Below are positions 1-64,000 of a DNA stretch of 64,000 nucleotides, in pieces. Made by a program: the position numbers and the translations under genes. The stretch lies in sequence record PV037725.1; one strand, given 5' to 3'. The notes under the pieces are model-generated. The model did no database searches. It saw only the letters and a program-made list of their open reading frames with translations, and was not told the DNA's origin. The first letter of the stretch is position 1; each line of letters starts with the position of its first letter.

Positions 1-894
1 TTCAACAATGAGATTTATGAGCTTAGCCGAGCTGTTGAGGGTGGACGTGGTGTTGGTGAAGACAAGTTCCGTAAAGACGTAAAGGATAAGTATCTTGCTT
101 TCCTTGATATGTTTACCGATCGTCTGCAAAGACACATCGATGACAAACAGAACCCACACGTAACTACAAAAGCACATATCAAATTGGGTCTTGTACAGAA
201 CTATCGTTTAGCCTCGGTACAGGAATCACGTCAAGGTACGTCTAACGTGCTTTACCAGACACCCGAACTGAGTTGGCAGACCCTTGATAACCTTGCGTTA
301 CAACCATTGAATCTGCACGTCACTAACTACAGCAACCCACACCAGACAACTCCTGAGAAAATTGATTCGCCGCGCAAACCCGTGGTTGAGGATACAATCA
401 ACAGCAAGTACCTAGATTCGGAAACTGTAGCTAACGCCAACACTTTCATGAATGGTAATACATCGTATACGTATTCTGAGTACTACAATTACGTCAGGTC
501 TAATCTTGAGGCACTTAACTTTGCATCTGGTTCCACTAACGCAGCATATGGATACCTTAGCCCATATCGCATGGGTCGTGGCATTCCGAATGTAAACGCG
601 GTACTCCGGTCAGGTCCTAATCCAACGTGGCAGTCTATTGACTCGTTGATCATTGAAGCTCAACCCAAAGTTTCGTCTGGTCTGTTACACCTATCTTTCC
701 CAGGGGCAAGTCCAACAAGTGCCTTCAACCAGGCTATTGTCCATCCGTGGGCATACACGGCTTCAGTAGGTTCGATTATTTGCTATCGGATATATGAGCA
801 GTACGTATGGGGTGCCGGTAACGGTACGTATACTTCTGGACACAATGTTTTGTACATTGCTTATAAGTCAGCCAACGGTTGGGTTCAAGTGTGA
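1..894 (+). CDS. Tail-fibre/baseplate-associated virion protein, 5'-truncated by the window edge
   Basis: Frame 1 is open from base 1 to TGA at 894. Two H-x-x-x-x-x-N-P-H motifs (HIDDKQNPH, HVTNYSNPH) are shared with the next two genes. Confidence 0.6.
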   Translation, partial: FNNEIYELSRAVEGGRGVGEDKFRKDVKDKYLAFLDMFTDRLQRHIDDKQNPHVTTKAHIKLGLVQNYRLASVQESRQGTSNVLYQTPELSWQTLDNLALQPLNLHVTNYSNPHQTTPEKIDSPRKPVVEDTINSKYLDSETVANANTFMNGNTSYTYSEYYNYVRSNLEALNFASGSTNAAYGYLSPYRMGRGIPNVNAVLRSGPNPTWQSIDSLIIEAQPKVSSGLLHLSFPGASPTSAFNQAIVHPWAYTASVGSIICYRIYEQYVWGAGNGTYTSGHNVLYIAYKSANGWVQV

Positions 895-903
895 GGTAAT
901 AAA

Positions 904-2280
904 ATGATTCCAGTATTACAACCACTACCAATCGACTGGAGTGGTAAGTCGCAACACAACCGGACTAAGGGTGAGATTCATAACCTGTCGACTCAGTCCG
1001 GTATGCCATACCGCATCATCGTAATGGAACGTGGTTATTTCTATACTGACGATCTATTCATGATTGACTCTCGCGGTTATAAGTTACAGACCACCGACTA
1101 TCAGTGCATTGCACCTAGTCGAGATCTGTTTAATGAAGTCAAGAAGACGGCGTGCGCGGTTATCCTGATTACGAATCCAGACGTAGGTAATATCGTTCGA
1201 GTGGATGCGCAGATGGTGGGCGGACAATACTGCTCGCTGAATCCAGCGATCTTAGAGACGGCTATTAACGTTACCATGGCAGCCAACCGTAAAGTCTATT
1301 GGAAGGATCTGACGGATAAGCCTGATGCTTATCGACCAAATGGTCACTTACATGCACTGTGGGATCTTTTTGGGTTCACTGAGCAAACAGGGATCATTAA
1401 ACGAATGACTACGGCAATGGATAAAACTGTTGCTAAAGAATTCGTTGGGTTATTCGATGAGTTCATGATTAAGTGGACTCCTATCGATAACGGGATGCAA
1501 GACATTGAGAACCGGTTGACCACCCACATCAATGACACTGAGAACCCACACCAAGTCGACAAGATTCAGGCTGGCCTTAGTAATGTCTCCAATGGACCTG
1601 TGGCAACTCAGGCTGATGCGCAGTTCAGTAGTGATACCAATCGGACGTCATATACAACACCGTTACGGACTAAACAATCGATTGATGCGAACTTCACCCC
1701 AAGGTTGACTGAGCACATTAATGATCTGAATAACCCGCACGCAGATACCGCAGCTAAACTTGGCACCCTGACAAATCTTGAATTCCGATTACTAGCCAAC
1801 CAGTATTACAATCGTGGTGACACTACCGCTCAAACAAATCGTATTGCCGGTAGGACATTCTCGGAGTATACCAACTATATTCGAACGGGTATTAACGTTG
1901 CTGAGATCACCACTGGCATCTTACCTCAGACTAACTATGTTCAGGTACCTCGCGATGTAGATTACATTCTACAACCTTCGGCTTCGGGTTATCTTGAGTG
2001 GCGCCCATATAAGCAAGCGATTGAACAGTGGGTCAAGAAGGGTAACAACATCCTTTACGCAGGTAACTACGGTTCTAACTCAGATGCAGGTGCTGAAGCG
2101 TTCTTGGCCTCCGTGTTAGGGGTAAACCATCCAAATGGTACAATCGGTATTTACCGAGCTTATCAAGCATGGGGTATCGGTACAGGTAACGGTGCTATCA
2201 CCACTACAGTTACATCAACAGGTATGGCTGTATTATTGAATGGTGCATGGCGAACTCGACCTGGTACCTACGACATTTAA
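904..2280 (+). CDS. Tail-fibre-associated virion protein (paralogue 2)
   Basis: 458-aa ORF with GAGGT RBS. Motifs HINDTENPH and HINDLNNPH. C-terminus (GTIGIY...GTGNG) resembles the upstream gene. Confidence 0.6.
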   Translation: MIPVLQPLPIDWSGKSQHNRTKGEIHNLSTQSGMPYRIIVMERGYFYTDDLFMIDSRGYKLQTTDYQCIAPSRDLFNEVKKTACAVILITNPDVGNIVRVDAQMVGGQYCSLNPAILETAINVTMAANRKVYWKDLTDKPDAYRPNGHLHALWDLFGFTEQTGIIKRMTTAMDKTVAKEFVGLFDEFMIKWTPIDNGMQDIENRLTTHINDTENPHQVDKIQAGLSNVSNGPVATQADAQFSSDTNRTSYTTPLRTKQSIDANFTPRLTEHINDLNNPHADTAAKLGTLTNLEFRLLANQYYNRGDTTAQTNRIAGRTFSEYTNYIRTGINVAEITTGILPQTNYVQVPRDVDYILQPSASGYLEWRPYKQAIEQWVKKGNNILYAGNYGSNSDAGAEAFLASVLGVNHPNGTIGIYRAYQAWGIGTGNGAITTTVTSTGMAVLLNGAWRTRPGTYDI

Positions 2281-2290
2281 GGGAGTCAGC

Positions 2291-3598
2291 ATGACTGATA
2301 TCACAATCTTACCATTCGACTTGACTGGTACGATGGTATCTAACCTACGCACGGGTGAGGAACATACCCTCACTCGGGTAACGGGTAGAACCAACCGTAT
2401 GTTTGCTCCTAAGTTTGGGGCATACTACAAAGAGTCGCTTGAAGTTAGAACCAGTGCGGGTGTAAAGCTCACCTATGACACTGACTACGTTTGCACGTAT
2501 TACTACGATGACATCTGGGACCTCAATGCCAAAGAGTGTTGCGCTATCATCGTTGTGACTAACCCAGCCATTGGTAATGATCTCAGGATTAGTTACCAAG
2601 CTGTAGGTGGTCCGTACGCGCTCAACCTTGATGAACTCAAAGAACTTCTTGAAGAGGTAGAAAATACCCCTGAATCTATCAAGTGGGAAGACATCCGGAA
2701 TAAACCATTACAGTTTCCACCTGAGTTACACTATCATGAGTACTGGCAACTGTACGGTCTTGAGTCTACTATTGAAAACCTTGAGTTGTTAGGTGAGGCA
2801 TGGACAGTTGGCCGGAAGGGTGTGTTAGCTGATAACCGTTACTACTACGAGAACTATATTGGCTTAGCTCAGAAAGCTCTCGATGATTATAGCGCCAAGG
2901 TTACGGCACACATCACTGACCGGTCTAACCCACACCTCACTGATAAAGAAAAGGTCGGCTTAGGGTTACTGAATAACTGGGGTATGGCTAACAGCCAAGA
3001 AGCTGCGACCCAAACCGTTAACAATAAGTACCAGCCTATTGGTGGGGTATACGATCAACTCGAAGCCAATATTTTCCCGGCATTCGACACACACCTTCGA
3101 AATCAGAATAACCCACACCGTGTGCAGTTAACTGACCCATTGCTTGATCTGTACAGTACCACTCAAATTCAGACAATGATTGATCTGCATTTGAAGCGAA
3201 CTGAGTCAGCGTACGACACTCAGGCTTTCCAGAACCTTACCCCTACTCAGTTGTACACTAACTTTAGAACCGGTCTGGATGCGAGTAACGTTACCGCTGA
3301 CAGCGTAATGCCACAGAACCTGATAGCCCCATCTATTCCCGGTTGGGTACCTGGGGATTACGTTCTGACTGGCGCAAACCAATACGTACTGTATTCGACC
3401 TTAATGAAGTCATACAACGATACCCAGGGTAGTGTGTATTACATCGGCTCCACGGCGTTAGCCAGTTGGGCGCATCTTAGTACGGGTACGTATGTTATCT
3501 ACGGTGCACAGACTGATTACAACGATCGTCGTACAATGCCATACCTTGCAGTATATGAGAAAACAGGCCCAGGTAATTCCTGGGTACAAGTAGCCTAA
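2291..3598 (+). CDS. Tail-fibre-associated virion protein (paralogue 3)
   Basis: ATG 2291 follows GGGAG. Motifs HITDRSNPH and HLRNQNNPH. N-terminal half aligns by eye with 904..2280 (xPxDxxG start, WxDxxxKP, HxxWxLxG). Confidence 0.6.
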   Translation: MTDITILPFDLTGTMVSNLRTGEEHTLTRVTGRTNRMFAPKFGAYYKESLEVRTSAGVKLTYDTDYVCTYYYDDIWDLNAKECCAIIVVTNPAIGNDLRISYQAVGGPYALNLDELKELLEEVENTPESIKWEDIRNKPLQFPPELHYHEYWQLYGLESTIENLELLGEAWTVGRKGVLADNRYYYENYIGLAQKALDDYSAKVTAHITDRSNPHLTDKEKVGLGLLNNWGMANSQEAATQTVNNKYQPIGGVYDQLEANIFPAFDTHLRNQNNPHRVQLTDPLLDLYSTTQIQTMIDLHLKRTESAYDTQAFQNLTPTQLYTNFRTGLDASNVTADSVMPQNLIAPSIPGWVPGDYVLTGANQYVLYSTLMKSYNDTQGSVYYIGSTALASWAHLSTGTYVIYGAQTDYNDRRTMPYLAVYEKTGPGNSWVQVA

Positions 3599-3607
3599 GG
3601 TGACAAA

Positions 3608-4213
3608 ATGACTGAAGAAACTAAAACCCCACGTGAATACCCTAACCGTATTCCTGCAACAGCTTTATTCAACCGCCTTAACGGTGAACTCGTATCGGTA
3701 TCCAGTTCACCTCTTGGTGAATCACAGCACAACGAAGAATATTACATTGCTCGTGAGGTAATGTACGACTTCGGTGCCAATGGTGACAAGATCGAGGGTA
3801 ATATCCTCATCAGTCCTAACGGCGTAATCACGGATAACTTCAAAGTACTTGCTGCGGATGAACAAACCCCGACGGTATATGAAGCCCAGTTGAATGCCAT
3901 GGCGGCACAGAAGATCACAAAAATGTACCCGCTGACTAAACAACTTAACTTGTTGGTGGCATGTGTTAATCGCTTGGGTAAGGAACATGATCTTCTAGAA
4001 ACAGAAGAGTTTGATACATTGAACGAAATGGTTGAATACATCAATTATTGCGTACAAGTCAACCAGACTAAGAAAGAGCATTATGCCAATGACCCAACAG
4101 TTAAATACGTCAGTGACGAAGCCGCAGCTGAAGCCGTGTCCCGTAGCATGGAAGGCGGCATCCATGAAGAAATTGGCCCAAGAACTATTACCGGTGGTCG
4201 CGTTTGGAGCTGA
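3608..4213 (+). CDS. Hypothetical protein, possibly tail-fibre assembly chaperone
   Basis: 201-aa ORF with AAGGT RBS, directly after the fibre genes. KITKMYPLTKQLN segment resembles fibre-chaperone-type proteins; function inferred mainly from position. Confidence 0.35.
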   Translation: MTEETKTPREYPNRIPATALFNRLNGELVSVSSSPLGESQHNEEYYIAREVMYDFGANGDKIEGNILISPNGVITDNFKVLAADEQTPTVYEAQLNAMAAQKITKMYPLTKQLNLLVACVNRLGKEHDLLETEEFDTLNEMVEYINYCVQVNQTKKEHYANDPTVKYVSDEAAAEAVSRSMEGGIHEEIGPRTITGGRVWS

Positions 4214-4646
4214 TGACGCCAAACAGATTGTCGAGTACTTGGAAGACATCGATCCAATTTACTGGTTCCATCGCTTAAAGATCAATAGTATTCCAACTAA
4301 GGGTACAACCGAGGCGGACTATTGGTTTATGGGTGATGGTCAGATGCCACGCGAGTTGAAGCATTACTTGAATGAACTGGCTCCAACTATTGATGGGTTT
4401 AAGCCTACTGAGATCTGTTTAAATAGATACGAGGTTGGTAATGGAATGCCCGAGCATATTGACCGGGCATTTTATCGGTACAACATGGTTATCCCATTAA
4501 GTGATCATGGCGATGGTTTGTTCGTTGAAGACGAATGGTATGTAGATCAGCCTGGCTCTGGTTTAATAATGCCACTCAAGTCTCCACCCCATCACGTACC
4601 ACCTGTCACCCATCGGCGATACACCCTCATCTATCTTTACGACTAG
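4164..4646 (+). CDS. 2OG-Fe(II) oxygenase superfamily protein
   Basis: ATG 4164 after GGAAGG. LNRYEVGNGMPEHID (HxD), distal PPHHVPPV His, and RRYTLIY 2OG-binding Arg on a beta-rich core. Confidence 0.75.
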   Translation: MKKLAQELLPVVAFGADDAKQIVEYLEDIDPIYWFHRLKINSIPTKGTTEADYWFMGDGQMPRELKHYLNELAPTIDGFKPTEICLNRYEVGNGMPEHIDRAFYRYNMVIPLSDHGDGLFVEDEWYVDQPGSGLIMPLKSPPHHVPPVTHRRYTLIYLYD

Positions 4647-4654
4647 GTAATGTC

Positions 4655-5143
4655 ATGTACAAATATTTTGAACCACTACCAGAATCTGAAGTTAGTGAAC
4701 TGATTGAACTTTCTAAGGAAGTTAAGTTTACTAAAGCCGAGGGCTATCGTCGTCGGCGTGGTGCAAATGCACCAAAGGTTAATAGCGTTTACAATTTCTC
4801 CATGTGGTTTAATTGGAGAGCAGCCCAACGTAAACAATACAAAGATTACTTCCCAGCTACTGTTCGGGAAAAGATTGTGCAAGGTTGGTTCCTCGAGCTG
4901 CCACCCCACGTAGGATTCCTAGACCTTATGGACTACTGGGTTGGTAAACCACAATCTGGTCGAGTTATTGCAACGGCATTGAAAGACCAATCCATTTGGT
5001 TGGATGGCAAGGAACAACGACTGAGTGCTGGTCAACAAATCGGCTTTAGCTTGGAAACACTTCACGAGATTAAAACCTGCCGTGAAGGTGGTCTCTGGGC
5101 ATGTGTCATGTTCATGGGCTGTTATACCCAGCATGAAGATTAG
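4655..5143 (+). CDS. Cupin/double-stranded beta-helix protein, divergent dioxygenase-like
   Basis: ATG 4655 after AGGT. Pattern FLELPP...IWLDG...LSAGQQIGF...LHEI...LWACVM fits a DSBH fold. The proximal HxD is absent (DLMD). Confidence 0.45.
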   Translation: MYKYFEPLPESEVSELIELSKEVKFTKAEGYRRRRGANAPKVNSVYNFSMWFNWRAAQRKQYKDYFPATVREKIVQGWFLELPPHVGFLDLMDYWVGKPQSGRVIATALKDQSIWLDGKEQRLSAGQQIGFSLETLHEIKTCREGGLWACVMFMGCYTQHED

Positions 5144-5182
5144 TGCCCAATCCTACAATGACATTTACCCTGAGGATCTACC

Positions 5183-6079
5183 ATGGCTGATACAGTCGAA
5201 AACCCAATTGACCAACAGTTAATTAACGTAACCCGAACTTGCTACTCCGCATATCTACAGACTTCTAAGTATTTAGGACTGTCGCCATTTCGTGTTCTAC
5301 CACATACCACCTTGAACGAAAAGTTTAACATCCAATCGGGTATTGCACCAGCGGTAGGCGAAAGCCCTAACGTACGGTATCTCGTTATTGGTAACATGGG
5401 ACACTACACCGTAAAAGGTCCTGATGGTTCAGATGAGACCACTAACTATATTCACCGAGCTAACGATGCGGCACTGTACAACCAGATCCCATTTGTAATG
5501 CGTGAAGTGAATGACGACATTCCATCTGATCGCCGTGATACCTATTGCTTGCGTACAACTGAAACCGTTGGCGGTAAGAACTACATCGTTTACTACGGTC
5601 GCCGTTTGAACATGACTGGTATCCAACCACAACTGTTAGAGCTGACTGTAATCAATGGTATCATCACCGCTACCCCTTACACTCCAACCGTTGATGACTT
5701 GAACCCTGTCCCACCCGTTATTTCTACATCGGGTACTGTGATCGGTTCGAACAAAACTGTTTCGGCATCGGCTATCGTTAAGGTCTCTCTGAGCGCAGAG
5801 GAGATCCGTGACATCACTAATGCATATCGCATCCGGACTGGGTCTACTCGCTCTCCTACGATCTCTGAGATGGGTCTGTGCTCGGGTGTTGACAGACGGG
5901 TCACTGCCGCTGGCACTAACTTCCAATACAACGAAGTTATCGCTTGTCAGGTCAACGTGTTCATTGCTACCAACCACCCTATCGGCTACAACTCAAGTGG
6001 CCTGGATCTCACCTTCGATATCGGTGGTGTTGAACCAATGTTGGGTTCTAATGCGGTGCAACAAGCAACCTTCCGCTAA
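5183..6079 (+). CDS. Virion structural protein (phiKZ gp139-like by synteny)
   Basis: 298-aa ORF with GAGG RBS and typical codon usage, immediately upstream of the resolvase as in phiKZ-like phages. Confidence 0.5.
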
Positions 6080-6088
6080 GGACTTAAT

Positions 6089-6652
6089 ATGTTAGTGATG
6101 CCTAAAAGCAAAGAGCCTTTTAGAATCGCTGGATTTGACCCAGGTGCAAATCTGGGTTTAACTTATCTTGAAAATGCATTGGATGGATCTCATCCGATTG
6201 TTAGACGTGTTGAGACTGAGAAACTAAATCCAGCAAGCTATGGCTTTAAAGATGTTGCAGAGATTCATGGTGCTCGGGTAGTACGCCTGATGATCATGTA
6301 CGACCGCATAACTGAGTTCCTAAGAGAAGTCAAACCCCATGGCGTAGTCGTGGAGGGTAACTACCTTGGACGCTTTGCAAACGCCTTCGGCTCACTTGTC
6401 GAATGTGTTGCAGTTATACGTAGTGCAGTGTATGCCTATGATCCATTCATGCCTTTACATCTAGTTGACCCGACTACTGTTAAAACTAACATTGGGATGG
6501 TTCGCATCAGAGGGACTGATAAAGAAGACGTGCGTAAAGCTTTAAAGAACCTGAAGACTATTGAATGGGATGGGATCAATATTGATGATCTCGATGAACA
6601 CTCTATTGACTCGGTAGCTATTGCATACTACTACTCATCCGTCCTACTCTGA
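6089..6652 (+). CDS. ruvC: RuvC-like Holliday junction resolvase
   Basis: RNase H-fold catalytic pattern IAGFDPG, VVVE, VKTNIG...KEDV, DEHSIDSVAIA. Confidence 0.85.
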   Translation: MLVMPKSKEPFRIAGFDPGANLGLTYLENALDGSHPIVRRVETEKLNPASYGFKDVAEIHGARVVRLMIMYDRITEFLREVKPHGVVVEGNYLGRFANAFGSLVECVAVIRSAVYAYDPFMPLHLVDPTTVKTNIGMVRIRGTDKEDVRKALKNLKTIEWDGINIDDLDEHSIDSVAIAYYYSSVLL

Positions 6653-6662
6653 GAGAGGCGCT

Positions 6663-7133
6663 ATGTTTACGTTCATTAAAGGCTTTGGTGTTAAAGCCAT
6701 TGCCATCACTGTTAGTGTAATCATTATTGCCCTGCTTGGGACCACCGTTTTCTATTACAAGGCTAACAATAGTCATTTAGTAGCAAACGGTGCTCTTAAG
6801 TCGGACAACGCGGTTATGCAGCAAAACGAAGTCTTCCAAGAATCTTCAGCTAAGATCACTGACAAAGTAGTTAATGATTTTGTTGTCGATACAATGAAGG
6901 CCAACACCGCTACGGAAAAGCTACGCACCGAGAGTATCCATGAATATGTCCAAACCGTTGAGGTCCAAAAGGATGGGGACAACTCGAAAGCTAGTGACCC
7001 TAATGGCGACATTCGCGTTGCTAAGCTTGCTAAGCGCTTGCACGACAACTACTGTCGTATCCGCCCCGAAGACCCCGACTGCAATCCCGTCAACTCTGTT
7101 GATGGACTGCGTAGTGGACAAGGCACCAAGTGA
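6663..7133 (+). CDS. Inner-membrane spanin (Rz-like)
   Basis: ATG 6663 after GAGAGG. N-terminal TM (AIAITVSVIIIALLGTTVFYY), helical periplasmic region, C-terminal Cys pair (YCRIRPEDPDC). Overlapped by a lipoprotein gene. Confidence 0.7.
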   Translation: MFTFIKGFGVKAIAITVSVIIIALLGTTVFYYKANNSHLVANGALKSDNAVMQQNEVFQESSAKITDKVVNDFVVDTMKANTATEKLRTESIHEYVQTVEVQKDGDNSKASDPNGDIRVAKLAKRLHDNYCRIRPEDPDCNPVNSVDGLRSGQGTK

Positions 7134-7329
7134 AATAGATCTTGTTAAGGCGACCCTTAGATTTCCTGAGGTTAAGGATATTTGGGAAGCTAGGTTCTTA
7201 GTGATGTATGATGCTTATTTAGGTCAGACATCTAACTTGGAAGACTGTGACTTGAGCAAGCGCGCGCTCCGCAGCTGGAACACTCAGCATATGGAGTTAA
7301 AGAATGACGCTCGAAGAACTGTTAAGTGA
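6973..7329 (+). CDS. Outer-membrane spanin lipoprotein (Rz1-like), overlapping the i-spanin in another frame
   Basis: ATG 6973 with GAGG about 9 nt upstream. Signal peptide MGTTRKLVTLMATFALLSLLSA-C (lipobox LSAC), then Pro-rich PKTPTAIPSTLLMDC. Confidence 0.75.
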   Translation: MGTTRKLVTLMATFALLSLLSACTTTTVVSAPKTPTAIPSTLLMDCVVDKAPSEIDLVKATLRFPEVKDIWEARFLVMYDAYLGQTSNLEDCDLSKRALRSWNTQHMELKNDARRTVK

Positions 7330-7717
7330 TCAGGGTTCTGCTCCACTTAGTAACAAAGTTAACGGGGCACCGTTAAGAGCTAATATTAACGCCGCGTTCA
7401 AAAGAGCAGGCGTACCGGTAATTGATGATACAACCCCGAGCGATCAAATCCTAGAAGCTATCTACGGATTGGAAGACGATATTGTCCGGGATAAGTTATT
7501 GAGTAAAGGCGTAACTGAAGTTAAGAGTGTATTAAACTTCAAACGTGTAATGTCAGTAACTGCCATCGTTCTTACTTTGGCCCTGCTACTGGGATTTGTC
7601 CGAGTAGTTAAAGGGGGTGATCCATTGACCGCTGAAGAGATCGATATGATCAAGACCATCGGCCTGGGCGCGTTTGACATGGTAAAAACTTTGTTTGGTA
7701 ATACCGTAACGCAATAA
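7304..7717 (+). CDS. Membrane protein, holin candidate
   Basis: One clear TM (VMSVTAIVLTLALLLGFV) plus an amphipathic C-terminal helix. Lies between the spanins and the endolysin. Confidence 0.35.
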   Translation: MTLEELLSDQGSAPLSNKVNGAPLRANINAAFKRAGVPVIDDTTPSDQILEAIYGLEDDIVRDKLLSKGVTEVKSVLNFKRVMSVTAIVLTLALLLGFVRVVKGGDPLTAEEIDMIKTIGLGAFDMVKTLFGNTVTQ

Positions 7718-7725
7718 AAAACACT

Positions 7726-7758
7726 ATAAAGCCACCCCTATTATGGGGTGGCTTTTAT
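7726..7758 (+). terminator. Intrinsic terminator hairpin
   Basis: AAAGCCACCCC-TATTAT-GGGGTGGCTTT followed by TATTATG, after the stop at 7717. Confidence 0.8.
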
Positions 7759-7811
7759 TATGCTATGTAGTCAAAGTAAATTTTTACATCAGTAACCGTA
7801 GAGGACTTCAC

Positions 7812-8363
7812 ATGAGTGATCGTTTTCCCTACAACCTGCCCTCGCGAGAGGCGCTTGTAGAACTGGTCCGCAGATCGGAGAACCGTCCTGACTTACGTGA
7901 CGAATATGTTACGTTTGAGGATTTGTTTTTTACTCCGTCTCTGGTGGAACCCGGTAGAACATATATTGAGATGATCGATCTACTCACTAGTCATAAAGAC
8001 TGGTTTGAGTTCCGTCGTCTGGACTTGGCAGATCCACGTTGCTTAGGTCCGTCGATTAGTATCGTTGTCCAAGGTGACGCAACGCCAGCTAACATTGCGT
8101 TGGAAATAAACCGCTCACGTAAAATGATGTTCGGTGAATCAGATGTTTCTTTCTCTGATGAATTGATCGCTTATACCGGTAACAGTTTTGAGTACGACTT
8201 CACGGCACTGTCGGGTAGCTACGCTTACTTTGGTAAAACAAAGGTACAAGTTACGGTTGTCCCAACAACACCGTGGACACGGTATAAAGAAGATAAAGCC
8301 ATCCGCTATACAGAGGAAGGTGTTGAGCGTGAGATTGAACATAAGCTAACTACTTGGAGTTAA
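7812..8363 (+). CDS. Virion structural protein of a jumbo-phage paralogue family
   Basis: ATG 7812 after GAGGA. FRRLDL and ALSGSYAYFG-x-x-x-V motifs resemble the phiKZ-type tail paralogue N-terminal domain; similar to 24341..24826. Confidence 0.45.
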   Translation: MSDRFPYNLPSREALVELVRRSENRPDLRDEYVTFEDLFFTPSLVEPGRTYIEMIDLLTSHKDWFEFRRLDLADPRCLGPSISIVVQGDATPANIALEINRSRKMMFGESDVSFSDELIAYTGNSFEYDFTALSGSYAYFGKTKVQVTVVPTTPWTRYKEDKAIRYTEEGVEREIEHKLTTWS

Positions 8364-8365
8364 AT

Positions 8366-9157
8366 GTGGCTATCCTAAAAAATGGTTCAAGAGGTGAGCA
8401 AGTAGCTAACCTACAACGTAAACTTACATCACTTGGTTATACACTTAAAGATGATGGTGTATTTGGTGACGACACTGAGAAAGCAGTTAAGGCTGTCCAA
8501 CTACGGTTCCATCTTAAAGACGACGGTGTTGTAGGGGACAAAACTTGGGCCGTCTTGGATACACCAACGAAGACGCTTCAGGCTTTAACTGAAGCTGATT
8601 ACCAGTGGGCAGCAGACTTCTTACAAGATGACGTACCATCAGTAAAAGCCGTCCGTGAAGTAGAAGCACCATTAGGTGGTTTCTTGCCAGATGGTCGAGT
8701 TACAATTCTTTATGAACGCCATGTCATGTATCGTCAGCTTTACGCAAATGGTAAAGACCCAGATCAAGCCGCTGCATTAAATCCATCGATCGTCAATAAG
8801 AAGACTGGTGGTTATTTGGGTAAGGCCGCTGAATATAAGCGGTTAGAAGAAGCTAAGAAAATCCACGAGGTTTCAGCCCTTGAATCATGTTCATGGGGTG
8901 CTTACCAAATCATGGGGTATCATTGGAAACTTCTGGGCTTTAGCAGCGTATTTGAATTCGTTGCGAAGATGCAAGAATCTGAGCGTGGGCAACTCGAATG
9001 CTTTGTAAAATTCATCAAGGTAAACCCCGCATTACTTAAAGCCATCCGTATGGATGACTGGGTAACGTTCGCCAAAGGCTACAACGGGTCGAACTATCGT
9101 GCGAACAATTACGACGTGAAATTAAGTGCGGCGTTTAAGAAGTTCGGCGGGAAATAA
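8366..9157 (+). CDS. Modular endolysin: N-terminal peptidoglycan-binding domain plus N-acetylmuramidase (DUF3380-type) domain
   Basis: GTG 8366 after GGAG. LKNGSRGEQVANLQRKL...DDGVFGDDTEKAVKAVQ...DGVVGDKTW (PG_binding_1). VEAPLGGF...ILYERH, SWGAYQIMGYHW and FAKGYNG...NYDVKL (muramidase). Confidence 0.9.
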   Translation: MAILKNGSRGEQVANLQRKLTSLGYTLKDDGVFGDDTEKAVKAVQLRFHLKDDGVVGDKTWAVLDTPTKTLQALTEADYQWAADFLQDDVPSVKAVREVEAPLGGFLPDGRVTILYERHVMYRQLYANGKDPDQAAALNPSIVNKKTGGYLGKAAEYKRLEEAKKIHEVSALESCSWGAYQIMGYHWKLLGFSSVFEFVAKMQESERGQLECFVKFIKVNPALLKAIRMDDWVTFAKGYNGSNYRANNYDVKLSAAFKKFGGK

Positions 9158-9229
9158 ATACCCAACACTATGAGTCTTATTTAAGTGAAAGACGAATAGT
9201 TGATTACACTATTTCTGAAGGAAAGTAAA

Positions 9230-12200
9230 ATGGCTGATCAAAAGAAAGCTGGTATGATTTCTGGTATGTCTCCGTTAGCGGTGCTTACTGGCGACGAGCT
9301 GATGGAGGTATCTTCGCTTCAACAGGATGGTACCTGGAAAACGTTTTCTATCATCGTTAATAAGATCCGCACGAATGCTGGCCTGTCTGCGTACGAAGTT
9401 GCTGTTGTAAATGGCTTCCAAGGTACTCAGGAAGAGTGGCTTGCATCGTTGGAAGGTAAGGATGCTTACGAGGTTGCGGTAGAACAAGGTTACGCGGGTA
9501 CCAAGGCCGAATGGCTTGAATCTCTGGTAGGTGCTTCCGCTTATCAAGACGCCGTGGCTCAAGGCTACGACGGTACTCTGTCTGAGTGGTTGAATACCCT
9601 TAAAGGTCAATCGGCTTATCAAATCGCCGTGACCAATGGCTTCGTTGGAACCGAAGCACAATGGCTGGAATCCCTCAAAGGGCAGTCCGCTTATCAACTG
9701 GCTAAGGTCCTGGACCCAACAGTTGGTACTGAAGCCGAATGGTTGGCAACACTGGTTGGTAAGTCCGCTTATCAAGTAGCAGTTGATGCTGGTTTTAACG
9801 GCACTGAAGCTGCATGGTTGAAGTCCCTCGAAGGTAAGTCTGCATTCCAGATCTATCAATCTATTCCTGGGAACGAAAACAAAACTGAAGCCGAGTTCAT
9901 CGCCAGCCTGAAAGGCGCTGATGGTGAAGAAGGTCCAGAAGGTAAGTCTGCTTTCCAAGTATGGCAAGCCCTACCCGGCAACGCCGATAAGACTGAAGAC
10001 GATTACTTCGCCTTCCTGAAAGCTGACCTGACCCGTGAGAAACTGCAAGAACTGTTGGATCTTGGTCGCTATGTCACCAAGGATGCTTTCACCGTTGAAG
10101 GTGACGACAGTGGCGTGATCGCTAACGCAGGCTTCTTCAACTTCTTGTTCTTGTTCGACAAACGTATTGGTAATGAAGACAATTCGTCTCCAGCCAAAGT
10201 CCCACAACGCTCGGTTGAAATGGGTCGTATGGAAGCTGAAGGTTATTCCTACTGGAAGAACGATTCTGCTCCTACTAATGACCCAGCTGGTAAACTGCCT
10301 GCTGTACCCAATTCCGAAGTACGTCTCTATGATGACGGTCGCTTTGAGATCGGCAGTCTGACTGACTTCATTAGCTTTGGTGACGGTAGCAAAGTTACTG
10401 TAACTAACGACGAAGGTTCTACTGTTTATGACCTGGCTGAAGCTACGCAAGGTCACGACGGTAAGTCGGCATACGAAATCGCTGTTGAGAATGGCTTCGT
10501 AGGTACTGAAGCGCAATGGCTTGTATCACTGAAGGGTGAGCCCGGTACAGATGGTACCAACGGTACTAATGGCACAAACGGGACAGATGGTGAATCTGCA
10601 TATGCGATTTGGGAAAACCAGCCAGGCAACGCCGGTAAGACGGAAGATGAGTTCTTACTCAGTCTGAAAGGCGCCGACGGTAAATCCGCGTATGACATCG
10701 CAGTAGAAGAAGGTTTCGTAGGTGACGAAGCTGCCTGGTTAGCCAGCCTTAAAGGTTCAAATGGCCAATCAGCCTTCCAACTGTGGCAGGCAGTTCCAGG
10801 TAATGAAGATAAGACTGAGAGTGAGTTCTTGGCTAGCTTGGTGGGCGCTGATGGTAAATCAGCTTATCAAGTATGGTTGGCACTTCCGGGCAATGCGGGT
10901 AAAACTGAAGCTGACTTTATTGCCAGCTTGAAAGGTACTCAAGGTGCCGCTGGTCTGTCGGCTTATCAAATCTGGCTGAACGCTGGTAACACTGGTACAG
11001 AAGCACAGTTCCTTGCTAGCCTGAAAGGCGCTGCGGGTACGAACGGCACCAATGGTACTAACGGTAAAGATGGCGCAGCTATTAATGTTGTGGCTACCAT
11101 TACCCAAGCCGAGTTTGACCAAATCGTAGCGGATGGTGATGCCTTAATTGGTGACGCTTATTTCGTTGACGAGTTCATGTACGTCTACAACGGTACTGAT
11201 TGGGTTAAATCACCTTCTCTGAAAGGCCCAACTGGTTCTGGTCTGAACTACCTCGGTGTTTGGCCAGATGCACAGCAGTTACCAACAGGTCCGACTTACA
11301 ACGCCGGTGATACCTACATGTGGCGTTCTAACATGTGGACACTGATGTTGCAACCTACTCGCGCTTGGGTCGCTACTGGCGTACCTGGTCCACAGGGTAA
11401 GTCTGCATTCCAAGTGTGGCAAGAACTGCCAGGCAACGCTGGTAAAACTGAAGCCGAATTTATCGCTGCACTGAAAGGTGAACAGGGTATTGAAGGTCCA
11501 GATGGTCCGGAAGGTGAATCTGCTTTCCAAGTTTGGCAAGCGATCCCAGGAAACGAAGGTAAAACCCAAGCGCAGTTCTTCGAAGCACTGACTGGCGCCC
11601 CAGGTGAATCCGCATACGACATCTGGCTGGAACAACCAGGGAATGAAGGTAAGACTGAGGCCGAGTTCCTCGCTAGCCTGAAAGGCGCTGATGGCACCAA
11701 CGGTACTAATGGTATCGACGGTGAGAACGCTGTAGCCTTTACCATTGAAGGTCAACTGGCTGACGTATCGGAATTACCTCGTCCAGGTAATGCCACCAAA
11801 GCCTACTACGTCGGTCAGAATCTTTACGTTTGGATCGACTCGAAGGACGACTATGAGAACCTCGGTTCTCTGAACGGTGCTTCGGCTTACCAGATCTGGT
11901 TGTCTCAACCGGGTAATTCTGGTACTGAAGAGGACTTCCTCAACTCCCTGAAAGGTAAGTCTGCTTACGCCTTGGCCGTAGAAGAAGGTTTCGTAGGTAG
12001 TGAGACCGCTTGGTTGGCTAGCCTGAAGGGTACCGACGGCACCAATGGTACTAACGGTACTGATGGTACGGACGGTCGCAACCTGCAAGTCAATGGGCAA
12101 CAGGCTAATGAAGCGGCTATTAAGGCACTTCCATCTCCAGCTGACCAAGATGCTTGGGTCGCCGAAGACACTGGTAATCTGTGGATCTACAACGGTACCG

Positions 12201-14014
12201 AATGGATCGATGCTGGTCCTTTCCGTGGGGCTGCTGGTGAGAATGGTAAGTCTGCTTACGAACTGTGGGAAGAACAAGCTGGCAATGCTGGCAAGTCCGA
12301 AGCAGAGTTCTTAGCTAGCCTGAAAGGCGCTGATGGCACCAACGGTACTAATGGTACTGATGGCGTGGATGGCCAGTCAACCTACGAGCTGTGGCTTGAG
12401 CAACCAGGTAACGCTGGTAAGTCAGAAGCAGAGTTCCTTGAATCTATCAAGGGTGCCGCTGGTAAGGACGGGACTAATGGTACGAACGGTACCAATGGTC
12501 GTAACGTTGTTATCAAAGGTTCCGTAGACGATGAAGCCGCCCTCGGCACTATCGTCAACCCACAACAGCAAGATGCCTACACCACTCGTGATTTGGGTAT
12601 CCTGTTCATGTACATTGGTACTACCTGGACTAACCTCGGTCAGTTCCGTGGTGACCAAGGTATTCAGGGTGAACAAGGCGTAGCTGGTCAAGGTTTGATC
12701 ATCGTTGCTGAAGTTGAGTTGTTGACTGATCGTCCATCTCCAGCTACGCTAGAACCAGGTCAAGCTGTATTCGTACTCGAAGATCATCGCCTGTATCAGG
12801 TGAATGACGCTAACGTTTACGGTCCAGGTATCTTGATCCAAGGTCCACAAGGTGAAGAAGGTCCTGAGGGTAAACAAGGTGCGACTGGTACATCCATCAG
12901 CATCATGGGCTCTTACGCCAACGCAGCTGACCTGATCGCTGCACACCCTACTGGTAATCCCGGTGAAGGTTATCTGGTTGGTAACGACCTGTACCTCTAC
13001 GGTGTGAACCCAACTGGTGGTGCTACAGAATGGTTTAACGCTGGTCAAGTTCGTGGCCCACAAGGTGAGCAAGGTGTTCCAGGTCCTCGTGGCTTGCGTG
13101 GTCTCATCGGTGAAACTGGTCAACGTGGTTCGCTGTGGTTGGTTCTTCCACCAGGCGTTGACACTCCTACTGCTGACTACGGTCGTCCAGGCGACTGGGC
13201 TGTCAACTCGCAGTTCGATTCGTTCTATCGCGATGAAGCAACTGGTTGGGGTCTCATCGGTCGTCTGGTTGCAGGTGACGTTAACTCGCCACTGCCAGGT
13301 CTGGGTAAAGTGGTCCGTGAAGGTAATCAGTGGGTTGCTCTGCCAATCGACGAAGTACCATCTCCAACAGTTGACGCTCAATACGTACGTAAGGGTGTTA
13401 CTGGTGGTAAGACTGAGTGGGCTCTATTGTCCATCCCGTCTTCGGGTATTCCAGATGTACCAGCTAGCACCACTATCCCACAAGGTCGTACTTCGGCTGG
13501 CTGGACTGCGGTAATGGCTGCTCCAACTGGTCAAACCGCTGGTCGTCGCTACGAACTGTTGAACGGTGCATGGACTCAGTCGGCTGTTCAGGCTGCTGCT
13601 CCTTCTACTGTTGATACCGCACTGTGCTACTCTGTAACATCAGCTGGAGTCGGTTCGTGGGTTGGTGTAACATTCGATCGTTACTCGTTGAAACAGGATA
13701 CAGCTGCCCGTCAAGGTGCATTCACTCCTGACTTCGCGGTACAACAGACCTTCCGTATTAACGGTGGGACTGGTTCGACTGCTACTGCTGTAACACTGCC
13801 AGCTGGCGCTACTGCACGTACGATGTTGGCCGTGTTTGTAGTCGAAGGTAATACTAACAAGTTGTCCTTCGTGGCTGGTACCGGTACCCCTACTCTGGGT
13901 TACAACAACGGTGTTGCTGCGGCAGATATCGAGTACGGCGCTACCCAGACTGTGATTACTGCATTCTGGAACGGCTTCGGTACTTGGATCATCTCCAAAG
14001 GTCCATCGTTCTAA
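9230..14014 (+). CDS. Large tail fibre with GKSAY/F repeat modules and collagen-like G-X-Y runs (phiKZ gp145/146-like)
   Basis: ATG 9230 after AAGGA. More than 15 copies of G(K/E/Q)SA(Y/F)xxxxxxG...TEAxWL/FLxSLxG, GTNGTNGTDG and GPQGEQG triplet runs, and a globular C-terminal domain. Confidence 0.85.
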   Translation: MADQKKAGMISGMSPLAVLTGDELMEVSSLQQDGTWKTFSIIVNKIRTNAGLSAYEVAVVNGFQGTQEEWLASLEGKDAYEVAVEQGYAGTKAEWLESLVGASAYQDAVAQGYDGTLSEWLNTLKGQSAYQIAVTNGFVGTEAQWLESLKGQSAYQLAKVLDPTVGTEAEWLATLVGKSAYQVAVDAGFNGTEAAWLKSLEGKSAFQIYQSIPGNENKTEAEFIASLKGADGEEGPEGKSAFQVWQALPGNADKTEDDYFAFLKADLTREKLQELLDLGRYVTKDAFTVEGDDSGVIANAGFFNFLFLFDKRIGNEDNSSPAKVPQRSVEMGRMEAEGYSYWKNDSAPTNDPAGKLPAVPNSEVRLYDDGRFEIGSLTDFISFGDGSKVTVTNDEGSTVYDLAEATQGHDGKSAYEIAVENGFVGTEAQWLVSLKGEPGTDGTNGTNGTNGTDGESAYAIWENQPGNAGKTEDEFLLSLKGADGKSAYDIAVEEGFVGDEAAWLASLKGSNGQSAFQLWQAVPGNEDKTESEFLASLVGADGKSAYQVWLALPGNAGKTEADFIASLKGTQGAAGLSAYQIWLNAGNTGTEAQFLASLKGAAGTNGTNGTNGKDGAAINVVATITQAEFDQIVADGDALIGDAYFVDEFMYVYNGTDWVKSPSLKGPTGSGLNYLGVWPDAQQLPTGPTYNAGDTYMWRSNMWTLMLQPTRAWVATGVPGPQGKSAFQVWQELPGNAGKTEAEFIAALKGEQGIEGPDGPEGESAFQVWQAIPGNEGKTQAQFFEALTGAPGESAYDIWLEQPGNEGKTEAEFLASLKGADGTNGTNGIDGENAVAFTIEGQLADVSELPRPGNATKAYYVGQNLYVWIDSKDDYENLGSLNGASAYQIWLSQPGNSGTEEDFLNSLKGKSAYALAVEEGFVGSETAWLASLKGTDGTNGTNGTDGTDGRNLQVNGQQANEAAIKALPSPADQDAWVAEDTGNLWIYNGTEWIDAGPFRGAAGENGKSAYELWEEQAGNAGKSEAEFLASLKGADGTNGTNGTDGVDGQSTYELWLEQPGNAGKSEAEFLESIKGAAGKDGTNGTNGTNGRNVVIKGSVDDEAALGTIVNPQQQDAYTTRDLGILFMYIGTTWTNLGQFRGDQGIQGEQGVAGQGLIIVAEVELLTDRPSPATLEPGQAVFVLEDHRLYQVNDANVYGPGILIQGPQGEEGPEGKQGATGTSISIMGSYANAADLIAAHPTGNPGEGYLVGNDLYLYGVNPTGGATEWFNAGQVRGPQGEQGVPGPRGLRGLIGETGQRGSLWLVLPPGVDTPTADYGRPGDWAVNSQFDSFYRDEATGWGLIGRLVAGDVNSPLPGLGKVVREGNQWVALPIDEVPSPTVDAQYVRKGVTGGKTEWALLSIPSSGIPDVPASTTIPQGRTSAGWTAVMAAPTGQTAGRRYELLNGAWTQSAVQAAAPSTVDTALCYSVTSAGVGSWVGVTFDRYSLKQDTAARQGAFTPDFAVQQTFRINGGTGSTATAVTLPAGATARTMLAVFVVEGNTNKLSFVAGTGTPTLGYNNGVAAADIEYGATQTVITAFWNGFGTWIISKGPSF
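11672..11714 (+). repeat. 43-nt perfect direct repeat inside the fibre gene, copy 1
   Basis: GCTAGCCTGAAAGGCGCTGATGGCACCAACGGTACTAATGGTA, identical to 12314..12356. Confidence 0.9.
12314..12356 (+). repeat. 43-nt perfect direct repeat inside the fibre gene, copy 2
   Basis: Identical to 11672..11714. Confidence 0.9.
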
Positions 14015-14018
14015 GACA

Positions 14019-14056
14019 ACATATTGCCCCTCCCGTAAAGGAGGGGCTTTATGCCG
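14019..14056. terminator. Terminator hairpin between convergent genes, probably bidirectional
   Basis: ACATATT-GCCCCTCC-CGTAAA-GGAGGGGC-TTTATGCCG. Confidence 0.8.
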
Positions 14057-14782
14057 TTACTTACCGTGTACGTTTATAACGCTGAAATACTTTGCATCGA
14101 TAAACTCAAAGTCCATGTGCAATAGGTTCAGCATTCGGAACGCGGTTAACGCCGCTTGCTTCTGATCAACTGGTGTCTCACTGACGTCCTGTTCAAAGAT
14201 CTTAGGTGCAATGAAATTGAAACAGTTCAGCTTAACCTTTTCAAGTTCAGTGCTATGTAACTTAATCCATTCTGGGAAGTCATACATTACACAAGCTGCA
14301 AAGTTCTCATTCATCAACTGTGGAGTAAGTTGAGTCATAGGGATACTTACTAACTCGACTGACAACGATTCACCATACAACTGATGCATGATATCTTCAA
14401 GCCAATCGATCTCAACTGAGTTCAGCTTATATGGCCAGTAGTTAACAGTTAGCCCCACTGAGGTCATTGGGTCAGCCATCTGGTTAAGACGGTTGATATG
14501 ATCGTCTGTCAACAACCTCAAGATAAACGGTACGATACCTGTACGGATAGACCCAGCAAGCGTAGCTTTGGTATTATCACCACCGCGCTCCGCGTAAGCA
14601 ACAGCAAACTCTTCGTTGGTGATGAGGCCACCGCTCAGCACACTCCAGAAGTCATTTTCACGTATCCAGTATTCTGGATTACTGATTACGGCGAGTGCCG
14701 CATCTGGATTAACGCGGTTGATCGTACCCAAGCGGGTATCTAGATGGATGTCTAGTGGTGTTAGGATACGTTTAATCTGCAT
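14057..14782 (-). CDS. Conserved hypothetical protein (phiKZ gp147-like by synteny)
   Basis: 241-aa ORF tightly packed with the upstream genes; no recognisable motif. Confidence 0.55.
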   Translation of the reverse strand: MQIKRILTPLDIHLDTRLGTINRVNPDAALAVISNPEYWIRENDFWSVLSGGLITNEEFAVAYAERGGDNTKATLAGSIRTGIVPFILRLLTDDHINRLNQMADPMTSVGLTVNYWPYKLNSVEIDWLEDIMHQLYGESLSVELVSIPMTQLTPQLMNENFAACVMYDFPEWIKLHSTELEKVKLNCFNFIAPKIFEQDVSETPVDQKQAALTAFRMLNLLHMDFEFIDAKYFSVINVHGK

Positions 14783-14786
14783 TTAC

Positions 14787-15257
14787 TTACCCCTTACCAT
14801 CGGCAGGCTTATATTCAGCAGCAGTTTCAAGTACTACGCGCATGTTAGTAGTCGCATAGATAACAAAGAACAACCAGTAGTTGTCCTTTAAGATCTTAGC
14901 CAATGTGGTTTGATCGACAGCCTTACCAATTGTCTCATCGTCGACAATCATACTCGCTGAAGTAAACGGAATAAGTCGATTAACCATTTGATCGATGACT
15001 GTATCAATATCGTCTACACCCTGTAAGAAAGTAGCCGTAGTACTAATCAGAGTTTGTTGCATCGAGGCTGGTGCACGCAGCTTTTCCCACACGTATTTCT
15101 CAACGTACTTGGAATCCATCATGATCAAGTTGAGATCTGAGCGAATACTATCAAATACTTCAATGAGTTTTGTACTGTGAATAAGATCCTCGCTGAGGAA
15201 CAATTCATGAATGGCTTCAACTAAAGCCGCTCGCATCTGTTTGTTAGCTTCGTACAT
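14787..15257 (-). CDS. Hypothetical protein (phiKZ gp148-like by synteny)
   Basis: ATG at 15257, directly after the TAA of the RNAP fragment gene. This start avoids the 119-nt overlap of the track start. Confidence 0.55.
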   Translation of the reverse strand: MYEANKQMRAALVEAIHELFLSEDLIHSTKLIEVFDSIRSDLNLIMMDSKYVEKYVWEKLRAPASMQQTLISTTATFLQGVDDIDTVIDQMVNRLIPFTSASMIVDDETIGKAVDQTTLAKILKDNYWLFFVIYATTNMRVVLETAAEYKPADGKG

Positions 15258-15258
15258 A

Positions 15259-15933
15259 TTAAACCAAGTTGTTAGCCAAGTGCTGAGCCTTGAGATATAC
15301 CGAGAGAGTCTTGTTTGACTTAACGGTAGAATCGAACTCAGACATAATGGAGTTAATGGAAGCTTCACCAGTTTCAATGATGGAGCGGTTCATAGCCAAG
15401 TAAGCATCTTCATCACCACCACGACATTTGATCAATTCACGGATCATACTGTGCAGACCTTTAGATGCGTTCACCTGAAGCTCTGGAGCGGACAATCTAG
15501 CGCCTTTAGAGTCGCCAGTAGGCTGACCTGTACGTTGATCGACAACGTGGTTAGAAGAAGGGATAGAGGCCTTCTTGACAAGCATCTGTACTTGTCTACG
15601 GAACGGTACAATACCCACCATGTGTTTGTTGGCAGTTCGGTACACTTGACCAGTTTGTTGGTCAGTAAGGATCAGATGCTGGAAAAGTTCAAACTCAAGC
15701 TCATCGGCAATCTCATAGATGCGAGTCATCTGCAATGTTTGTTCTTGCAGGTTAGGTGCATAGAGAGCCATGATCTCAACATCGGATTCCAGATTGGTAA
15801 TCCACTGCTCGAACTCTTTGTCAGACATCCGTTCGAACAGTTCTTCGTACACCTTCCCGTTATTAGAACCGGGAAGGAATTTCTCAATAAAATAAAGGGC
15901 CTCTTTTTCAGCGGCCTTACGATCAGTTGCCAT
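15259..15933 (-). CDS. Virion RNA polymerase beta subunit, C-terminal fragment (phiKZ gp149-like)
   Basis: RRQVQMLVKKASIPSSNHVVDQRTGQPTGDSKGARLSAPE matches the beta C-terminal HxVxDKxHARSxGP..TQQP..G..GGQRFGEME region. Confidence 0.8.
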   Translation of the reverse strand: MATDRKAAEKEALYFIEKFLPGSNNGKVYEELFERMSDKEFEQWITNLESDVEIMALYAPNLQEQTLQMTRIYEIADELEFELFQHLILTDQQTGQVYRTANKHMVGIVPFRRQVQMLVKKASIPSSNHVVDQRTGQPTGDSKGARLSAPELQVNASKGLHSMIRELIKCRGGDEDAYLAMNRSIIETGEASINSIMSEFDSTVKSNKTLSVYLKAQHLANNLV

Positions 15934-15954
15934 GTGCTAGCTCCAGTTAATGAT

Positions 15955-16281
15955 TCATAGGATAGAATCTTTGGACTGGCACTGATACATTGGAGCGGCA
16001 GCTGTATCGGTGCAAGCTGGTAATCTACGCTTACTTAAGTAAGGGAGAACATTGGCATTGAAACTAGTTATCCAATGGTCGAACGAATCTGTGTCCAGTA
16101 GAGCAGACCTGACTTTAAGTGTGTCAGCAGCGTACTGGGCGATCATGCCATGAAAGAAATTGTTCAGGCAAGCAATAGTGGAACAAGAACCCATCCGTCG
16201 ATAGACGTCTTCAGATAGTTCAACGTCACGGCTTCGCAAAGTCGTAACTAATAGCATTTTATAATCAGGTTGGATACTCAT
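15955..16281 (-). CDS. Hypothetical protein
   Basis: 108-aa ORF packed in the operon. Confidence 0.5.
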   Translation of the reverse strand: MSIQPDYKMLLVTTLRSRDVELSEDVYRRMGSCSTIACLNNFFHGMIAQYAADTLKVRSALLDTDSFDHWITSFNANVLPYLSKRRLPACTDTAAAPMYQCQSKDSIL

Positions 16282-16289
16282 ACGGAAAC

Positions 16290-16637
16290 CTACTTTATCT
16301 CACCACGGTAGATACACTCCGTGTGTTTGTCTAAAAACTTAACTAATAAATGTCGGTGACAAAATTTGCCACGTGGGCAGTAACAACCGACAGCCAATAC
16401 TTCTACATTAAATAGCTCATCAAAGTATTCTGGAAATTCGATGAGCCTTTCCTCTAGCAACCTGTTGTAGCCCTCGGTGTATTCGGCTTCAGTTCCACCG
16501 TTGTACTTATAAGCTGTCAACAGTTCCCACGTGGGAGCTAACATCCAATCACCGGACTTAATTGTGGTGTCCATGTAAGGAACACCTAAGTCTCTAACCT
16601 TCCGCCATTGTGACAGCTGATAAGTATAAACTTCCAT
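16290..16637 (-). CDS. DUF488-like protein
   Basis: LAPTWELL...Y...L and GCYCPRGKFCHRHLL (C-x-C-x5-CHR) pattern. Confidence 0.6.
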   Translation of the reverse strand: MEVYTYQLSQWRKVRDLGVPYMDTTIKSGDWMLAPTWELLTAYKYNGGTEAEYTEGYNRLLEERLIEFPEYFDELFNVEVLAVGCYCPRGKFCHRHLLVKFLDKHTECIYRGEIK

Positions 16638-16639
16638 GA

Positions 16640-17503
16640 CTATGCCTCGTCAACACCATACTTAGCTTCGTATTCAACGTGAGTTAAAGCTTCAATCAGA
16701 TTACCATCGTCATCGAATACTTCAAACTGTAGTTCTCCACCACCGTACACAACACACACGGGTAGATACTTAGACTTGACTACCTGTTTAACCTTACGTT
16801 GTTGGCGGGCCTCGATCAATGGGTCTAACACACTGTCCAGTTTTACTAGATCTTCAGTAGACAGTTCACCCAAAGCATCGATAATACCGTCCAAGCTACG
16901 GTAGTAAGCCGTACGGTCATCATAACGTAAGCGAGGTCGTTCGCGATCTTCCCGTGTAAACCAACGAGGGCATGGTACCTCACCAGCCTTAATGATCCTT
17001 GGATTACCCGCAGTGTCAAGAATAATGTCACCTTTACGATGCTCAAAGATGATTTGTTTAACACCATCAATTTCAGCAACTACAATCTTACCACTAGTCT
17101 CCCGTTTAGGGATATCGCGGTAATAGCGTTCATATTGAATCTCTGGAATGGCATTTTCGATTACTTTACCCTCAGGTTCACGTGGGATATGGGTCTCGTT
17201 ACCATGGCCGTCAATTTCAATTGGCATGTCTACTTCCTTAATCGGGATTGCTCGGTTGGCGTAGTTGAGTCTCAAGTCACCTTTACGGTGCTTAATAGTT
17301 GTTCTAAAACCAAAGATGTAGTTGTATTCATCACGAGTGTAACGCTCGTGTTCGGTAGAGCACCACGGTACAGGCTTCATATTTTTGTCAAGCACCGTTT
17401 CACCCACCACTACTTCATGGGGTCCCCGTCTTGCAACTCGATGATACTCATACTTTCTAGGCGGTATTGCAATTAACCCACCAGCTCCGATTTCATAGAT
17501 CAT
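16640..17503 (-). CDS. Hypothetical protein with an internal HRKGD repeat
   Basis: ATG 17503 after AAAGG. KHRKGDLRLNYANRAIPIK and EHRKGDIILDTAGNPRIIK. Confidence 0.5.
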   Translation of the reverse strand: MIYEIGAGGLIAIPPRKYEYHRVARRGPHEVVVGETVLDKNMKPVPWCSTEHERYTRDEYNYIFGFRTTIKHRKGDLRLNYANRAIPIKEVDMPIEIDGHGNETHIPREPEGKVIENAIPEIQYERYYRDIPKRETSGKIVVAEIDGVKQIIFEHRKGDIILDTAGNPRIIKAGEVPCPRWFTREDRERPRLRYDDRTAYYRSLDGIIDALGELSTEDLVKLDSVLDPLIEARQQRKVKQVVKSKYLPVCVVYGGGELQFEVFDDDGNLIEALTHVEYEAKYGVDEA

Positions 17504-17559
17504 AACTAGCCTTTCGCTTAGATAGATCCGCACCGTAGCGCGGATCAGTGTCTGTATAC

Positions 17560-19044
17560 TCAGGCGGCTTTGGTTTGGGTCGCAGTGCCCTTAGCAAGCG
17601 CCAGAGGAGTGATTGCTGCTTTCTCGGCATCAGTCATCCAGTAAGGTTTGTAAAGACCCTTACGCATGCGCATGAGGTCGTAGGTGGAAAGGAACTTCTT
17701 CTCAACGAGATGTTCATCTTCTTCACACATCCAGTAACCGCGAGTTTTGTTAAGGATCACATCCCAATCATAACCCATCGCCTTCAGGTCTTCATACAAC
17801 GCTTTAGGTGTGCAGACTTCTTCTGGATTGTCGGTAGGACCAGAGGTAGGCTCAAGTACCCAGCGTTGGAATACCATCAGTTGCAGCATCTCAGATTGGA
17901 TCTCAACAGCACGACGAAGTGCAGCAGACTCTTCCAACTTCTTACGTACGGTAGTCCGCGAGAGTTTCAGATCTGGTACCAGCTCAACGAAGTAGTTCAT
18001 CAGGTTACCACCAATACCCCAATCCGCTTCTTTGCAGTAGTCGAATTCGGACAGAGCTGGTTTGATACCTTCAGACTGAGCTACCAGAATGTTGAATGGC
18101 AGGTCAGAGATACCGTTCTTACCCCGCAGGTTCTTGATTTCCAGGCAACGTAGGTCAGAGTCACCTTGAATAGCGGTAGCATTATCCAGAGGGTACTGTG
18201 GCATCTTGTCTTTGTTAAGCAATGGCTTGTTAGACAAAATTTCCCAGACGTTGTTAGGGAGCGAGTAGAAGCCGTTAGACACACCAGCAATAGTTGTACC
18301 TTTCTTTTGCCCAGACAACTTACGTTTGTCAGCAGCATACGGGTCCATCTCAATCACGTCAGCAACGTGAGCGGTGAGTAGCATGTAGGTGTTAGACTTC
18401 GCACACAGTTGTGGGAGCTGACCGAACAACTGAGCCTTAGCTTTACCGTTAGCCATAGCGTCCATGTTCAGACCACCGCTACCGATAGCGTGCTTGTCGT
18501 ACATCGTAGCTACAGCACTAACTTGGAACTTGGAGAACGAGTCAATGAACCCAACTGTTGGATACAGGAACTTCTTAGAGTTACCATTGATATCCAAGAA
18601 CGGTGTAGTGCGCAGGTAGGTCTTGGATTCTTTCTCTTTGACACCCAGCGAGTCACGGAACAGCTTGAAGAACTCATCACCGCTGTAACGGGACAAGTCG
18701 GTAAAGGTAAACTGTTCGTCATTGATCCAATCAATCTCACGGAGTTCATCGTAATGCTCACCAATAGTCGCCAGACGACTGTATGGGGCAAGTGTACCTT
18801 CTGTATCGTAAGTCAGTGCATAGCTGCCTGGGAAGGCACGTCGAACCATTGCAAGCATGTACATGCAGATGGCTGACTTAAAGTTGTTTGGACGAGAGCT
18901 AACGCCGGTCAGCGACCCTAATCCACCGTTGAGAATCATCTCACCGTGTTTACCTTGTTCGTATTTACCTGTTGGGATATCCATCAGGCCCCCGATATTC
19001 AGTCCAGGACGGAATGCCGGTTTTTCAAAATGGTTTGCAAACAT
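17560..19044 (-). CDS. uvsX: UvsX/RecA-like recombinase (phiKZ gp152-like)
   Basis: RecA-fold order: NIGGLMDI...GGL, variant P-loop SRPNNFKS, YDTEGT, Walker B FIDSFS, LLTAHV. Synteny with RNase H and gp153-like genes. Confidence 0.75.
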   Translation of the reverse strand: MFANHFEKPAFRPGLNIGGLMDIPTGKYEQGKHGEMILNGGLGSLTGVSSRPNNFKSAICMYMLAMVRRAFPGSYALTYDTEGTLAPYSRLATIGEHYDELREIDWINDEQFTFTDLSRYSGDEFFKLFRDSLGVKEKESKTYLRTTPFLDINGNSKKFLYPTVGFIDSFSKFQVSAVATMYDKHAIGSGGLNMDAMANGKAKAQLFGQLPQLCAKSNTYMLLTAHVADVIEMDPYAADKRKLSGQKKGTTIAGVSNGFYSLPNNVWEILSNKPLLNKDKMPQYPLDNATAIQGDSDLRCLEIKNLRGKNGISDLPFNILVAQSEGIKPALSEFDYCKEADWGIGGNLMNYFVELVPDLKLSRTTVRKKLEESAALRRAVEIQSEMLQLMVFQRWVLEPTSGPTDNPEEVCTPKALYEDLKAMGYDWDVILNKTRGYWMCEEDEHLVEKKFLSTYDLMRMRKGLYKPYWMTDAEKAAITPLALAKGTATQTKAA

Positions 19045-19072
19045 TTTTGAGTTTTCCTTTAGAGTGTATAGA

Positions 19073-19079
19073 CTACATA
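19073..19079 (-). promoter_or_regulatory. Candidate late-promoter core TATG(TAG) upstream of uvsX
   Basis: Minus-strand TTATGTAG about 30 nt before the ATG. TATG overlapping the start site is the established phiKZ late-promoter motif. Confidence 0.4.
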
Positions 19080-19165
19080 AGGAATGAACTACGGTAATTT
19101 AATGCACTTATTCTATGTTAACAGTGTCGCGACTGTGTTTAATCAATTTAACAAGGTACCTTGAA

Positions 19166-20122
19166 ATGAAATATGGCAATTTGAGTAAGTACATCAAAGA
19201 GGTTGGCGTTAAACCCGGCCCTAAAGCTAGTCAGGAAGATTATCTCGAAGAGGAAGTTGTAGCGGATGGCACAGCTCATCTCAACGCTGACACAGCCCCA
19301 CTGGGTATCGACGATACGCCAGACAACGCTTTGTTCAAACAGCTCCACACCATCTCTACAGAAGCTCTGGCAATCGGTAACTTTGCACGGTACTTCTCCC
19401 GTAAGGCTGATGCACTAAGTATCGCTGTGCAAGAAGGTTTCAAGTACCTGACCACGTATAACTACGAACCAATGGAAACCCTACATCCATTGCAGATGTC
19501 TAATTACACCGAGACCTTGGACTTCATGGATCATGAAGACCTTAAAGTTCCACAACCTACCTCTTTCAAAGGTGAGTTACTCCCTTACACCGTGTTACTG
19601 ATGGAACGTGCTCAGACCATGAATAAGGTTCTGACTAATGTTATCCAACCAGCCACTACTCGCTTTGGCCACTACCTCAGCTTGCCTATGGATCGCGCAG
19701 AACGTCGTGACTTTGAATTCGGTATCAACATCCAAGACGACCGAGATAAGATGAACAAGGAAGACGCTAAGCTGTTTGGTAGCAATCGTTCCAGCTCCGC
19801 ATCGTTGGGTAACCTGTTCAACTCGTTCTCCGACTTTGTAGAGGCCGAACGTAACATGTTGGTTGTGAAGTCTACCATGGGTGAAGGTGGTATGGATTCA
19901 GTGAAGAAAGCTGTACAAGCTTTGACTATTACGGCATCTGCTCTGATTAAGCGTTTAGGTGAAGATGCTCAGAATCGACCATCTAATGAATTCGTTAAGA
20001 TGATCTCGGATCAACTGACTGAAGTAGCTCGTTGGGTAGAATGGTACGCTGGACAAATGACTCGCATCATCGAGACTAACAACGCGCTGTATGAAGTAGA
20101 GAAAGAAATCCTCAAGCTGTAA
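19166..20122 (+). CDS. Head protein with a probable cleaved propeptide (phiKZ gp153-like)
   Basis: ATG 19166 after AAGG. Acidic N-terminus ending in ISTE|A, matching the S/A/G-X-E prohead-protease motif. Confidence 0.55.
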   Translation: MKYGNLSKYIKEVGVKPGPKASQEDYLEEEVVADGTAHLNADTAPLGIDDTPDNALFKQLHTISTEALAIGNFARYFSRKADALSIAVQEGFKYLTTYNYEPMETLHPLQMSNYTETLDFMDHEDLKVPQPTSFKGELLPYTVLLMERAQTMNKVLTNVIQPATTRFGHYLSLPMDRAERRDFEFGINIQDDRDKMNKEDAKLFGSNRSSSASLGNLFNSFSDFVEAERNMLVVKSTMGEGGMDSVKKAVQALTITASALIKRLGEDAQNRPSNEFVKMISDQLTEVARWVEWYAGQMTRIIETNNALYEVEKEILKL

Positions 20123-20124
20123 CG

Positions 20125-20160
20125 ACATAAAGCCCTCCCGCTAAGGGAGGGTGTTTATGC
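20125..20160. terminator. Terminator hairpin between convergent genes
   Basis: ACATAAAG-CCCTCCC-GCTAA-GGGAGGG-TGTTTATGC. Confidence 0.8.
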
Positions 20161-20166
20161 TGTGAT

Positions 20167-20571
20167 TTAACGACACTTGTGCTCAGCACAGTACCACAAC
20201 AAAGACTTGATATCAGCTTCAAGTTTTTCATCAGTACCATAGTTGAGCCAGCAGGGCATTGTTCGGATAATCCGATGTGCCATACGATCGCTATTTAGAT
20301 TCACTTTATCCACCGTAGGAATATTCTTCCAGATAATATTCCCGAATAATGTTGGAAGCTTCATAGCGTTCGAATCCGCGACCAACTGCATACGCTCATT
20401 CAGACGACAAATACTACTTGTGTCATCTGAACTACACTTAACCAATTGAGCGTGCAGTGAAGCTATTACACACATTCTTCGAAACCCGACATCACTTTTT
20501 TCCCACAATCCGTGCCAGATCATGAGTAAACGGTGACGGCAGGCCGCTCTGAACTTTGTAATCAGATTCAT
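20167..20571 (-). CDS. Conserved hypothetical protein
   Basis: 134-aa ORF following RNase H in the same operon. Confidence 0.5.
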   Translation of the reverse strand: MNLITKFRAACRHRLLMIWHGLWEKSDVGFRRMCVIASLHAQLVKCSSDDTSSICRLNERMQLVADSNAMKLPTLFGNIIWKNIPTVDKVNLNSDRMAHRIIRTMPCWLNYGTDEKLEADIKSLLWYCAEHKCR

Positions 20572-20581
20572 GAGTTACCCA

Positions 20582-22027
20582 CTATTTTTTCAGTAAGAAC
20601 TGAGTGTACGGTGATCCAAAGATAGCATGGCCATCTTCGGCCGTAAACACAGTCGAGTATGAATAGGCGCACGGCCCCAACGGGATAATCATCAGCTCAA
20701 CCTTGATGCCATCACAGGCCATTCTATTAAGTTGATTTCGGGACGGAATGTCAATAGCGAGACACAGCTTGATATTGACTTTCTGACCCTTGAACTTAAT
20801 TGGAATGTCAAGGTGTGTAGTGTTTTGAGTGATGCTTTTCTTTAGCTGGGTTACCGTCTTCTTACCTTCAACGACTTCGTAAAAGTCTGTGGTAATGTCA
20901 ACTAGATCCACCGAACTCCCAAGTTTACCATCAATGTATTCGTTGAGACGACGTTCCATTTGAGTGAACTCATTTACAGCGTCGTTTGCCATCCTAGGCG
21001 GATTGAGAGTTTTACTAATCAACCCCATTTCTGGAGTTGCCAGTACATGGATATCATCAAACTTTAGCAGACCAGCTACACCCATCGTTTCGATAGTTTG
21101 ACGGTAACTAGCTCGACAGGCATTTGCTAAGTTGAGAATACCCAATTCTGGAAGGTCCGTACCGAGTGCTTCGGTATGGAGTTGCTTAAGGGTTTCGAGG
21201 TATTCATCGAGTTCCTTAGCCTTATAGACACCGAATGTGGCTTCTGCAATACGACGACCAAACAACAAGTCAGCTTTCGCCAGCTTATCTTTAGATGTGT
21301 CACGTGGCTTAAAGCCAGCGTTATGCATACGACCGAGGTTGTAAGTATAGTAAACACCGTCTGGTACAAGGCCCGAGTTGATGCCAAACACCATACGTGT
21401 TTCCAGTAGTAGTGGCGAGATAGGTTTCTTCTTGAGCTTGGTGACTTTCTCACCATCGATCATAACCTTTACTGGTGCTGCCGTATCAGCCGCTCCGCCA
21501 CGAATAGCGTTCTGGTCTGCCTTGTCATTACCAATATCATTACTATGGCCTTTAACCCATTCGACTTTTAGTTTGTAGCCACGGTCATCCCATTTCTTTT
21601 TCAGATCGAGTAGTTCAAGCCAAAGCTCTTTATTCTCTCGTGGAGTGCCGTCGGTCTTGACCCATTTCTCTTTGATCCATTTTTGGACCCACTGCGTCAA
21701 GCCCTTGATTACATACGTTGAGTCTGGCCGCATTACAAAGCTTTGTGCACCAGACTCAAAAGCGAGTTTAAATCCTTCAATGGCGCCGGTTAACTCCGCC
21801 GTATTATTGGTAGCCCGTCCTTCTACCTTACCAAATGCGTCGATGAACTCGATAACGGTGCAAGTCTCATCTAACGCTACTTCTTTATAACCCTCTGCGG
21901 TCGGCTGTTGCTTAGTCGTAGCCTTGGATGTCATGGGCTTGTTATGGTAAGTATAACCATGGACACCCCATCCGGCAGAGTTCTTTTGGAACGACCCATC
22001 TGTGTATAACACTATTCCATCGCACAT
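20582..22027 (-). CDS. rnhA: RNase HI with a long C-terminal extension (phiKZ gp155-like)
   Basis: LYTDGS, TNNTAELTG, PDSTYVIKG..W..KW, ENKELW and WVKGHSNDIGNDKAD give the full RNase HI catalytic set. About 290 further aa follow. Confidence 0.9.
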   Translation of the reverse strand: MCDGIVLYTDGSFQKNSAGWGVHGYTYHNKPMTSKATTKQQPTAEGYKEVALDETCTVIEFIDAFGKVEGRATNNTAELTGAIEGFKLAFESGAQSFVMRPDSTYVIKGLTQWVQKWIKEKWVKTDGTPRENKELWLELLDLKKKWDDRGYKLKVEWVKGHSNDIGNDKADQNAIRGGAADTAAPVKVMIDGEKVTKLKKKPISPLLLETRMVFGINSGLVPDGVYYTYNLGRMHNAGFKPRDTSKDKLAKADLLFGRRIAEATFGVYKAKELDEYLETLKQLHTEALGTDLPELGILNLANACRASYRQTIETMGVAGLLKFDDIHVLATPEMGLISKTLNPPRMANDAVNEFTQMERRLNEYIDGKLGSSVDLVDITTDFYEVVEGKKTVTQLKKSITQNTTHLDIPIKFKGQKVNIKLCLAIDIPSRNQLNRMACDGIKVELMIIPLGPCAYSYSTVFTAEDGHAIFGSPYTQFLLKK

Positions 22028-22071
22028 CACAAGATACCTTCACTATTAAATAAGCTGCTCTAGATCATTAT

Positions 22072-22509
22072 CTAACGCAGTAGTTTCTTAGCACAGGTCT
22101 CCATCCACCGCTGGTGGGCTTGCTCGAATTTGGAGTAGATCCCATCGATGTGCGTTTGAAGCTCTTTCATCTTTGTACTGATAATTCGGTCTGATGTTGC
22201 TAGATCAGTGGCAGCCGCCAAATCGGCGTCAGTTAAGTACATAGGTTTAAGAGCATCACGGGGGAGGGCGAAAGTATCACAGTCAGCTAACGTACGCTGG
22301 CTAAGATGATGCTTTACCTTCGGGTCAACCCGTTTCGACACCTCAGTCGTTTTTTGTTCTAGTCGGGTGTTAAGCGACGAGGTAGATTCATAATGAACCA
22401 CCGTTTTCTGATTGTCATCGACGTATGTCGGTGCGTAAACCACGCACGCGGAAAGGGTAAGGCATACGCCTAAGATTAAAGCTATTCTAGACATGTGGTT
22501 CATCCCCAT
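22072..22509 (-). CDS. Lipoprotein
   Basis: MSRIALILGVCLTLSA-C signal peptide with lipobox LSAC; helical C-terminus with two further Cys. Confidence 0.65.
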   Translation of the reverse strand: MGMNHMSRIALILGVCLTLSACVVYAPTYVDDNQKTVVHYESTSSLNTRLEQKTTEVSKRVDPKVKHHLSQRTLADCDTFALPRDALKPMYLTDADLAAATDLATSDRIISTKMKELQTHIDGIYSKFEQAHQRWMETCAKKLLR

Positions 22510-22516
22510 AAAGGTC

Positions 22517-22801
22517 TTATTTCAGAATGTCACCGAACACTTGACGACGTTTCAACAGAGTGTCTGCGATCTGGTCATCAGGCTTGGCACACATACTCGA
22601 GGTGAGCATGCGGTTCTCTGACTTAATTACGCTAAGCTCAACAACAGTGTAAACCTGCATGAATGCAACACAGCATAAACACAAGTACACGACAGTGATG
22701 TGCAAATTTGCCAGCACGATTTCTTTAAAAGTCATGTCCCCAAAGAGCGCACGCTTAAAGAAGGGCCAAAAAAGGAGCAAGGCTCGAATAGTCAAACTCA
22801 C
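22517..22801 (-). CDS. Small membrane protein
   Basis: GTG start after GAGG. Hydrophobic stretch ITVVYLCLCCVAFMQVYTVV. Confidence 0.55.
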   Translation of the reverse strand: MSLTIRALLLFWPFFKRALFGDMTFKEIVLANLHITVVYLCLCCVAFMQVYTVVELSVIKSENRMLTSSMCAKPDDQIADTLLKRRQVFGDILK

Positions 22802-22988
22802 CGGAATATCCTCAGGTCAGTAATAAACTAAGCCTACCCATGTAACCATAAAGGCTGAAGCATAGACTTGCTGACGGTATTTATCATACTTGCGTATGAC
22901 TGTACCCGACGTTTTATTTTAACGCAAGCAGAATTACTGATTGTATAGATGGTGTTCCATCCAAAGCTCTACTCACGAGGAAGGTACA

Positions 22989-24299
22989 ATGTACGAATTG
23001 AAAGGCTTTTTTGAATATCCGGCGTATATCAATAATACGGCGGATACTGTAGCTGTACTCGGTGAGATCTCCGATAACAGCTTAACCTATGCAAAAGACA
23101 AGACTATCCTTACCGGGTCGTCCACCCCAAACGTAGGTCTGATCTCATTTCATAGTGTAAGGGACGAAACTGTCGTTCCCGTCGATGGTCCTTACTATGA
23201 ACAAACTCTAAAGCTTGGTGAGTATATCTTCAACCAGGCTCAGGCTGGCACCATTACGAACAATCCTACCGCACTGCGCCAGATGATCATGGCTGAGTTC
23301 GTTGGCATCGTACTGGAATTTAACTCGGGTGTAATGAAAACCAACGGTAACGTTTGGATGCCTGAGTACATCGAGGTTAAACTCGCTACCACCGATAACG
23401 AAGATAACCGTGTTATCGTTTGGTTGTCAGATGATTCATTCTCCGCGCAGTACGACGGATACATCATCGAGATTATCCAACCGATCTTACCTGTTGACGA
23501 TTTCTTTAAAGACCCTTTGGTAGTTAAGGAACTGTTAGATTCATATAACATCGTTGAGAAACTGGAAGATGCGCAGCTTCGTCGGGCACAATACCCGTAC
23601 ACCCACCTGCGTGCATTTGAGTTCGACTATGTTCATCCAGGTGATCCGACTAAACGTTATCCAGCTAAGTGGCTGGTATTGATCTATGGCGAAGCAGGTA
23701 ATAACCCTGACTTGATCAAAGATGCAATCGTAAAAGACATTCTCGATAACTCGACTCATCCACGTGAAGATTGGGAAACCATTCTCCCGGATTTGTTTCT
23801 GACCACCGAGTTTATCTTTACCCCACTTTGGAATAAGTACTCGGTACCTAACTCTGATTTCCGTGCAGGTCTGTACTCACCGGTGTTTGACCCTAATGCT
23901 GATCTGCGTTATGTATTACGCACTGCACGTGGTCCAGCTTACACTGACGTCTTCGTACGTGCCAACTGGCAGTCGAGTGTTAACATCTATAAGTCTCTGG
24001 CTTTCGGTGTTGTTGGTAACCCACAGAACCGTAATGGTGTAACTAAGTTCTATACCAAGTTCCCAGACTACGTTGTATCTGAAGTCGGTACGGGTGATGC
24101 TAACCGCGTCAGCCCAGATACTTTGGAATGGATGCTGTTGTTCTCGACTCTGATTAAAGCCGCTGAAACAATGACCCGCTACACTAGCGTACCGCCAAAG
24201 GTTTCCCGTATGGTGCGTGATGGTATTGTCTACGCTTCTGCTTTCTTTAAGAACGTCAACTATCTGGTCGTTACAAAGTCCTCGGTTGAATCGATCTAA
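22989..24299 (+). CDS. Virion structural protein (phiKZ gp157-like by synteny)
   Basis: ATG 22989 after GAGGAAGG; 436-aa ORF with strong structural-gene codon bias. Confidence 0.55.
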   Translation: MYELKGFFEYPAYINNTADTVAVLGEISDNSLTYAKDKTILTGSSTPNVGLISFHSVRDETVVPVDGPYYEQTLKLGEYIFNQAQAGTITNNPTALRQMIMAEFVGIVLEFNSGVMKTNGNVWMPEYIEVKLATTDNEDNRVIVWLSDDSFSAQYDGYIIEIIQPILPVDDFFKDPLVVKELLDSYNIVEKLEDAQLRRAQYPYTHLRAFEFDYVHPGDPTKRYPAKWLVLIYGEAGNNPDLIKDAIVKDILDNSTHPREDWETILPDLFLTTEFIFTPLWNKYSVPNSDFRAGLYSPVFDPNADLRYVLRTARGPAYTDVFVRANWQSSVNIYKSLAFGVVGNPQNRNGVTKFYTKFPDYVVSEVGTGDANRVSPDTLEWMLLFSTLIKAAETMTRYTSVPPKVSRMVRDGIVYASAFFKNVNYLVVTKSSVESI

Positions 24300-24303
24300 A
24301 CTG

Positions 24304-24327
24304 GGAGAGGGAAACCTCTCCTTTTAT
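24304..24327 (+). terminator. Intrinsic terminator
   Basis: GGAGAGG-GAAA-CCTCTCC-TTTTAT. Confidence 0.75.
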
Positions 24328-24340
24328 AACGGAGCCCCAC

Positions 24341-24826
24341 ATGAAAACTTTTGAATTACCGTTGAATGTAAACACGTTGGGTTCCGACCCCATCCTACAT
24401 TTATACAACGCTTTGATTGCAACCTATCCAGACGACGGGTTAACCCGTGAGAACTCACGGATCTTAAAGATCCAACCTTCGGCTACATCGACCTACCCTA
24501 ACCTGACCTACCTAAGGATTCAGAAAGGCGATGACCCACAAGACATCTACGAATACTATTACAACCGTTACAACATCAATGACTATTTAACCAATCCAAT
24601 CTTTACCACAAGTGAAGCTTTGCAAGCATCTAAGTTACCCAACTCAGTTAAACTGGTCGATGCTATTTCGGCCAAGGTACAACTCAATTTCTTGGGTAGT
24701 GATTTCTGGACCAGCATTAATAGTCTTGACTATAGTGGTGGTACCGTTACACCTAACTGGCTGATGCAATCTACTTACGACTCAGTATACTGGTGTGGCA
24801 GTATGTATGTATGGTTACATACCTGA
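24341..24826 (+). CDS. Virion protein of a jumbo-phage paralogue family
   Basis: YYYNRYNINDY and STYDSVYWCGSMYVW resemble the FRRLDL / SYAYFG motifs of 7812..8363. Confidence 0.45.
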   Translation: MKTFELPLNVNTLGSDPILHLYNALIATYPDDGLTRENSRILKIQPSATSTYPNLTYLRIQKGDDPQDIYEYYYNRYNINDYLTNPIFTTSEALQASKLPNSVKLVDAISAKVQLNFLGSDFWTSINSLDYSGGTVTPNWLMQSTYDSVYWCGSMYVWLHT

Positions 24827-24857
24827 TCCAATCTTATAATCTTTAAGAGTTAGTGAT

Positions 24858-25484
24858 ATGGCAAATAACAACCTAGTTCCACCAGTAGGTACGAAAGGCC
24901 GCTATGTATTAAAGCCTCCCTTCGATGCTGCGATGGTACCGAACAAACTTTACACGTTAGATGCTGACCGAACATTCGGCGAGATCGATACCTTTGGTAC
25001 TAACATCTATACACAGTTCTACCTACCTTACAGTATCCCTGAAACGCAGGTAAGTACCGACCGGGCCGCGGGTGCACGGATCATCACACTGATGACCGAC
25101 GATGCCCCTCCTTTATATGTGCCGACATCGTTCGTACAGTCATACCCAGACTTGAACTATAAGCCGTACAACCAGTACATGGCCGTATTGAGTTTTGGTC
25201 CAATGGCTGAAGACACGCTATTTGAACCAACCGTTCAAGCTTTGAAGAATACCGTAAGTGAGTTCTTAGGTGTGGAACCTGAGATTCATATTGCATTCAC
25301 CCCATTGTCAGACGTTATTACTCCGGAGCAACACGACGCGCTGGAAGCGACTCGGCAAGCAGCTATTAGCAATCGCAGTACAGACTACGCTAGACTATAC
25401 GAGTCCCAAGCACAGGTAGCATTACTGCAACAACGCATCACCATCCTTGAGAAGATCGTCAAAGACAACGGTCTACTTGATTGA
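24858..25484 (+). CDS. Conserved hypothetical protein, probably virion-associated
   Basis: 208-aa ORF with a C-terminal coiled-coil-like segment. Confidence 0.5.
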   Translation: MANNNLVPPVGTKGRYVLKPPFDAAMVPNKLYTLDADRTFGEIDTFGTNIYTQFYLPYSIPETQVSTDRAAGARIITLMTDDAPPLYVPTSFVQSYPDLNYKPYNQYMAVLSFGPMAEDTLFEPTVQALKNTVSEFLGVEPEIHIAFTPLSDVITPEQHDALEATRQAAISNRSTDYARLYESQAQVALLQQRITILEKIVKDNGLLD

Positions 25485-25527
25485 CAACCTTATGTAGAAC
25501 TACATCCTTATTACCCGGAGTAATGAA

Positions 25528-27375
25528 ATGGCACGAGTTAACCTTTTCGATTTTACTGGCTCGATCTCGAACGAGTCCGTAACCCACGATAATGCAGAGA
25601 GCGTAGCGCTCAACGCAAAGAATGATTTGCCTAAGCAGGTACAAGAAGATGCCGACGCCGTACACGTCGACAAAGATGTATCCGCTGAAGCTTCGAACAC
25701 CAAGACCAGTGAACCAGGCCCTAAAGATGGCGGTGGTGATGGCACGGCTGATTTCCAAGCAGCTGACAAAAGTAAAGTAGATATCGACGTTACTGACGTA
25801 GACCCTAAGGTCGCTCATGACCAAAATGGTGGTCGCGATATCGATACCCTGCCTAACAAGGTTAGTGCTAAAGATGGCTTGAGTTCTAAAGACATCAGTA
25901 CTTCGGTAGAAGAACACACTGATAAAGCTGAATCCGAATCAGAAGAAAGCGAACTGGAATCGATCGATGCATCTGGCGCTGAAGTAGTTGGTGCTGCTGA
26001 TGACATGATCCAAGACCTCGACAGTGAAGAACTGGAAGTAGCTGGGTTGACTGATGCTGCTGATAAAGGTATCTCTGAAGCTGACGCAGCTTTCGCCAAG
26101 GTTGACGAACTCAACAAAGGCGTCGCGTCGGTAGAACGTTATCTGGGTCTGTTGAACCGTCTGGATGAAACCGGTCGTGCAATGTCCCCTGAATTGCGTC
26201 AGTCGATTAGCTGGGCTCTGGAAGCTATTGACTCCGAACTGTTCTTTGACGAACGTGTAGCGCTTGAATCCTTCGATCCATCCGCTCGTGTTTCCTTGGA
26301 GGCTAGCGATATGGTTGTTGCCGGTGCTCGTCAATCTCACGGTGAGATCGATGACGGTGATGATCCAGGTTCGGTAGCTAAAGGTATCAGTGGTAAACTG
26401 AAGCAGCTGATTGATGCTGGTATTCGCATGTTCTGGCGTGCAGTTAACGCTGTAGTTGATGCTTACCATGCACTGACTAGCAACATGCCTAAGATCCGAG
26501 ATCACTTGTCTGAACTGCGCGCTAAAGCTAAGATCCTCGACGGCGGTAAAGAATTCCAAATGAAAGGTGCGCATCGCCTACTCATTGGTGATGAATTCGT
26601 CGGTGACTCCCGTCAAGCAATTGACAAGGTGTCCAAGACTGCTAACGAGCTGTTGCTGGCATGGCCTAACCAACTGGGTAAACTGATCAAAGAATGGCAA
26701 GACGGCCGCACTGGTCTGTTTGGTGCCTTCCTCGGTAAATCCGACCAAGGTAACTACAGCAAACTGATCGACGGTGTGGGTGATCTGATGGATCGTTCGT
26801 TCCGTGGTATGCAATCGCTGAATCCTTCTGATCGTGACAAAGTGCCATCTGGCTTCTTGAATGCTACCCGTGTTCACTGGTCTGGTCCACTGCCTGGTAA
26901 CCGTGCACTGTACACCGGTGTTAACGATAAAGGTAACCACGTTGAACAGTCCATGATCAACCAGTCGGTAATGATTAACTTCTCCGCCATTCCAGGCGAA
27001 GACACCAGTTCCGAGGCTGTTAGTGTAGCTACCCCATCCGGTGGCGAGGCTATCGCTATCATCCGTGAACTGGAGAAGCTGACCCATTTCATCGACGATG
27101 CTAAGAAAGGTATGGCTGAGATTAAGAAGATGGGCGAAGAAGCATTCGGTGAGTCCGTCCAAGACCTCTTGGGTATGGGCGGTGCTAATGAATCTAAGAT
27201 GATGGCAGGTATTATGATGATGGGTCTGGCTTCGGCTACTACCCAATCTCAGTCTCAGTTCTTCGGATACTTGACTGGCATGATCAAATCGTACATCGGC
27301 TTCATCTCGGCTTCCTTGAAAGCTGAGGGTGGTAGCCAAGACGACATCGAAGGTTCCGCCACCCGCGTAGCGTAA
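25528..27375 (+). CDS. Internal head/ejection protein with a long acidic propeptide (phiKZ gp162-like)
   Basis: About 250-aa D/E-rich N-terminus with ALE/SLE/GVASVE sites (WALEA, VALES, VSLEA), typical of protease-processed phiKZ head proteins. Confidence 0.65.
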   Translation: MARVNLFDFTGSISNESVTHDNAESVALNAKNDLPKQVQEDADAVHVDKDVSAEASNTKTSEPGPKDGGGDGTADFQAADKSKVDIDVTDVDPKVAHDQNGGRDIDTLPNKVSAKDGLSSKDISTSVEEHTDKAESESEESELESIDASGAEVVGAADDMIQDLDSEELEVAGLTDAADKGISEADAAFAKVDELNKGVASVERYLGLLNRLDETGRAMSPELRQSISWALEAIDSELFFDERVALESFDPSARVSLEASDMVVAGARQSHGEIDDGDDPGSVAKGISGKLKQLIDAGIRMFWRAVNAVVDAYHALTSNMPKIRDHLSELRAKAKILDGGKEFQMKGAHRLLIGDEFVGDSRQAIDKVSKTANELLLAWPNQLGKLIKEWQDGRTGLFGAFLGKSDQGNYSKLIDGVGDLMDRSFRGMQSLNPSDRDKVPSGFLNATRVHWSGPLPGNRALYTGVNDKGNHVEQSMINQSVMINFSAIPGEDTSSEAVSVATPSGGEAIAIIRELEKLTHFIDDAKKGMAEIKKMGEEAFGESVQDLLGMGGANESKMMAGIMMMGLASATTQSQSQFFGYLTGMIKSYIGFISASLKAEGGSQDDIEGSATRVA

Positions 27376-27384
27376 GGAATCAGT

Positions 27385-28578
27385 ATGATTACCCGATCCG
27401 AGTATAAGACACTTGTGCACGATTGGGAAAAGACTGGTAAGCTATTTGCTTCATTGGAACGATACCAAGCTATCTTGGGTGACAATGAAGCAGCTAGCGA
27501 AGACGTTGCATTTGTTATGAGTACTGCTCTTGAGAACATCGACCCTGAGTTCGATATCAAAGAGGGTAGTACTATTACACTGCGAGCCATTAAAGAAGCA
27601 CTCGTTGCAGCCGCTAAGGTGACATGGGAAATCCTTAAACAGATCTACCAATACCTTAACGCACTGTATGTTCGATTCACTGGTAGTATCCGCCGCGTGC
27701 GTGCTAACCAGACTCGGGTAATGCGTAAGCTGGGTGCTTTGGGTTCTAAGACATCGTATTCATCCACTATTAACGTGGCTGGTTTACAACGTCTTAGTGT
27801 GGATGGTAAATTTGTGGGTATGGATATGGATAACCTTAAAGACATTAAGGATATCACTAACTATACTCTCACCGTTTACCCACGTTGTGTTACGCAGATT
27901 GCACGTAACTGTAGCCGTCAATTCCTAAACATCCTCGACCGGGCAACTGGCGAGAACAACAAAGAAATCGCTCACGACATCGTTGAAGTTGTAGCTGAAA
28001 CCTTTGACCGGACTTTCCGTGAACCACCAAGTGCTACCCATGTACGTCAAGGTGAGATCGGTGGGCAAGTTAAGAACCTGAAACGTGGCGCTGCCTTGGT
28101 AGGTAACTCGTCGTTTGTCTACACTGACCCTAAAGCGATGGTAGGTGAATTCCGTAGAACCAACTCCGATACAGCCGCCGCCGTAGCTAGCGCGTTACAC
28201 ATGAACTTCCAGGAACTCAGCCTTAACGTAGCAGATAAGTCTGAACGTGAGATTGACTTACCAACGGTTCGTGAGCTGACTGCTCTAACTGAAGAGATTG
28301 CACGTATCCTGACTATGGCTGAGAAAGCTGATTCGGGTCGTCAAGACTTTAATTCAGTTAAGACCGTAGTCGATGATGCTATTCGTCAAGCAATGGACCG
28401 TACTGAAAACCAATCTCTGGTTCCAGTCACCCAACTCGTAATGACAATCTCTGGTGAGATCTCTAAGAAGCTCGCTGAGCCGATGGATAACTTCATGCAT
28501 TGGTTGGCCATTACGTTGAACGTTTGGTTGAACTTTATTGGTCACTGCGCTGATCACTATGAGCGTGAAGGTATCTAA
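27385..28578 (+). CDS. Head protein (phiKZ gp163-like)
   Basis: ASLER and TALEN motifs in a short propeptide. Mature region (RLSVDGKFVG...) resembles the upstream gene (RLLIGDEFVG...). Confidence 0.6.
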   Translation: MITRSEYKTLVHDWEKTGKLFASLERYQAILGDNEAASEDVAFVMSTALENIDPEFDIKEGSTITLRAIKEALVAAAKVTWEILKQIYQYLNALYVRFTGSIRRVRANQTRVMRKLGALGSKTSYSSTINVAGLQRLSVDGKFVGMDMDNLKDIKDITNYTLTVYPRCVTQIARNCSRQFLNILDRATGENNKEIAHDIVEVVAETFDRTFREPPSATHVRQGEIGGQVKNLKRGAALVGNSSFVYTDPKAMVGEFRRTNSDTAAAVASALHMNFQELSLNVADKSEREIDLPTVRELTALTEEIARILTMAEKADSGRQDFNSVKTVVDDAIRQAMDRTENQSLVPVTQLVMTISGEISKKLAEPMDNFMHWLAITLNVWLNFIGHCADHYEREGI

Positions 28579-28581
28579 CGA

Positions 28582-28613
28582 CATAAAGCCCAGCCTAGTG
28601 GCTGGGCTTTATG
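28582..28613. terminator. Perfect palindromic terminator between convergent genes
   Basis: CATAAAGCCCAGCC-TAGT-GGCTGGGCTTTATG. Confidence 0.85.
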
Positions 28614-28616
28614 CTG

Positions 28617-28883
28617 TCATGAATCAGTTGTGTAGTTAGGACGACCTGTTGCTTGGTCACCACAGCTGGCCAGTGAGCCTGCCATACAGACGGGTATCCC
28701 ACTAATGAATACCTTAGCTGAACCAGTTACCATTACAGCACCTTGGTGTGTCCCAGGGCCGTGTGGGGCTACTTCACAACCCACTACTGCAACTGGGTTA
28801 CCAAAGTAGAACACTTTGGTATTAGGCCCAGGTTTTATAACACCACCAGCGGTGTCGATGTTACATACTGAGATACCTGCCAT
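28617..28883 (-). CDS. PAAR-domain spike-tip protein
   Basis: DTAGG.I...[15 protein letters not shown]....H...[25 protein letters not shown] (His/Cys metal-binding PAAR pattern). ATG overlaps the upstream stop as TAATG. Confidence 0.85.
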
Positions 28884-29722
28884 TATACGTAATCCCACTT
28901 AACACACTTGGCTGTAATCTGAGGTGCGTCCAATGTAATAGTTGCACTACCTTTGATAGTCGTATTATCGGAGTCACTCATTACAGTGTTAGTTTTAGAA
29001 GTAATAGCGGTCGGTGTCCATTTATGTGTGGTACTACCTACCGTCATTTGGATGTACTCGTCAGCCTTCATGTCAATGAATTGTTTCTCCATGTTAATGA
29101 AGGAGTCGTTTGCATTGCGTAGCCGAAGTCGAGTTTCTTTAGAGTTCAATTCAAAGAAGTTACCAACGTCGTCAGTGATATTTACATTACCCTCTTTGGT
29201 ATTGATCTGGATAGTGTAAGCGTAAGGTTCACCATTAGCCTTAGTGGTTTGTAAGTTGACGTAGCCGTTCAAGGGTGAGATGATCGATGTGTAGCAACCA
29301 TCCATTGACAGCCCAGACCCACCAGCTTTAGGTGTAGCCCCGTAAGCATTCACAACATGCTCTAATGTCCGAAGACCGTTACGCATGTTCATACTACGCC
29401 AGAAGTACTTAGGTGAATTACCTAGGCGATAGATCTCAACTAGTTCACCACGGCGCACGTCTGGTGGCGTAACACGGTTATCATCAAATGGATACCATTC
29501 ACATTCGAGGTCACGTGTCATTGTAGCTTTTACTTCATAAGCATCGCCTTTTGCATCGATACCTTTAAGAATGTCTTCAATTGGATTATGGGTTACCTCA
29601 CCGTCGGTACCTGATGCAGACTCAACGGGCAGGGCTTGAATCAAACGAGAATTATAATCTTTGTTCTTGGTAACGTAGCCTACACTAAACAAAAATAGTG
29701 AGGATTTAATGTCTTTAGCCAT
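28883..29722 (-). CDS. Baseplate central spike / puncturing device (T4 gp5/VgrG-like; phiKZ gp164-like)
   Basis: OB-fold-like N-terminus ([13 protein letters not shown]) and short beta-strand repeats in the C-terminus. Directly upstream of PAAR. Confidence 0.75.
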
Positions 29723-29779
29723 TGTAATAAACCTTTACTTGATAACATTCATCTATAGGATTACTTAAGGATCGTCAAA

Positions 29780-32269
29780 ATGCAAATCAAGCTACTTCGT
29801 CTCAAGTCGTACAAAAGGTTGATGCGTTCTGGCATCCAGTCTTTTGAATGGACTCCAACTAAACAACTGATGTTGATCATTGGTTCTAATGGTTCTGGTA
29901 AATCCAGTATCATGGATGAGATGTCTCCACTCCCAGCACGACACAAAGCCTTTGTTAAAGGTGGTGAGAAGGAATTCCACTGTTACCACAACGGTAACTT
30001 TTATATCCTAAAGTCTGTTTATGATCACGGTACAGGTCGGCACTCGTTTATCCGTAATGATGAAGAGCTGAACTCTGGTGGTACCTTCAAGATTCAAGAA
30101 GACCTCTGCCTGCAAGAATTCGGACTGACCCGTGAGATTCACGACATCATGACTGGCCGTACTTTGTTTACGGATCTGTCTACAGCTGATCGTCGTAAGC
30201 TACTGACTAAGATGTCTGTAGTGAATCTAGACTATGCGTTCGACCGATTCCAGAAACTGAAGATCGAAGCACGTTCCCAGAAAGGTACAGTTGATACGAT
30301 CACTCGCCGTCTGGTCAATGAGAACCACGACATTCCATCCGATGCCGATATGCAGTTGATGCGTGAATCCAACAAGCGGTTGAACGAACGTTTGAATCAA
30401 CTGTTTACTTCACGACAGCCTAATGTCAAGCAAGGGTTCAACAATGAGATCGAAGCAGCTACTGCCCTGGCTCAATTGGTAGAACGTGCTAAAGCCATAC
30501 TCTACAGTTATCCTAAAGTACCGGCTGGTTTCAATGCACGCTCGAAGGAAAGCTTTGCTGCTGAAAAGCAATTGGTGGCTGGGCAGTGCTCGGCTATCCA
30601 AGCTGTAATCCAAAGGATGGCTGAAGAACTAGATTCGCTACGTGGGTCTAACACAACTGAATTTGAAGTATCGCCCGATCAGATTGCTAACATTGAAGCC
30701 GATATTGCCGCATTGGAAGCTACAGTGGTGGCGGGTCAAGCTGAACTGGATGCAATCACGACTGAACTACCATTGTTCACACTAGATGTGACCAATGAGC
30801 CCTTGCGTAGACTGGAAGGTATGTTTGCACGCTGGATGTCATCCATAAACTCATTCCCTGAAAACGTAGATGGTTACATTTCGCGCCACACCTATGAACA
30901 AGTGTTGCAGAACGTTCAAGCTAACGTAGCCAAACGTCGTCAGATGGATGCGGCTTATCAAACAGCTAGTCAAAGGTTGTCGCGTCTTAAAGGTTGCGAT
31001 ACCGTCGTCTGTACTAAATGTGAACACGAATTCAAACCGGGTGTGGATGAAACCGAGGGGCCTAAGTTGGAAGAGTATGTTTCCCAACTTAGTATCAAGA
31101 TGGATGAGGTCGATCTAGCTGTAAAACAAGACGAGGAATACATTGACCTCTATAAAGAGTATCGTAGCCACGTCAGCAACTTTGCGGGCATTCAAGCTGA
31201 GTACTCTGACTTTGGTGTGCTGTGGGATCACTTGGCTAAGTCCCAAGTAATGTTCCGTACCCCTAAGACCCTCATGGTAAGCGCTGTAGCATGGCATGAA
31301 GCGATGAAGAAGCTTATCAACGTACGTGTGGGCTCTATGCGATTAGAGACGCTCCAGTCACGCCTGAAGACGCTTAAAGAGATTGACTCTGACGCTGTAG
31401 CCTATACCCGTAAAAGAATGCTTGAACTCGAGCACGAGATTTCTGATAAGTATCGCCAGCAAACTGAAACCAATCAGTTCTATCGTGAGATCGAACAAGG
31501 TGAACGTGACATTGAGGCTATGAATCGTGAGATCCATACTTTGTTGGAACGTTATGCTGACTGGCGTAGTCGAGCCATGGCACATGCTGAGTGGTTGTTG
31601 GATAAAGCGTTTGAATCTGAGATCGCTGAAACTCACCAACTGATGGCTGAAGGTACTCGTCGACTTAACATCTCTGAACAGCGTGAGAACTCTATTCGAG
31701 TGTTGGAGAACGAAGTTAACACAGCTAGAGAGATCGCGTCAGATCTTAACCTGTTGATTAAAGCGCTATCCCCTAATGGCGGACTATTGGGTAAATACCT
31801 GATGGGTTTCATGCAGGGTGTAGTGAGTTACGTCAATGCGTTTATCGGTGAAGTCTGGACATACCCAATGGAAGTAATGCCATCTAAGGTAGAGAAAGAT
31901 GAACTCGATTACAACTTCCCATTGAACGTGTCTAATGGTGCTGTGGTCGCCGATGATATCTCACTCGGTTCAGACTCTCAACTCGAAATGGTTAACTTTA
32001 GTTTCGAGCAGGCAGTGCGTAAGTTCTTAGGTATGGAAGACTATCCGTTGTTCCTTGACGAATTCGGTCGCACCTTTGACGAGCAACACCGTGCTAACCT
32101 GATTCCATTCATTAGTCGCTTGATTGAGAATGGTCAGTATCAGCAAATCTTTTACATCTCTCACTTCAGTAGTGAACATGGTGCATTTAACAGTGCCGAG
32201 TATATGGTACTCGATCCAACCAACATTACTGTCCCAGTTCAATTTAACAAAAATGTGGTGCTCAAATGA
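29780..32269 (+). CDS. sbcC: SbcC/Rad50-like SMC ATPase (phiKZ gp165-like)
   Basis: Walker A GSNGSGKS, central coiled coils with zinc-hook CTKC, Walker B LFLDE, H-loop ISH. Confidence 0.9.
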   Translation: MQIKLLRLKSYKRLMRSGIQSFEWTPTKQLMLIIGSNGSGKSSIMDEMSPLPARHKAFVKGGEKEFHCYHNGNFYILKSVYDHGTGRHSFIRNDEELNSGGTFKIQEDLCLQEFGLTREIHDIMTGRTLFTDLSTADRRKLLTKMSVVNLDYAFDRFQKLKIEARSQKGTVDTITRRLVNENHDIPSDADMQLMRESNKRLNERLNQLFTSRQPNVKQGFNNEIEAATALAQLVERAKAILYSYPKVPAGFNARSKESFAAEKQLVAGQCSAIQAVIQRMAEELDSLRGSNTTEFEVSPDQIANIEADIAALEATVVAGQAELDAITTELPLFTLDVTNEPLRRLEGMFARWMSSINSFPENVDGYISRHTYEQVLQNVQANVAKRRQMDAAYQTASQRLSRLKGCDTVVCTKCEHEFKPGVDETEGPKLEEYVSQLSIKMDEVDLAVKQDEEYIDLYKEYRSHVSNFAGIQAEYSDFGVLWDHLAKSQVMFRTPKTLMVSAVAWHEAMKKLINVRVGSMRLETLQSRLKTLKEIDSDAVAYTRKRMLELEHEISDKYRQQTETNQFYREIEQGERDIEAMNREIHTLLERYADWRSRAMAHAEWLLDKAFESEIAETHQLMAEGTRRLNISEQRENSIRVLENEVNTAREIASDLNLLIKALSPNGGLLGKYLMGFMQGVVSYVNAFIGEVWTYPMEVMPSKVEKDELDYNFPLNVSNGAVVADDISLGSDSQLEMVNFSFEQAVRKFLGMEDYPLFLDEFGRTFDEQHRANLIPFISRLIENGQYQQIFYISHFSSEHGAFNSAEYMVLDPTNITVPVQFNKNVVLK

Positions 32270-32388
32270 CTGTATTAGGAATCGTACAACTGCTGTTAGA
32301 ATTTCAAGCCCCCTTCTGGGGTGCATGTGTGGGAGTTGGTATTTCCCACACAATGGTTAAACACTATGAGTCGAGGGATTTGAAATGA
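32266..32388 (+). CDS. Putative 40-aa hydrophobic peptide missed by the ORF track
   Basis: MTVLGIVQLLLEFQAPFWGACVGVGISHTMVKHYESRDLK. ATGA overlaps with both flanking genes. Confidence 0.5.
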   Translation: MTVLGIVQLLLEFQAPFWGACVGVGISHTMVKHYESRDLK

Positions 32389-32720
32389 GTCCAGTAGATA
32401 CTTTAGCTTTATTTGTGATGTCAATTGCAGTGGGCGGTGTGGCATATTTCGTTGGTCGAGTTCTAGGTTGGTCCGTAATCTTCGGTATCTTAGTGGTTCA
32501 GATAGTCTACGGTCTAGCACAGAAGTTGGCTGAGGTAGCCAAGTTACCAATTGCATGGTTGGAGCGTAAACGCAAGGACTTAGAGTTAAGTCGATTGATG
32601 CGCGAAACCGAACAAGCTGATGCTCGTCGCAATCTGGTGCGTCGTACAGAAGACCTTCTGGAGTATCCTAGACGCCGGACACTCCCACTTCGGGTCATTA
32701 CGAACCCGATGATCCAATAG
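32385..32720 (+). CDS. Membrane protein
   Basis: Two N-terminal hydrophobic segments and a basic C-terminus. Confidence 0.55.
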   Translation: MSPVDTLALFVMSIAVGGVAYFVGRVLGWSVIFGILVVQIVYGLAQKLAEVAKLPIAWLERKRKDLELSRLMRETEQADARRNLVRRTEDLLEYPRRRTLPLRVITNPMIQ

Positions 32721-32749
32721 CTCTCCAGTGGCACCACAAAGCCTTACAG

Positions 32750-32783
32750 ACATACTGCCAGCCTAAGGGCTGGCTTTATGCCG
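32750..32783 (+). terminator. Terminator hairpin
   Basis: ACATACT-GCCAGCC-TAAG-GGCTGGC-TTTATGCCG. Confidence 0.8.
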
Positions 32784-32805
32784 TCAACTCAATTTATTTG
32801 AGATT

Positions 32806-32813
32806 TATATTAC
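32806..32813 (+). promoter_or_regulatory. phiKZ-type early promoter (TATATTAC)
   Basis: GAGATTTATATTAC, intergenic, about 30 nt before ATG 32844. TATATTAC is the established phiKZ early consensus. Confidence 0.75.
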
Positions 32814-32843
32814 ATAGGTGTAGTACAGATGGGAACTTAATCC

Positions 32844-33296
32844 ATGTTGTTGAATGACGTAACTGCTACACTAGGTGCTACGAGCCCGTATGAGTTCGTT
32901 ACAGCACCACAATGGGTTAGGGCTAGGCGTGGTGTTAGAATTTACCACAATGGCACACGAATCAATGTAAGACGACGTAAGAAGGGATATTGGTTTGTCT
33001 GTAATAAGGGGACTCGATTACTACGTCTACACTTAACTAAAGAACTAGCAGATGCTTTCACCATAAACCAATGCGACGCTAATGACCTGTTGGGGATTCC
33101 TAACGTCATTGACAAAGCTGATCTTAAATATAAACCCACCACTGATGAGGTATCAATGGAAGAAACCCAAGACTTCTTTACGGAACAGAATGTTAAGAAC
33201 GTAGCATACGTTGTTGGTATGTTTGCAGTAGCTACCGCTGTTGTCCTAGGTGTCAAGACGACTGCACAAGTAGTAACTAAAGGGCGTGGTAAATAA
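32844..33296 (+). CDS. Hypothetical early protein with a C-terminal TM anchor
   Basis: Basic N-terminal domain; VAYVVGMFAVATAVVLGV near the C-terminus. Confidence 0.55.
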   Translation: MLLNDVTATLGATSPYEFVTAPQWVRARRGVRIYHNGTRINVRRRKKGYWFVCNKGTRLLRLHLTKELADAFTINQCDANDLLGIPNVIDKADLKYKPTTDEVSMEETQDFFTEQNVKNVAYVVGMFAVATAVVLGVKTTAQVVTKGRGK

Positions 33297-33387
33297 TACT
33301 GTTTGTCGATCCCTATGTAGGGGGAATACGGATTAAACTCTTTATTCTTATTCCTTATTAGAGATAGACAAGCATAAGGCGTGTAGT

Positions 33388-33645
33388 ATGAGTGACTGGT
33401 ATAAGAAAGTAAAACAAGCAGTACGTGATAACGTTCCTGTCATTGTAACCATCGGCACTACAGTCGCAGCAGTAGCTGCGGTTATGTATGTCAAAGACGA
33501 ACTGGATGAAGCTGTAAGGGGTAACAACGAACTACTTAAGACTATCGAAGAGAAAATAGCTATCGCAATTGAAACACCACAAATCGTTAAAGTAGAGATC
33601 GGTGATGACATCGAACTTTACGGTAAAGGTAATCGAACTGACTGA
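33388..33645 (+). CDS. Small single-TM protein, paralogous to the C-terminus of 39493..40269
   Basis: RDNVPVIVTIG...IEEKIAIAIETPQIVKVEIGDDIELYGKGNR. Confidence 0.65.
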   Translation: MSDWYKKVKQAVRDNVPVIVTIGTTVAAVAAVMYVKDELDEAVRGNNELLKTIEEKIAIAIETPQIVKVEIGDDIELYGKGNRTD

Positions 33646-33676
33646 CATAAAGCCCCTCCCTAAGGAGAGGCGTTTA
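33644..33676. terminator. Terminator hairpin between convergent genes
   Basis: GACATAAAGCCCCTCC-CTAA-GGAGAGGCGTTTA. Confidence 0.7.
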
Positions 33677-34213
33677 TTATGCCGGTGACTGAGTAGGAAT
33701 GTCGTCGCCAGAGATACCCATCTCCTGAGCACGACGCTGCATCTCTTCACGGTTAACGATATCCATACGACGAGTGAAACTATCGGATGTTTCAACGATT
33801 ACACCGATCTCGGCTTCACCGTCAGCATGCGCACCATCGAATTCAGGTAGCGCACCAATATCCGCTTGTTCAACTGGAGCTGCGCCGTTCTCAATGAGGG
33901 AAGGGTGTTTACCACCAGAGCTTTGAACCAGTTGTACAATAGCGTTAAGAACACTAGCGGCATCGTTACCGGATTTCTCGTCCACCACCAAGCGCCGTTT
34001 GGCAATTGTGGTTTTGTCCATCGAATCAGCAACCTTCAAGATCAGTTCGACACCATCCTTGTCGGTTGGTAACCCAGATACATCTGATACGAGTTTGTGT
34101 AGTACCCGACCTTTGATTCGTTGAGTATGTTTAAGTTGTTCATCAAAGTCCAACTCCGCGTAGTCTACCTCGGGGTTTTCTGGATCGATGAATGCACGGC
34201 TAATGTCTTCCAT
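33677..34213 (-). CDS. Conserved hypothetical protein
   Basis: 178-aa acidic, helical ORF with AGGT RBS. Confidence 0.55.
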   Translation of the reverse strand: MEDISRAFIDPENPEVDYAELDFDEQLKHTQRIKGRVLHKLVSDVSGLPTDKDGVELILKVADSMDKTTIAKRRLVVDEKSGNDAASVLNAIVQLVQSSGGKHPSLIENGAAPVEQADIGALPEFDGAHADGEAEIGVIVETSDSFTRRMDIVNREEMQRRAQEMGISGDDIPTQSPA

Positions 34214-34276
34214 AAAGTTTTACCTGACTGGATATAGTTATGTCTTACGACACGTTTAATTGAAAGGGTCTATAAA

Positions 34277-34813
34277 ATGATAGATAAAATCGAACAACTG
34301 CTAAGGCGCTGGACTAAGTCAACTCCAAAAGCGACGTACTTGAAGTATCTGGAACAGTTCGATGCAGTCGAAACAACCATCACTGCATTGCCGTATATGC
34401 TGACTGAGTTCTGGAATAAAGTGGACTTGGCCCATTTTGAGAATGGCCCAACGTTCAAAGAAATGATGTACGAAACAGTACACGTTCGGCACAAGACCAT
34501 CTCAGAGTTGGTTAGCATCCTAGCCATGGCAACGGGTTCACTTGCGCAGGATGATGAGAACTTTATCCATGAGATCTCTATCAACCAATTTGCAACGTAC
34601 GAAGACCTTACTATGGATGATTACTTTGGTGGCGTTCGAGGTGGGTCTGTGACTTATCTTGAGGGTGTTCGGATGCTTAAACAAGCTATGACACGCCATG
34701 GTGAAGTAATCGAAAATATGCCACCTGGGTATCATTGCCGGATGTTGAATCGGATGTACAATGATATCCTGAGCGTTACAGTATCAATCATTAACCAACT
34801 TAAGGAAGCCTAA
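34277..34813 (+). CDS. Conserved hypothetical protein
   Basis: 178-aa ORF, divergently transcribed from 34213. Confidence 0.55.
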   Translation: MIDKIEQLLRRWTKSTPKATYLKYLEQFDAVETTITALPYMLTEFWNKVDLAHFENGPTFKEMMYETVHVRHKTISELVSILAMATGSLAQDDENFIHEISINQFATYEDLTMDDYFGGVRGGSVTYLEGVRMLKQAMTRHGEVIENMPPGYHCRMLNRMYNDILSVTVSIINQLKEA

Positions 34814-34875
34814 CGATCAGGTAAATATTAACCGTAGTATCGAACCCTGTTTAATTCACCGTAGGTGTAGAGCTA

Positions 34876-35631
34876 ATGGATTCTGTAAACGATTTGCTGT
34901 CTGACCCACTAAAAGGCACTAAGCGTGCCCAAGGCGTATTGTGTTATCTGTTCCGTGAAGTATTGTTGTGGCGTAAGATGAACCGCTTTACATGGGGTCG
35001 TCTACTCACCAACTACTTTGATAAACCCCATAACCAAGTCAAGCCCGATAAAGGCAACTTGAATAAGGTGTTGATCGCAGATGACATGAACTGGCAGGCA
35101 TTTTGTAAGGCGGTAGATTTCCTAGGTCCACATAAAGCTTATCTCGATATTAAGCTGTACTGGAAAGATGGGTCTACTAGCGACTATCGTATCAATGTTG
35201 ATCCGACTGACGCCGAAGATAAACCAACTGCAAATGAATTCAAATGGGAAAACTGTGAACTGTTTAGTCGAGCTAAACCACCAACCTTGTTGATGGGGCA
35301 TCTCTTCCGACACATCGCAGCTACCGAGGGCTCTAAACACTCCGACCTTAACGTCTGGTGGGAAAAGCTGTTTGAAGATTATACCAAGAATCCGGCTAAC
35401 GTCGTAGGTATGACTCAGACAGACATAAACAAAAACGTTCAAAACTTGAAGCGGTCTATTGTCGACCCACGCTTGAGCTGGAACGGGTTTCGTAAAGGAC
35501 TGCACTTGCTCCGCCCTAAAGCGGAAGAGTACACCTTGACGCTACAGTGGGCAGATACCCCTGAGTTGCGTCGCACCCTACCCGATTCCATTCACCCGAT
35601 CTATATTGCCGATCCTTACTTCGTGGAGTGA
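34876..35631 (+). CDS. Hypothetical protein made of two tandem homologous domains
   Basis: LFR...W..L...Y...NL......W..F.K....L.P.......L.W pattern occurs twice. Confidence 0.6.
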   Translation: MDSVNDLLSDPLKGTKRAQGVLCYLFREVLLWRKMNRFTWGRLLTNYFDKPHNQVKPDKGNLNKVLIADDMNWQAFCKAVDFLGPHKAYLDIKLYWKDGSTSDYRINVDPTDAEDKPTANEFKWENCELFSRAKPPTLLMGHLFRHIAATEGSKHSDLNVWWEKLFEDYTKNPANVVGMTQTDINKNVQNLKRSIVDPRLSWNGFRKGLHLLRPKAEEYTLTLQWADTPELRRTLPDSIHPIYIADPYFVE

Positions 35632-35634
35632 CCC

Positions 35635-36174
35635 ATGACTGATACACAACGAACTGACGCAGTATTGGAAACGGTTAGAACCGACTTTAAAGCTGGTGAG
35701 CGGTTCTTGCTATATCTTGCGTTCGTTGATGGTAAAGCAAAACCACCCAAAGCCACTTACCTACCAACAATCCGGTCGTTGGCGCAACGTGGACTTATTG
35801 AACTACTCCCTGATAGTGAATACAAACTGACTTTGGGGGGCGTAGACGCGTACACTCAGATTTATCTGAAAGATGTAAAGATGGGTGCACGGGACGAAGT
35901 AACGACAATCAACTACTTCCGTTGTCATTACAGTGAACGGTTGCGTACTGGCTTCGAAGGTCCAGTCATTACATGTAGTAATGAAGGTGTGATCAATTAC
36001 ACCAACTTGCTAAAGATTAATGGTAACCTTAGCCTCAGTCCACGTACCAGTGAATGTGACTATGCAGTGTTGGACTTTATTGATGAGTTCACTGGCGAGT
36101 CATACGATCTGTTCCCTGGCGACACAGTTGTAATGAATGGCGATGGCTACGTAATCCATAAGTTCTCGGAGTAA
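35635..36174 (+). CDS. Hypothetical protein with a possible N-terminal winged-helix
   Basis: TIRSLAQRGLIELLPDSEYKLTLGG resembles a wHTH recognition helix plus wing. Confidence 0.45.
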   Translation: MTDTQRTDAVLETVRTDFKAGERFLLYLAFVDGKAKPPKATYLPTIRSLAQRGLIELLPDSEYKLTLGGVDAYTQIYLKDVKMGARDEVTTINYFRCHYSERLRTGFEGPVITCSNEGVINYTNLLKINGNLSLSPRTSECDYAVLDFIDEFTGESYDLFPGDTVVMNGDGYVIHKFSE

Positions 36175-36176
36175 GC

Positions 36177-36554
36177 ATGAATATACTTGATCTGTCTGAT
36201 CCAGCAACCTGTCCAAAACAGTTTGACTTCAGCTTCGAGTATCCTAAGTCTACGTTGACAGGATTGCTGTTCCTGTCATACGAAGGGCTCCGGGCATACA
36301 TCATCACTGGCTCCAAGCATAGTGAGTATCTTCAGGGGAACATTGCTTACGCTAACCAGAACTACAAACCGGACTACGTTTACGTACCGGTGTTGAAAGA
36401 AATGATGGAATCGACACTGCGCATTGAACTGGCAAAGTATCCTTTCATCACTTTGAAGTATGGACCTAAGACAGAAGTCGTCTGGTCTAAAGTCGGTATT
36501 ACCCCTGCTCAACAAGAGTGGGTTGAAACCGTCCGTAAAGTCCTAGCTAAATAA
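36177..36554 (+). CDS. Hypothetical protein
   Basis: 125-aa ORF after GGAG RBS. Confidence 0.5.
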   Translation: MNILDLSDPATCPKQFDFSFEYPKSTLTGLLFLSYEGLRAYIITGSKHSEYLQGNIAYANQNYKPDYVYVPVLKEMMESTLRIELAKYPFITLKYGPKTEVVWSKVGITPAQQEWVETVRKVLAK

Positions 36555-36576
36555 TAGCCTAGGTCTAACACCATGC

Positions 36577-36600
36577 CCCCTACTTAAATGTAGGGGTTTC
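36577..36600 (+). terminator. Possible terminator
   Basis: CCCCTAC-TTAAAT-GTAGGGG-TTTC. Confidence 0.55.
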
Positions 36601-36625
36601 TAATATCTCTATTGAGACCGTAATA

Positions 36626-37552
36626 ATGACTAACTCTATCATTCAACAACACAACGCACTCTACACTCAATTCAAAAATGTAGACGAGTTCATCAAGACC
36701 AAGTATGCCAAAGGTGAACGCGTTACACTTAAAGAGCTTGCCCGTGCCGTGAAAGTACCGCTTGCTCAAGCTGAGGCTCAATTAGCGCTATGGGTAGAAA
36801 ATACTATTCGCTATGATCACCAGAATAACAGTATGCACATGCTCTGCATTTTCTATAGTGCCGAACATGTACGACCACGCGAGCTACTTAACCTGTCATT
36901 GACTGCTAAAGAGAAATCGAGCATTCATCAAGCGTCACGTACATTGCACATGCCAGATTTTACTTATGTCAAAATGTATAAACAACTCCTGACAACAATG
37001 AGACCGGGGGTAATGGACGTCATACGCCAACTGACACTGGTTGAAGCTGCTATCAAAACTGGATTACAATTGATGCAGCAGATCGGTGTAGATGAAGAAT
37101 TTAGAATCATCGGTGATATCACCGATGCGGTATACCACCCAACTACACTGACCGGCAATTTGGCACGACAACCGTGCTTTGCTAACGAAAATGTAATGGC
37201 TTCCCTGAAATGGGGTTGCAAGAGTATTGAAAAACACGAACAGGATAAATTGATTGATCCGACCATACAGGAAATCATTTGCCTGGCGCCAGATAATGAA
37301 ACCCCTGAACGCCGCCTAATTCGTAAGAAAAGATGCAATATGTTCAACCAGTACATTGCTGACCAGGCAAAGTTAGGGTTACGTTTGACAGCCGTAACGA
37401 CAGTTACTCCTTATCAGACCCCACCAGAAAAGGCGGCAGGAAAAGATGCCCGTTATCCAGTGTTCCATTTCACCAATATGGAAGATGCGATGATTGAAGT
37501 GGCGGTACATTTCAAATCCATGGCGGGTATTGGGAAATTCATTCTCAACTAA
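36626..37552 (+). CDS. Hypothetical protein with a possible N-terminal HTH
   Basis: VTLKELARAVKVPLAQAEAQLALW matches HTH periodicity; the remainder is unrecognised. Confidence 0.5.
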   Translation: MTNSIIQQHNALYTQFKNVDEFIKTKYAKGERVTLKELARAVKVPLAQAEAQLALWVENTIRYDHQNNSMHMLCIFYSAEHVRPRELLNLSLTAKEKSSIHQASRTLHMPDFTYVKMYKQLLTTMRPGVMDVIRQLTLVEAAIKTGLQLMQQIGVDEEFRIIGDITDAVYHPTTLTGNLARQPCFANENVMASLKWGCKSIEKHEQDKLIDPTIQEIICLAPDNETPERRLIRKKRCNMFNQYIADQAKLGLRLTAVTTVTPYQTPPEKAAGKDARYPVFHFTNMEDAMIEVAVHFKSMAGIGKFILN

Positions 37553-37560
37553 ATAACAAT

Positions 37561-37586
37561 GGGGTACTTCGGTGCCCCATTTTATG
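37561..37586 (+). terminator. Terminator hairpin with a TTCG loop
   Basis: GGGGTAC-TTCG-GTGCCCC-ATTTTATG. Confidence 0.7.
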
Positions 37587-37612
37587 ACATTTCTTTTTTT
37601 TGGGTGAATTCA

Positions 37613-38740
37613 ATGTTGTCATTAGCCACTCCAACTTTCACAGGCGTACCCAACGATACCGTCAAGAAGATTGACGTTTATAGTGACGTAGGTACAAACG
37701 TACAGAACAGCAAAGTTTCACAGGTATCTGCATTTGATACTAGTCTTGATGGGATCATCAGCGGGTCACTAAAAGCAATAAAGGGTATTGGTGCTGAACT
37801 CGACAATCGAGGTATCGATCTACCCACAGCTAAGAATCGGGTGCGTGATGCACTGGGTGGTTCTAGGTCTGCGATTACAGATATTTCTGAGATCTTAGAA
37901 CGTGGTATCATGGGTGACATGACTGGTACTGACCAAGGTACCGGTTACGTTCGTGGTGCCAACTCCATGATCGATTCTGTGTCGATGGTTATCAATGGCG
38001 CAGACCGTACATTTAACCAGGCTGGTTATAAGAACGTTACGGGTGTAATGGGTTTCATTAGTGACCTGACTAACAACCCCCTCATTAAGACCTTTGACCT
38101 TGGTGCAGAAGCCGCTTTGATTAAAGGTGTACTGACTGAGGTTAGTCAATGGGGTATCGCTGAGATAGTCGATGAGACCTTCGGAGCTAAATGGAATGAT
38201 ACCACTAAGCGGTATGATTATACGTACAGTGATGATTTCCGTTTCAGCGTAACCAAGCGCGCATCTGATTCGATCTCGCCATCAACTAACTTGAGTGTAA
38301 TTGAAGCGCTGATGTTGCATGGTGGTGACACAGCTCTAATTGCAGATAACCCATCGTTTCCTTTGCAGCTATTAGGTGGCTATGTATTACCTGAAGGTTG
38401 CATTCAAGGTGGACCGTATCCAGTTGATCCAGCTGTACCCTACGGACCACAAACCAAACCGAACTACGCTGACCAAGGTTACCGGTTACTCAACATCCTC
38501 AACAAACTTAAACCGAACTGGTTCTATGTAAACCGTACATACAGCACAGGGATTCCAGCTACACCCTTCGCTACCGATATTGTGTGGAACATGGAATACC
38601 TTACGTTGACCTCGGAAGCAGCTAGGTTGGTATTAGCTACTAACCCAGATCTACGTGATGCTATGTTAGCAGCCCAGTTTTATCGTGTAGAGTCTGGTGT
38701 AGCTATGTTGAAAAATATGTATCCATACATCGTTCTATAA
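37613..38740 (+). CDS. Virion structural protein (phiKZ gp174-like by synteny)
   Basis: ATG 37613; the track start at 37559 runs through a terminator. 375 aa, syntenic position upstream of the protease locus. Confidence 0.5.
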   Translation: MLSLATPTFTGVPNDTVKKIDVYSDVGTNVQNSKVSQVSAFDTSLDGIISGSLKAIKGIGAELDNRGIDLPTAKNRVRDALGGSRSAITDISEILERGIMGDMTGTDQGTGYVRGANSMIDSVSMVINGADRTFNQAGYKNVTGVMGFISDLTNNPLIKTFDLGAEAALIKGVLTEVSQWGIAEIVDETFGAKWNDTTKRYDYTYSDDFRFSVTKRASDSISPSTNLSVIEALMLHGGDTALIADNPSFPLQLLGGYVLPEGCIQGGPYPVDPAVPYGPQTKPNYADQGYRLLNILNKLKPNWFYVNRTYSTGIPATPFATDIVWNMEYLTLTSEAARLVLATNPDLRDAMLAAQFYRVESGVAMLKNMYPYIVL

Positions 38741-38741
38741 T

Positions 38742-38770
38742 GAAGCTTCCCTTCGGGGAGGCTTTATGCC
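38742..38770 (+). terminator. Terminator hairpin
   Basis: AAGCTTCCC-TTCG-GGGAGGCTT-TATGCC. Confidence 0.8.
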
Positions 38771-38793
38771 GTTATTAGAACCCCTTTAAGGAG

Positions 38794-38801
38794 TATATTA
38801 C
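38794..38801 (+). promoter_or_regulatory. phiKZ-type early promoter (TATATTAC)
   Basis: Exact octamer, intergenic, about 40 nt before ATG 38844. Confidence 0.7.
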
Positions 38802-38843
38802 TATTCTGAATCTAAGCCATTAAACCTGTAGGAGTTTAGGAAA

Positions 38844-39176
38844 ATGATGGAACAATTGATCAATCTGCAATTGGTAACACTGTTTAAGGAATACGTGAAA
38901 CACGTTACCCCAGAACAGCATGTGGAATCGACATTTCAGGATGCCCGACTGACTCCGGGTTTCCGTAAAGCGGAGGGGGACGCAACTCATGCGTACCTCA
39001 TCCAAATCTTCTTTGGCGATAGCGGCATTGTCGATGTCGTCGCTGAAGTGAGTATCAATGATGGCATTGAAGTAACGAATGCCTATGTTGATACTTATGG
39101 CAAGATCGCAACCTTTGGTCAGCTTCAGGAGATTGTAGCTGACGTGGCATACGAGATCTTTGTAGCCATTAAGTAA
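38844..39176 (+). CDS. Hypothetical early protein
   Basis: 110-aa ORF with AGGA RBS, downstream of an early promoter. Confidence 0.6.
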   Translation: MMEQLINLQLVTLFKEYVKHVTPEQHVESTFQDARLTPGFRKAEGDATHAYLIQIFFGDSGIVDVVAEVSINDGIEVTNAYVDTYGKIATFGQLQEIVADVAYEIFVAIK

Positions 39177-39194
39177 AGGAAAGCGTTTCAAGCC

Positions 39195-39202
39195 TATATT
39201 AC
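39195..39202 (+). promoter_or_regulatory. phiKZ-type early promoter (TATATTAC)
   Basis: Exact octamer in the intergenic gap after 39176. Confidence 0.65.
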
Positions 39203-39297
39203 AACTGTGCAATAACTACCCAAAGGAGGTGTACTATGTAGACATAACGTCTCAGAATACCTACGTCCAAAATCAGTTAATATCCGAGGGTAATACC

Positions 39298-39414
39298 ATG
39301 AGCACTAATCTCAAGTGGAAAATTGCTGGCATCGTGGCAGTAGGTTCGACCATTACGACTGTGGCCGTTCTCTACGTAGTAAAGAAGTCAACCGCAATGT
39401 GGGTTGACGTGTAA
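39298..39414 (+). CDS. 38-aa single-TM peptide
   Basis: ATG 39298 after GAGGG. MSTNLKWKIAGIVAVGSTITTVAVLYVVKKSTAMWVDV. Confidence 0.5.
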   Translation: MSTNLKWKIAGIVAVGSTITTVAVLYVVKKSTAMWVDV

Positions 39415-39492
39415 TCTAGGTGTAACGGATTACGCCTTAACTAGCGTGCTATGGCCCTCAATGATGGGGGCCATAGTTTGGAGCAATCGATC

Positions 39493-40269
39493 ATGGATAA
39501 ACAATATGTTAAACATTACATCTTAGCAACGTATGGCAATACATCGGCTCTGGATTACAGGGCTAATGCAATGGCGGAGTTGTTGAGTCGGTATGACCTT
39601 TTATCCGAAAGGATTATCAACGCATTGGCAAAGAACGGTATTGAGCACCCAGAACGTTTGATCACTTACACGTTCAGAATGCTGGGTGATCACCACGACG
39701 ATATGTTCAACCGTCGTGAACTGGTCAATGTAGATATCTTAGCTTTGAAAGCTGATATTAATAGCTTTCCATGGAGTGACTATGGCTGGGTTCAAGCGTT
39801 CCAACCGCTCATCGACATCGCGGGATACACTATTGTCGAAATCGATCTGGAGTATCAGTCGTTTGGGCCAGAAGTTTCAGCGAACCTGGAATTCATCCAA
39901 CCCTGTTTCAGGATCTATGAAAAAGGGCGCCCTGAGTTCGTCAAAGGTGGCTTCACTAGTGCGCATGATCGCGAAGGTGGGGAAACGGGCGACGACGTTC
40001 ACGAAGGCATTTTTTCGGCCTGTGGACGACTAATAAAGGATAACGTTCCAACCGTCATTGCCATTGGTAGTGCGCTAACAACATTGCTTGTAGTCTGGAA
40101 AACTACAAGTGACATGGCGCATGACCTTGAAGAAAAATCGCAAATGGCTAATGACATCTTGCATCACATTGAGGACACAATCGATGATGCTATCGAATTA
40201 CCTCAAGTCGTCAAAGTCGAGTTTCCAGACGATAGCGAAGTTATCGGTACGGGTCGACGTAGTTGGTAA
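39493..40269 (+). CDS. Hypothetical protein with a fused C-terminal TM module
   Basis: ATG 39493 after GGAG. The last ~80 aa align with the 33388..33645 product. Confidence 0.6.
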   Translation: MDKQYVKHYILATYGNTSALDYRANAMAELLSRYDLLSERIINALAKNGIEHPERLITYTFRMLGDHHDDMFNRRELVNVDILALKADINSFPWSDYGWVQAFQPLIDIAGYTIVEIDLEYQSFGPEVSANLEFIQPCFRIYEKGRPEFVKGGFTSAHDREGGETGDDVHEGIFSACGRLIKDNVPTVIAIGSALTTLLVVWKTTSDMAHDLEEKSQMANDILHHIEDTIDDAIELPQVVKVEFPDDSEVIGTGRRSW

Positions 40270-40276
40270 TCCATTT

Positions 40277-40304
40277 AGCCCCTTCAGAAGGAGGGGCTTT
40301 TTAT
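40277..40304 (+). terminator. Intrinsic terminator
   Basis: AGCCCCTTC-AGAA-GGAGGGGCT-TTTTATT. Confidence 0.75.
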
Positions 40305-40318
40305 TCCTTAGGACTTAT

Positions 40319-40624
40319 ATGAACATTGCAACTGAAACCCGTATCTTCGCTAAACTGCTGGAACTGCTGTTGCAACACCAAATTAAAGAAGGTGAGCTAC
40401 GTACGTGGTGGGATAACGGCGTATTCACTTATAGCATTCCTGGCGCAGCGCCTGAGGTGGCTGTGTCGTTCGCTGACTTTGATCACTTTGAACTGGTCTG
40501 CCGTGAACGTGAGAACGCCGATGTAGATGAACGCTTCATCGTACCTGACGACGTCACCGATGAAGAACTGGTCGAGATCATCGAAGACACTATTCAATAC
40601 ATCCTCACCACTCAACCAAGCTAA
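40319..40624 (+). CDS. Hypothetical acidic protein
   Basis: ATG 40319 after AGGA; the track start at 40109 overlaps the previous gene and a terminator. Confidence 0.6.
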   Translation: MNIATETRIFAKLLELLLQHQIKEGELRTWWDNGVFTYSIPGAAPEVAVSFADFDHFELVCRERENADVDERFIVPDDVTDEELVEIIEDTIQYILTTQPS

Positions 40625-40633
40625 GGGCCGATA

Positions 40634-40873
40634 ATGGAAATCATTGATTCGATTCAACACCTCGAATTGACCTACCGCATTGCAATCTTCGGTTTGCTGG
40701 TAGCGGTGGGGTTGTTTACCATGCGAGATTACATCACTGAATGTGTTACACTGTTACCATACACTCTCGGTGAATGTGTAGATACCTTCTTTGGTGTCGC
40801 ATTGATGGCGGGCGTTGTTTCGGCAATGGTCGGCGCTATTCGCTTTGGTGTACAAATCATCTTCGGGGTGTAA
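40634..40873 (+). CDS. Small two-TM membrane protein
   Basis: IAIFGLLVAVGLFTM and FFGVALMAGVVSAMVGAIRFGVQIIFGV. Confidence 0.6.
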   Translation: MEIIDSIQHLELTYRIAIFGLLVAVGLFTMRDYITECVTLLPYTLGECVDTFFGVALMAGVVSAMVGAIRFGVQIIFGV

Positions 40874-40874
40874 C

Positions 40875-41279
40875 GTGACTGCATTTATTCAGAAAATCGT
40901 CGAGTCCAGCCTGTATGGCGTGATTCGCGCGTACAACGAATGGCTTGGTCCTGAACACCACATTGTGCGTACCCCAACTATCTTGGGTGACAACAAGATC
41001 ATGACTTTCCATATCGACCGTACTGAGAAAACCTACATCAATTGGTTGGTATGGACCGTTCATGGTTTCGAAGCACCTGATGGTTCTGCCACGATAATAC
41101 GCGTACGCGCCAAGGTTTCAGGTACCGACATCTTTAAGGTCGATGTCGAATCTACTGCTGGGATCACAATCGCCGACGGGCTGACGTTTAATAACTACGT
41201 CTTGAAAGACCTTCATGACGAATTGTCAGCATACACAGTCCGCGAAGGCTGGGACGCAGAAAACATTAATCTTTATTAA
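40875..41279 (+). CDS. Hypothetical protein
   Basis: GTG 40875 directly after the upstream TAA. Confidence 0.55.
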   Translation: MTAFIQKIVESSLYGVIRAYNEWLGPEHHIVRTPTILGDNKIMTFHIDRTEKTYINWLVWTVHGFEAPDGSATIIRVRAKVSGTDIFKVDVESTAGITIADGLTFNNYVLKDLHDELSAYTVREGWDAENINLY

Positions 41280-41291
41280 GAGGGTAGTAAC

Positions 41292-41720
41292 ATGAAAATA
41301 GAACATCGTAAAGACATCATCCTGACCCTCCTGCACACGTACACGTTGTCGGTGCGTCATCTGATGCCGGGTCGTTCAGATCGTGCACTGTTTCATCGAT
41401 TGATCGATGCCACCCAACCTACTGGGTACAAGATCTTCGAAAAGCGCGACGACGGTCGGCACTTCATCGCCAATATCCAAACGGGTGATGGTCCAGTACG
41501 AGTACTGACGGTGTTCGACAACGTTATCTCGGGTAAGTTAGATGTCGACCTGGATAGCCCGATGCCAGATGCGTTGGAAGATGATGTGTTCATCACACTC
41601 TTCAAATGCCTCAGTATTGCGGTAGGCATCACGGTCAGTGAGTTGGCCAGCCACACGGACAAGAACACCTCTGCATTGGCTTTGGCCATCGCAGCTCGTG
41701 CAGCGAATATGCAACCGTAA
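41292..41720 (+). CDS. Hypothetical protein
   Basis: 142-aa ORF after GAGGG RBS. Confidence 0.55.
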   Translation: MKIEHRKDIILTLLHTYTLSVRHLMPGRSDRALFHRLIDATQPTGYKIFEKRDDGRHFIANIQTGDGPVRVLTVFDNVISGKLDVDLDSPMPDALEDDVFITLFKCLSIAVGITVSELASHTDKNTSALALAIAARAANMQP

Positions 41721-41727
41721 TAGAACA

Positions 41728-41765
41728 CGGCATAAAGCCCCTACCTTCGGGTAGGGGCAATATGT
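41728..41765. terminator. Terminator hairpin between convergent genes
   Basis: CGGCATAAA-GCCCCTACC-TTCG-GGTAGGGGC-AATATGTT. The GCTTTATGCCG signature is on the minus strand. Confidence 0.85.
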
Positions 41766-41777
41766 TATTTTTTTGTT

Positions 41778-42470
41778 TCAGAATGGTACTGGCGTGTAGT
41801 TATTGGAATAACGTGCATACCCACTGAATCGGATAGGTCCAACCTTTAACGTACATGCACCCATCGCACTGTTCCTACCTATAACCAGATATTTAACGGT
41901 TTTAAGTAGTGGTGTTACAGGTATGTCGTATGTGTTGTAGGTAGCTGCTTGCCCAACGGCTACAGCTTGCTTAACGCCATCGAAATACAAGTTGATGTTA
42001 GTACCCACCTTAACCAGAGCAACACGGTGAACAGTTCGCATTCCAGTCCGACGGAGGTTAGGACTATAGACACCATTGATCTGATCTGACGTTGCAATAC
42101 TAAACCGGTCATTAAAAGCCGACTGACTGTAGCGTGTATAGTAACCCGGAGCATTTAGTGCACTGGTCAATGATATCTCACCGATGTATTGTGCAGCATC
42201 TGCCCCGGTGATAACTGCGCTATATTCTAAAGTCCAATTAGACAATGTTAAGTCAACAGTCGTGTCAAATGCGATATTGGTATTATTCAGACTACCGAGA
42301 CTACCACCTAGTGTGACGCCATCAATCGAGGGTGTAACCTCGTATGTAACGTCTGTTCCCAAATTAATGGTGTACGATGGAAATAGATCAGAGCCAACTA
42401 CATTAAATAACTGTGTTGTTAGCTCGACCGGCGGACTTAATTGGTTAGTTGACAATAACAAGTCCATCAT
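41778..42470 (-). CDS. Concanavalin-A/LamG-like lectin-fold protein, probably virion-surface
   Basis: HRVALVKVGTNINLYFDGV...LVIGR...IRFSGYARYSNNYTP matches LamG-type domains of phage fibre/decoration proteins. Confidence 0.7.
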   Translation of the reverse strand: MMDLLLSTNQLSPPVELTTQLFNVVGSDLFPSYTINLGTDVTYEVTPSIDGVTLGGSLGSLNNTNIAFDTTVDLTLSNWTLEYSAVITGADAAQYIGEISLTSALNAPGYYTRYSQSAFNDRFSIATSDQINGVYSPNLRRTGMRTVHRVALVKVGTNINLYFDGVKQAVAVGQAATYNTYDIPVTPLLKTVKYLVIGRNSAMGACTLKVGPIRFSGYARYSNNYTPVPF

Positions 42471-42476
42471 CGTTAA

Positions 42477-43343
42477 TCACCCACGTAGCCAGTTAGGCTG
42501 ACGGATACCGCGAGCACGTTCCCAACCCAACGAGTGGATCAAGTCAGATACGTCATGTACCACCGACTCAAGACCAAGGTTAGTACGACGCTGAGCTTCG
42601 TCCTGCAAGCGCCAGAGAGTATCTGGAGTGATGATGCGCTCTGGTTTACATTCAGCCTCAGAGAAGCCCTCAAGAGCTGGAGAGGTATATTTGTTAGCTG
42701 TGAAGATACCGCCCTCACCAACGAAGTCCCAAGTTGAGATTTCACGAGTGTACTTAACACCACGGTAAGGATCATCTTGAGTGATGGACCTCACCGAGCA
42801 ATAAGTATTGATACTAGGGTTATCCAGAGAGTCTTTGAATACTTTAGCGTAAGGACCGTATGGCTTGGCTTCAGCAATTACCATAGTAACTGGCTTACCT
42901 TCCTCATTCTTACCCGGCATCAAAGTCAGGTTACGAACGTGGGCACACACACGGTTATCATCAATCTGACGAATACGGCAAAGGTACTCAGTATCAGACA
43001 TTGGTTTACGAACTACACGACCATCGATCAGTAAGTCAACGAACGGCTCAGGGTGTTTGAATTCCATGAACAGAACGCCTTTCTTCAATCGGCGCATAAG
43101 AGCACTGTTGGGTTCGAACATAGCTCGACCCGAGGCTTCATCGTAAAACATACCAGCGGAGTTATGAGTGCCATAACTACCAACCACCAGAGTGTAATAA
43201 CCTTGAGCGTCAGCTGGAAGGATACCACGTTTGTTAGTGCCAGCCAACATAGCACACCCAACTGTAACAGCCGAGTGTGATGTCGGAACCTGACCCATTT
43301 GGTTGGGGATCGTGCGACCCGCAACAATACCATTCAGATTCAT
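42477..43343 (-). CDS. Prohead (head maturation) serine protease (phiKZ gp175-like)
   Basis: LFMEFKHP (His), VCAHV, YCSVRS (Ser), ISTWDFVGEGG. C-terminal self-cleavage-type motifs PALEG and GLES. Syntenic position. Confidence 0.8.
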   Translation of the reverse strand: MNLNGIVAGRTIPNQMGQVPTSHSAVTVGCAMLAGTNKRGILPADAQGYYTLVVGSYGTHNSAGMFYDEASGRAMFEPNSALMRRLKKGVLFMEFKHPEPFVDLLIDGRVVRKPMSDTEYLCRIRQIDDNRVCAHVRNLTLMPGKNEEGKPVTMVIAEAKPYGPYAKVFKDSLDNPSINTYCSVRSITQDDPYRGVKYTREISTWDFVGEGGIFTANKYTSPALEGFSEAECKPERIITPDTLWRLQDEAQRRTNLGLESVVHDVSDLIHSLGWERARGIRQPNWLRG

Positions 43344-43356
43344 AAGAACATTCCGA

Positions 43357-44076
43357 TTAAGTACGGAGCAATTCCTCGATAAGCTCAACTGTCTGACTAG
43401 GGTTAACCAGTGCAGAGTTGATACCTTCGGTGTAATAAGCGCCGTTGAGTTTAGAAGTAGTATCGGAGGTGTTCCAAATAACAGATCGGAAAGGTACGGT
43501 AACTGGGGGTTTAGTTAGTACGTCTTCCGGCCTTGCTAGGATATGCCGATACAGCCGATTCATATCATCGGGATCTCGAGCGATAGAACTGATAATCAAC
43601 TCGATTACAGCGCGACCCCCAAGGTTAACCCCAGCATGTTCATCAGCGGTGTCAAACATGTTAGCGATGTCGAAATAGTTCATGTACCAAGGGATGTTAC
43701 CTTTAGCAATGAACTGGTCGTACATGTAGTAAGTCAGGGTGTCTGTCACAACCAATGCGGTTGAATAGATAACAGTGTCCCCAGCTTCAAACTGGAATTC
43801 GATATAAGGCTCGTCTTTAATGACAACCTTTTCGGTGGAGTTAGGAACGATACGCATCATAGCGATTGTCTTGTTTACTGCATACCGGTCACCCATGATG
43901 ATAGGGAAGAAACCGAAAATAAAAACCTCACTGCCAATGACAGCGAGGTTCTTAGCAGTATACGATTCAGGGATCTGAATCCGACAAGGTTCGCTACAGA
44001 CAATCGAGCCAGACTCATTTCGATGCAGACGTGCTTTCACGTATTCGGCATCACGCTTGAGTTGGAAGATATCCAT
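43357..44076 (-). CDS. Probable virion RNAP beta' C-terminal fragment (phiKZ gp176-like)
   Basis: C-terminal ISSIARDP...VPFRSVIWNTSDTTSKLNGAYYTEGINSAL resembles the end of beta' (GITKASL.T.S..SAASFQET..VL..AA). Syntenic position. Confidence 0.6.
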   Translation of the reverse strand: MDIFQLKRDAEYVKARLHRNESGSIVCSEPCRIQIPESYTAKNLAVIGSEVFIFGFFPIIMGDRYAVNKTIAMMRIVPNSTEKVVIKDEPYIEFQFEAGDTVIYSTALVVTDTLTYYMYDQFIAKGNIPWYMNYFDIANMFDTADEHAGVNLGGRAVIELIISSIARDPDDMNRLYRHILARPEDVLTKPPVTVPFRSVIWNTSDTTSKLNGAYYTEGINSALVNPSQTVELIEELLRT

Positions 44077-44079
44077 GGA

Positions 44080-44403
44080 TTACCCTTGGTATTGTTTGAT
44101 AATTTTATTTAATGTCTTAGTGGTATCTTTGATCAGCTTGAGACGATCTTTCTCATTTTGACCATACCAGCTATTACATAGTTCATCGTAGGCTCGCTCA
44201 CCATCGTCTTTACCGCTAGTTACACTATTGGCTTTGATGTACAGATCAACGAGTTTCTTACCCTCGATCGGGTGGTCCTTAACGGCCAGGGTGATCCAAT
44301 TAGATTGGCAACCCGCATCTAGCAATGCTTGCTGTTCTTTTGACCTACTTGGCTCAATGGCTTCCAAACTTAAACAAAACAAATTGCTCGATGTTAATTT
44401 CAT
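44080..44403 (-). CDS. Small hypothetical protein, possibly head-associated
   Basis: ATGA-coupled to the upstream ORF; LSLE|A protease-type motif near the N-terminus. Confidence 0.5.
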   Translation of the reverse strand: MKLTSSNLFCLSLEAIEPSRSKEQQALLDAGCQSNWITLAVKDHPIEGKKLVDLYIKANSVTSGKDDGERAYDELCNSWYGQNEKDRLKLIKDTTKTLNKIIKQYQG

Positions 44404-44642
44404 ACCTGACCTAACTTTTCTCTGAGTGTGTCATGAAATTTCTTAGCACCAGCAGCTTGCGCGTACGACTCTTTACGTTTACGTTCTTCAAACATTAACG
44501 GTGAGCCTTGGTGTATGTCTTGCAAGCGTGCAACGCGGTCAGGTAGATCGAATGTTGGGTCAATCCCCTCGGCGTCACAAGCTCTTGCAGCAGCGGTGTA
44601 AGCATCTTCTTTAGTGAAGAATTGTGGTCCAGCCTTCTGCAT
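44400..44642 (-). CDS. Hypothetical 80-aa protein, or frameshift extension of the upstream head protein
   Basis: ATG 44642 after GAGGA. The frame stays open upstream past 44741 and overlaps a slippery heptamer. Confidence 0.5.
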   Translation of the reverse strand: MQKAGPQFFTKEDAYTAAARACDAEGIDPTFDLPDRVARLQDIHQGSPLMFEERKRKESYAQAAGAKKFHDTLREKLGQV

Positions 44643-44734
44643 AGTTTCCTCTATAGGTTCACCCCGTCGCTCTTGCAAGCGAGCGAGGCGTCTCTGTAGT
44701 TCTTCAGGTCCCCATGCTTCAGTTGAAGTCTGGC

Positions 44735-46681
44735 TTAAGCTAAAGGGGTATCATCCTCTTCGTCTTCAGCAGTTTCTTCTTCCTCGGCTTCCTTAGGCTG
44801 TTCAGCGGCTTCATCTACAGTGGAGTTGTCAGCGTCAGCTTCTTCATCCCCAGCTTCGGATTCCTCTTCTTCGGTCTCAGTTTCCGCAGTGTCCGATTCG
44901 GAGTCTCCCAGTTCAGCGTAAGGATCTTCTTCATCGTCTTCACCTGCACCAAAGTCAGAATCGTCTTCGATAGTTTCAGATTCATCAGTACCGTCTAAAC
45001 CATTTGTCCCACTAGGGCCGTCGGTACCCACCACACCTTCCTCAACAACCTCAGTAGTTTCACTGAACTCGCCACCGTCTTCAACTACGTCGGTAGTCTC
45101 AGTTTCAGCAAAGTCGCCAGATTGTTCACTAACGTCAGTTACTTCAGCGGTTTCTTCACCATCACTATCGAAGTCCACTACAGCCAACAGACCGGAGTCA
45201 TCAATAGCACCACCTTCAGCAACAGCATTAGGATCGATCTCTGGAATGAATTCCTCAATCAGGATCTGCTTGGACAGGAACAATGCAACCAGACTCAAAG
45301 TAGCCTGAGTGTTCAGTTCACGCACGGTAGCTTTAGGGAAGTCTTGACCCAACGAATCGATAGCGTCAAGGTATTCGAAGTAAGTGTCTTCAGGGAAGTA
45401 CACACGGCAGATCAGAGTGGAGAACACTTTGTACGGGTTCTCGTAATCATCACGACGCAAATAGCGCAGCGAGTCTTTCAACTTAGCTTCGATGTCTTGA
45501 GACCAACGATCTTTCAGCAAGTCGCCATGTGCAACTTCACGGAAAGTGGAGATCACGTTATTGATGCACTGCCGCTCAGCATAATCAATAGCCGACTGTT
45601 TGATCATCGGATAGATTGCATGCCACCGAGCAATGAACTTGTCAGCACCAGCTTCAATGTGACGAAGGTTAGTTACACCAGTGTTCTCAATGGCTGCACC
45701 CAGTACGGCTTGGAAGTCACCACCGCCAACGATCCATGGATCGAATACGTCACCGTTTACAACTACTACAGCACGACGAGTTTCGATCGGGCTGATAGCT
45801 TCGTTACGCAGGATCAACTCACCGTCTTCACGTGCTTCAATACGACGCAGGTAAGCGCGCATCAAATAGAAACCGAACATCTCGTGCATCAGTTTCATGG
45901 TGTGTTGCCAATCTTCCAGATCAACCGATTGACCAGGAGTCTGCTCAGGGTTATCGATGTAGTGACCACAGATGAAGTAAGCGGTCAGAATATCGTCAAC
46001 GTTAAACGGGGCATTGGTAGCCGACAGATAAGGCAGACCTGCGGGTACTACTGGACCTGGCTGACCAAACAGACTAGTCCATACAGCGACGATACGGTCA
46101 GAACCAACTTGCAGTGCCCACTCAGTAACTTCTTCTTGTTCGAGATGCGGGTTATTGATAGCCATCATTTCAATGACAGCGTCAGCAGTAACTGGATGCA
46201 GCTCGTAAGAATCGTAGGTCTCTTTAGGACGTACGTTTACATAGCGGGTATTGACGTGGTTAACCAGTACAGGACTATCGTGAGGAGCCAGATAGCGCCA
46301 AGGCTTAACAGCGTACTCAGCTTGAGAAACAGTTTGTTGCATACCAGCATAAGTTTGATGCATCGCCTTAACAGCAGGAACGATAATGTTCGAGGTGTTA
46401 AACTGAATCTTAGAGATTGCATTAAACAGGTTGTTAACTACCGATTCACGGGAGTCATCACCAGCTGGGGTGGAATCTTGGTTGATCTCGTCAAAGTGCT
46501 CTTCAACAGCAACCATTTCCTGATCAGGCAATGGAGTGTTAGTTGGTTCAGCGTCTACTTGATAGGTATCGGCAAATACAGCCAAGGGGAACTCTGGGTT
46601 CCCCAAGGTCAGTACTTTACCTTCCCGAGTCAACTGTTGTGCGCCGTCGCGTACTGCGTCAAGAGTTTCGGTCTGGTACAT
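44735..46681 (-). CDS. Head/ejection protein with a hyper-acidic C-terminal tail (phiKZ gp177-like)
   Basis: 648 aa; the last ~150 aa are dominated by D/E. Lies between the protease and RNAP genes. Confidence 0.6.
   Translation of the reverse strand: MYQTETLDAVRDGAQQLTREGKVLTLGNPEFPLAVFADTYQVDAEPTNTPLPDQEMVAVEEHFDEINQDSTPAGDDSRESVVNNLFNAISKIQFNTSNIIVPAVKAMHQTYAGMQQTVSQAEYAVKPWRYLAPHDSPVLVNHVNTRYVNVRPKETYDSYELHPVTADAVIEMMAINNPHLEQEEVTEWALQVGSDRIVAVWTSLFGQPGPVVPAGLPYLSATNAPFNVDDILTAYFICGHYIDNPEQTPGQSVDLEDWQHTMKLMHEMFGFYLMRAYLRRIEAREDGELILRNEAISPIETRRAVVVVNGDVFDPWIVGGGDFQAVLGAAIENTGVTNLRHIEAGADKFIARWHAIYPMIKQSAIDYAERQCINNVISTFREVAHGDLLKDRWSQDIEAKLKDSLRYLRRDDYENPYKVFSTLICRVYFPEDTYFEYLDAIDSLGQDFPKATVRELNTQATLSLVALFLSKQILIEEFIPEIDPNAVAEGGAIDDSGLLAVVDFDSDGEETAEVTDVSEQSGDFAETETTDVVEDGGEFSETTEVVEEGVVGTDGPSGTNGLDGTDESETIEDDSDFGAGEDDEEDPYAELGDSESDTAETETEEEESEAGDEEADADNSTVDEAAEQPKEAEEEETAEDEEDDTPLA
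44741..44747 (-). promoter_or_regulatory. Candidate -1 ribosomal frameshift heptamer C CCU UUA
   Basis: In-frame X XXY YYZ in ...ACC CCT TTA GCT TAA. The -1 frame is open for 113 codons. Confidence 0.45.
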
Positions 46682-46692
46682 GGGTTAGCTCC

Positions 46693-46893
46693 TTAGTTGT
46701 AAGCTTTGAATTTAAGAATACGACCAATCAGACTGGCCTTGATATCGTTGGCGGTAAGATACTCACCCTCGATGGTATTGGCTGCTGATTCGGAACCCAT
46801 CGTGCGAGCGATAGCCTCGTAACCCAGTTCAGCTGCGGCAGTCAGAACCGCAAGGTTCTGACCATGTACTACGTTATTACTTTGCTTTTGCAT
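46693..46893 (-). CDS. Small hypothetical protein
   Basis: 66-aa ORF filling the gap between RNAP beta and the gp177-like gene. Confidence 0.55.
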   Translation of the reverse strand: MQKQSNNVVHGQNLAVLTAAAELGYEAIARTMGSESAANTIEGEYLTANDIKASLIGRILKFKAYN

Positions 46894-49800
46894 TTACAGT
46901 TCCTCGGTATACACCAGCTACTCGTTTAGATAGAGCTTTAAGAAGGATGCTGGTAGTAGCGATTAGTTTAGGAGACATTACCATCCGTTCTTCCACAGAA
47001 GTGTTGCCGAAGATGATGTCAATTGGAGTGCCGTCTTCCAGAGTGTTAGTGCCAGTCATCACACGAGAGATAACAGTCTTCATCTGGTTACACAGTACTG
47101 CTTTGTCGCCAGTACCAAATGGGATGTCATGGTCAATGTAAATCCGAATAACCATGCTATCTGGTTCCAAGATCTGACCCTTAATACGGAAAGAGGAATC
47201 AACCTCACCCGAGTAAGCGTTTCGCCCAGTTTGCTTAGCAATCTCTGCACGAGCATTATCCGAAGCTTCTGCCAGAGCACGAAGGTTATCGGACATGTCA
47301 TCAATGTCTCCATGATAGAAACATTCGATCTTAGAAACAGTACCAACTACCTTAGCGGTAGGTGTAGCAGACGACAGTCGTTTGAGCGTCTCAATAGAGG
47401 CATCATCAAACAGCGAGCCTGCGGCAGTTTCGGGGTCTTCAATAATACACAGTATTGAACTGAGATCGAGGTGGTCACCTACTTTTACCAGTTCCGACAC
47501 ATACTGATCAAATCGAACAATAACGTTCTTCACGTCAGTAGTCTGAGTATTAAGCTTCTTGGCGATGGATTCAGAAACTACCGATCCGTCTTCCAAAGTG
47601 TCCAAGTTGTCGTTGAACGTAACTACGCCGATAACCCCAGGCATCAGAGATACCTGATCTGGGTTGTAACGGTCTTCTTTGAAATACTTCCGGTTGTATG
47701 TGATTGTGTCACCACGTTTAAATTTGTCACCTTTCTTCCACTTGGTAACCAATTCGTGAGGATACACCACACCCGCAGCAGAACCATGAATAGTCCCAAG
47801 CTGGAATGCATCCACTTCACCGTCCTCGTATTGAATAGTGATACCATTCTTATCGAGGGCAACTACCTGACCATCTCGCTCAGCAGCCGTAGCGAAGATA
47901 CTCGATGTACGCTGACCTACAACCTGTTCATAACCAGTACGAACTGGAGACAGATCGTAACCATCTGCGTACAAACCTTGTTGCTGTTGAATAGACGCAA
48001 AGCCGATACGTTTCATATCGTCGTGAGCCATACCAACACCCAACAGTGCAGACGTCGAGAGCAACTTAGACTTACCATCTTTCGTAGGATCAAACAGACG
48101 AGTCAGACCACGCATAGAGGTGAAGTTAGCATCCGGAGTCATGTAAGCAATAATACCTACGTCACCGGAGTCAACCGTAGACTCAGATACAACACCCAAG
48201 TCAGACTCACCATACACACGTGTACGGGCAACCATCGATACCGCTGCACGTCCACCATCACCACGATAGGTCATGGCTTCTTGTTCACGCAGGTTAGCGA
48301 TTGGGTTGGAGTCCTCAATCGTTGCGATAGTCGGGTCGTTCAGTTTAGTCCATACTTCATGACGATCCAAGACGACTTTAACATCGGTGGAACCTTCACG
48401 TGAATTGTAACGCTTCACCGCTTTAGACAGAGAACTAAAGATCTGACCAGCAATACGTTCGTAACCACGATAGCGCATGTACTGACCATCTACTTCACCT
48501 GGAGCCCAGTCTTCCATCAGCATTTCAACTGAACGGAACAGCAGTCCTTCAAATGTAGTAGGCTCGCCCATCTCAACCAACATACCTTCGGTGATCGGGT
48601 CAACGAAGGCTTCGAACAGGAAATCGATCTCACGAATGAATCGGTTACCCATGTCCATCTCGATCAGCAGACGATGGTAAACGTCTTTCTTATCGAAGTC
48701 ATACCGAGAATAATTTCGCAGTACTTTGTGGTAACGCCTCAGACCACCTAATACCAGCATGGACTTATAATCGTCACGAGGGAATACCAGAATCTCGTCA
48801 TTGAATGCAAGCGTATAGTCTTCACCACTTACGACAATACGAGTACCACGTGGGTGAGCTTGGTATTTAACACCCAGCTTATCCAACAGGTTAGTGAAGC
48901 CCAACTGATAACCCAATACAAAACCAATCGGCAGGTCTTTACCAGAGACCTTAACGTCAACAGCTTCCAAAGGCGCCTTAGCTGCGTTGATACCAACGAG
49001 GTCCAGAATGTTACCCATTGGTTCCAGTTCAGTGTTACCTTCCTTAAGATAGAAGATACCCGCTTTATCCAACAAGATCGGTCGTCCTTCACGAACACCG
49101 ACCATTACCATGTCGTTGAACTCATAAGCCTCAGAATCAATACCGAACTTCTCCTTGAAATAAGCATTACGCTTAGGATAGTTAAAGTACAGGTGATTCG
49201 CCCCGTTATCGAAACCGGAGAACTTATTAGACAGTGCCGTGTAGACACGAGGTAAGTGAAACTCAGACAGATCTAACTCAGCATAACGCGGGTTAGAAAC
49301 GATCGGATTACTGTGATCACGAGCCTTAACGTCGATCTGACGAGTCAGCCACTGATCAAAGGCATGCTCAGCGCGCGGAGAGCGCAATACGAACGTTTTA
49401 TTCGTATAGCTAGTCAGAGCTACCTTTAATGGGGAAACCTTCCTGATCGGGATGTCAGCGCGTTGTACGCGTTGTCGATAAGTTACACCGTTACTAAGGA
49501 ATCGACCATCACGATCAATCACTGGAACAGTAAAGGTCAGCTGAGAGGCCATACCACGAACAGGCTTCACCGTTACCGTAAAGGTTTGGGTGTGGTTCAT
49601 AGCGTCTTCGTTTTCCTGAATCTTAATATCGGTTACAGCAACGCCTTGACGTTGAATAGCCATAATCGATTGCAGGATGTCTTTAGGCAAAAGCTTCTTG
49701 ATGTACTTACGCTGCATCGACTTGTGAACCGAACGCAACATGGACTTATCCATGATGGTGGTTTTATCAGGGAATTCTTCTACAGGTACTTCAAAGTCGG

Positions 49801-51397
49801 CGGGCTCGTACTGCATGGCTTCCTTAACAGTCAACCCACTACCGAATGGGTCGGGCATCGTTTCATAGCGCTGGGCGTCATCGATGGTCTGCTCAAAGGT
49901 ACGTTCAGAGATCATACCTACTTTAGCCAAACGGAATGCACGCTTAGCCACACCATCCAACATCGGATCACCAGTGGTAAACTCAGCATCGACAATTGCA
50001 GCAGGTCGAGCTTGTTCTACCTTAAGTGTCTTAGCCGCAGCTTTAGACATCTCGTCGGTTTCGATGTTTAGCGTAGTGCGTTCAAGTTCTAACGCAGGTG
50101 GTGGCTCGAATGTAACCTGCATGATATCGAGGTCAAACGATCTGTACACCTTACTCAGTGGTGGTGTAACGATATCGTCTTCAACGGGTACGTCACCAAT
50201 AGGAACGGCCTTAGCTTTGATATCCACCGGTTCGTCTTCAGACTCGGAGAACTCAGCATTCTCATCATCGTCCGGATCAACATTAATTTGAGGTTCTTCA
50301 GATTCAGCCTCAGCTTCGATCATGGCGTTAGCTTGAACGTTAGCGTCGTTCTCAATCAGTTGGTCGTTACCAGCAGCGTATTCAACCAGAGTAGTCATCA
50401 GACTAACAAAGCGACGTTGGATCAACTCAGGTTTGAAATAAGCTTCCATACCGAAGTCATCAACGTAGGTTTCAATACCCAAGTCAAGTCGGTCTTCTAC
50501 AGACATGGCTGCGAGTGACACTTTAACTGGATATGTCTCAAAACCAGTTTCGATTGAACCATAGGTCTCGTAAGATTCTAACGAGCCCCCTTCCAGCAAC
50601 AGCTTAGCGTCAGCTTCTTTCTCTTCTTCAGTCTGCTCACGCCATTCATCCAGCTTACCCAAGTTGATAACAAAGAAGCTACCTTGAATACGAATGAAGA
50701 AGTTGACCTGTGAAAAATACTGCTTATCTACTTGCGACAGGAAAGATGCTTTACGATCAGGACCGAGAAAGCGATAGATGTCAAAGAGGTTCAGCAGGTC
50801 ACCATTCTTGAAGATACCCAACAGGTTCTGAGTCTGTGAGGTCTCAAGCATCTTGAACTGTGCCATCGTCGGCATCGATTCTGGTACTTGCAGTTCGATG
50901 AAGTGGTTCCATGTAGGGAACCGTTGACAAGCATCTTGTACCCCAGCCCAGAAAGTAGCCGTGTCGTTCAGCCAGCGATAGTAGTTAGCTTTATAGCTAG
51001 CGATGTATCGATAGAGTGGATTAAGTAAGTTATAGTTAAACAGTGCAACGTTCTGTTGGTTCAGCTTAACCGACTCGTCACGACGAAGTGGTTTGAAGAA
51101 ACGGTTTTGTCTGCGGAAGTCATTCAGCAAAGTAGGGGCCAGTACCGAAGTACGTTTTGGATTACCTACTTCAGATTTGAGTTCAGTGATCTGCTCAATG
51201 AATACTTTACCTTTAAGCTTGGCAATGATCGGGTCAACTTGTGATGGACCCAATACCGCTTGGTTATCCGAATGGAAGTGATACACGGTTTCCATAGGGA
51301 ACTCAAACTTGTTGATCGCGTGAAGCCGCGGAGTCTGTAACTCCGCAGCCTGACGTAGACCAAAGCTTCTCAGGAACTGGTCAATTTTTAAACGCAT
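46877..51397 (-). CDS. Virion RNA polymerase beta subunit, large N-terminal part (phiKZ gp178-like)
   Basis: EDSNPIANLREQEAMTYRGDGG, SESTVDSGDVG, HDDMKRIGFASIQQQQ and GDKAVLCNQMKTVIS...DIIFGNTSVEERM correspond to conserved beta regions. Confidence 0.9.
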   Translation of the reverse strand: MRLKIDQFLRSFGLRQAAELQTPRLHAINKFEFPMETVYHFHSDNQAVLGPSQVDPIIAKLKGKVFIEQITELKSEVGNPKRTSVLAPTLLNDFRRQNRFFKPLRRDESVKLNQQNVALFNYNLLNPLYRYIASYKANYYRWLNDTATFWAGVQDACQRFPTWNHFIELQVPESMPTMAQFKMLETSQTQNLLGIFKNGDLLNLFDIYRFLGPDRKASFLSQVDKQYFSQVNFFIRIQGSFFVINLGKLDEWREQTEEEKEADAKLLLEGGSLESYETYGSIETGFETYPVKVSLAAMSVEDRLDLGIETYVDDFGMEAYFKPELIQRRFVSLMTTLVEYAAGNDQLIENDANVQANAMIEAEAESEEPQINVDPDDDENAEFSESEDEPVDIKAKAVPIGDVPVEDDIVTPPLSKVYRSFDLDIMQVTFEPPPALELERTTLNIETDEMSKAAAKTLKVEQARPAAIVDAEFTTGDPMLDGVAKRAFRLAKVGMISERTFEQTIDDAQRYETMPDPFGSGLTVKEAMQYEPADFEVPVEEFPDKTTIMDKSMLRSVHKSMQRKYIKKLLPKDILQSIMAIQRQGVAVTDIKIQENEDAMNHTQTFTVTVKPVRGMASQLTFTVPVIDRDGRFLSNGVTYRQRVQRADIPIRKVSPLKVALTSYTNKTFVLRSPRAEHAFDQWLTRQIDVKARDHSNPIVSNPRYAELDLSEFHLPRVYTALSNKFSGFDNGANHLYFNYPKRNAYFKEKFGIDSEAYEFNDMVMVGVREGRPILLDKAGIFYLKEGNTELEPMGNILDLVGINAAKAPLEAVDVKVSGKDLPIGFVLGYQLGFTNLLDKLGVKYQAHPRGTRIVVSGEDYTLAFNDEILVFPRDDYKSMLVLGGLRRYHKVLRNYSRYDFDKKDVYHRLLIEMDMGNRFIREIDFLFEAFVDPITEGMLVEMGEPTTFEGLLFRSVEMLMEDWAPGEVDGQYMRYRGYERIAGQIFSSLSKAVKRYNSREGSTDVKVVLDRHEVWTKLNDPTIATIEDSNPIANLREQEAMTYRGDGGRAAVSMVARTRVYGESDLGVVSESTVDSGDVGIIAYMTPDANFTSMRGLTRLFDPTKDGKSKLLSTSALLGVGMAHDDMKRIGFASIQQQQGLYADGYDLSPVRTGYEQVVGQRTSSIFATAAERDGQVVALDKNGITIQYEDGEVDAFQLGTIHGSAAGVVYPHELVTKWKKGDKFKRGDTITYNRKYFKEDRYNPDQVSLMPGVIGVVTFNDNLDTLEDGSVVSESIAKKLNTQTTDVKNVIVRFDQYVSELVKVGDHLDLSSILCIIEDPETAAGSLFDDASIETLKRLSSATPTAKVVGTVSKIECFYHGDIDDMSDNLRALAEASDNARAEIAKQTGRNAYSGEVDSSFRIKGQILEPDSMVIRIYIDHDIPFGTGDKAVLCNQMKTVISRVMTGTNTLEDGTPIDIIFGNTSVEERMVMSPKLIATTSILLKALSKRVAGVYRGTVNAKAK

Positions 51398-51399
51398 GG

Positions 51400-53052
51400 T
51401 TACTTCCTTGGGATAGGATCGCCAGTCATGTAGCGAAGGGTGAGGTTCAGGGTATGGATATTCAGAGAGAACGCAATACCGCCACCAGCTCGTACATAAG
51501 CAAGACGTGATTTAAAGAATTTGTTACACTCGGCAATAGACTCTTCCGAATAGCATGCAATCCATGAGGTGGTGTCACCGTCAAAGTCAGCAGTCAATGG
51601 AGCGAGGGTTGCAGGAGGCAAACTGATGGAGTCGTGCCACTGTGCAGGTTTGTTCAACTCGAACACTGGATATTCCAATGCAATCGGTTGAGTGTCATCA
51701 CGCTTCCAGTCCCAACCTAACGGATACCTGATCTCACCTTTAACAGTGGTCTTGAGGTACATCCGGCAAGGGATCGATGAGTTATAGTTCTCAATCGGGT
51801 AACGAGTAACAAAGCCTACAGTGGTATTCCACATAGATAAGCCTGCCAAGTAAACCAGCTCAGAGTAGGTTATTGGCCTGACGTTCTTACGGTCTAAGGT
51901 CTTAGGAAACTCTGTGATGTCACGGAAGACTTTAAAGGTAGAGTCTGGTCCTAGGTACACGAGTGCCAAGTAGTGACCTTCAATCTCAATAGCTCGAGAT
52001 CGTTGCTCTACTACCTTGAGTTCGTTGATAACTTTCTCCAACCCATCTGGCGTACCCCATCGGTCGATTGTATCAACACCGATATTCACAGGTACCAACT
52101 TAAGGGTCTTCTTATCGATCAACTCAACTTGTTGGGTCAACGAATCAAACACACCACTCAAGACTGAGTTACGTAAGCCGAAGATCGTTTTAGGTTTAAC
52201 CGATACTGCACCTTGATACAAACCAATCGCAACGTCTTTAAACATAGGTCGGTTAGGCAGGTCCAAGTCAGCAGCGTTAGTATCCAACGAACTAATAACG
52301 TTACGAGTACCGTTAAAGACTTTACGCGATGCCCAGTTAGCTTGGATAAAGCCACCCTTACCTGACAACAGCTTCTCGAAGTGGAGATAGATCTCGAGTA
52401 CAGTGTTCTGCAAGGCTACCCGCTTACGATCGTAAATAGACAGATCGTCATTAGGGCCGAAGTATTCAGGTACGTCACGAGACTGCATTAATAGTCGGCG
52501 ATACATCTCGTTGACTTCGTCCATCGTGGTTCGACCATAAGCATCGATCTCAACTTCGCGATAGGCTGCCGGGCAAACTAAGAACTGTTTCAGCGTGCAA
52601 CGATCTTTATATTTCTCGATCAGCTGAAGGCGGTTCGTACGAATACCTGGACCTTTGGACTTGAACTCAACCTTCTTCCAGTTGTCGTAGAAGAATGTGT
52701 AGCCCGTGTGGCCTTCCAATTCGTTAGAAGGTACAAAGTCTTTCAGCACTGGGTCAAAGTTAGCAAATGCCTTCCCGAGGATGATCTCTTCATAGAAACT
52801 TTTGAGCTTGAGGATATTGCGGTATACGACTGGATGAATTACGGGTAATCCCAGATCTATGTAACCGAAACGAGATTCACGGTCAGTCGAAGCTGTACGA
52901 CCGAAGATCTCAACTGAGAACAAACCTTTCTCATGGTAGTTACCGCCCACACCTTCGAAGATCTCATGACTGGTGACTTGACCCAACATTGCAATTTGTT
53001 GTGGGGTCGGAATCAACAGGGAAATGTTGAAGGGCATTAGTGCCTTTTTCAT
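51400..53052 (-). CDS. Virion RNA polymerase beta' subunit, catalytic N-terminal part (phiKZ gp180-like)
   Basis: FGYIDLGLPVIHP, LSGKGGFIQANWASRKVFNGTRNVI, and catalytic ADFDGD. Confidence 0.92.
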   Translation of the reverse strand: MKKALMPFNISLLIPTPQQIAMLGQVTSHEIFEGVGGNYHEKGLFSVEIFGRTASTDRESRFGYIDLGLPVIHPVVYRNILKLKSFYEEIILGKAFANFDPVLKDFVPSNELEGHTGYTFFYDNWKKVEFKSKGPGIRTNRLQLIEKYKDRCTLKQFLVCPAAYREVEIDAYGRTTMDEVNEMYRRLLMQSRDVPEYFGPNDDLSIYDRKRVALQNTVLEIYLHFEKLLSGKGGFIQANWASRKVFNGTRNVISSLDTNAADLDLPNRPMFKDVAIGLYQGAVSVKPKTIFGLRNSVLSGVFDSLTQQVELIDKKTLKLVPVNIGVDTIDRWGTPDGLEKVINELKVVEQRSRAIEIEGHYLALVYLGPDSTFKVFRDITEFPKTLDRKNVRPITYSELVYLAGLSMWNTTVGFVTRYPIENYNSSIPCRMYLKTTVKGEIRYPLGWDWKRDDTQPIALEYPVFELNKPAQWHDSISLPPATLAPLTADFDGDTTSWIACYSEESIAECNKFFKSRLAYVRAGGGIAFSLNIHTLNLTLRYMTGDPIPRK

Positions 53053-53124
53053 CTTACTTTACCTCAGTGGGGTGTTTACGTGTCAACGATATGAATCTTT
53101 AAAGATATCGATGGAGTTATTACA

Positions 53125-56100
53125 ATGGCTAAACAGAATGTGCCTCTCAGAAAACCGAAAGGTTCTGATGGTGAAGGCAATATTAAAGTACCCGGTGGCC
53201 CAGTAGTATTGGACCTCGGTGACTTCGACGACATCTTCGGTCCCATGGACGCTGAATCACCCAAGAACGGTCCACTGGGTCAATTCTACTCTGGGCTCAA
53301 AGACTCGCTCGGAAATAGGTTTAAAACGAAAGATATCGTGCGTAACTTCTTACGCTCGGCGGCTCCTGATGGTTTATCTAACGTCATGGGTTTTGCTGAC
53401 GAAGCTATGGCTGCGACTCGCGATATCAAAGAATCGATTGAGCGTACTAACGCTGCCGATTTACAATACATCGCTCAACGCGCTCAAAAAGTTTTACCTC
53501 AGCTTAAAGACTACGTCTCGGAAGACACTTACAACGACATCAACCAAGGTCTAGAGAATAAGATTGAAGAGTATGATTACACCGTTCAATCGGGTCGTGA
53601 TCAAACTGCAATCCGTCGGGCACGTCAAGACGAATCTGATACCAATCAGATTAAAGCGGCGATGGATAACATCGCACTGACTGACCGTCTTAACCATAAC
53701 AAGTCTGAACAGGGTGCAAACGCACGTCATAACCAAACACGTGCTGAGAACTCCATTCGTGATGTACTGTCTACTCGACGCTTTGACTTCGTGGCTAAGT
53801 CCATGGGTATGGCGGTAGACTCCTTACAGCGGATCGTAGGCTACAAAGAACAAGTTGATTACGGGTTCCAACGTAAAGGTCTGGAACTACAATTCCGTAG
53901 TTACTTGGGTATCAAAGAACTGGTTAAGTTATCGGAAGCACACTTAGAGCTTAACGCTCGTGCTTATAACTCGATGATTCGCAACACCGGTATCCCTGAT
54001 CATGAGAAACGTGGTCGTAATGACCTAACTCAAATGGGTCAAGGTTCGGATAAGCGTGGCTTTGCTTCTAAAGCAATTCAAGCGGTAGGCGGTAAGACCC
54101 TCTCCCAGTTCTACGGTAACTATAGTGGTGATGTACAGTCTCGCGTACAGAACTCGCTGAGTCAGAAATTGAGCATGGCTACTATGGCCATGAAGATGGG
54201 TGAGAACGGACCTAGCCTATGGGATAACAAATATTCCATGGCTGGTAACCTAGCAGGCGATTACCTGTCTGACTTCCTCATCAATGACCTGGTGCCAATG
54301 TTAGGTCGTGAAGCACGTGGTCCTTTGACTAAGCTCTCCGATAGACATGGTGGTCGTCACAACCAAGCTGGCTACTTCCTGGACAACATGCCTGCATTCT
54401 TGCAGGAGTTTGTGAATAACAACCAGAACTCTCGTGGTATCAAAGGTGGCATTCGAAATCTGATAGCGCCTTATGTCCCACAATTTGGTTTGCAGGATCG
54501 TGTTCAGAACGGAACGTTCCAAACAATTGACCAGCATGCGACGTTTAACCAAGCAACCCAACGTAGTATCGTTGATGCGATCCCCGGTTATCTTGCCCGT
54601 ATACTGCAAGAGATGCGCATGATCCGTACTGGTAGTGATGATGTAGCACGTGAAGTGTTCGACATGACTAACGGTAAGTTTGGCCTTGAGAAAGCTGCGC
54701 ATGATAACTTGCAGAACCGTATTGTTCCTGAGAACGCAGTTAGAGTAGCCTCGTCTACTATTAACGATGCACTCAATCAAATGGATAAAGATGGTAAGTT
54801 GAGTCCACAGGCACGTAAAGCCCTGGGTGAACGCTTATTACGCGATGGTTCGTCTAACAACCGCTTCGATCCAGAAGCCTACATCCGCTCGCGTGGCTAT
54901 GCACAAGGTACAAGTCCTGAAGTAGCTAAGGAATTGGAAGAACACTTCCGTAGTCAGTTCAAGTTCGATGAAGACGGTAAGATGTCTGACACGTCCGAGA
55001 ACCATAAACTGCGCCAAGAGTTCTCTCAAGCATTCTTGGATATCCGTAGTATCTCTCGTGACCCAATCAAAGAGATCAACCGGTTGATTAACTCTGGTCA
55101 CACTGAACCATTGCGTGCAATGGGTATCATTGTTACTGAGAAAAATCAGGATCGGATTAACTATCCACGTATCTGGGAAATCCTTCGTCAAGGTGTGAGC
55201 GATCACAACCCGTATGCTGAGGGTGGTAGTGGTTATGATCCATATGCAGTAGACAACTCGGGTACCGTGGGGCATAAGAACTTCATGGGTCCTGAACACC
55301 CAGGCTTAGGCAAAGCGTTCGTTATGAACAACATGCGTAAGTTCCGAACCAAGTATGCTCCTGAAGAGCAAGCTGCTCGCGATGCCACAGCTAAGCACCT
55401 TAAGGCCCTACGTGGTCGTTTCGGTAGTGCTGCTAAAAACGCCCAGGATACGTTTGCTGACCTCACAGGCGGTAAGGGTACTGACTATACTCCGGGTATT
55501 AAAGGCTTCTCCCAGATGATGTCTGGAGGGCCAGGATTTGGTCCGCAGAACATGGCGGGGGGTTATCAGGCGTTTATCGGTGAGAAAGTCAATGAGCACA
55601 AAGAAAAGCTGAAAGGTTATGGTGTAGATGGGATGCAGGAACTGACGGACTTGTACAGTTCGTTTGATCCAACGCAACCTTTGATCAAGGGTATTGACTT
55701 CGGCATGGGCGACCTGATCGACGTTAACACCAAGAAGATCGTAACTAAACCATCTGACATTACAGGCGAAGTCATCAACCGGCTAGGTCAGACTGTAGTA
55801 ACGGCAACCGAAGCTGCCGCAGGTCTACTCAACCCTAAAGGTGAGTTAGCGGTTAAAGTAAGCGATACTTTTAATAGCATCGTTGATAAAGCGATCGGCC
55901 TCCATCGTAACATTAATGGTGAGCGATCGGCGAGCAGTGAACCTACCGATCCTAATAATCCTGACGAACTCAATAAGCAAGACTGGTCTTTAGGTCCTGG
56001 TGAGAATCCAATCCTTCTGGCTCGTGGCTTTATGAACGGGGAGTATAAGGATGCTGCTGGTAAGGTAATCAACTCTATCGCTGATATTGCATCTGACGTT

Positions 56101-59100
56101 TACGATAACGCCGGTAACTTGGTAGTGTCGGCTAAAGAGTTCGCTAACGGCCTGTGGTCTAAACGTAGTGGTAAACGCTATCGTCCAACTAAAGGCTTTG
56201 CACGACTACTCAAAATGGCCCAGGGCGCAGGTAAGTACTCTGGTACAACCGCAACTGGTTTGGCTTTCGGTGCATTGAAGTTCTCAGCTAAGGCTGCATT
56301 GGGTATTGCCAAAACGGCATTCAACTTCGTTATGGATAACCAGAACGCTTACCTACCGGGTGAGGCGGTTCCAGTTATTACACGTCGTCAATTGCAGGCA
56401 GGTGAATACTACGACGATAAAGGTAAAGTTGTTGAAGACTTTGTCGACGTATACTCACCGATGTATAATGCTCAAGGTGAGGCTGTTATTGCACCAGAGC
56501 TGTACAAGCAACTAACTAACTTCGATGGTTCCAAACACGCCCTGGCTAAGAACCGTCGCATCTGGGCTAAGTACATCATGCGCCCACTTCGGGCCGTGCG
56601 TGATGCTTACATGCGTCAGACCAAGAAGTACTACAAGTGGTTAGGTAAAACGACTACTCGTGTTGGTGGTGCTGTCGGCCGTAAGTTGTTTGGTGGATTC
56701 GCTAAGATGGGCGGTAAGGTATTTGACTCGATGTTTGAATCAGTCGAGGACCCAAATGCTAAAGCTCAGATTGACGCCACCTTAATGGCTTCACAGCAAC
56801 AGACTTCTGTAATGGAACAAGTGTTGCAAGCTGTACGTGACCTTAAGCCGAAAGAACTCCGTAAAGGTAGTTGGCAGGCCAAGGAAGCGAGTAAGGCTGC
56901 TGCCGGTGACGGTAAGAAAGGCGATGGTAAGGATGATGACGCCAAGCAACAAGGTTTCCTCAAGCGTGGCCTAGCTGGGTTGGCTTCGATGTTAGGTCTT
57001 GGTGGTAATAAAGACTCCGACGAGGAAGACGATGATGGTTTCGGCTTAGACGATGCTGCGGATCTTGCTGACATCGGTGACGCCGTTGGTGATCACAGAG
57101 AGCGTAGACGCCGTCGTCGACGTCCAGGTAAGAAAGGTTGGTTTGGTAATCTATGGGACAAGGCTAAGAACTCCCGTGTTGGTAAATGGGGTGGTACTAT
57201 CCTTGAAAAGGCGGGGCAATCACGTCTGGGCCAAATGGCGGTTAAGCCATTACTCCAAGTAGCTAAACGTCCTACCTTCTGGGCCGCTGTGGCAACTACG
57301 GCTGCTGTAGCAGGTACTTACTTGTGGTCGAGTATCAAAGACTCATCTGGTGACTTCCGACGTCTCCGGTTATCGCAATACGGTATTTGGGGCATGCGTC
57401 GTGAACTCAAGGTACTCGAGCTTGAGACGTTGTTAGAGCAATTCACCGATAAGGTATCTGACAACCCATCGTTTAGTCTGAGTGGTGCTGGCGCTAAGCA
57501 AATGCTTTCGATCATGGGTCTTGATATTGAGAACCAGACTGAGGTGATGAACTTTGCTAAGTGGCTTGAACTACGTTTCAAACCAATCTACCTTGCGTGG
57601 ATTGGTGGGTTAAACAAAGTGGGTCAAAGCCAAGTTAAAATTAATGAGGTTGATGACAAGCTACCTAAAGAACTCAAAGCCGACTTCCTTGAAACCATCC
57701 GATTCCCGTACAACAACGAATCACCTTACTCGGTTCTGATCAACCCGTTTGATCCAGATGACACTCCTGAACCTAACATGGATTATATCTCCAAGTTGTT
57801 CGATGAACTCAAAGCCGAGTTTGATCCTGAACGTAAGAAGGATGACGCCAAAGTAGATGGTAAGAAGGTATCCAAAGAAGATATCGCCAAAGGTGCTGCC
57901 GCGGCAGGTGGTGCAGCTGCTGTTACTAGTGATAACCCAGCTAAAGACATCGTTAAGAAACAAGCCGATGAAAAGGCTAAGAATGGCGATATTCTTAAAA
58001 CTGGTATTGCTGCTACAGCGGCTACCTCGTCGAGCATGTCGGGTACGATTGCTGCATTGAACGCACGTATTGGTAACACCGTAACGGCGCTCCAAGCGAT
58101 TCGTATGCGGGCGTACGGTCTTCAAACACTGCAACTGTCCGATGTACGTAGTCTGCTGGCCTTAGAAGCAGTTTACGCCAAAGACCTTACCGCGGTGGAT
58201 GATGTTGTTGACTACTCAGGTGACGATCAGAAGCTGTTAGCAGCGGCTGGTACATTACTGGGTAAAGACACATCTGTTGGTTCCACCGATCGACCAAAGT
58301 TGTATAACTGGTTGATGCAACGATTTGGTCCCACCTTCCGTGCTTACTACGGTACAGCGAAACAATTGAACCCATCGGCTGACCTTAAGACTTTGGAAAA
58401 CAAGTTAAAGGGTGCGGATAAGGTATCGGTTGGTCAGGCTGTGTTGGGTGCAGTATTCCGACACGATCAGACGGTTTGGGAATGCGATAGTATCTTTGAT
58501 GTTAAAGGTCCACTTGCAGATCTCAAACGTTTAGCTGATGCTGACCTTGAACATCTAAAGAAAGAAGCTGAGAAAGAAGTCGTAGACTCTCCGACACAGA
58601 AAGGCTCTGATCAGATGGCTGGGAAGAATGCTGCTGATACAGGCGGTAGCTTCACGGACAAGGTAATCGGTAAGATCAAAGACGCATGGGACTCGAGTAA
58701 AGAGACTATCTCTAATACTTGGAACCGTGCATCTGAAGCCGCTAAGGATACTTACGCTGGGGCTAAGATCGCAGTTGGTATGGGTCCTGACTACGGTGAG
58801 GGCGGCGCATCTGGTGGCGTTATCAAGTCATCCGGTACTGGTGGCGAGATAATCTCAGGTACTGGCGGTAAGTTTGAGGAACTCCCTTATCCTTCTGCTA
58901 ACAGTTCCATCAAAGCGGCATACCCAACTCTGTTGGCTGCCGGTAAGATGACTGGCGTACCGGTGGATTGGTTGACTGTGATTGCTGGTATTGAATCTGC
59001 ATTTAACTACACCATCAAAGCTAAGACCTCTAGTGCAACTGGTTGGTACCAATTTATCGATGGTACCTGGGATGAAATGGTTAAGAAGTATGGTCCTAAG

Positions 59101-60093
59101 TACGGTATCCCTGGACTCGGTCAAGACCCTGAACGTAAAGCTCGGAAAGACCCACGTGCTTCCGCCCTGATGGGTGGTGAGTTCATTAAGAGCAACTACG
59201 ATACTGTTAGTAAAGGTATCGGACGTAAAGACTTGACTGACACAGATATCTACATGGCTCACTTCTTAGGCCCTGGCGGCGCTATCAAGTTCCTCAAAGC
59301 CGACCCTAATGCAATGGCTTACAAGATCTTCAGTAAGGAGTACTCGGCTAACATGTCGATCTTCTTCGTTGATGCTAAGCCTTCGCAACCACGGACTATT
59401 TCAGCAGTCTACAAGCTTTTCCAAGCTAAGATGGACAAATTCTGGAATACTACGGGTAAGGGTTACCGTCAAGGTGAAGCTGGGCAACCGTCTAACGACG
59501 CCAATGCCGATTCTCAAACACCGGGTGCGGTAGAGAACAGCAGTACTGCTGATTCTGAAGCCATGAAGAATAAGCTGAAGGACGAGGCTGGCTCTAAAGA
59601 CGGACTGGGTAGTGATTCTCCTGATGGGCAACCATCTGGTGATACCCCGATCGAACAAGGTGCTGGCACTGGTTCCATTCAGAAGCTTGCTCGGGATACA
59701 GCGCCGATGCCAGGTGCTCCAACTAGTGGTGGTGGTACTGGTAGTAATTCTTCGACCAACGCGACAGGTACTGATTCGGGTAGTGGTACAGCTGACAGCC
59801 AGCAACAAAGTCAGATGGATGCTGCACAGTCTCAGAACAACCGTCGGGCAGCTGAAGTTAAACGTGAACGTGAAGCGGCTAACGCAGTGAATGATATTCA
59901 GTCTAAACAGCTGAATGCACTCTACGAGATCCGTGACCTTCAACAACTTCAATTGGATAACTCCAAAGATTTGTTGAAGGCGTTCTCAGCCGCGCAATCC
60001 GCAGGTGGCCAAGGTTCAGGTAATAATATGAATCCGTCCACCATGCAAGGTCGCCCGGCTGCTCAGCGTAACAGCAGCTTAACCCTTCGCTAA
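53125..60093 (+). CDS. Tape-measure/tail protein with a C-terminal lytic transglycosylase domain (phiKZ gp181-like)
   Basis: 2322 aa, largely helical. IAGIESAFN...[14 protein letters not shown]...DPRASALMG...[11 protein letters not shown] (SLT/lysozyme-like motifs). Confidence 0.9.
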
Positions 60094-60097
60094 CACT

Positions 60098-60124
60098 GGT
60101 CGGTCCTTCGGGACCGACCTTTAT
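60098..60124 (+). terminator. Terminator hairpin with a TTCG loop
   Basis: GGTCGGTCC-TTCG-GGACCGACC-TTTAT. Confidence 0.8.
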
Positions 60125-60143
60125 CCCTTTCGAGGTTTCAACA

Positions 60144-62126
60144 ATGGCCGAAGATCTACAACCCATCTGGCTCCGGAAAGCATTCATGCTCCCGGTAAGC
60201 TATGATAAGAATAACTATGGTTCCGGGGCTAAGCGTCGCGGGGCTAACTCAGCAGCATTCAAATTTACAAACACATCCCCTGGTGGTAGTTTCCCGATTA
60301 ACATGCTTCCTCAATACACTCGGTATGCCGACATTCGTGTTCCGGGTCGAGGGCGTAGTCACGGCGACCGATTCCTGGGTATGGGCCGTTACTACTCAGA
60401 AGCACATGACGACACTAAACAAGAAATTCACATGTCGTTCGGCGTTCCACGATTCAGTAGCTGGACTAGCTTCTTTACTAACTTTTACGACCGAAGTGCG
60501 GCGTCCATGGCTAACACTGGTGCAGGTAGCGGCTTGTGGTATAACCTAGGTAACGCTGCTGGTTTGTTAGTGTCTCTGCCGATGCAACCGTTCATCTTGG
60601 GTCTAACTGGTACGATGCGCGTCATTAGCTTCTTGACTAAGTCACAACCATCCAAGTGGTTCTACTTTAAACCAACTATGCATACGTACTGGTCTTCGGT
60701 TAACACCCTAGCAAACGAATTTGCAATTGGTTTAGGTATTACGCCATGGTTCTGGGCTAAAGAAGATGATCCATTGGCTACACCAGGTGAAACGGTTACT
60801 AAGGCCAACCTTGCTGAGATCCACCGTATCTTCCCTACCCTATTCCGTGAGGACGGTGGTATCGATGTGATGGCTCTAAGTGGGCGTGCACAGCGTATGT
60901 CGGATGCTTCTCAGAAGTCTACCAAGGCATTGATGGAGAAAGCTCGGACCATCGATGAACTTAACGCTGCAACGCAGAAAGCTATGGCTATGCCTATTGA
61001 AGATCCAGATCCGGGTATGGACGCACGGAAATACTTCCTCAAGTATGTTGACACTATTGATAAGAAAGCCACCCAAGATGAAACCGGTATCGTAGATAAC
61101 GAATTCTTCTCTAGCTGGTCTGATCTACAACACATGTACAAATATGTTGTAGGCGCACAGCACGATGGTCAGCAGTTCGTTACTTTACGAGCTGACTATA
61201 ATGGTGAAGTATCTGAGAGCTTTAGTAACTCCACCAAAGACGTAGGTGTTGTACAGACGCTTAACACAAAAGTGAATGAAGGTCGTACCGCAGCATTCAA
61301 CTTCATGGGTGGTAACATCACGGAAGGTGTAGGTGCCATGACGGGTATGATTGCCGACTTCGTTACTGGCGCATTAGACTCAGTCAACTTAGGTGGTCTG
61401 AGTATCTTGACGGGTTCCGCTTTCGTAGACGTCCCGGAGTATTGGGATTCTGCAATGGCTTCTTTACCAACAGCGCAATACACCATTCCACTGATTACAC
61501 CGTACGGTAACGTTATCTCCCGGTTCTTGAACATCTACCTACCGTTAGCCATGATCCTCCCAATGGGCCTACCGAGGTCGGCCGGGCGTTCTGCATACAC
61601 AGCCCCATTCTTGGTACAGATGTTCCATAAAGGGCGCGTACAACGTCAGCTGGGGATTGTGGATTCTATCCAGATCCGTCGCGGTACTGGTAACGTAGGT
61701 TGGAACGCCAACCACGAGATGCTCGGCTGTGAAGTAACCATCGGTGTTAAAGACCTTTCGAAGATCATGCACATTCCCATTAAAGGTGGCTTTGCTTCCT
61801 CGAGTTGGATTGGTACTGGTGCTAAGTGGGCAACGGCTACCGCAGCTGAAGCCGCTGGTGGTGACGCAGCGTTAGGTGCAGCGCTGGCAGTGACTGATGG
61901 TGCAGTGTGGGATGAACAATCGCTATTCAACGATTACGTCGCAACGCTGTGCTCTCAAAGTTGGAGTGATCTGTACTACGCTGGTAAGCGGTTGAACCTA
62001 AACCTTACTCGTACAGTACAGTCATTTAAAAGTTGGCGCTCACCTTCGAACTTTGCTTCGTGGGTATTGGATGGAGACGTGGCTCGAACACTGTCGGCAT
62101 TCGTACAAACAACATCTCGATTCTAA
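60144..62126 (+). CDS. Tail/baseplate structural protein (phiKZ gp182-like by synteny)
   Basis: 660-aa ORF directly after the tape-measure gene. Confidence 0.6.
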
Positions 62127-62198
62127 ATATTACTGGGTAGGTAGATTCTACAGAGGATCTACCGGTCCCAGACTTTATTCCCTAATCGAGGCTTCGAC

Positions 62199-62690
62199 AT
62201 GTTTAAGAGTTTTATCTTGTGGTTGGTAACTAAGTTCCTGACAGCGCGTGAACGTTTGCAGTTGGTCGTCAAGGATGGCTTTGCAGATGACCCACGCCGT
62301 GTGATCAATAACTTGTATCATCTAGCACACTCTGATGGTAAGGGTAAGACCCTTGTCCCGTTTGATCGTATCGCAGCAAAAGCGCTGTCCGAATATGACC
62401 TATCTGGTAATGTATACGTCACAGTGTTGTTTGCATTGAAGCAGAAATTGTACCGCTGCGGTTCCGAAAAATGTGAAGGTAATGATTACCTCGAGTTCTT
62501 CCGCAAAGTAAACATCATTAAAGATCATAGTAACCGATTGAAGGTAACTAAAGATCTGACCAATCTGATCATCTCAGAAACCACGTTCGGTACCGAACAA
62601 GATATTACGCTGGTAGTGAATGTATTGCAACACCAATACCTTGACCCTGAAATCATCGCTAAATTCCTTACTGCTGGAGAATCCAAATGA
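62199..62690 (+). CDS. Hypothetical protein
   Basis: 163-aa ORF after GAGG RBS. Confidence 0.55.
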   Translation: MFKSFILWLVTKFLTARERLQLVVKDGFADDPRRVINNLYHLAHSDGKGKTLVPFDRIAAKALSEYDLSGNVYVTVLFALKQKLYRCGSEKCEGNDYLEFFRKVNIIKDHSNRLKVTKDLTNLIISETTFGTEQDITLVVNVLQHQYLDPEIIAKFLTAGESK

Positions 62691-63208
62691 AACTGTTCCG
62701 TAACCTTGCTAAATCCCTGTACGAAGCTGTAGTTCCAGAAGCTGAGCGTCAAGAAGCTGCCATCGCTACAATCAGTGATGAACAACGTGCACAACTGGCC
62801 ATTACGTTCTTCGGTCGTGAAGCTGCACTGCTGGATCGTGGCGGTCAAACTTACAAGCGCGCTAAACAAGCTGCCGAAGATCTGATCGTTAGTCACCACA
62901 GTGCCAGTTCGATTGGTCAAGTTCACCGGAAAGAGTTTACTCGTGTCGAATCTGACGACTACGTGCAAGCTATGGTACTGGGCAACCTCTTGTCGAAGGA
63001 CGGTGCAGCTGACCTGTCTGCTACGCCGGTATCACTGAGTAATCAACTCTTCGGTAAAATTGCGTCGGACGTAGATGCTGCACGACTCGAGAAGTCTTTC
63101 ATTAAGCGTCGCAGTATCCTGCGTAACGCCATCAAACGTGAAGTGCCTTCGCTCGATTCTGCTGACCTGACCCTGGCTGTTGAACTCGTAATCGCTATTA
63201 GAATGTAA
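62687..63208 (+). CDS. Hypothetical protein
   Basis: 173-aa helical ORF, ATGA-coupled to the upstream gene. Confidence 0.55.
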   Translation: MKLFRNLAKSLYEAVVPEAERQEAAIATISDEQRAQLAITFFGREAALLDRGGQTYKRAKQAAEDLIVSHHSASSIGQVHRKEFTRVESDDYVQAMVLGNLLSKDGAADLSATPVSLSNQLFGKIASDVDAARLEKSFIKRRSILRNAIKREVPSLDSADLTLAVELVIAIRM

Positions 63209-63237
63209 ATAGTGTGTAGTTCAACTTAAAAGGAAAC

Positions 63238-63849
63238 ATGATGGATAACATTCTCTCTGGTCTCAAGTGGGCCAAAGGTCTTGAATCTCAAGACGGTGCT
63301 GCACAGGTAGTTGATGTTAATGCGGTTAAGTCTCACATTGACATTGACGATGTGGAACAGAACGTTGGTGATGTTAGCGAGTCTGAACCTGATGCTATCG
63401 GTGACGGTGGTGATCACGTTAAGGCTGAGACTAACCATGATATCATCTCTGCTGAAACGATTGAAGTGGCTAGCGCTATCTCCGGTCAAGAAGGTGGTAA
63501 GGTGATTATCGCTGAAGCGGTTGATCCGATCTCCGGTGCACCTAAGCGCTTCGTAATCTCTGGTTTCAATGCACAGACTAACCCTGCTGCTGAACCCGGT
63601 GATAACCTACTTAGTCTGGTGATCCTGTTGCAAAACGGTATCATCCCTGAAGTAGGTGTGAATGGTGTTACTTGCGAAGACCTGCTTAAAGTAGTTGAAG
63701 AAGTTTTCACCTGCTTCCAAGAAGGTAAGTTCGCATGTGAGGAAAACGATCAGGTCCTTCAAGGTGTACGCATGGCTCAAGCAGCTATTGCCCAACGCTT
63801 GGCCCGTCGGGAAGCTCAAGGTACCGAAGGTACTTACCAAGGTAACTGA
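63238..63849 (+). CDS. tad1: Tad1-family anti-defence nucleotide-signal sponge with an acidic N-terminal extension
   Basis: GAPKRF...LQNGIIPEVGVNGVTCEDLL...FQEGKFACEEN...RREAQGTEGT matches the recalled Tad1 family pattern (APHHF...FQxGPIxExGVNG..EDL..FQ...FxCREN...RxxRGVEGT). Confidence 0.75.
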   Translation: MMDNILSGLKWAKGLESQDGAAQVVDVNAVKSHIDIDDVEQNVGDVSESEPDAIGDGGDHVKAETNHDIISAETIEVASAISGQEGGKVIIAEAVDPISGAPKRFVISGFNAQTNPAAEPGDNLLSLVILLQNGIIPEVGVNGVTCEDLLKVVEEVFTCFQEGKFACEENDQVLQGVRMAQAAIAQRLARREAQGTEGTYQGN

Positions 63850-63884
63850 CATATCGCCCTTCCTTCGGGAAGGGCTTTATGACA
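63849..63884 (+). terminator. Terminator hairpin
   Basis: ACATATC-GCCCTTCC-TTCG-GGAAGGGC-TTTATGAC. Confidence 0.85.
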
Positions 63885-63905
63885 CATTACAAAAAATCTC
63901 AGATT

Positions 63906-63913
63906 TATATTAC
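63906..63913 (+). promoter_or_regulatory. phiKZ-type early promoter (TATATTAC)
   Basis: CAGATTTATATTAC, nearly identical to the 32800 site. AGGAG RBS and ATG 63947 follow. Confidence 0.75.
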
Positions 63914-63946
63914 TAGTGTGAGTTAATTAACAGTTAGGAGTAAATA

Positions 63947-64000
63947 ATGAGACTTTTACTTTCTGTATCGTCTGATCTTACACGTATGTCGGTGGGTATT
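63947..64000 (+). CDS. Early gene, 3'-truncated by the window edge
   Basis: AGGAG RBS, then ATG; MRLLLSVSSDLTRMSVGI open to the end. Confidence 0.55.
   Translation, partial: MRLLLSVSSDLTRMSVGI

Follow-up and report, generated by a model that had tools for sequence, protein, structure and literature searches.

A probable programmed -1 frameshift extending the gp177-like head protein of Pseudomonas phage Viktualia and its relatives

Gene 10 of phage T7 reportedly undergoes a -1 frameshift that yields capsid proteins 10A and 10B, and the tail assembly chaperones of dsDNA phages are said to arise through a G/GT-type frameshift. In retroviruses, the -1 frameshift of Gag-Pol fixes a low ratio of structural protein fused to extra domains. 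A -1 frameshift also produces the major head proteins gp5A/5B of Lactobacillus phage A2, according to the part of PMC10885494 that cites this work (Garcia et al., 2004). The candidate site described here, in Pseudomonas phage Viktualia, resembles T7 gene 10 and A2 gp5 in that a -1 heptamer lies in the last codons of a head-protein gene, so that one mRNA would also yield a minor form with a C-terminal extension. In T7 and A2, however, it is the shell protein itself that is extended and the long form remains in the shell, whereas the Viktualia carrier is an internal, injected-type jumbo-phage head protein whose extension opens with a predicted maturation-protease site and is itself variable and modular. 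With the G/GT frameshift (as in lambda) the site shares a conserved X XXY YYZ sequence near the upstream stop, for which a closely spaced stimulatory structure would not be needed, and in both cases it is chiefly the conserved slippery sequence and the layout of the frames that reveal the site. G/GT nevertheless differs in gene, role (tail assembly) and heptamers, and no proteolytic cleavage of its long product is known. The likeness to Gag-Pol is an analogy only, with no homology: in both, the structural part would bring the fusion into the particle, where the particle's protease would free it, cleavage and packaging of the Viktualia extension both being putative.

The window analysed is a stretch of 64,000 nt (PV037725.1) from the jumbo phage Viktualia. 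On its minus strand, a 0-frame gene at 44735-46681 (ORF list) encodes a gp177-like head protein of 648 aa (PHROG 3841, E=3e-136). This protein is a homologue of phiKZ gp177 and of 201phi2-1 gp271, the latter sharing 84% identity with it. In phage SPN3US, the homologue of the gp177-like protein is required for internal head protein incorporation. Both gp271 and gp177 are head proteins processed by protease (PMC5694885), and phiKZ gp177 is injected and interacts with inner-body proteins (PMC10449902). AVE-60 of the Viktualia protein aligns with the published cleavage site AVE-61 of gp271. The 201phi2-1 record flags gp271 as detected in virions by mass spectrometry; gp270 carries no such flag, a point against the extension proposed below. 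The head maturation (prohead) protease is encoded on the minus strand at 42477-43343, two genes downstream (PHROG 3014 and annotation), an assignment supported by the presence of Peptidase_S80 in syntenic contigs.

The 648-aa protein ends in an acidic tail with the last residues DDTPLA, and the 3' end of its gene reads GAG GAT GAT ACC CCT TTA GCT TAA on the minus strand. Within it lies the slippery heptamer C CCT TTA (C CCU UUA in the mRNA; 44747-44741, minus strand), in phase with the 648-aa ORF as X XXY YYZ, and one codon past it the 0-frame stop TAA (44737-44735, minus strand; T41, A42 and A43, invariant in alignment A5). Direct reading of the minus strand thus bears out the heptamer, its phase and the nearby stop as given in the original prediction. 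The -1 frame begins at AGC 44741-44739 and closes at TGA 44402-44400, which makes a -1 ORF of 113 codons plus stop (44741-44400, minus strand; direct reading and ORF list, with homologues aligned). As predicted, this frame is open for 113 aa to 44400 and has no ATG for 33 codons; the first ATG is codon 34, and the frame before it reads SLSQTSTEAWGPEELQRRLARLQERRGEPIEET.

We consider it likely that a programmed -1 frameshift at C CCU UUA makes an extended gp177-like head protein, with a predicted trans-frame product of 647+113 = 760 aa. A fraction of the ribosomes on the gp177-like mRNA would slip back 1 nt at the heptamer, tRNA-Pro re-pairing from CCU to CCC and tRNA-Leu from UUA to UUU, one codon ahead of the 0-frame stop. 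The slipped ribosomes would then read on in the -1 frame, joining gp177-like residues 1-647 to the 113 further residues. The rare UUA/UUG Leu codon may help the shift, and a closely spaced structure would not be needed. Transcriptional slippage was rejected as the source of the frame change because the runs of four C and three T are too short (from direct reading and general knowledge). A sequencing error or a true in-frame fusion was likewise rejected because 15 independent assemblies have the same arrangement. Public runs yielded only contigs of close relatives and no usable RNA evidence, and no variants are listed at 44697-44770.

Conservation of the heptamer and of the open -1 frame in relatives had been proposed as a check. 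The site set comprised Viktualia, 201phi2-1, Phabio, PhiPA3, one IMG/VR contig and ten further distinct metagenome contigs. In all 15 of these distinct relatives with a downstream ORF the heptamer occurs in phase as NNC CCT TTR NNN TAA and the -1 frame after it is kept open, counts that are not independent events because the relatives are phylogenetically linked. The heptamer is present in 0 of 5 lineages that do not have the ORF (phiKZ, PS119XW, D6, a D6-like IMG/VR phage and Noxifer), and CCCTTT does not occur at the gene end in any of these five; heptamer presence therefore tracks downstream ORF presence across lineages. A scan of Metagenome_contigs gave no matches. In nine aligned full-length genes, a single codon is kept in none of the 10 invariant Pro columns and none of the 11 invariant Leu columns, and none of these 11 Leu columns is all TTR; Leu codon usage in the same genes is 4% TTA and 21% TTG. 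Against this background, the synonymous positions of the slippery site stand out as conserved. In the relative L024, the heptamer is replaced by A AAG TAA (GCA AAG TAA) at two tandem homologous junctions, where a Q-x-S-x-E-[AT]-W motif is found in the -1 frame at unchanged spacing; A AAG TAA would be an independent slip motif.

The same data bear on whether the heptamer merely stands by chance beside a decaying or non-functional ORF. The region can decay, as the degenerate remnant in phiKZ illustrates. Against this, 27 cluster representatives of -1 ORF homologues were found and are under purifying selection, and the window contains 70 stop-to-stop ORFs that reach 150 codons or more, only one of which, at the Viktualia site, has an XXXYYYZ heptamer (Y = A or T) in phase within its last 60 nt. 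Together with retention of the site throughout the 15 relatives, which already contradicts this reading, these findings make it highly improbable.

Substitution patterns locate the point at which the coding frame changes. The acidic tail has a pN/pS of 0.50 when read in the 0 frame and of 1.41 when read in the -1 frame; past the 0-frame stop, the -1 frame gives 0.55-0.57 and the two remaining frames give 1.26-1.54. Over the interval 44741-44645, which the original prediction had singled out for the extension, the substitution pattern is protein-coding in the -1 frame only. Stops in this interval in relatives had been named as evidence against a shift; across 12 sequences the -1 frame has 0 stops after the junction, compared with 5 and 19 in the other frames. 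The pattern indicates that the heptamer is where protein-level purifying selection passes from the 0 frame to the -1 frame. The selected -1 stretch that contains no start codon of any kind spans 21 to 66 codons. In Viktualia no ATG, GTG or TTG precedes codon 22 of the -1 frame, and in L034 the 66 start-free -1 codons are homologous to the P0007 N-terminus. No paralogues of the extension were found in the same genomes, in which the ERRGE-coding pattern occurs once per genome, and searches for a function of the extension in Pfam, PHROGs, NCBIfam, PDB sequences and the ESM Atlas had no result.

Candidate RNA stimulators were considered on both sides of the heptamer. The weak hairpin that had been noted just downstream (CCAGACTTC/GAAGCATGG) exists in Viktualia but was rejected as a stimulator, as half of the relatives break the pairing and neither conservation nor covariation was found among 12 relatives. 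No conserved stimulatory structure was found 5-9 nt 3' of the heptamer. An upstream SD-like element had also been pointed out, and a GAGGA is indeed present 6 nt upstream of the heptamer (44758-44754, minus strand; direct reading). It is made of acidic codons, occurs in 10 of 12 relatives and is missing in two, and on comparative grounds it is a by-product of those codons and is not supported as a stimulator, although it may add stimulation. Further downstream, pairing and covariation in relatives identify a conserved 13-bp distal hairpin over codons 18-27 (RLARLQERRG; 44690-44660, minus strand), with 87.8% of cells paired versus about 50% in slid controls and compensatory changes at two pairs. 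It begins 50 nt past the heptamer (41 nt in the shorter type) and is kept in phiKZ and PS119XW, both of which have lost the ORF, and at this distance and with this distribution it is unlikely to be a classical stimulator. Its survival where the ORF is absent points to some other RNA-level role, which explains some of the nucleotide-level conservation seen at codons 18-27. A scan with Rfam and for promoters and terminators returned nothing relevant.

The original prediction came with the caveat that ATG 44642 (codon 34) has its own GAGGA and could start an independent gene (44640-44651, minus strand; direct reading and annotation). The downstream ORF would then be an ordinary small gene beginning at this ATG or at the in-frame TTG 44678, codon 22 of the -1 frame, which had gone unmentioned; the region upstream would serve as an RNA element or as a leader that codes for nothing, and conservation of the heptamer would reflect the importance of the C-terminal TPL. 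The ORF is annotated as a separate gene in Viktualia, 201phi2-1 and Phabio, and the leader would contain the covarying, conserved distal hairpin that persists as non-coding RNA in phiKZ. In Viktualia the caveat holds, with GAGGA 44651-44647 sitting 4 nt 5' of the ATG and Shine-Dalgarno pairing of -6.0 kcal/mol. It does not extend to the other 11 of the 12 relatives, in which the Shine-Dalgarno at the ATG position is weak or absent. Mean pairing in the 12 is -2.8 kcal/mol for the TTG and -2.0 kcal/mol for the ATG, versus -5.5 kcal/mol for 37 neighbouring genes. L023 has GTG at the position of the ATG, in PhiPA3 the ATG is buried in a helix of -46 kcal/mol, and TTG 44678 lies inside the stem of the distal hairpin. 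Comparison of the relatives thus reveals no conserved independent start signal for the -1 ORF.

Nor does an independent start explain what lies upstream. The -1-frame coding signature and the lack of stops hold also in the 15 codons upstream of the distal hairpin, ahead of any start, and extend over 66 such codons in L034. The conserved start with a ribosome binding site and the silent upstream region that mark an independent small gene were therefore not found. Conservation of CCT TTR at synonymous positions is unmatched at any other conserved Pro or Leu, and in L024 the junction peptide is retained alongside another slip motif. We regard an independent small gene as unlikely, while the usable ATG and GAGGA in Viktualia mean that independent initiation may there add to or replace the shift. 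A second possibility is that ribosomes end at the TAA and initiate again 57-93 nt further on, at the TTG or ATG, coupling the two genes with no fusion protein. The two lie near each other on the same strand, and a classic ATGA overlap of the coupling type is found at the next junction (44400-44403); however, for bacterial reinitiation this is a long distance, a stable stem encloses the TTG, and both the coding signature ahead of the TTG and the conserved heptamer would be left unexplained. Termination-reinitiation is thus very unlikely. All of the comparative tests put forward with the original prediction favour a frameshift.

If the frameshift occurs, the extension would begin with a processing site. 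Its codons 6-8 encode S-T-E (44726-44718, minus strand), matching the S/A/G-X-E motif of prohead proteases (PMC5694885, PMC10449902). The protease-type site STE|A that had been read from Viktualia is upheld by the alignment, in which every junction has S-x-E at residues +6 to +8 past the shift. Since the motif is at a conserved position and its carrier, a known substrate at AVE-61, is a protein that enters the prohead, as required of a Peptidase S80 substrate, the S-x-E of the extension is a predicted substrate site of the phiKZ-type prohead protease. The residues after S-x-E form a leader, RLxRLEERRGE...WM.K, that shares 56-58% identity over 25-26 residues with the N-terminal end of a PF12699 internal head protein of D6-like phages. 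The extension would enter the prohead riding on the gp177-like protein and be cut by the prohead protease at the invariant S-x-E, eight residues past the shift, to free a fragment of about 105 aa with a new N-terminus similar to the N-terminal leader of an internal head protein of the phiKZ type. The likeness is to the propeptides or leaders of PF12699 internal head proteins and to the T4 capsid targeting sequence, N-terminal regions of a kind removed by the prohead protease. In contrast to the PF12699 leaders, the Viktualia leader is internal and would become N-terminal only after the predicted cleavage; a targeting role for it is putative.

201phi2-1 and PhiPA3 are standard models of nucleus-forming jumbo phages. 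Annotations show the locus as two separate genes in 201phi2-1 and as an empty 313-nt gap in PhiPA3. The comparative evidence makes it probable that the frameshift is a conserved but unannotated recoding event in these two phages as well, one that would as a result be missing from proteome databases and mass-spectrometry searches. A literature search found no paper describing a frameshift in the gp177-like gene or its phage family, so this would be the first documented case in the Chimalliviridae. If the extension is loaded and clipped, it would offer giant phages a simple route for packaging small amounts of variable accessory proteins, and would provide a handle for putting foreign cargo into capsids.

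More tentatively, the frameshift may be the entry point of a Gag-Pol-like cargo-loading device, in which a low-frequency shift would carry variable accessory modules into the prohead and the protease would free them inside the capsid, with possible injection alongside the DNA; we find this possible, though somewhat less likely than not. In that case, the stretch from the gp177-like to the gp176-like gene would be a hotspot where virion-delivered effectors are swapped. The next ORF in Viktualia, of 107 aa (44403-44080, minus strand; ORF list), overlaps the -1 ORF by ATGA (44400-44403). By BLASTP, this 107-aa module matches the C-terminus of the L021 -1 ORF (1e-26) and, in L024, a C-terminal domain of the gp177-like protein that is read in the 0 frame (1e-12). 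In relatives it is accordingly found fused either to the -1 ORF or to the gp177-like protein with nothing between; these Rosetta-stone fusions also speak for the frameshift itself. The modules of relatives include a GNAT acetyltransferase and a PHROG 17560 domain in addition to the 107-aa module, and S/G-x-E motifs lie at many of the module boundaries.

Pseudomonas phage Viktualia (PV037725.1) is 100% identical to the window, and across the core of the gene its closest named relative is 201phi2-1 (81% nucleotide identity). The 648-aa gp177-like ORF (44735-46681, minus strand; PHROG 3841) has homologues in 201phi2-1 (gp271), phiKZ (gp177) and PhiPA3 (gp208), and sits in a conserved gene order of virion RNA polymerase beta-type subunit, 65-66-aa ORF, gp177-like gene, variable region, gp176-like virion protein and prohead protease (Peptidase S80). 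The 66-aa ORF of Viktualia (46693-46893, minus strand; PHROG 21542, counterpart of PHIKZ177.1) is present in all relatives examined and shares 17 nt with the 3' end of the 1506-aa virion RNA polymerase beta-type gene.

The gp177-like gene ends in ACC CCT TTA GCT TAA, which verified the original prediction of a heptamer C CCT TTA (44747-44741, minus strand) in the X XXY YYZ phase, before the 0-frame stop (44737-44735, minus strand). The predicted open −1 frame, with no ATG for 33 codons, was likewise found: it runs for 113 codons without a stop, down to 44400, with its first in-frame ATG at codon 34 (44642) and an in-frame TTG at codon 22 (44678). A TGA closes the −1 frame three codons before −1 reading resumes, which precludes entry from further upstream. 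Among the 70 long ORFs of the window, this is the sole case of an in-phase canonical heptamer within the last 60 nt. GenBank records for Viktualia, 201phi2-1, Phabio and PhiPA3 show separate genes, or no annotation, at the putative frameshift site. The PhiPA3 record (NC_028999; 4289-4601 of segment L012) has a 313-nt gap without annotation after gp208; this gap contains the entire 107-codon −1 ORF, whose end overlaps gp207 by ATGA.

Relatives were gathered by tblastn on phage genomes, an IMG/VR scan, and contig look-ups that followed a profile search across 1.84 billion proteins. The heptamer and the open −1 frame are both kept among these phylogenetically linked relatives, with NNC CCT TT[AG] NNN TAA in phase and a −1 frame that continues without a stop into a homologous ORF at 15 of 15 distinct junctions (Viktualia, 201phi2-1, Phabio, PhiPA3, IMG/VR contig L005, and contigs L018, L019, L021, L022, L023, L025, L027, L032, L034 and L036). 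Variation in the heptamer is confined to Z (A or G), where the slippage model permits it. Such codon-level conservation is exceptional for the gp177-like gene: in nine aligned full-length genes, a single codon is retained at 0 of 10 invariant Pro columns and 0 of 11 invariant Leu columns, and not one of the Leu columns consists entirely of TTR. Leu is rarely encoded by TTA or TTG in gp177-like genes (4% and 21%, respectively). Five lineages (phiKZ, PS119XW, D6, a D6-like IMG/VR phage and Noxifer) carry no ORF between their gp177-like and gp176-like genes, and all five also lack CCCTTT at the end of the former gene.

Contig L024 (Logan contig SRR10875135_14529, 780-1320) lacks CCCTTTR, and both its gp177-like gene and the next 128-aa ORF end in GCA AAG TAA. 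At both junctions the −1 frame reads K-V-[TK]-T-Q-[SP]-S-N-E-[AT]-W and runs on into the following ORF, and the spacing from slip codon to Q-x-S-x-E equals that in the other phages. A AAG beside a stop reportedly serves bacteria as a −1 slip motif. The conserved feature is therefore −1 entry at this junction rather than any single slip sequence. The tandem junctions suggest that the linker cassette was duplicated and that ribosomes would shift to −1 twice in succession.

Measures of pN/pS and stop counts by frame, computed on a 12-sequence junction alignment, indicate that the coding frame switches from 0 to −1 at the heptamer. In the acidic tail before the heptamer, pN/pS is 0.50 in the 0 frame and 1.41 in the −1 frame; after the 0-frame stop it is 0.55-0.57 in the −1 frame and 1.26-1.54 in the other frames. 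Stops in this interval, a point on which the original prediction turned, number 0 in the −1 frame and 5 and 19 in the other two. The −1 coding signal is also present in the 19 codons between the 0-frame stop and the TTG, and in the 15 codons upstream of a conserved hairpin. The best-conserved stretch of the entire −1 ORF is Q-x-S-x-E-[AST]-[WF]...RLxRLEERRGE, upstream of which Viktualia has no ATG, GTG or TTG. Contig L034 has 66 start-free codons in the −1 frame, homologous to the N-terminal part of P0007, a protein from another contig.

Independent initiation of the −1 ORF, at the TTG or the ATG, is poorly supported. Over 12 relatives, mean anti-Shine-Dalgarno pairing is −2.8 kcal/mol upstream of the TTG and −2.0 kcal/mol upstream of the ATG; over 37 neighbouring genes it is −5.5 kcal/mol. 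The GAGGA ribosome-binding site originally claimed for ATG 44642 stands in Viktualia (−6.0 kcal/mol) but not as a general feature, as none of the others among the 12 has a good site; in Viktualia, initiation there may accompany the probable frameshift. The TTG sits within the stem of the conserved hairpin, and in PhiPA3 the ATG too is buried, by an extended −46 kcal/mol helix (z = −6).

The hairpin is a 13-bp helix within the leader (44690-44660, minus strand) that begins 50 nt past the heptamer (41 nt where the leader is of the PhiPA3 type). Pairing is kept in 87.8% of cells versus ~50% in slid controls, with compensatory changes in two pairs, at synonymous sites. Contigs of a close relative, a food-metagenome strain, carry three linked substitutions (44683, 44682, 44667) that, when paired by hand, move a bulge and preserve the 13-bp helix. 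At 41-50 nt after the heptamer, the hairpin is too distant to be a classical frameshift stimulator. phiKZ (L011, ~4110-4140) has a perfect intergenic hairpin and a degenerate leader remnant (DDKLRYLEGYRSN), and PS119XW (L013, ~4215-4245) keeps of the leader the hairpin alone, also intergenic. Its retention despite loss of the ORF points to an RNA-level role separate from the ORF, which could be 3'-end formation or mRNA stabilisation; another possible effect is suppression of internal initiation.

Precedents for the probable frameshift include T7 gene 10, phage A2 gp5A/5B and lambda G/GT, and the mechanism is already well known in kind. Full-text literature searches turned up no frameshift described for the gp177-like gene or for Chimalliviridae.

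The prohead protease cuts the head proteins 201phi2-1 gp271 and phiKZ gp177 at AVE-61 and SVE-60 (PMC5694885), and Viktualia AVE-60 aligns with this position. The protease motif is S/A/G-X-E (PMC10449902; PMC5694885), and the protease-type site predicted in the extension proved to be an invariant S-x-E, eight residues past the proposed shift. phiKZ injects gp177 into the host, and this protein interacts with inner-body proteins (PMC10449902). The SPN3US homologue gp243 is needed for incorporating abundant internal head proteins (PMC5694885). In D6-like jumbo phages (L008, L009 and L010, ~3001-3080), a 390-aa internal head protein (PF12699, phiKZ_IP) with a strong ribosome-binding site of its own begins with RLARLEERRGE[ST]..EWM.K, which makes up its first ~25 residues. 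The leader of the −1 ORF is 56-58% identical to this extreme N-terminus over 25-26 residues, and is thus a module common to different head proteins. On the basis of the gp177-like background, the invariant S-x-E and the leader likeness, we propose that the trans-frame protein would enter the prohead via its gp177-like part, and that the prohead protease would then free the extension within the capsid. A bolder reading, in which the frameshift would be a Gag-Pol-like means of loading cargo, is given somewhat less than an even chance.

Relatives differ widely in the region that separates the gp177-like from the gp176-like gene (P0003, P0017 of L022, P0007, P0008, P0010, P0011 and P0014). In Viktualia, a 107-aa ORF (44080-44403) follows the −1 ORF with an ATGA overlap; in L021 the −1 ORF ends in a fused homologue of it (BLASTP 1e-26), and in L024 the homologue is joined in the 0 frame directly onto the gp177-like acidic tail (BLASTP 1e-12). 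Further modules within the −1 ORF of relatives are a second GIDP...QGSPLM domain copy, a GNAT acetyltransferase and a PHROG 17560 domain. The GIDP...QGSPLM domains are repeated in the variable region, where the PHROG 17560 domain bears a DGFHR-type motif. Read by eye, many modules appear to be joined by [SG]-x-E, followed at several boundaries by [SGA]F.
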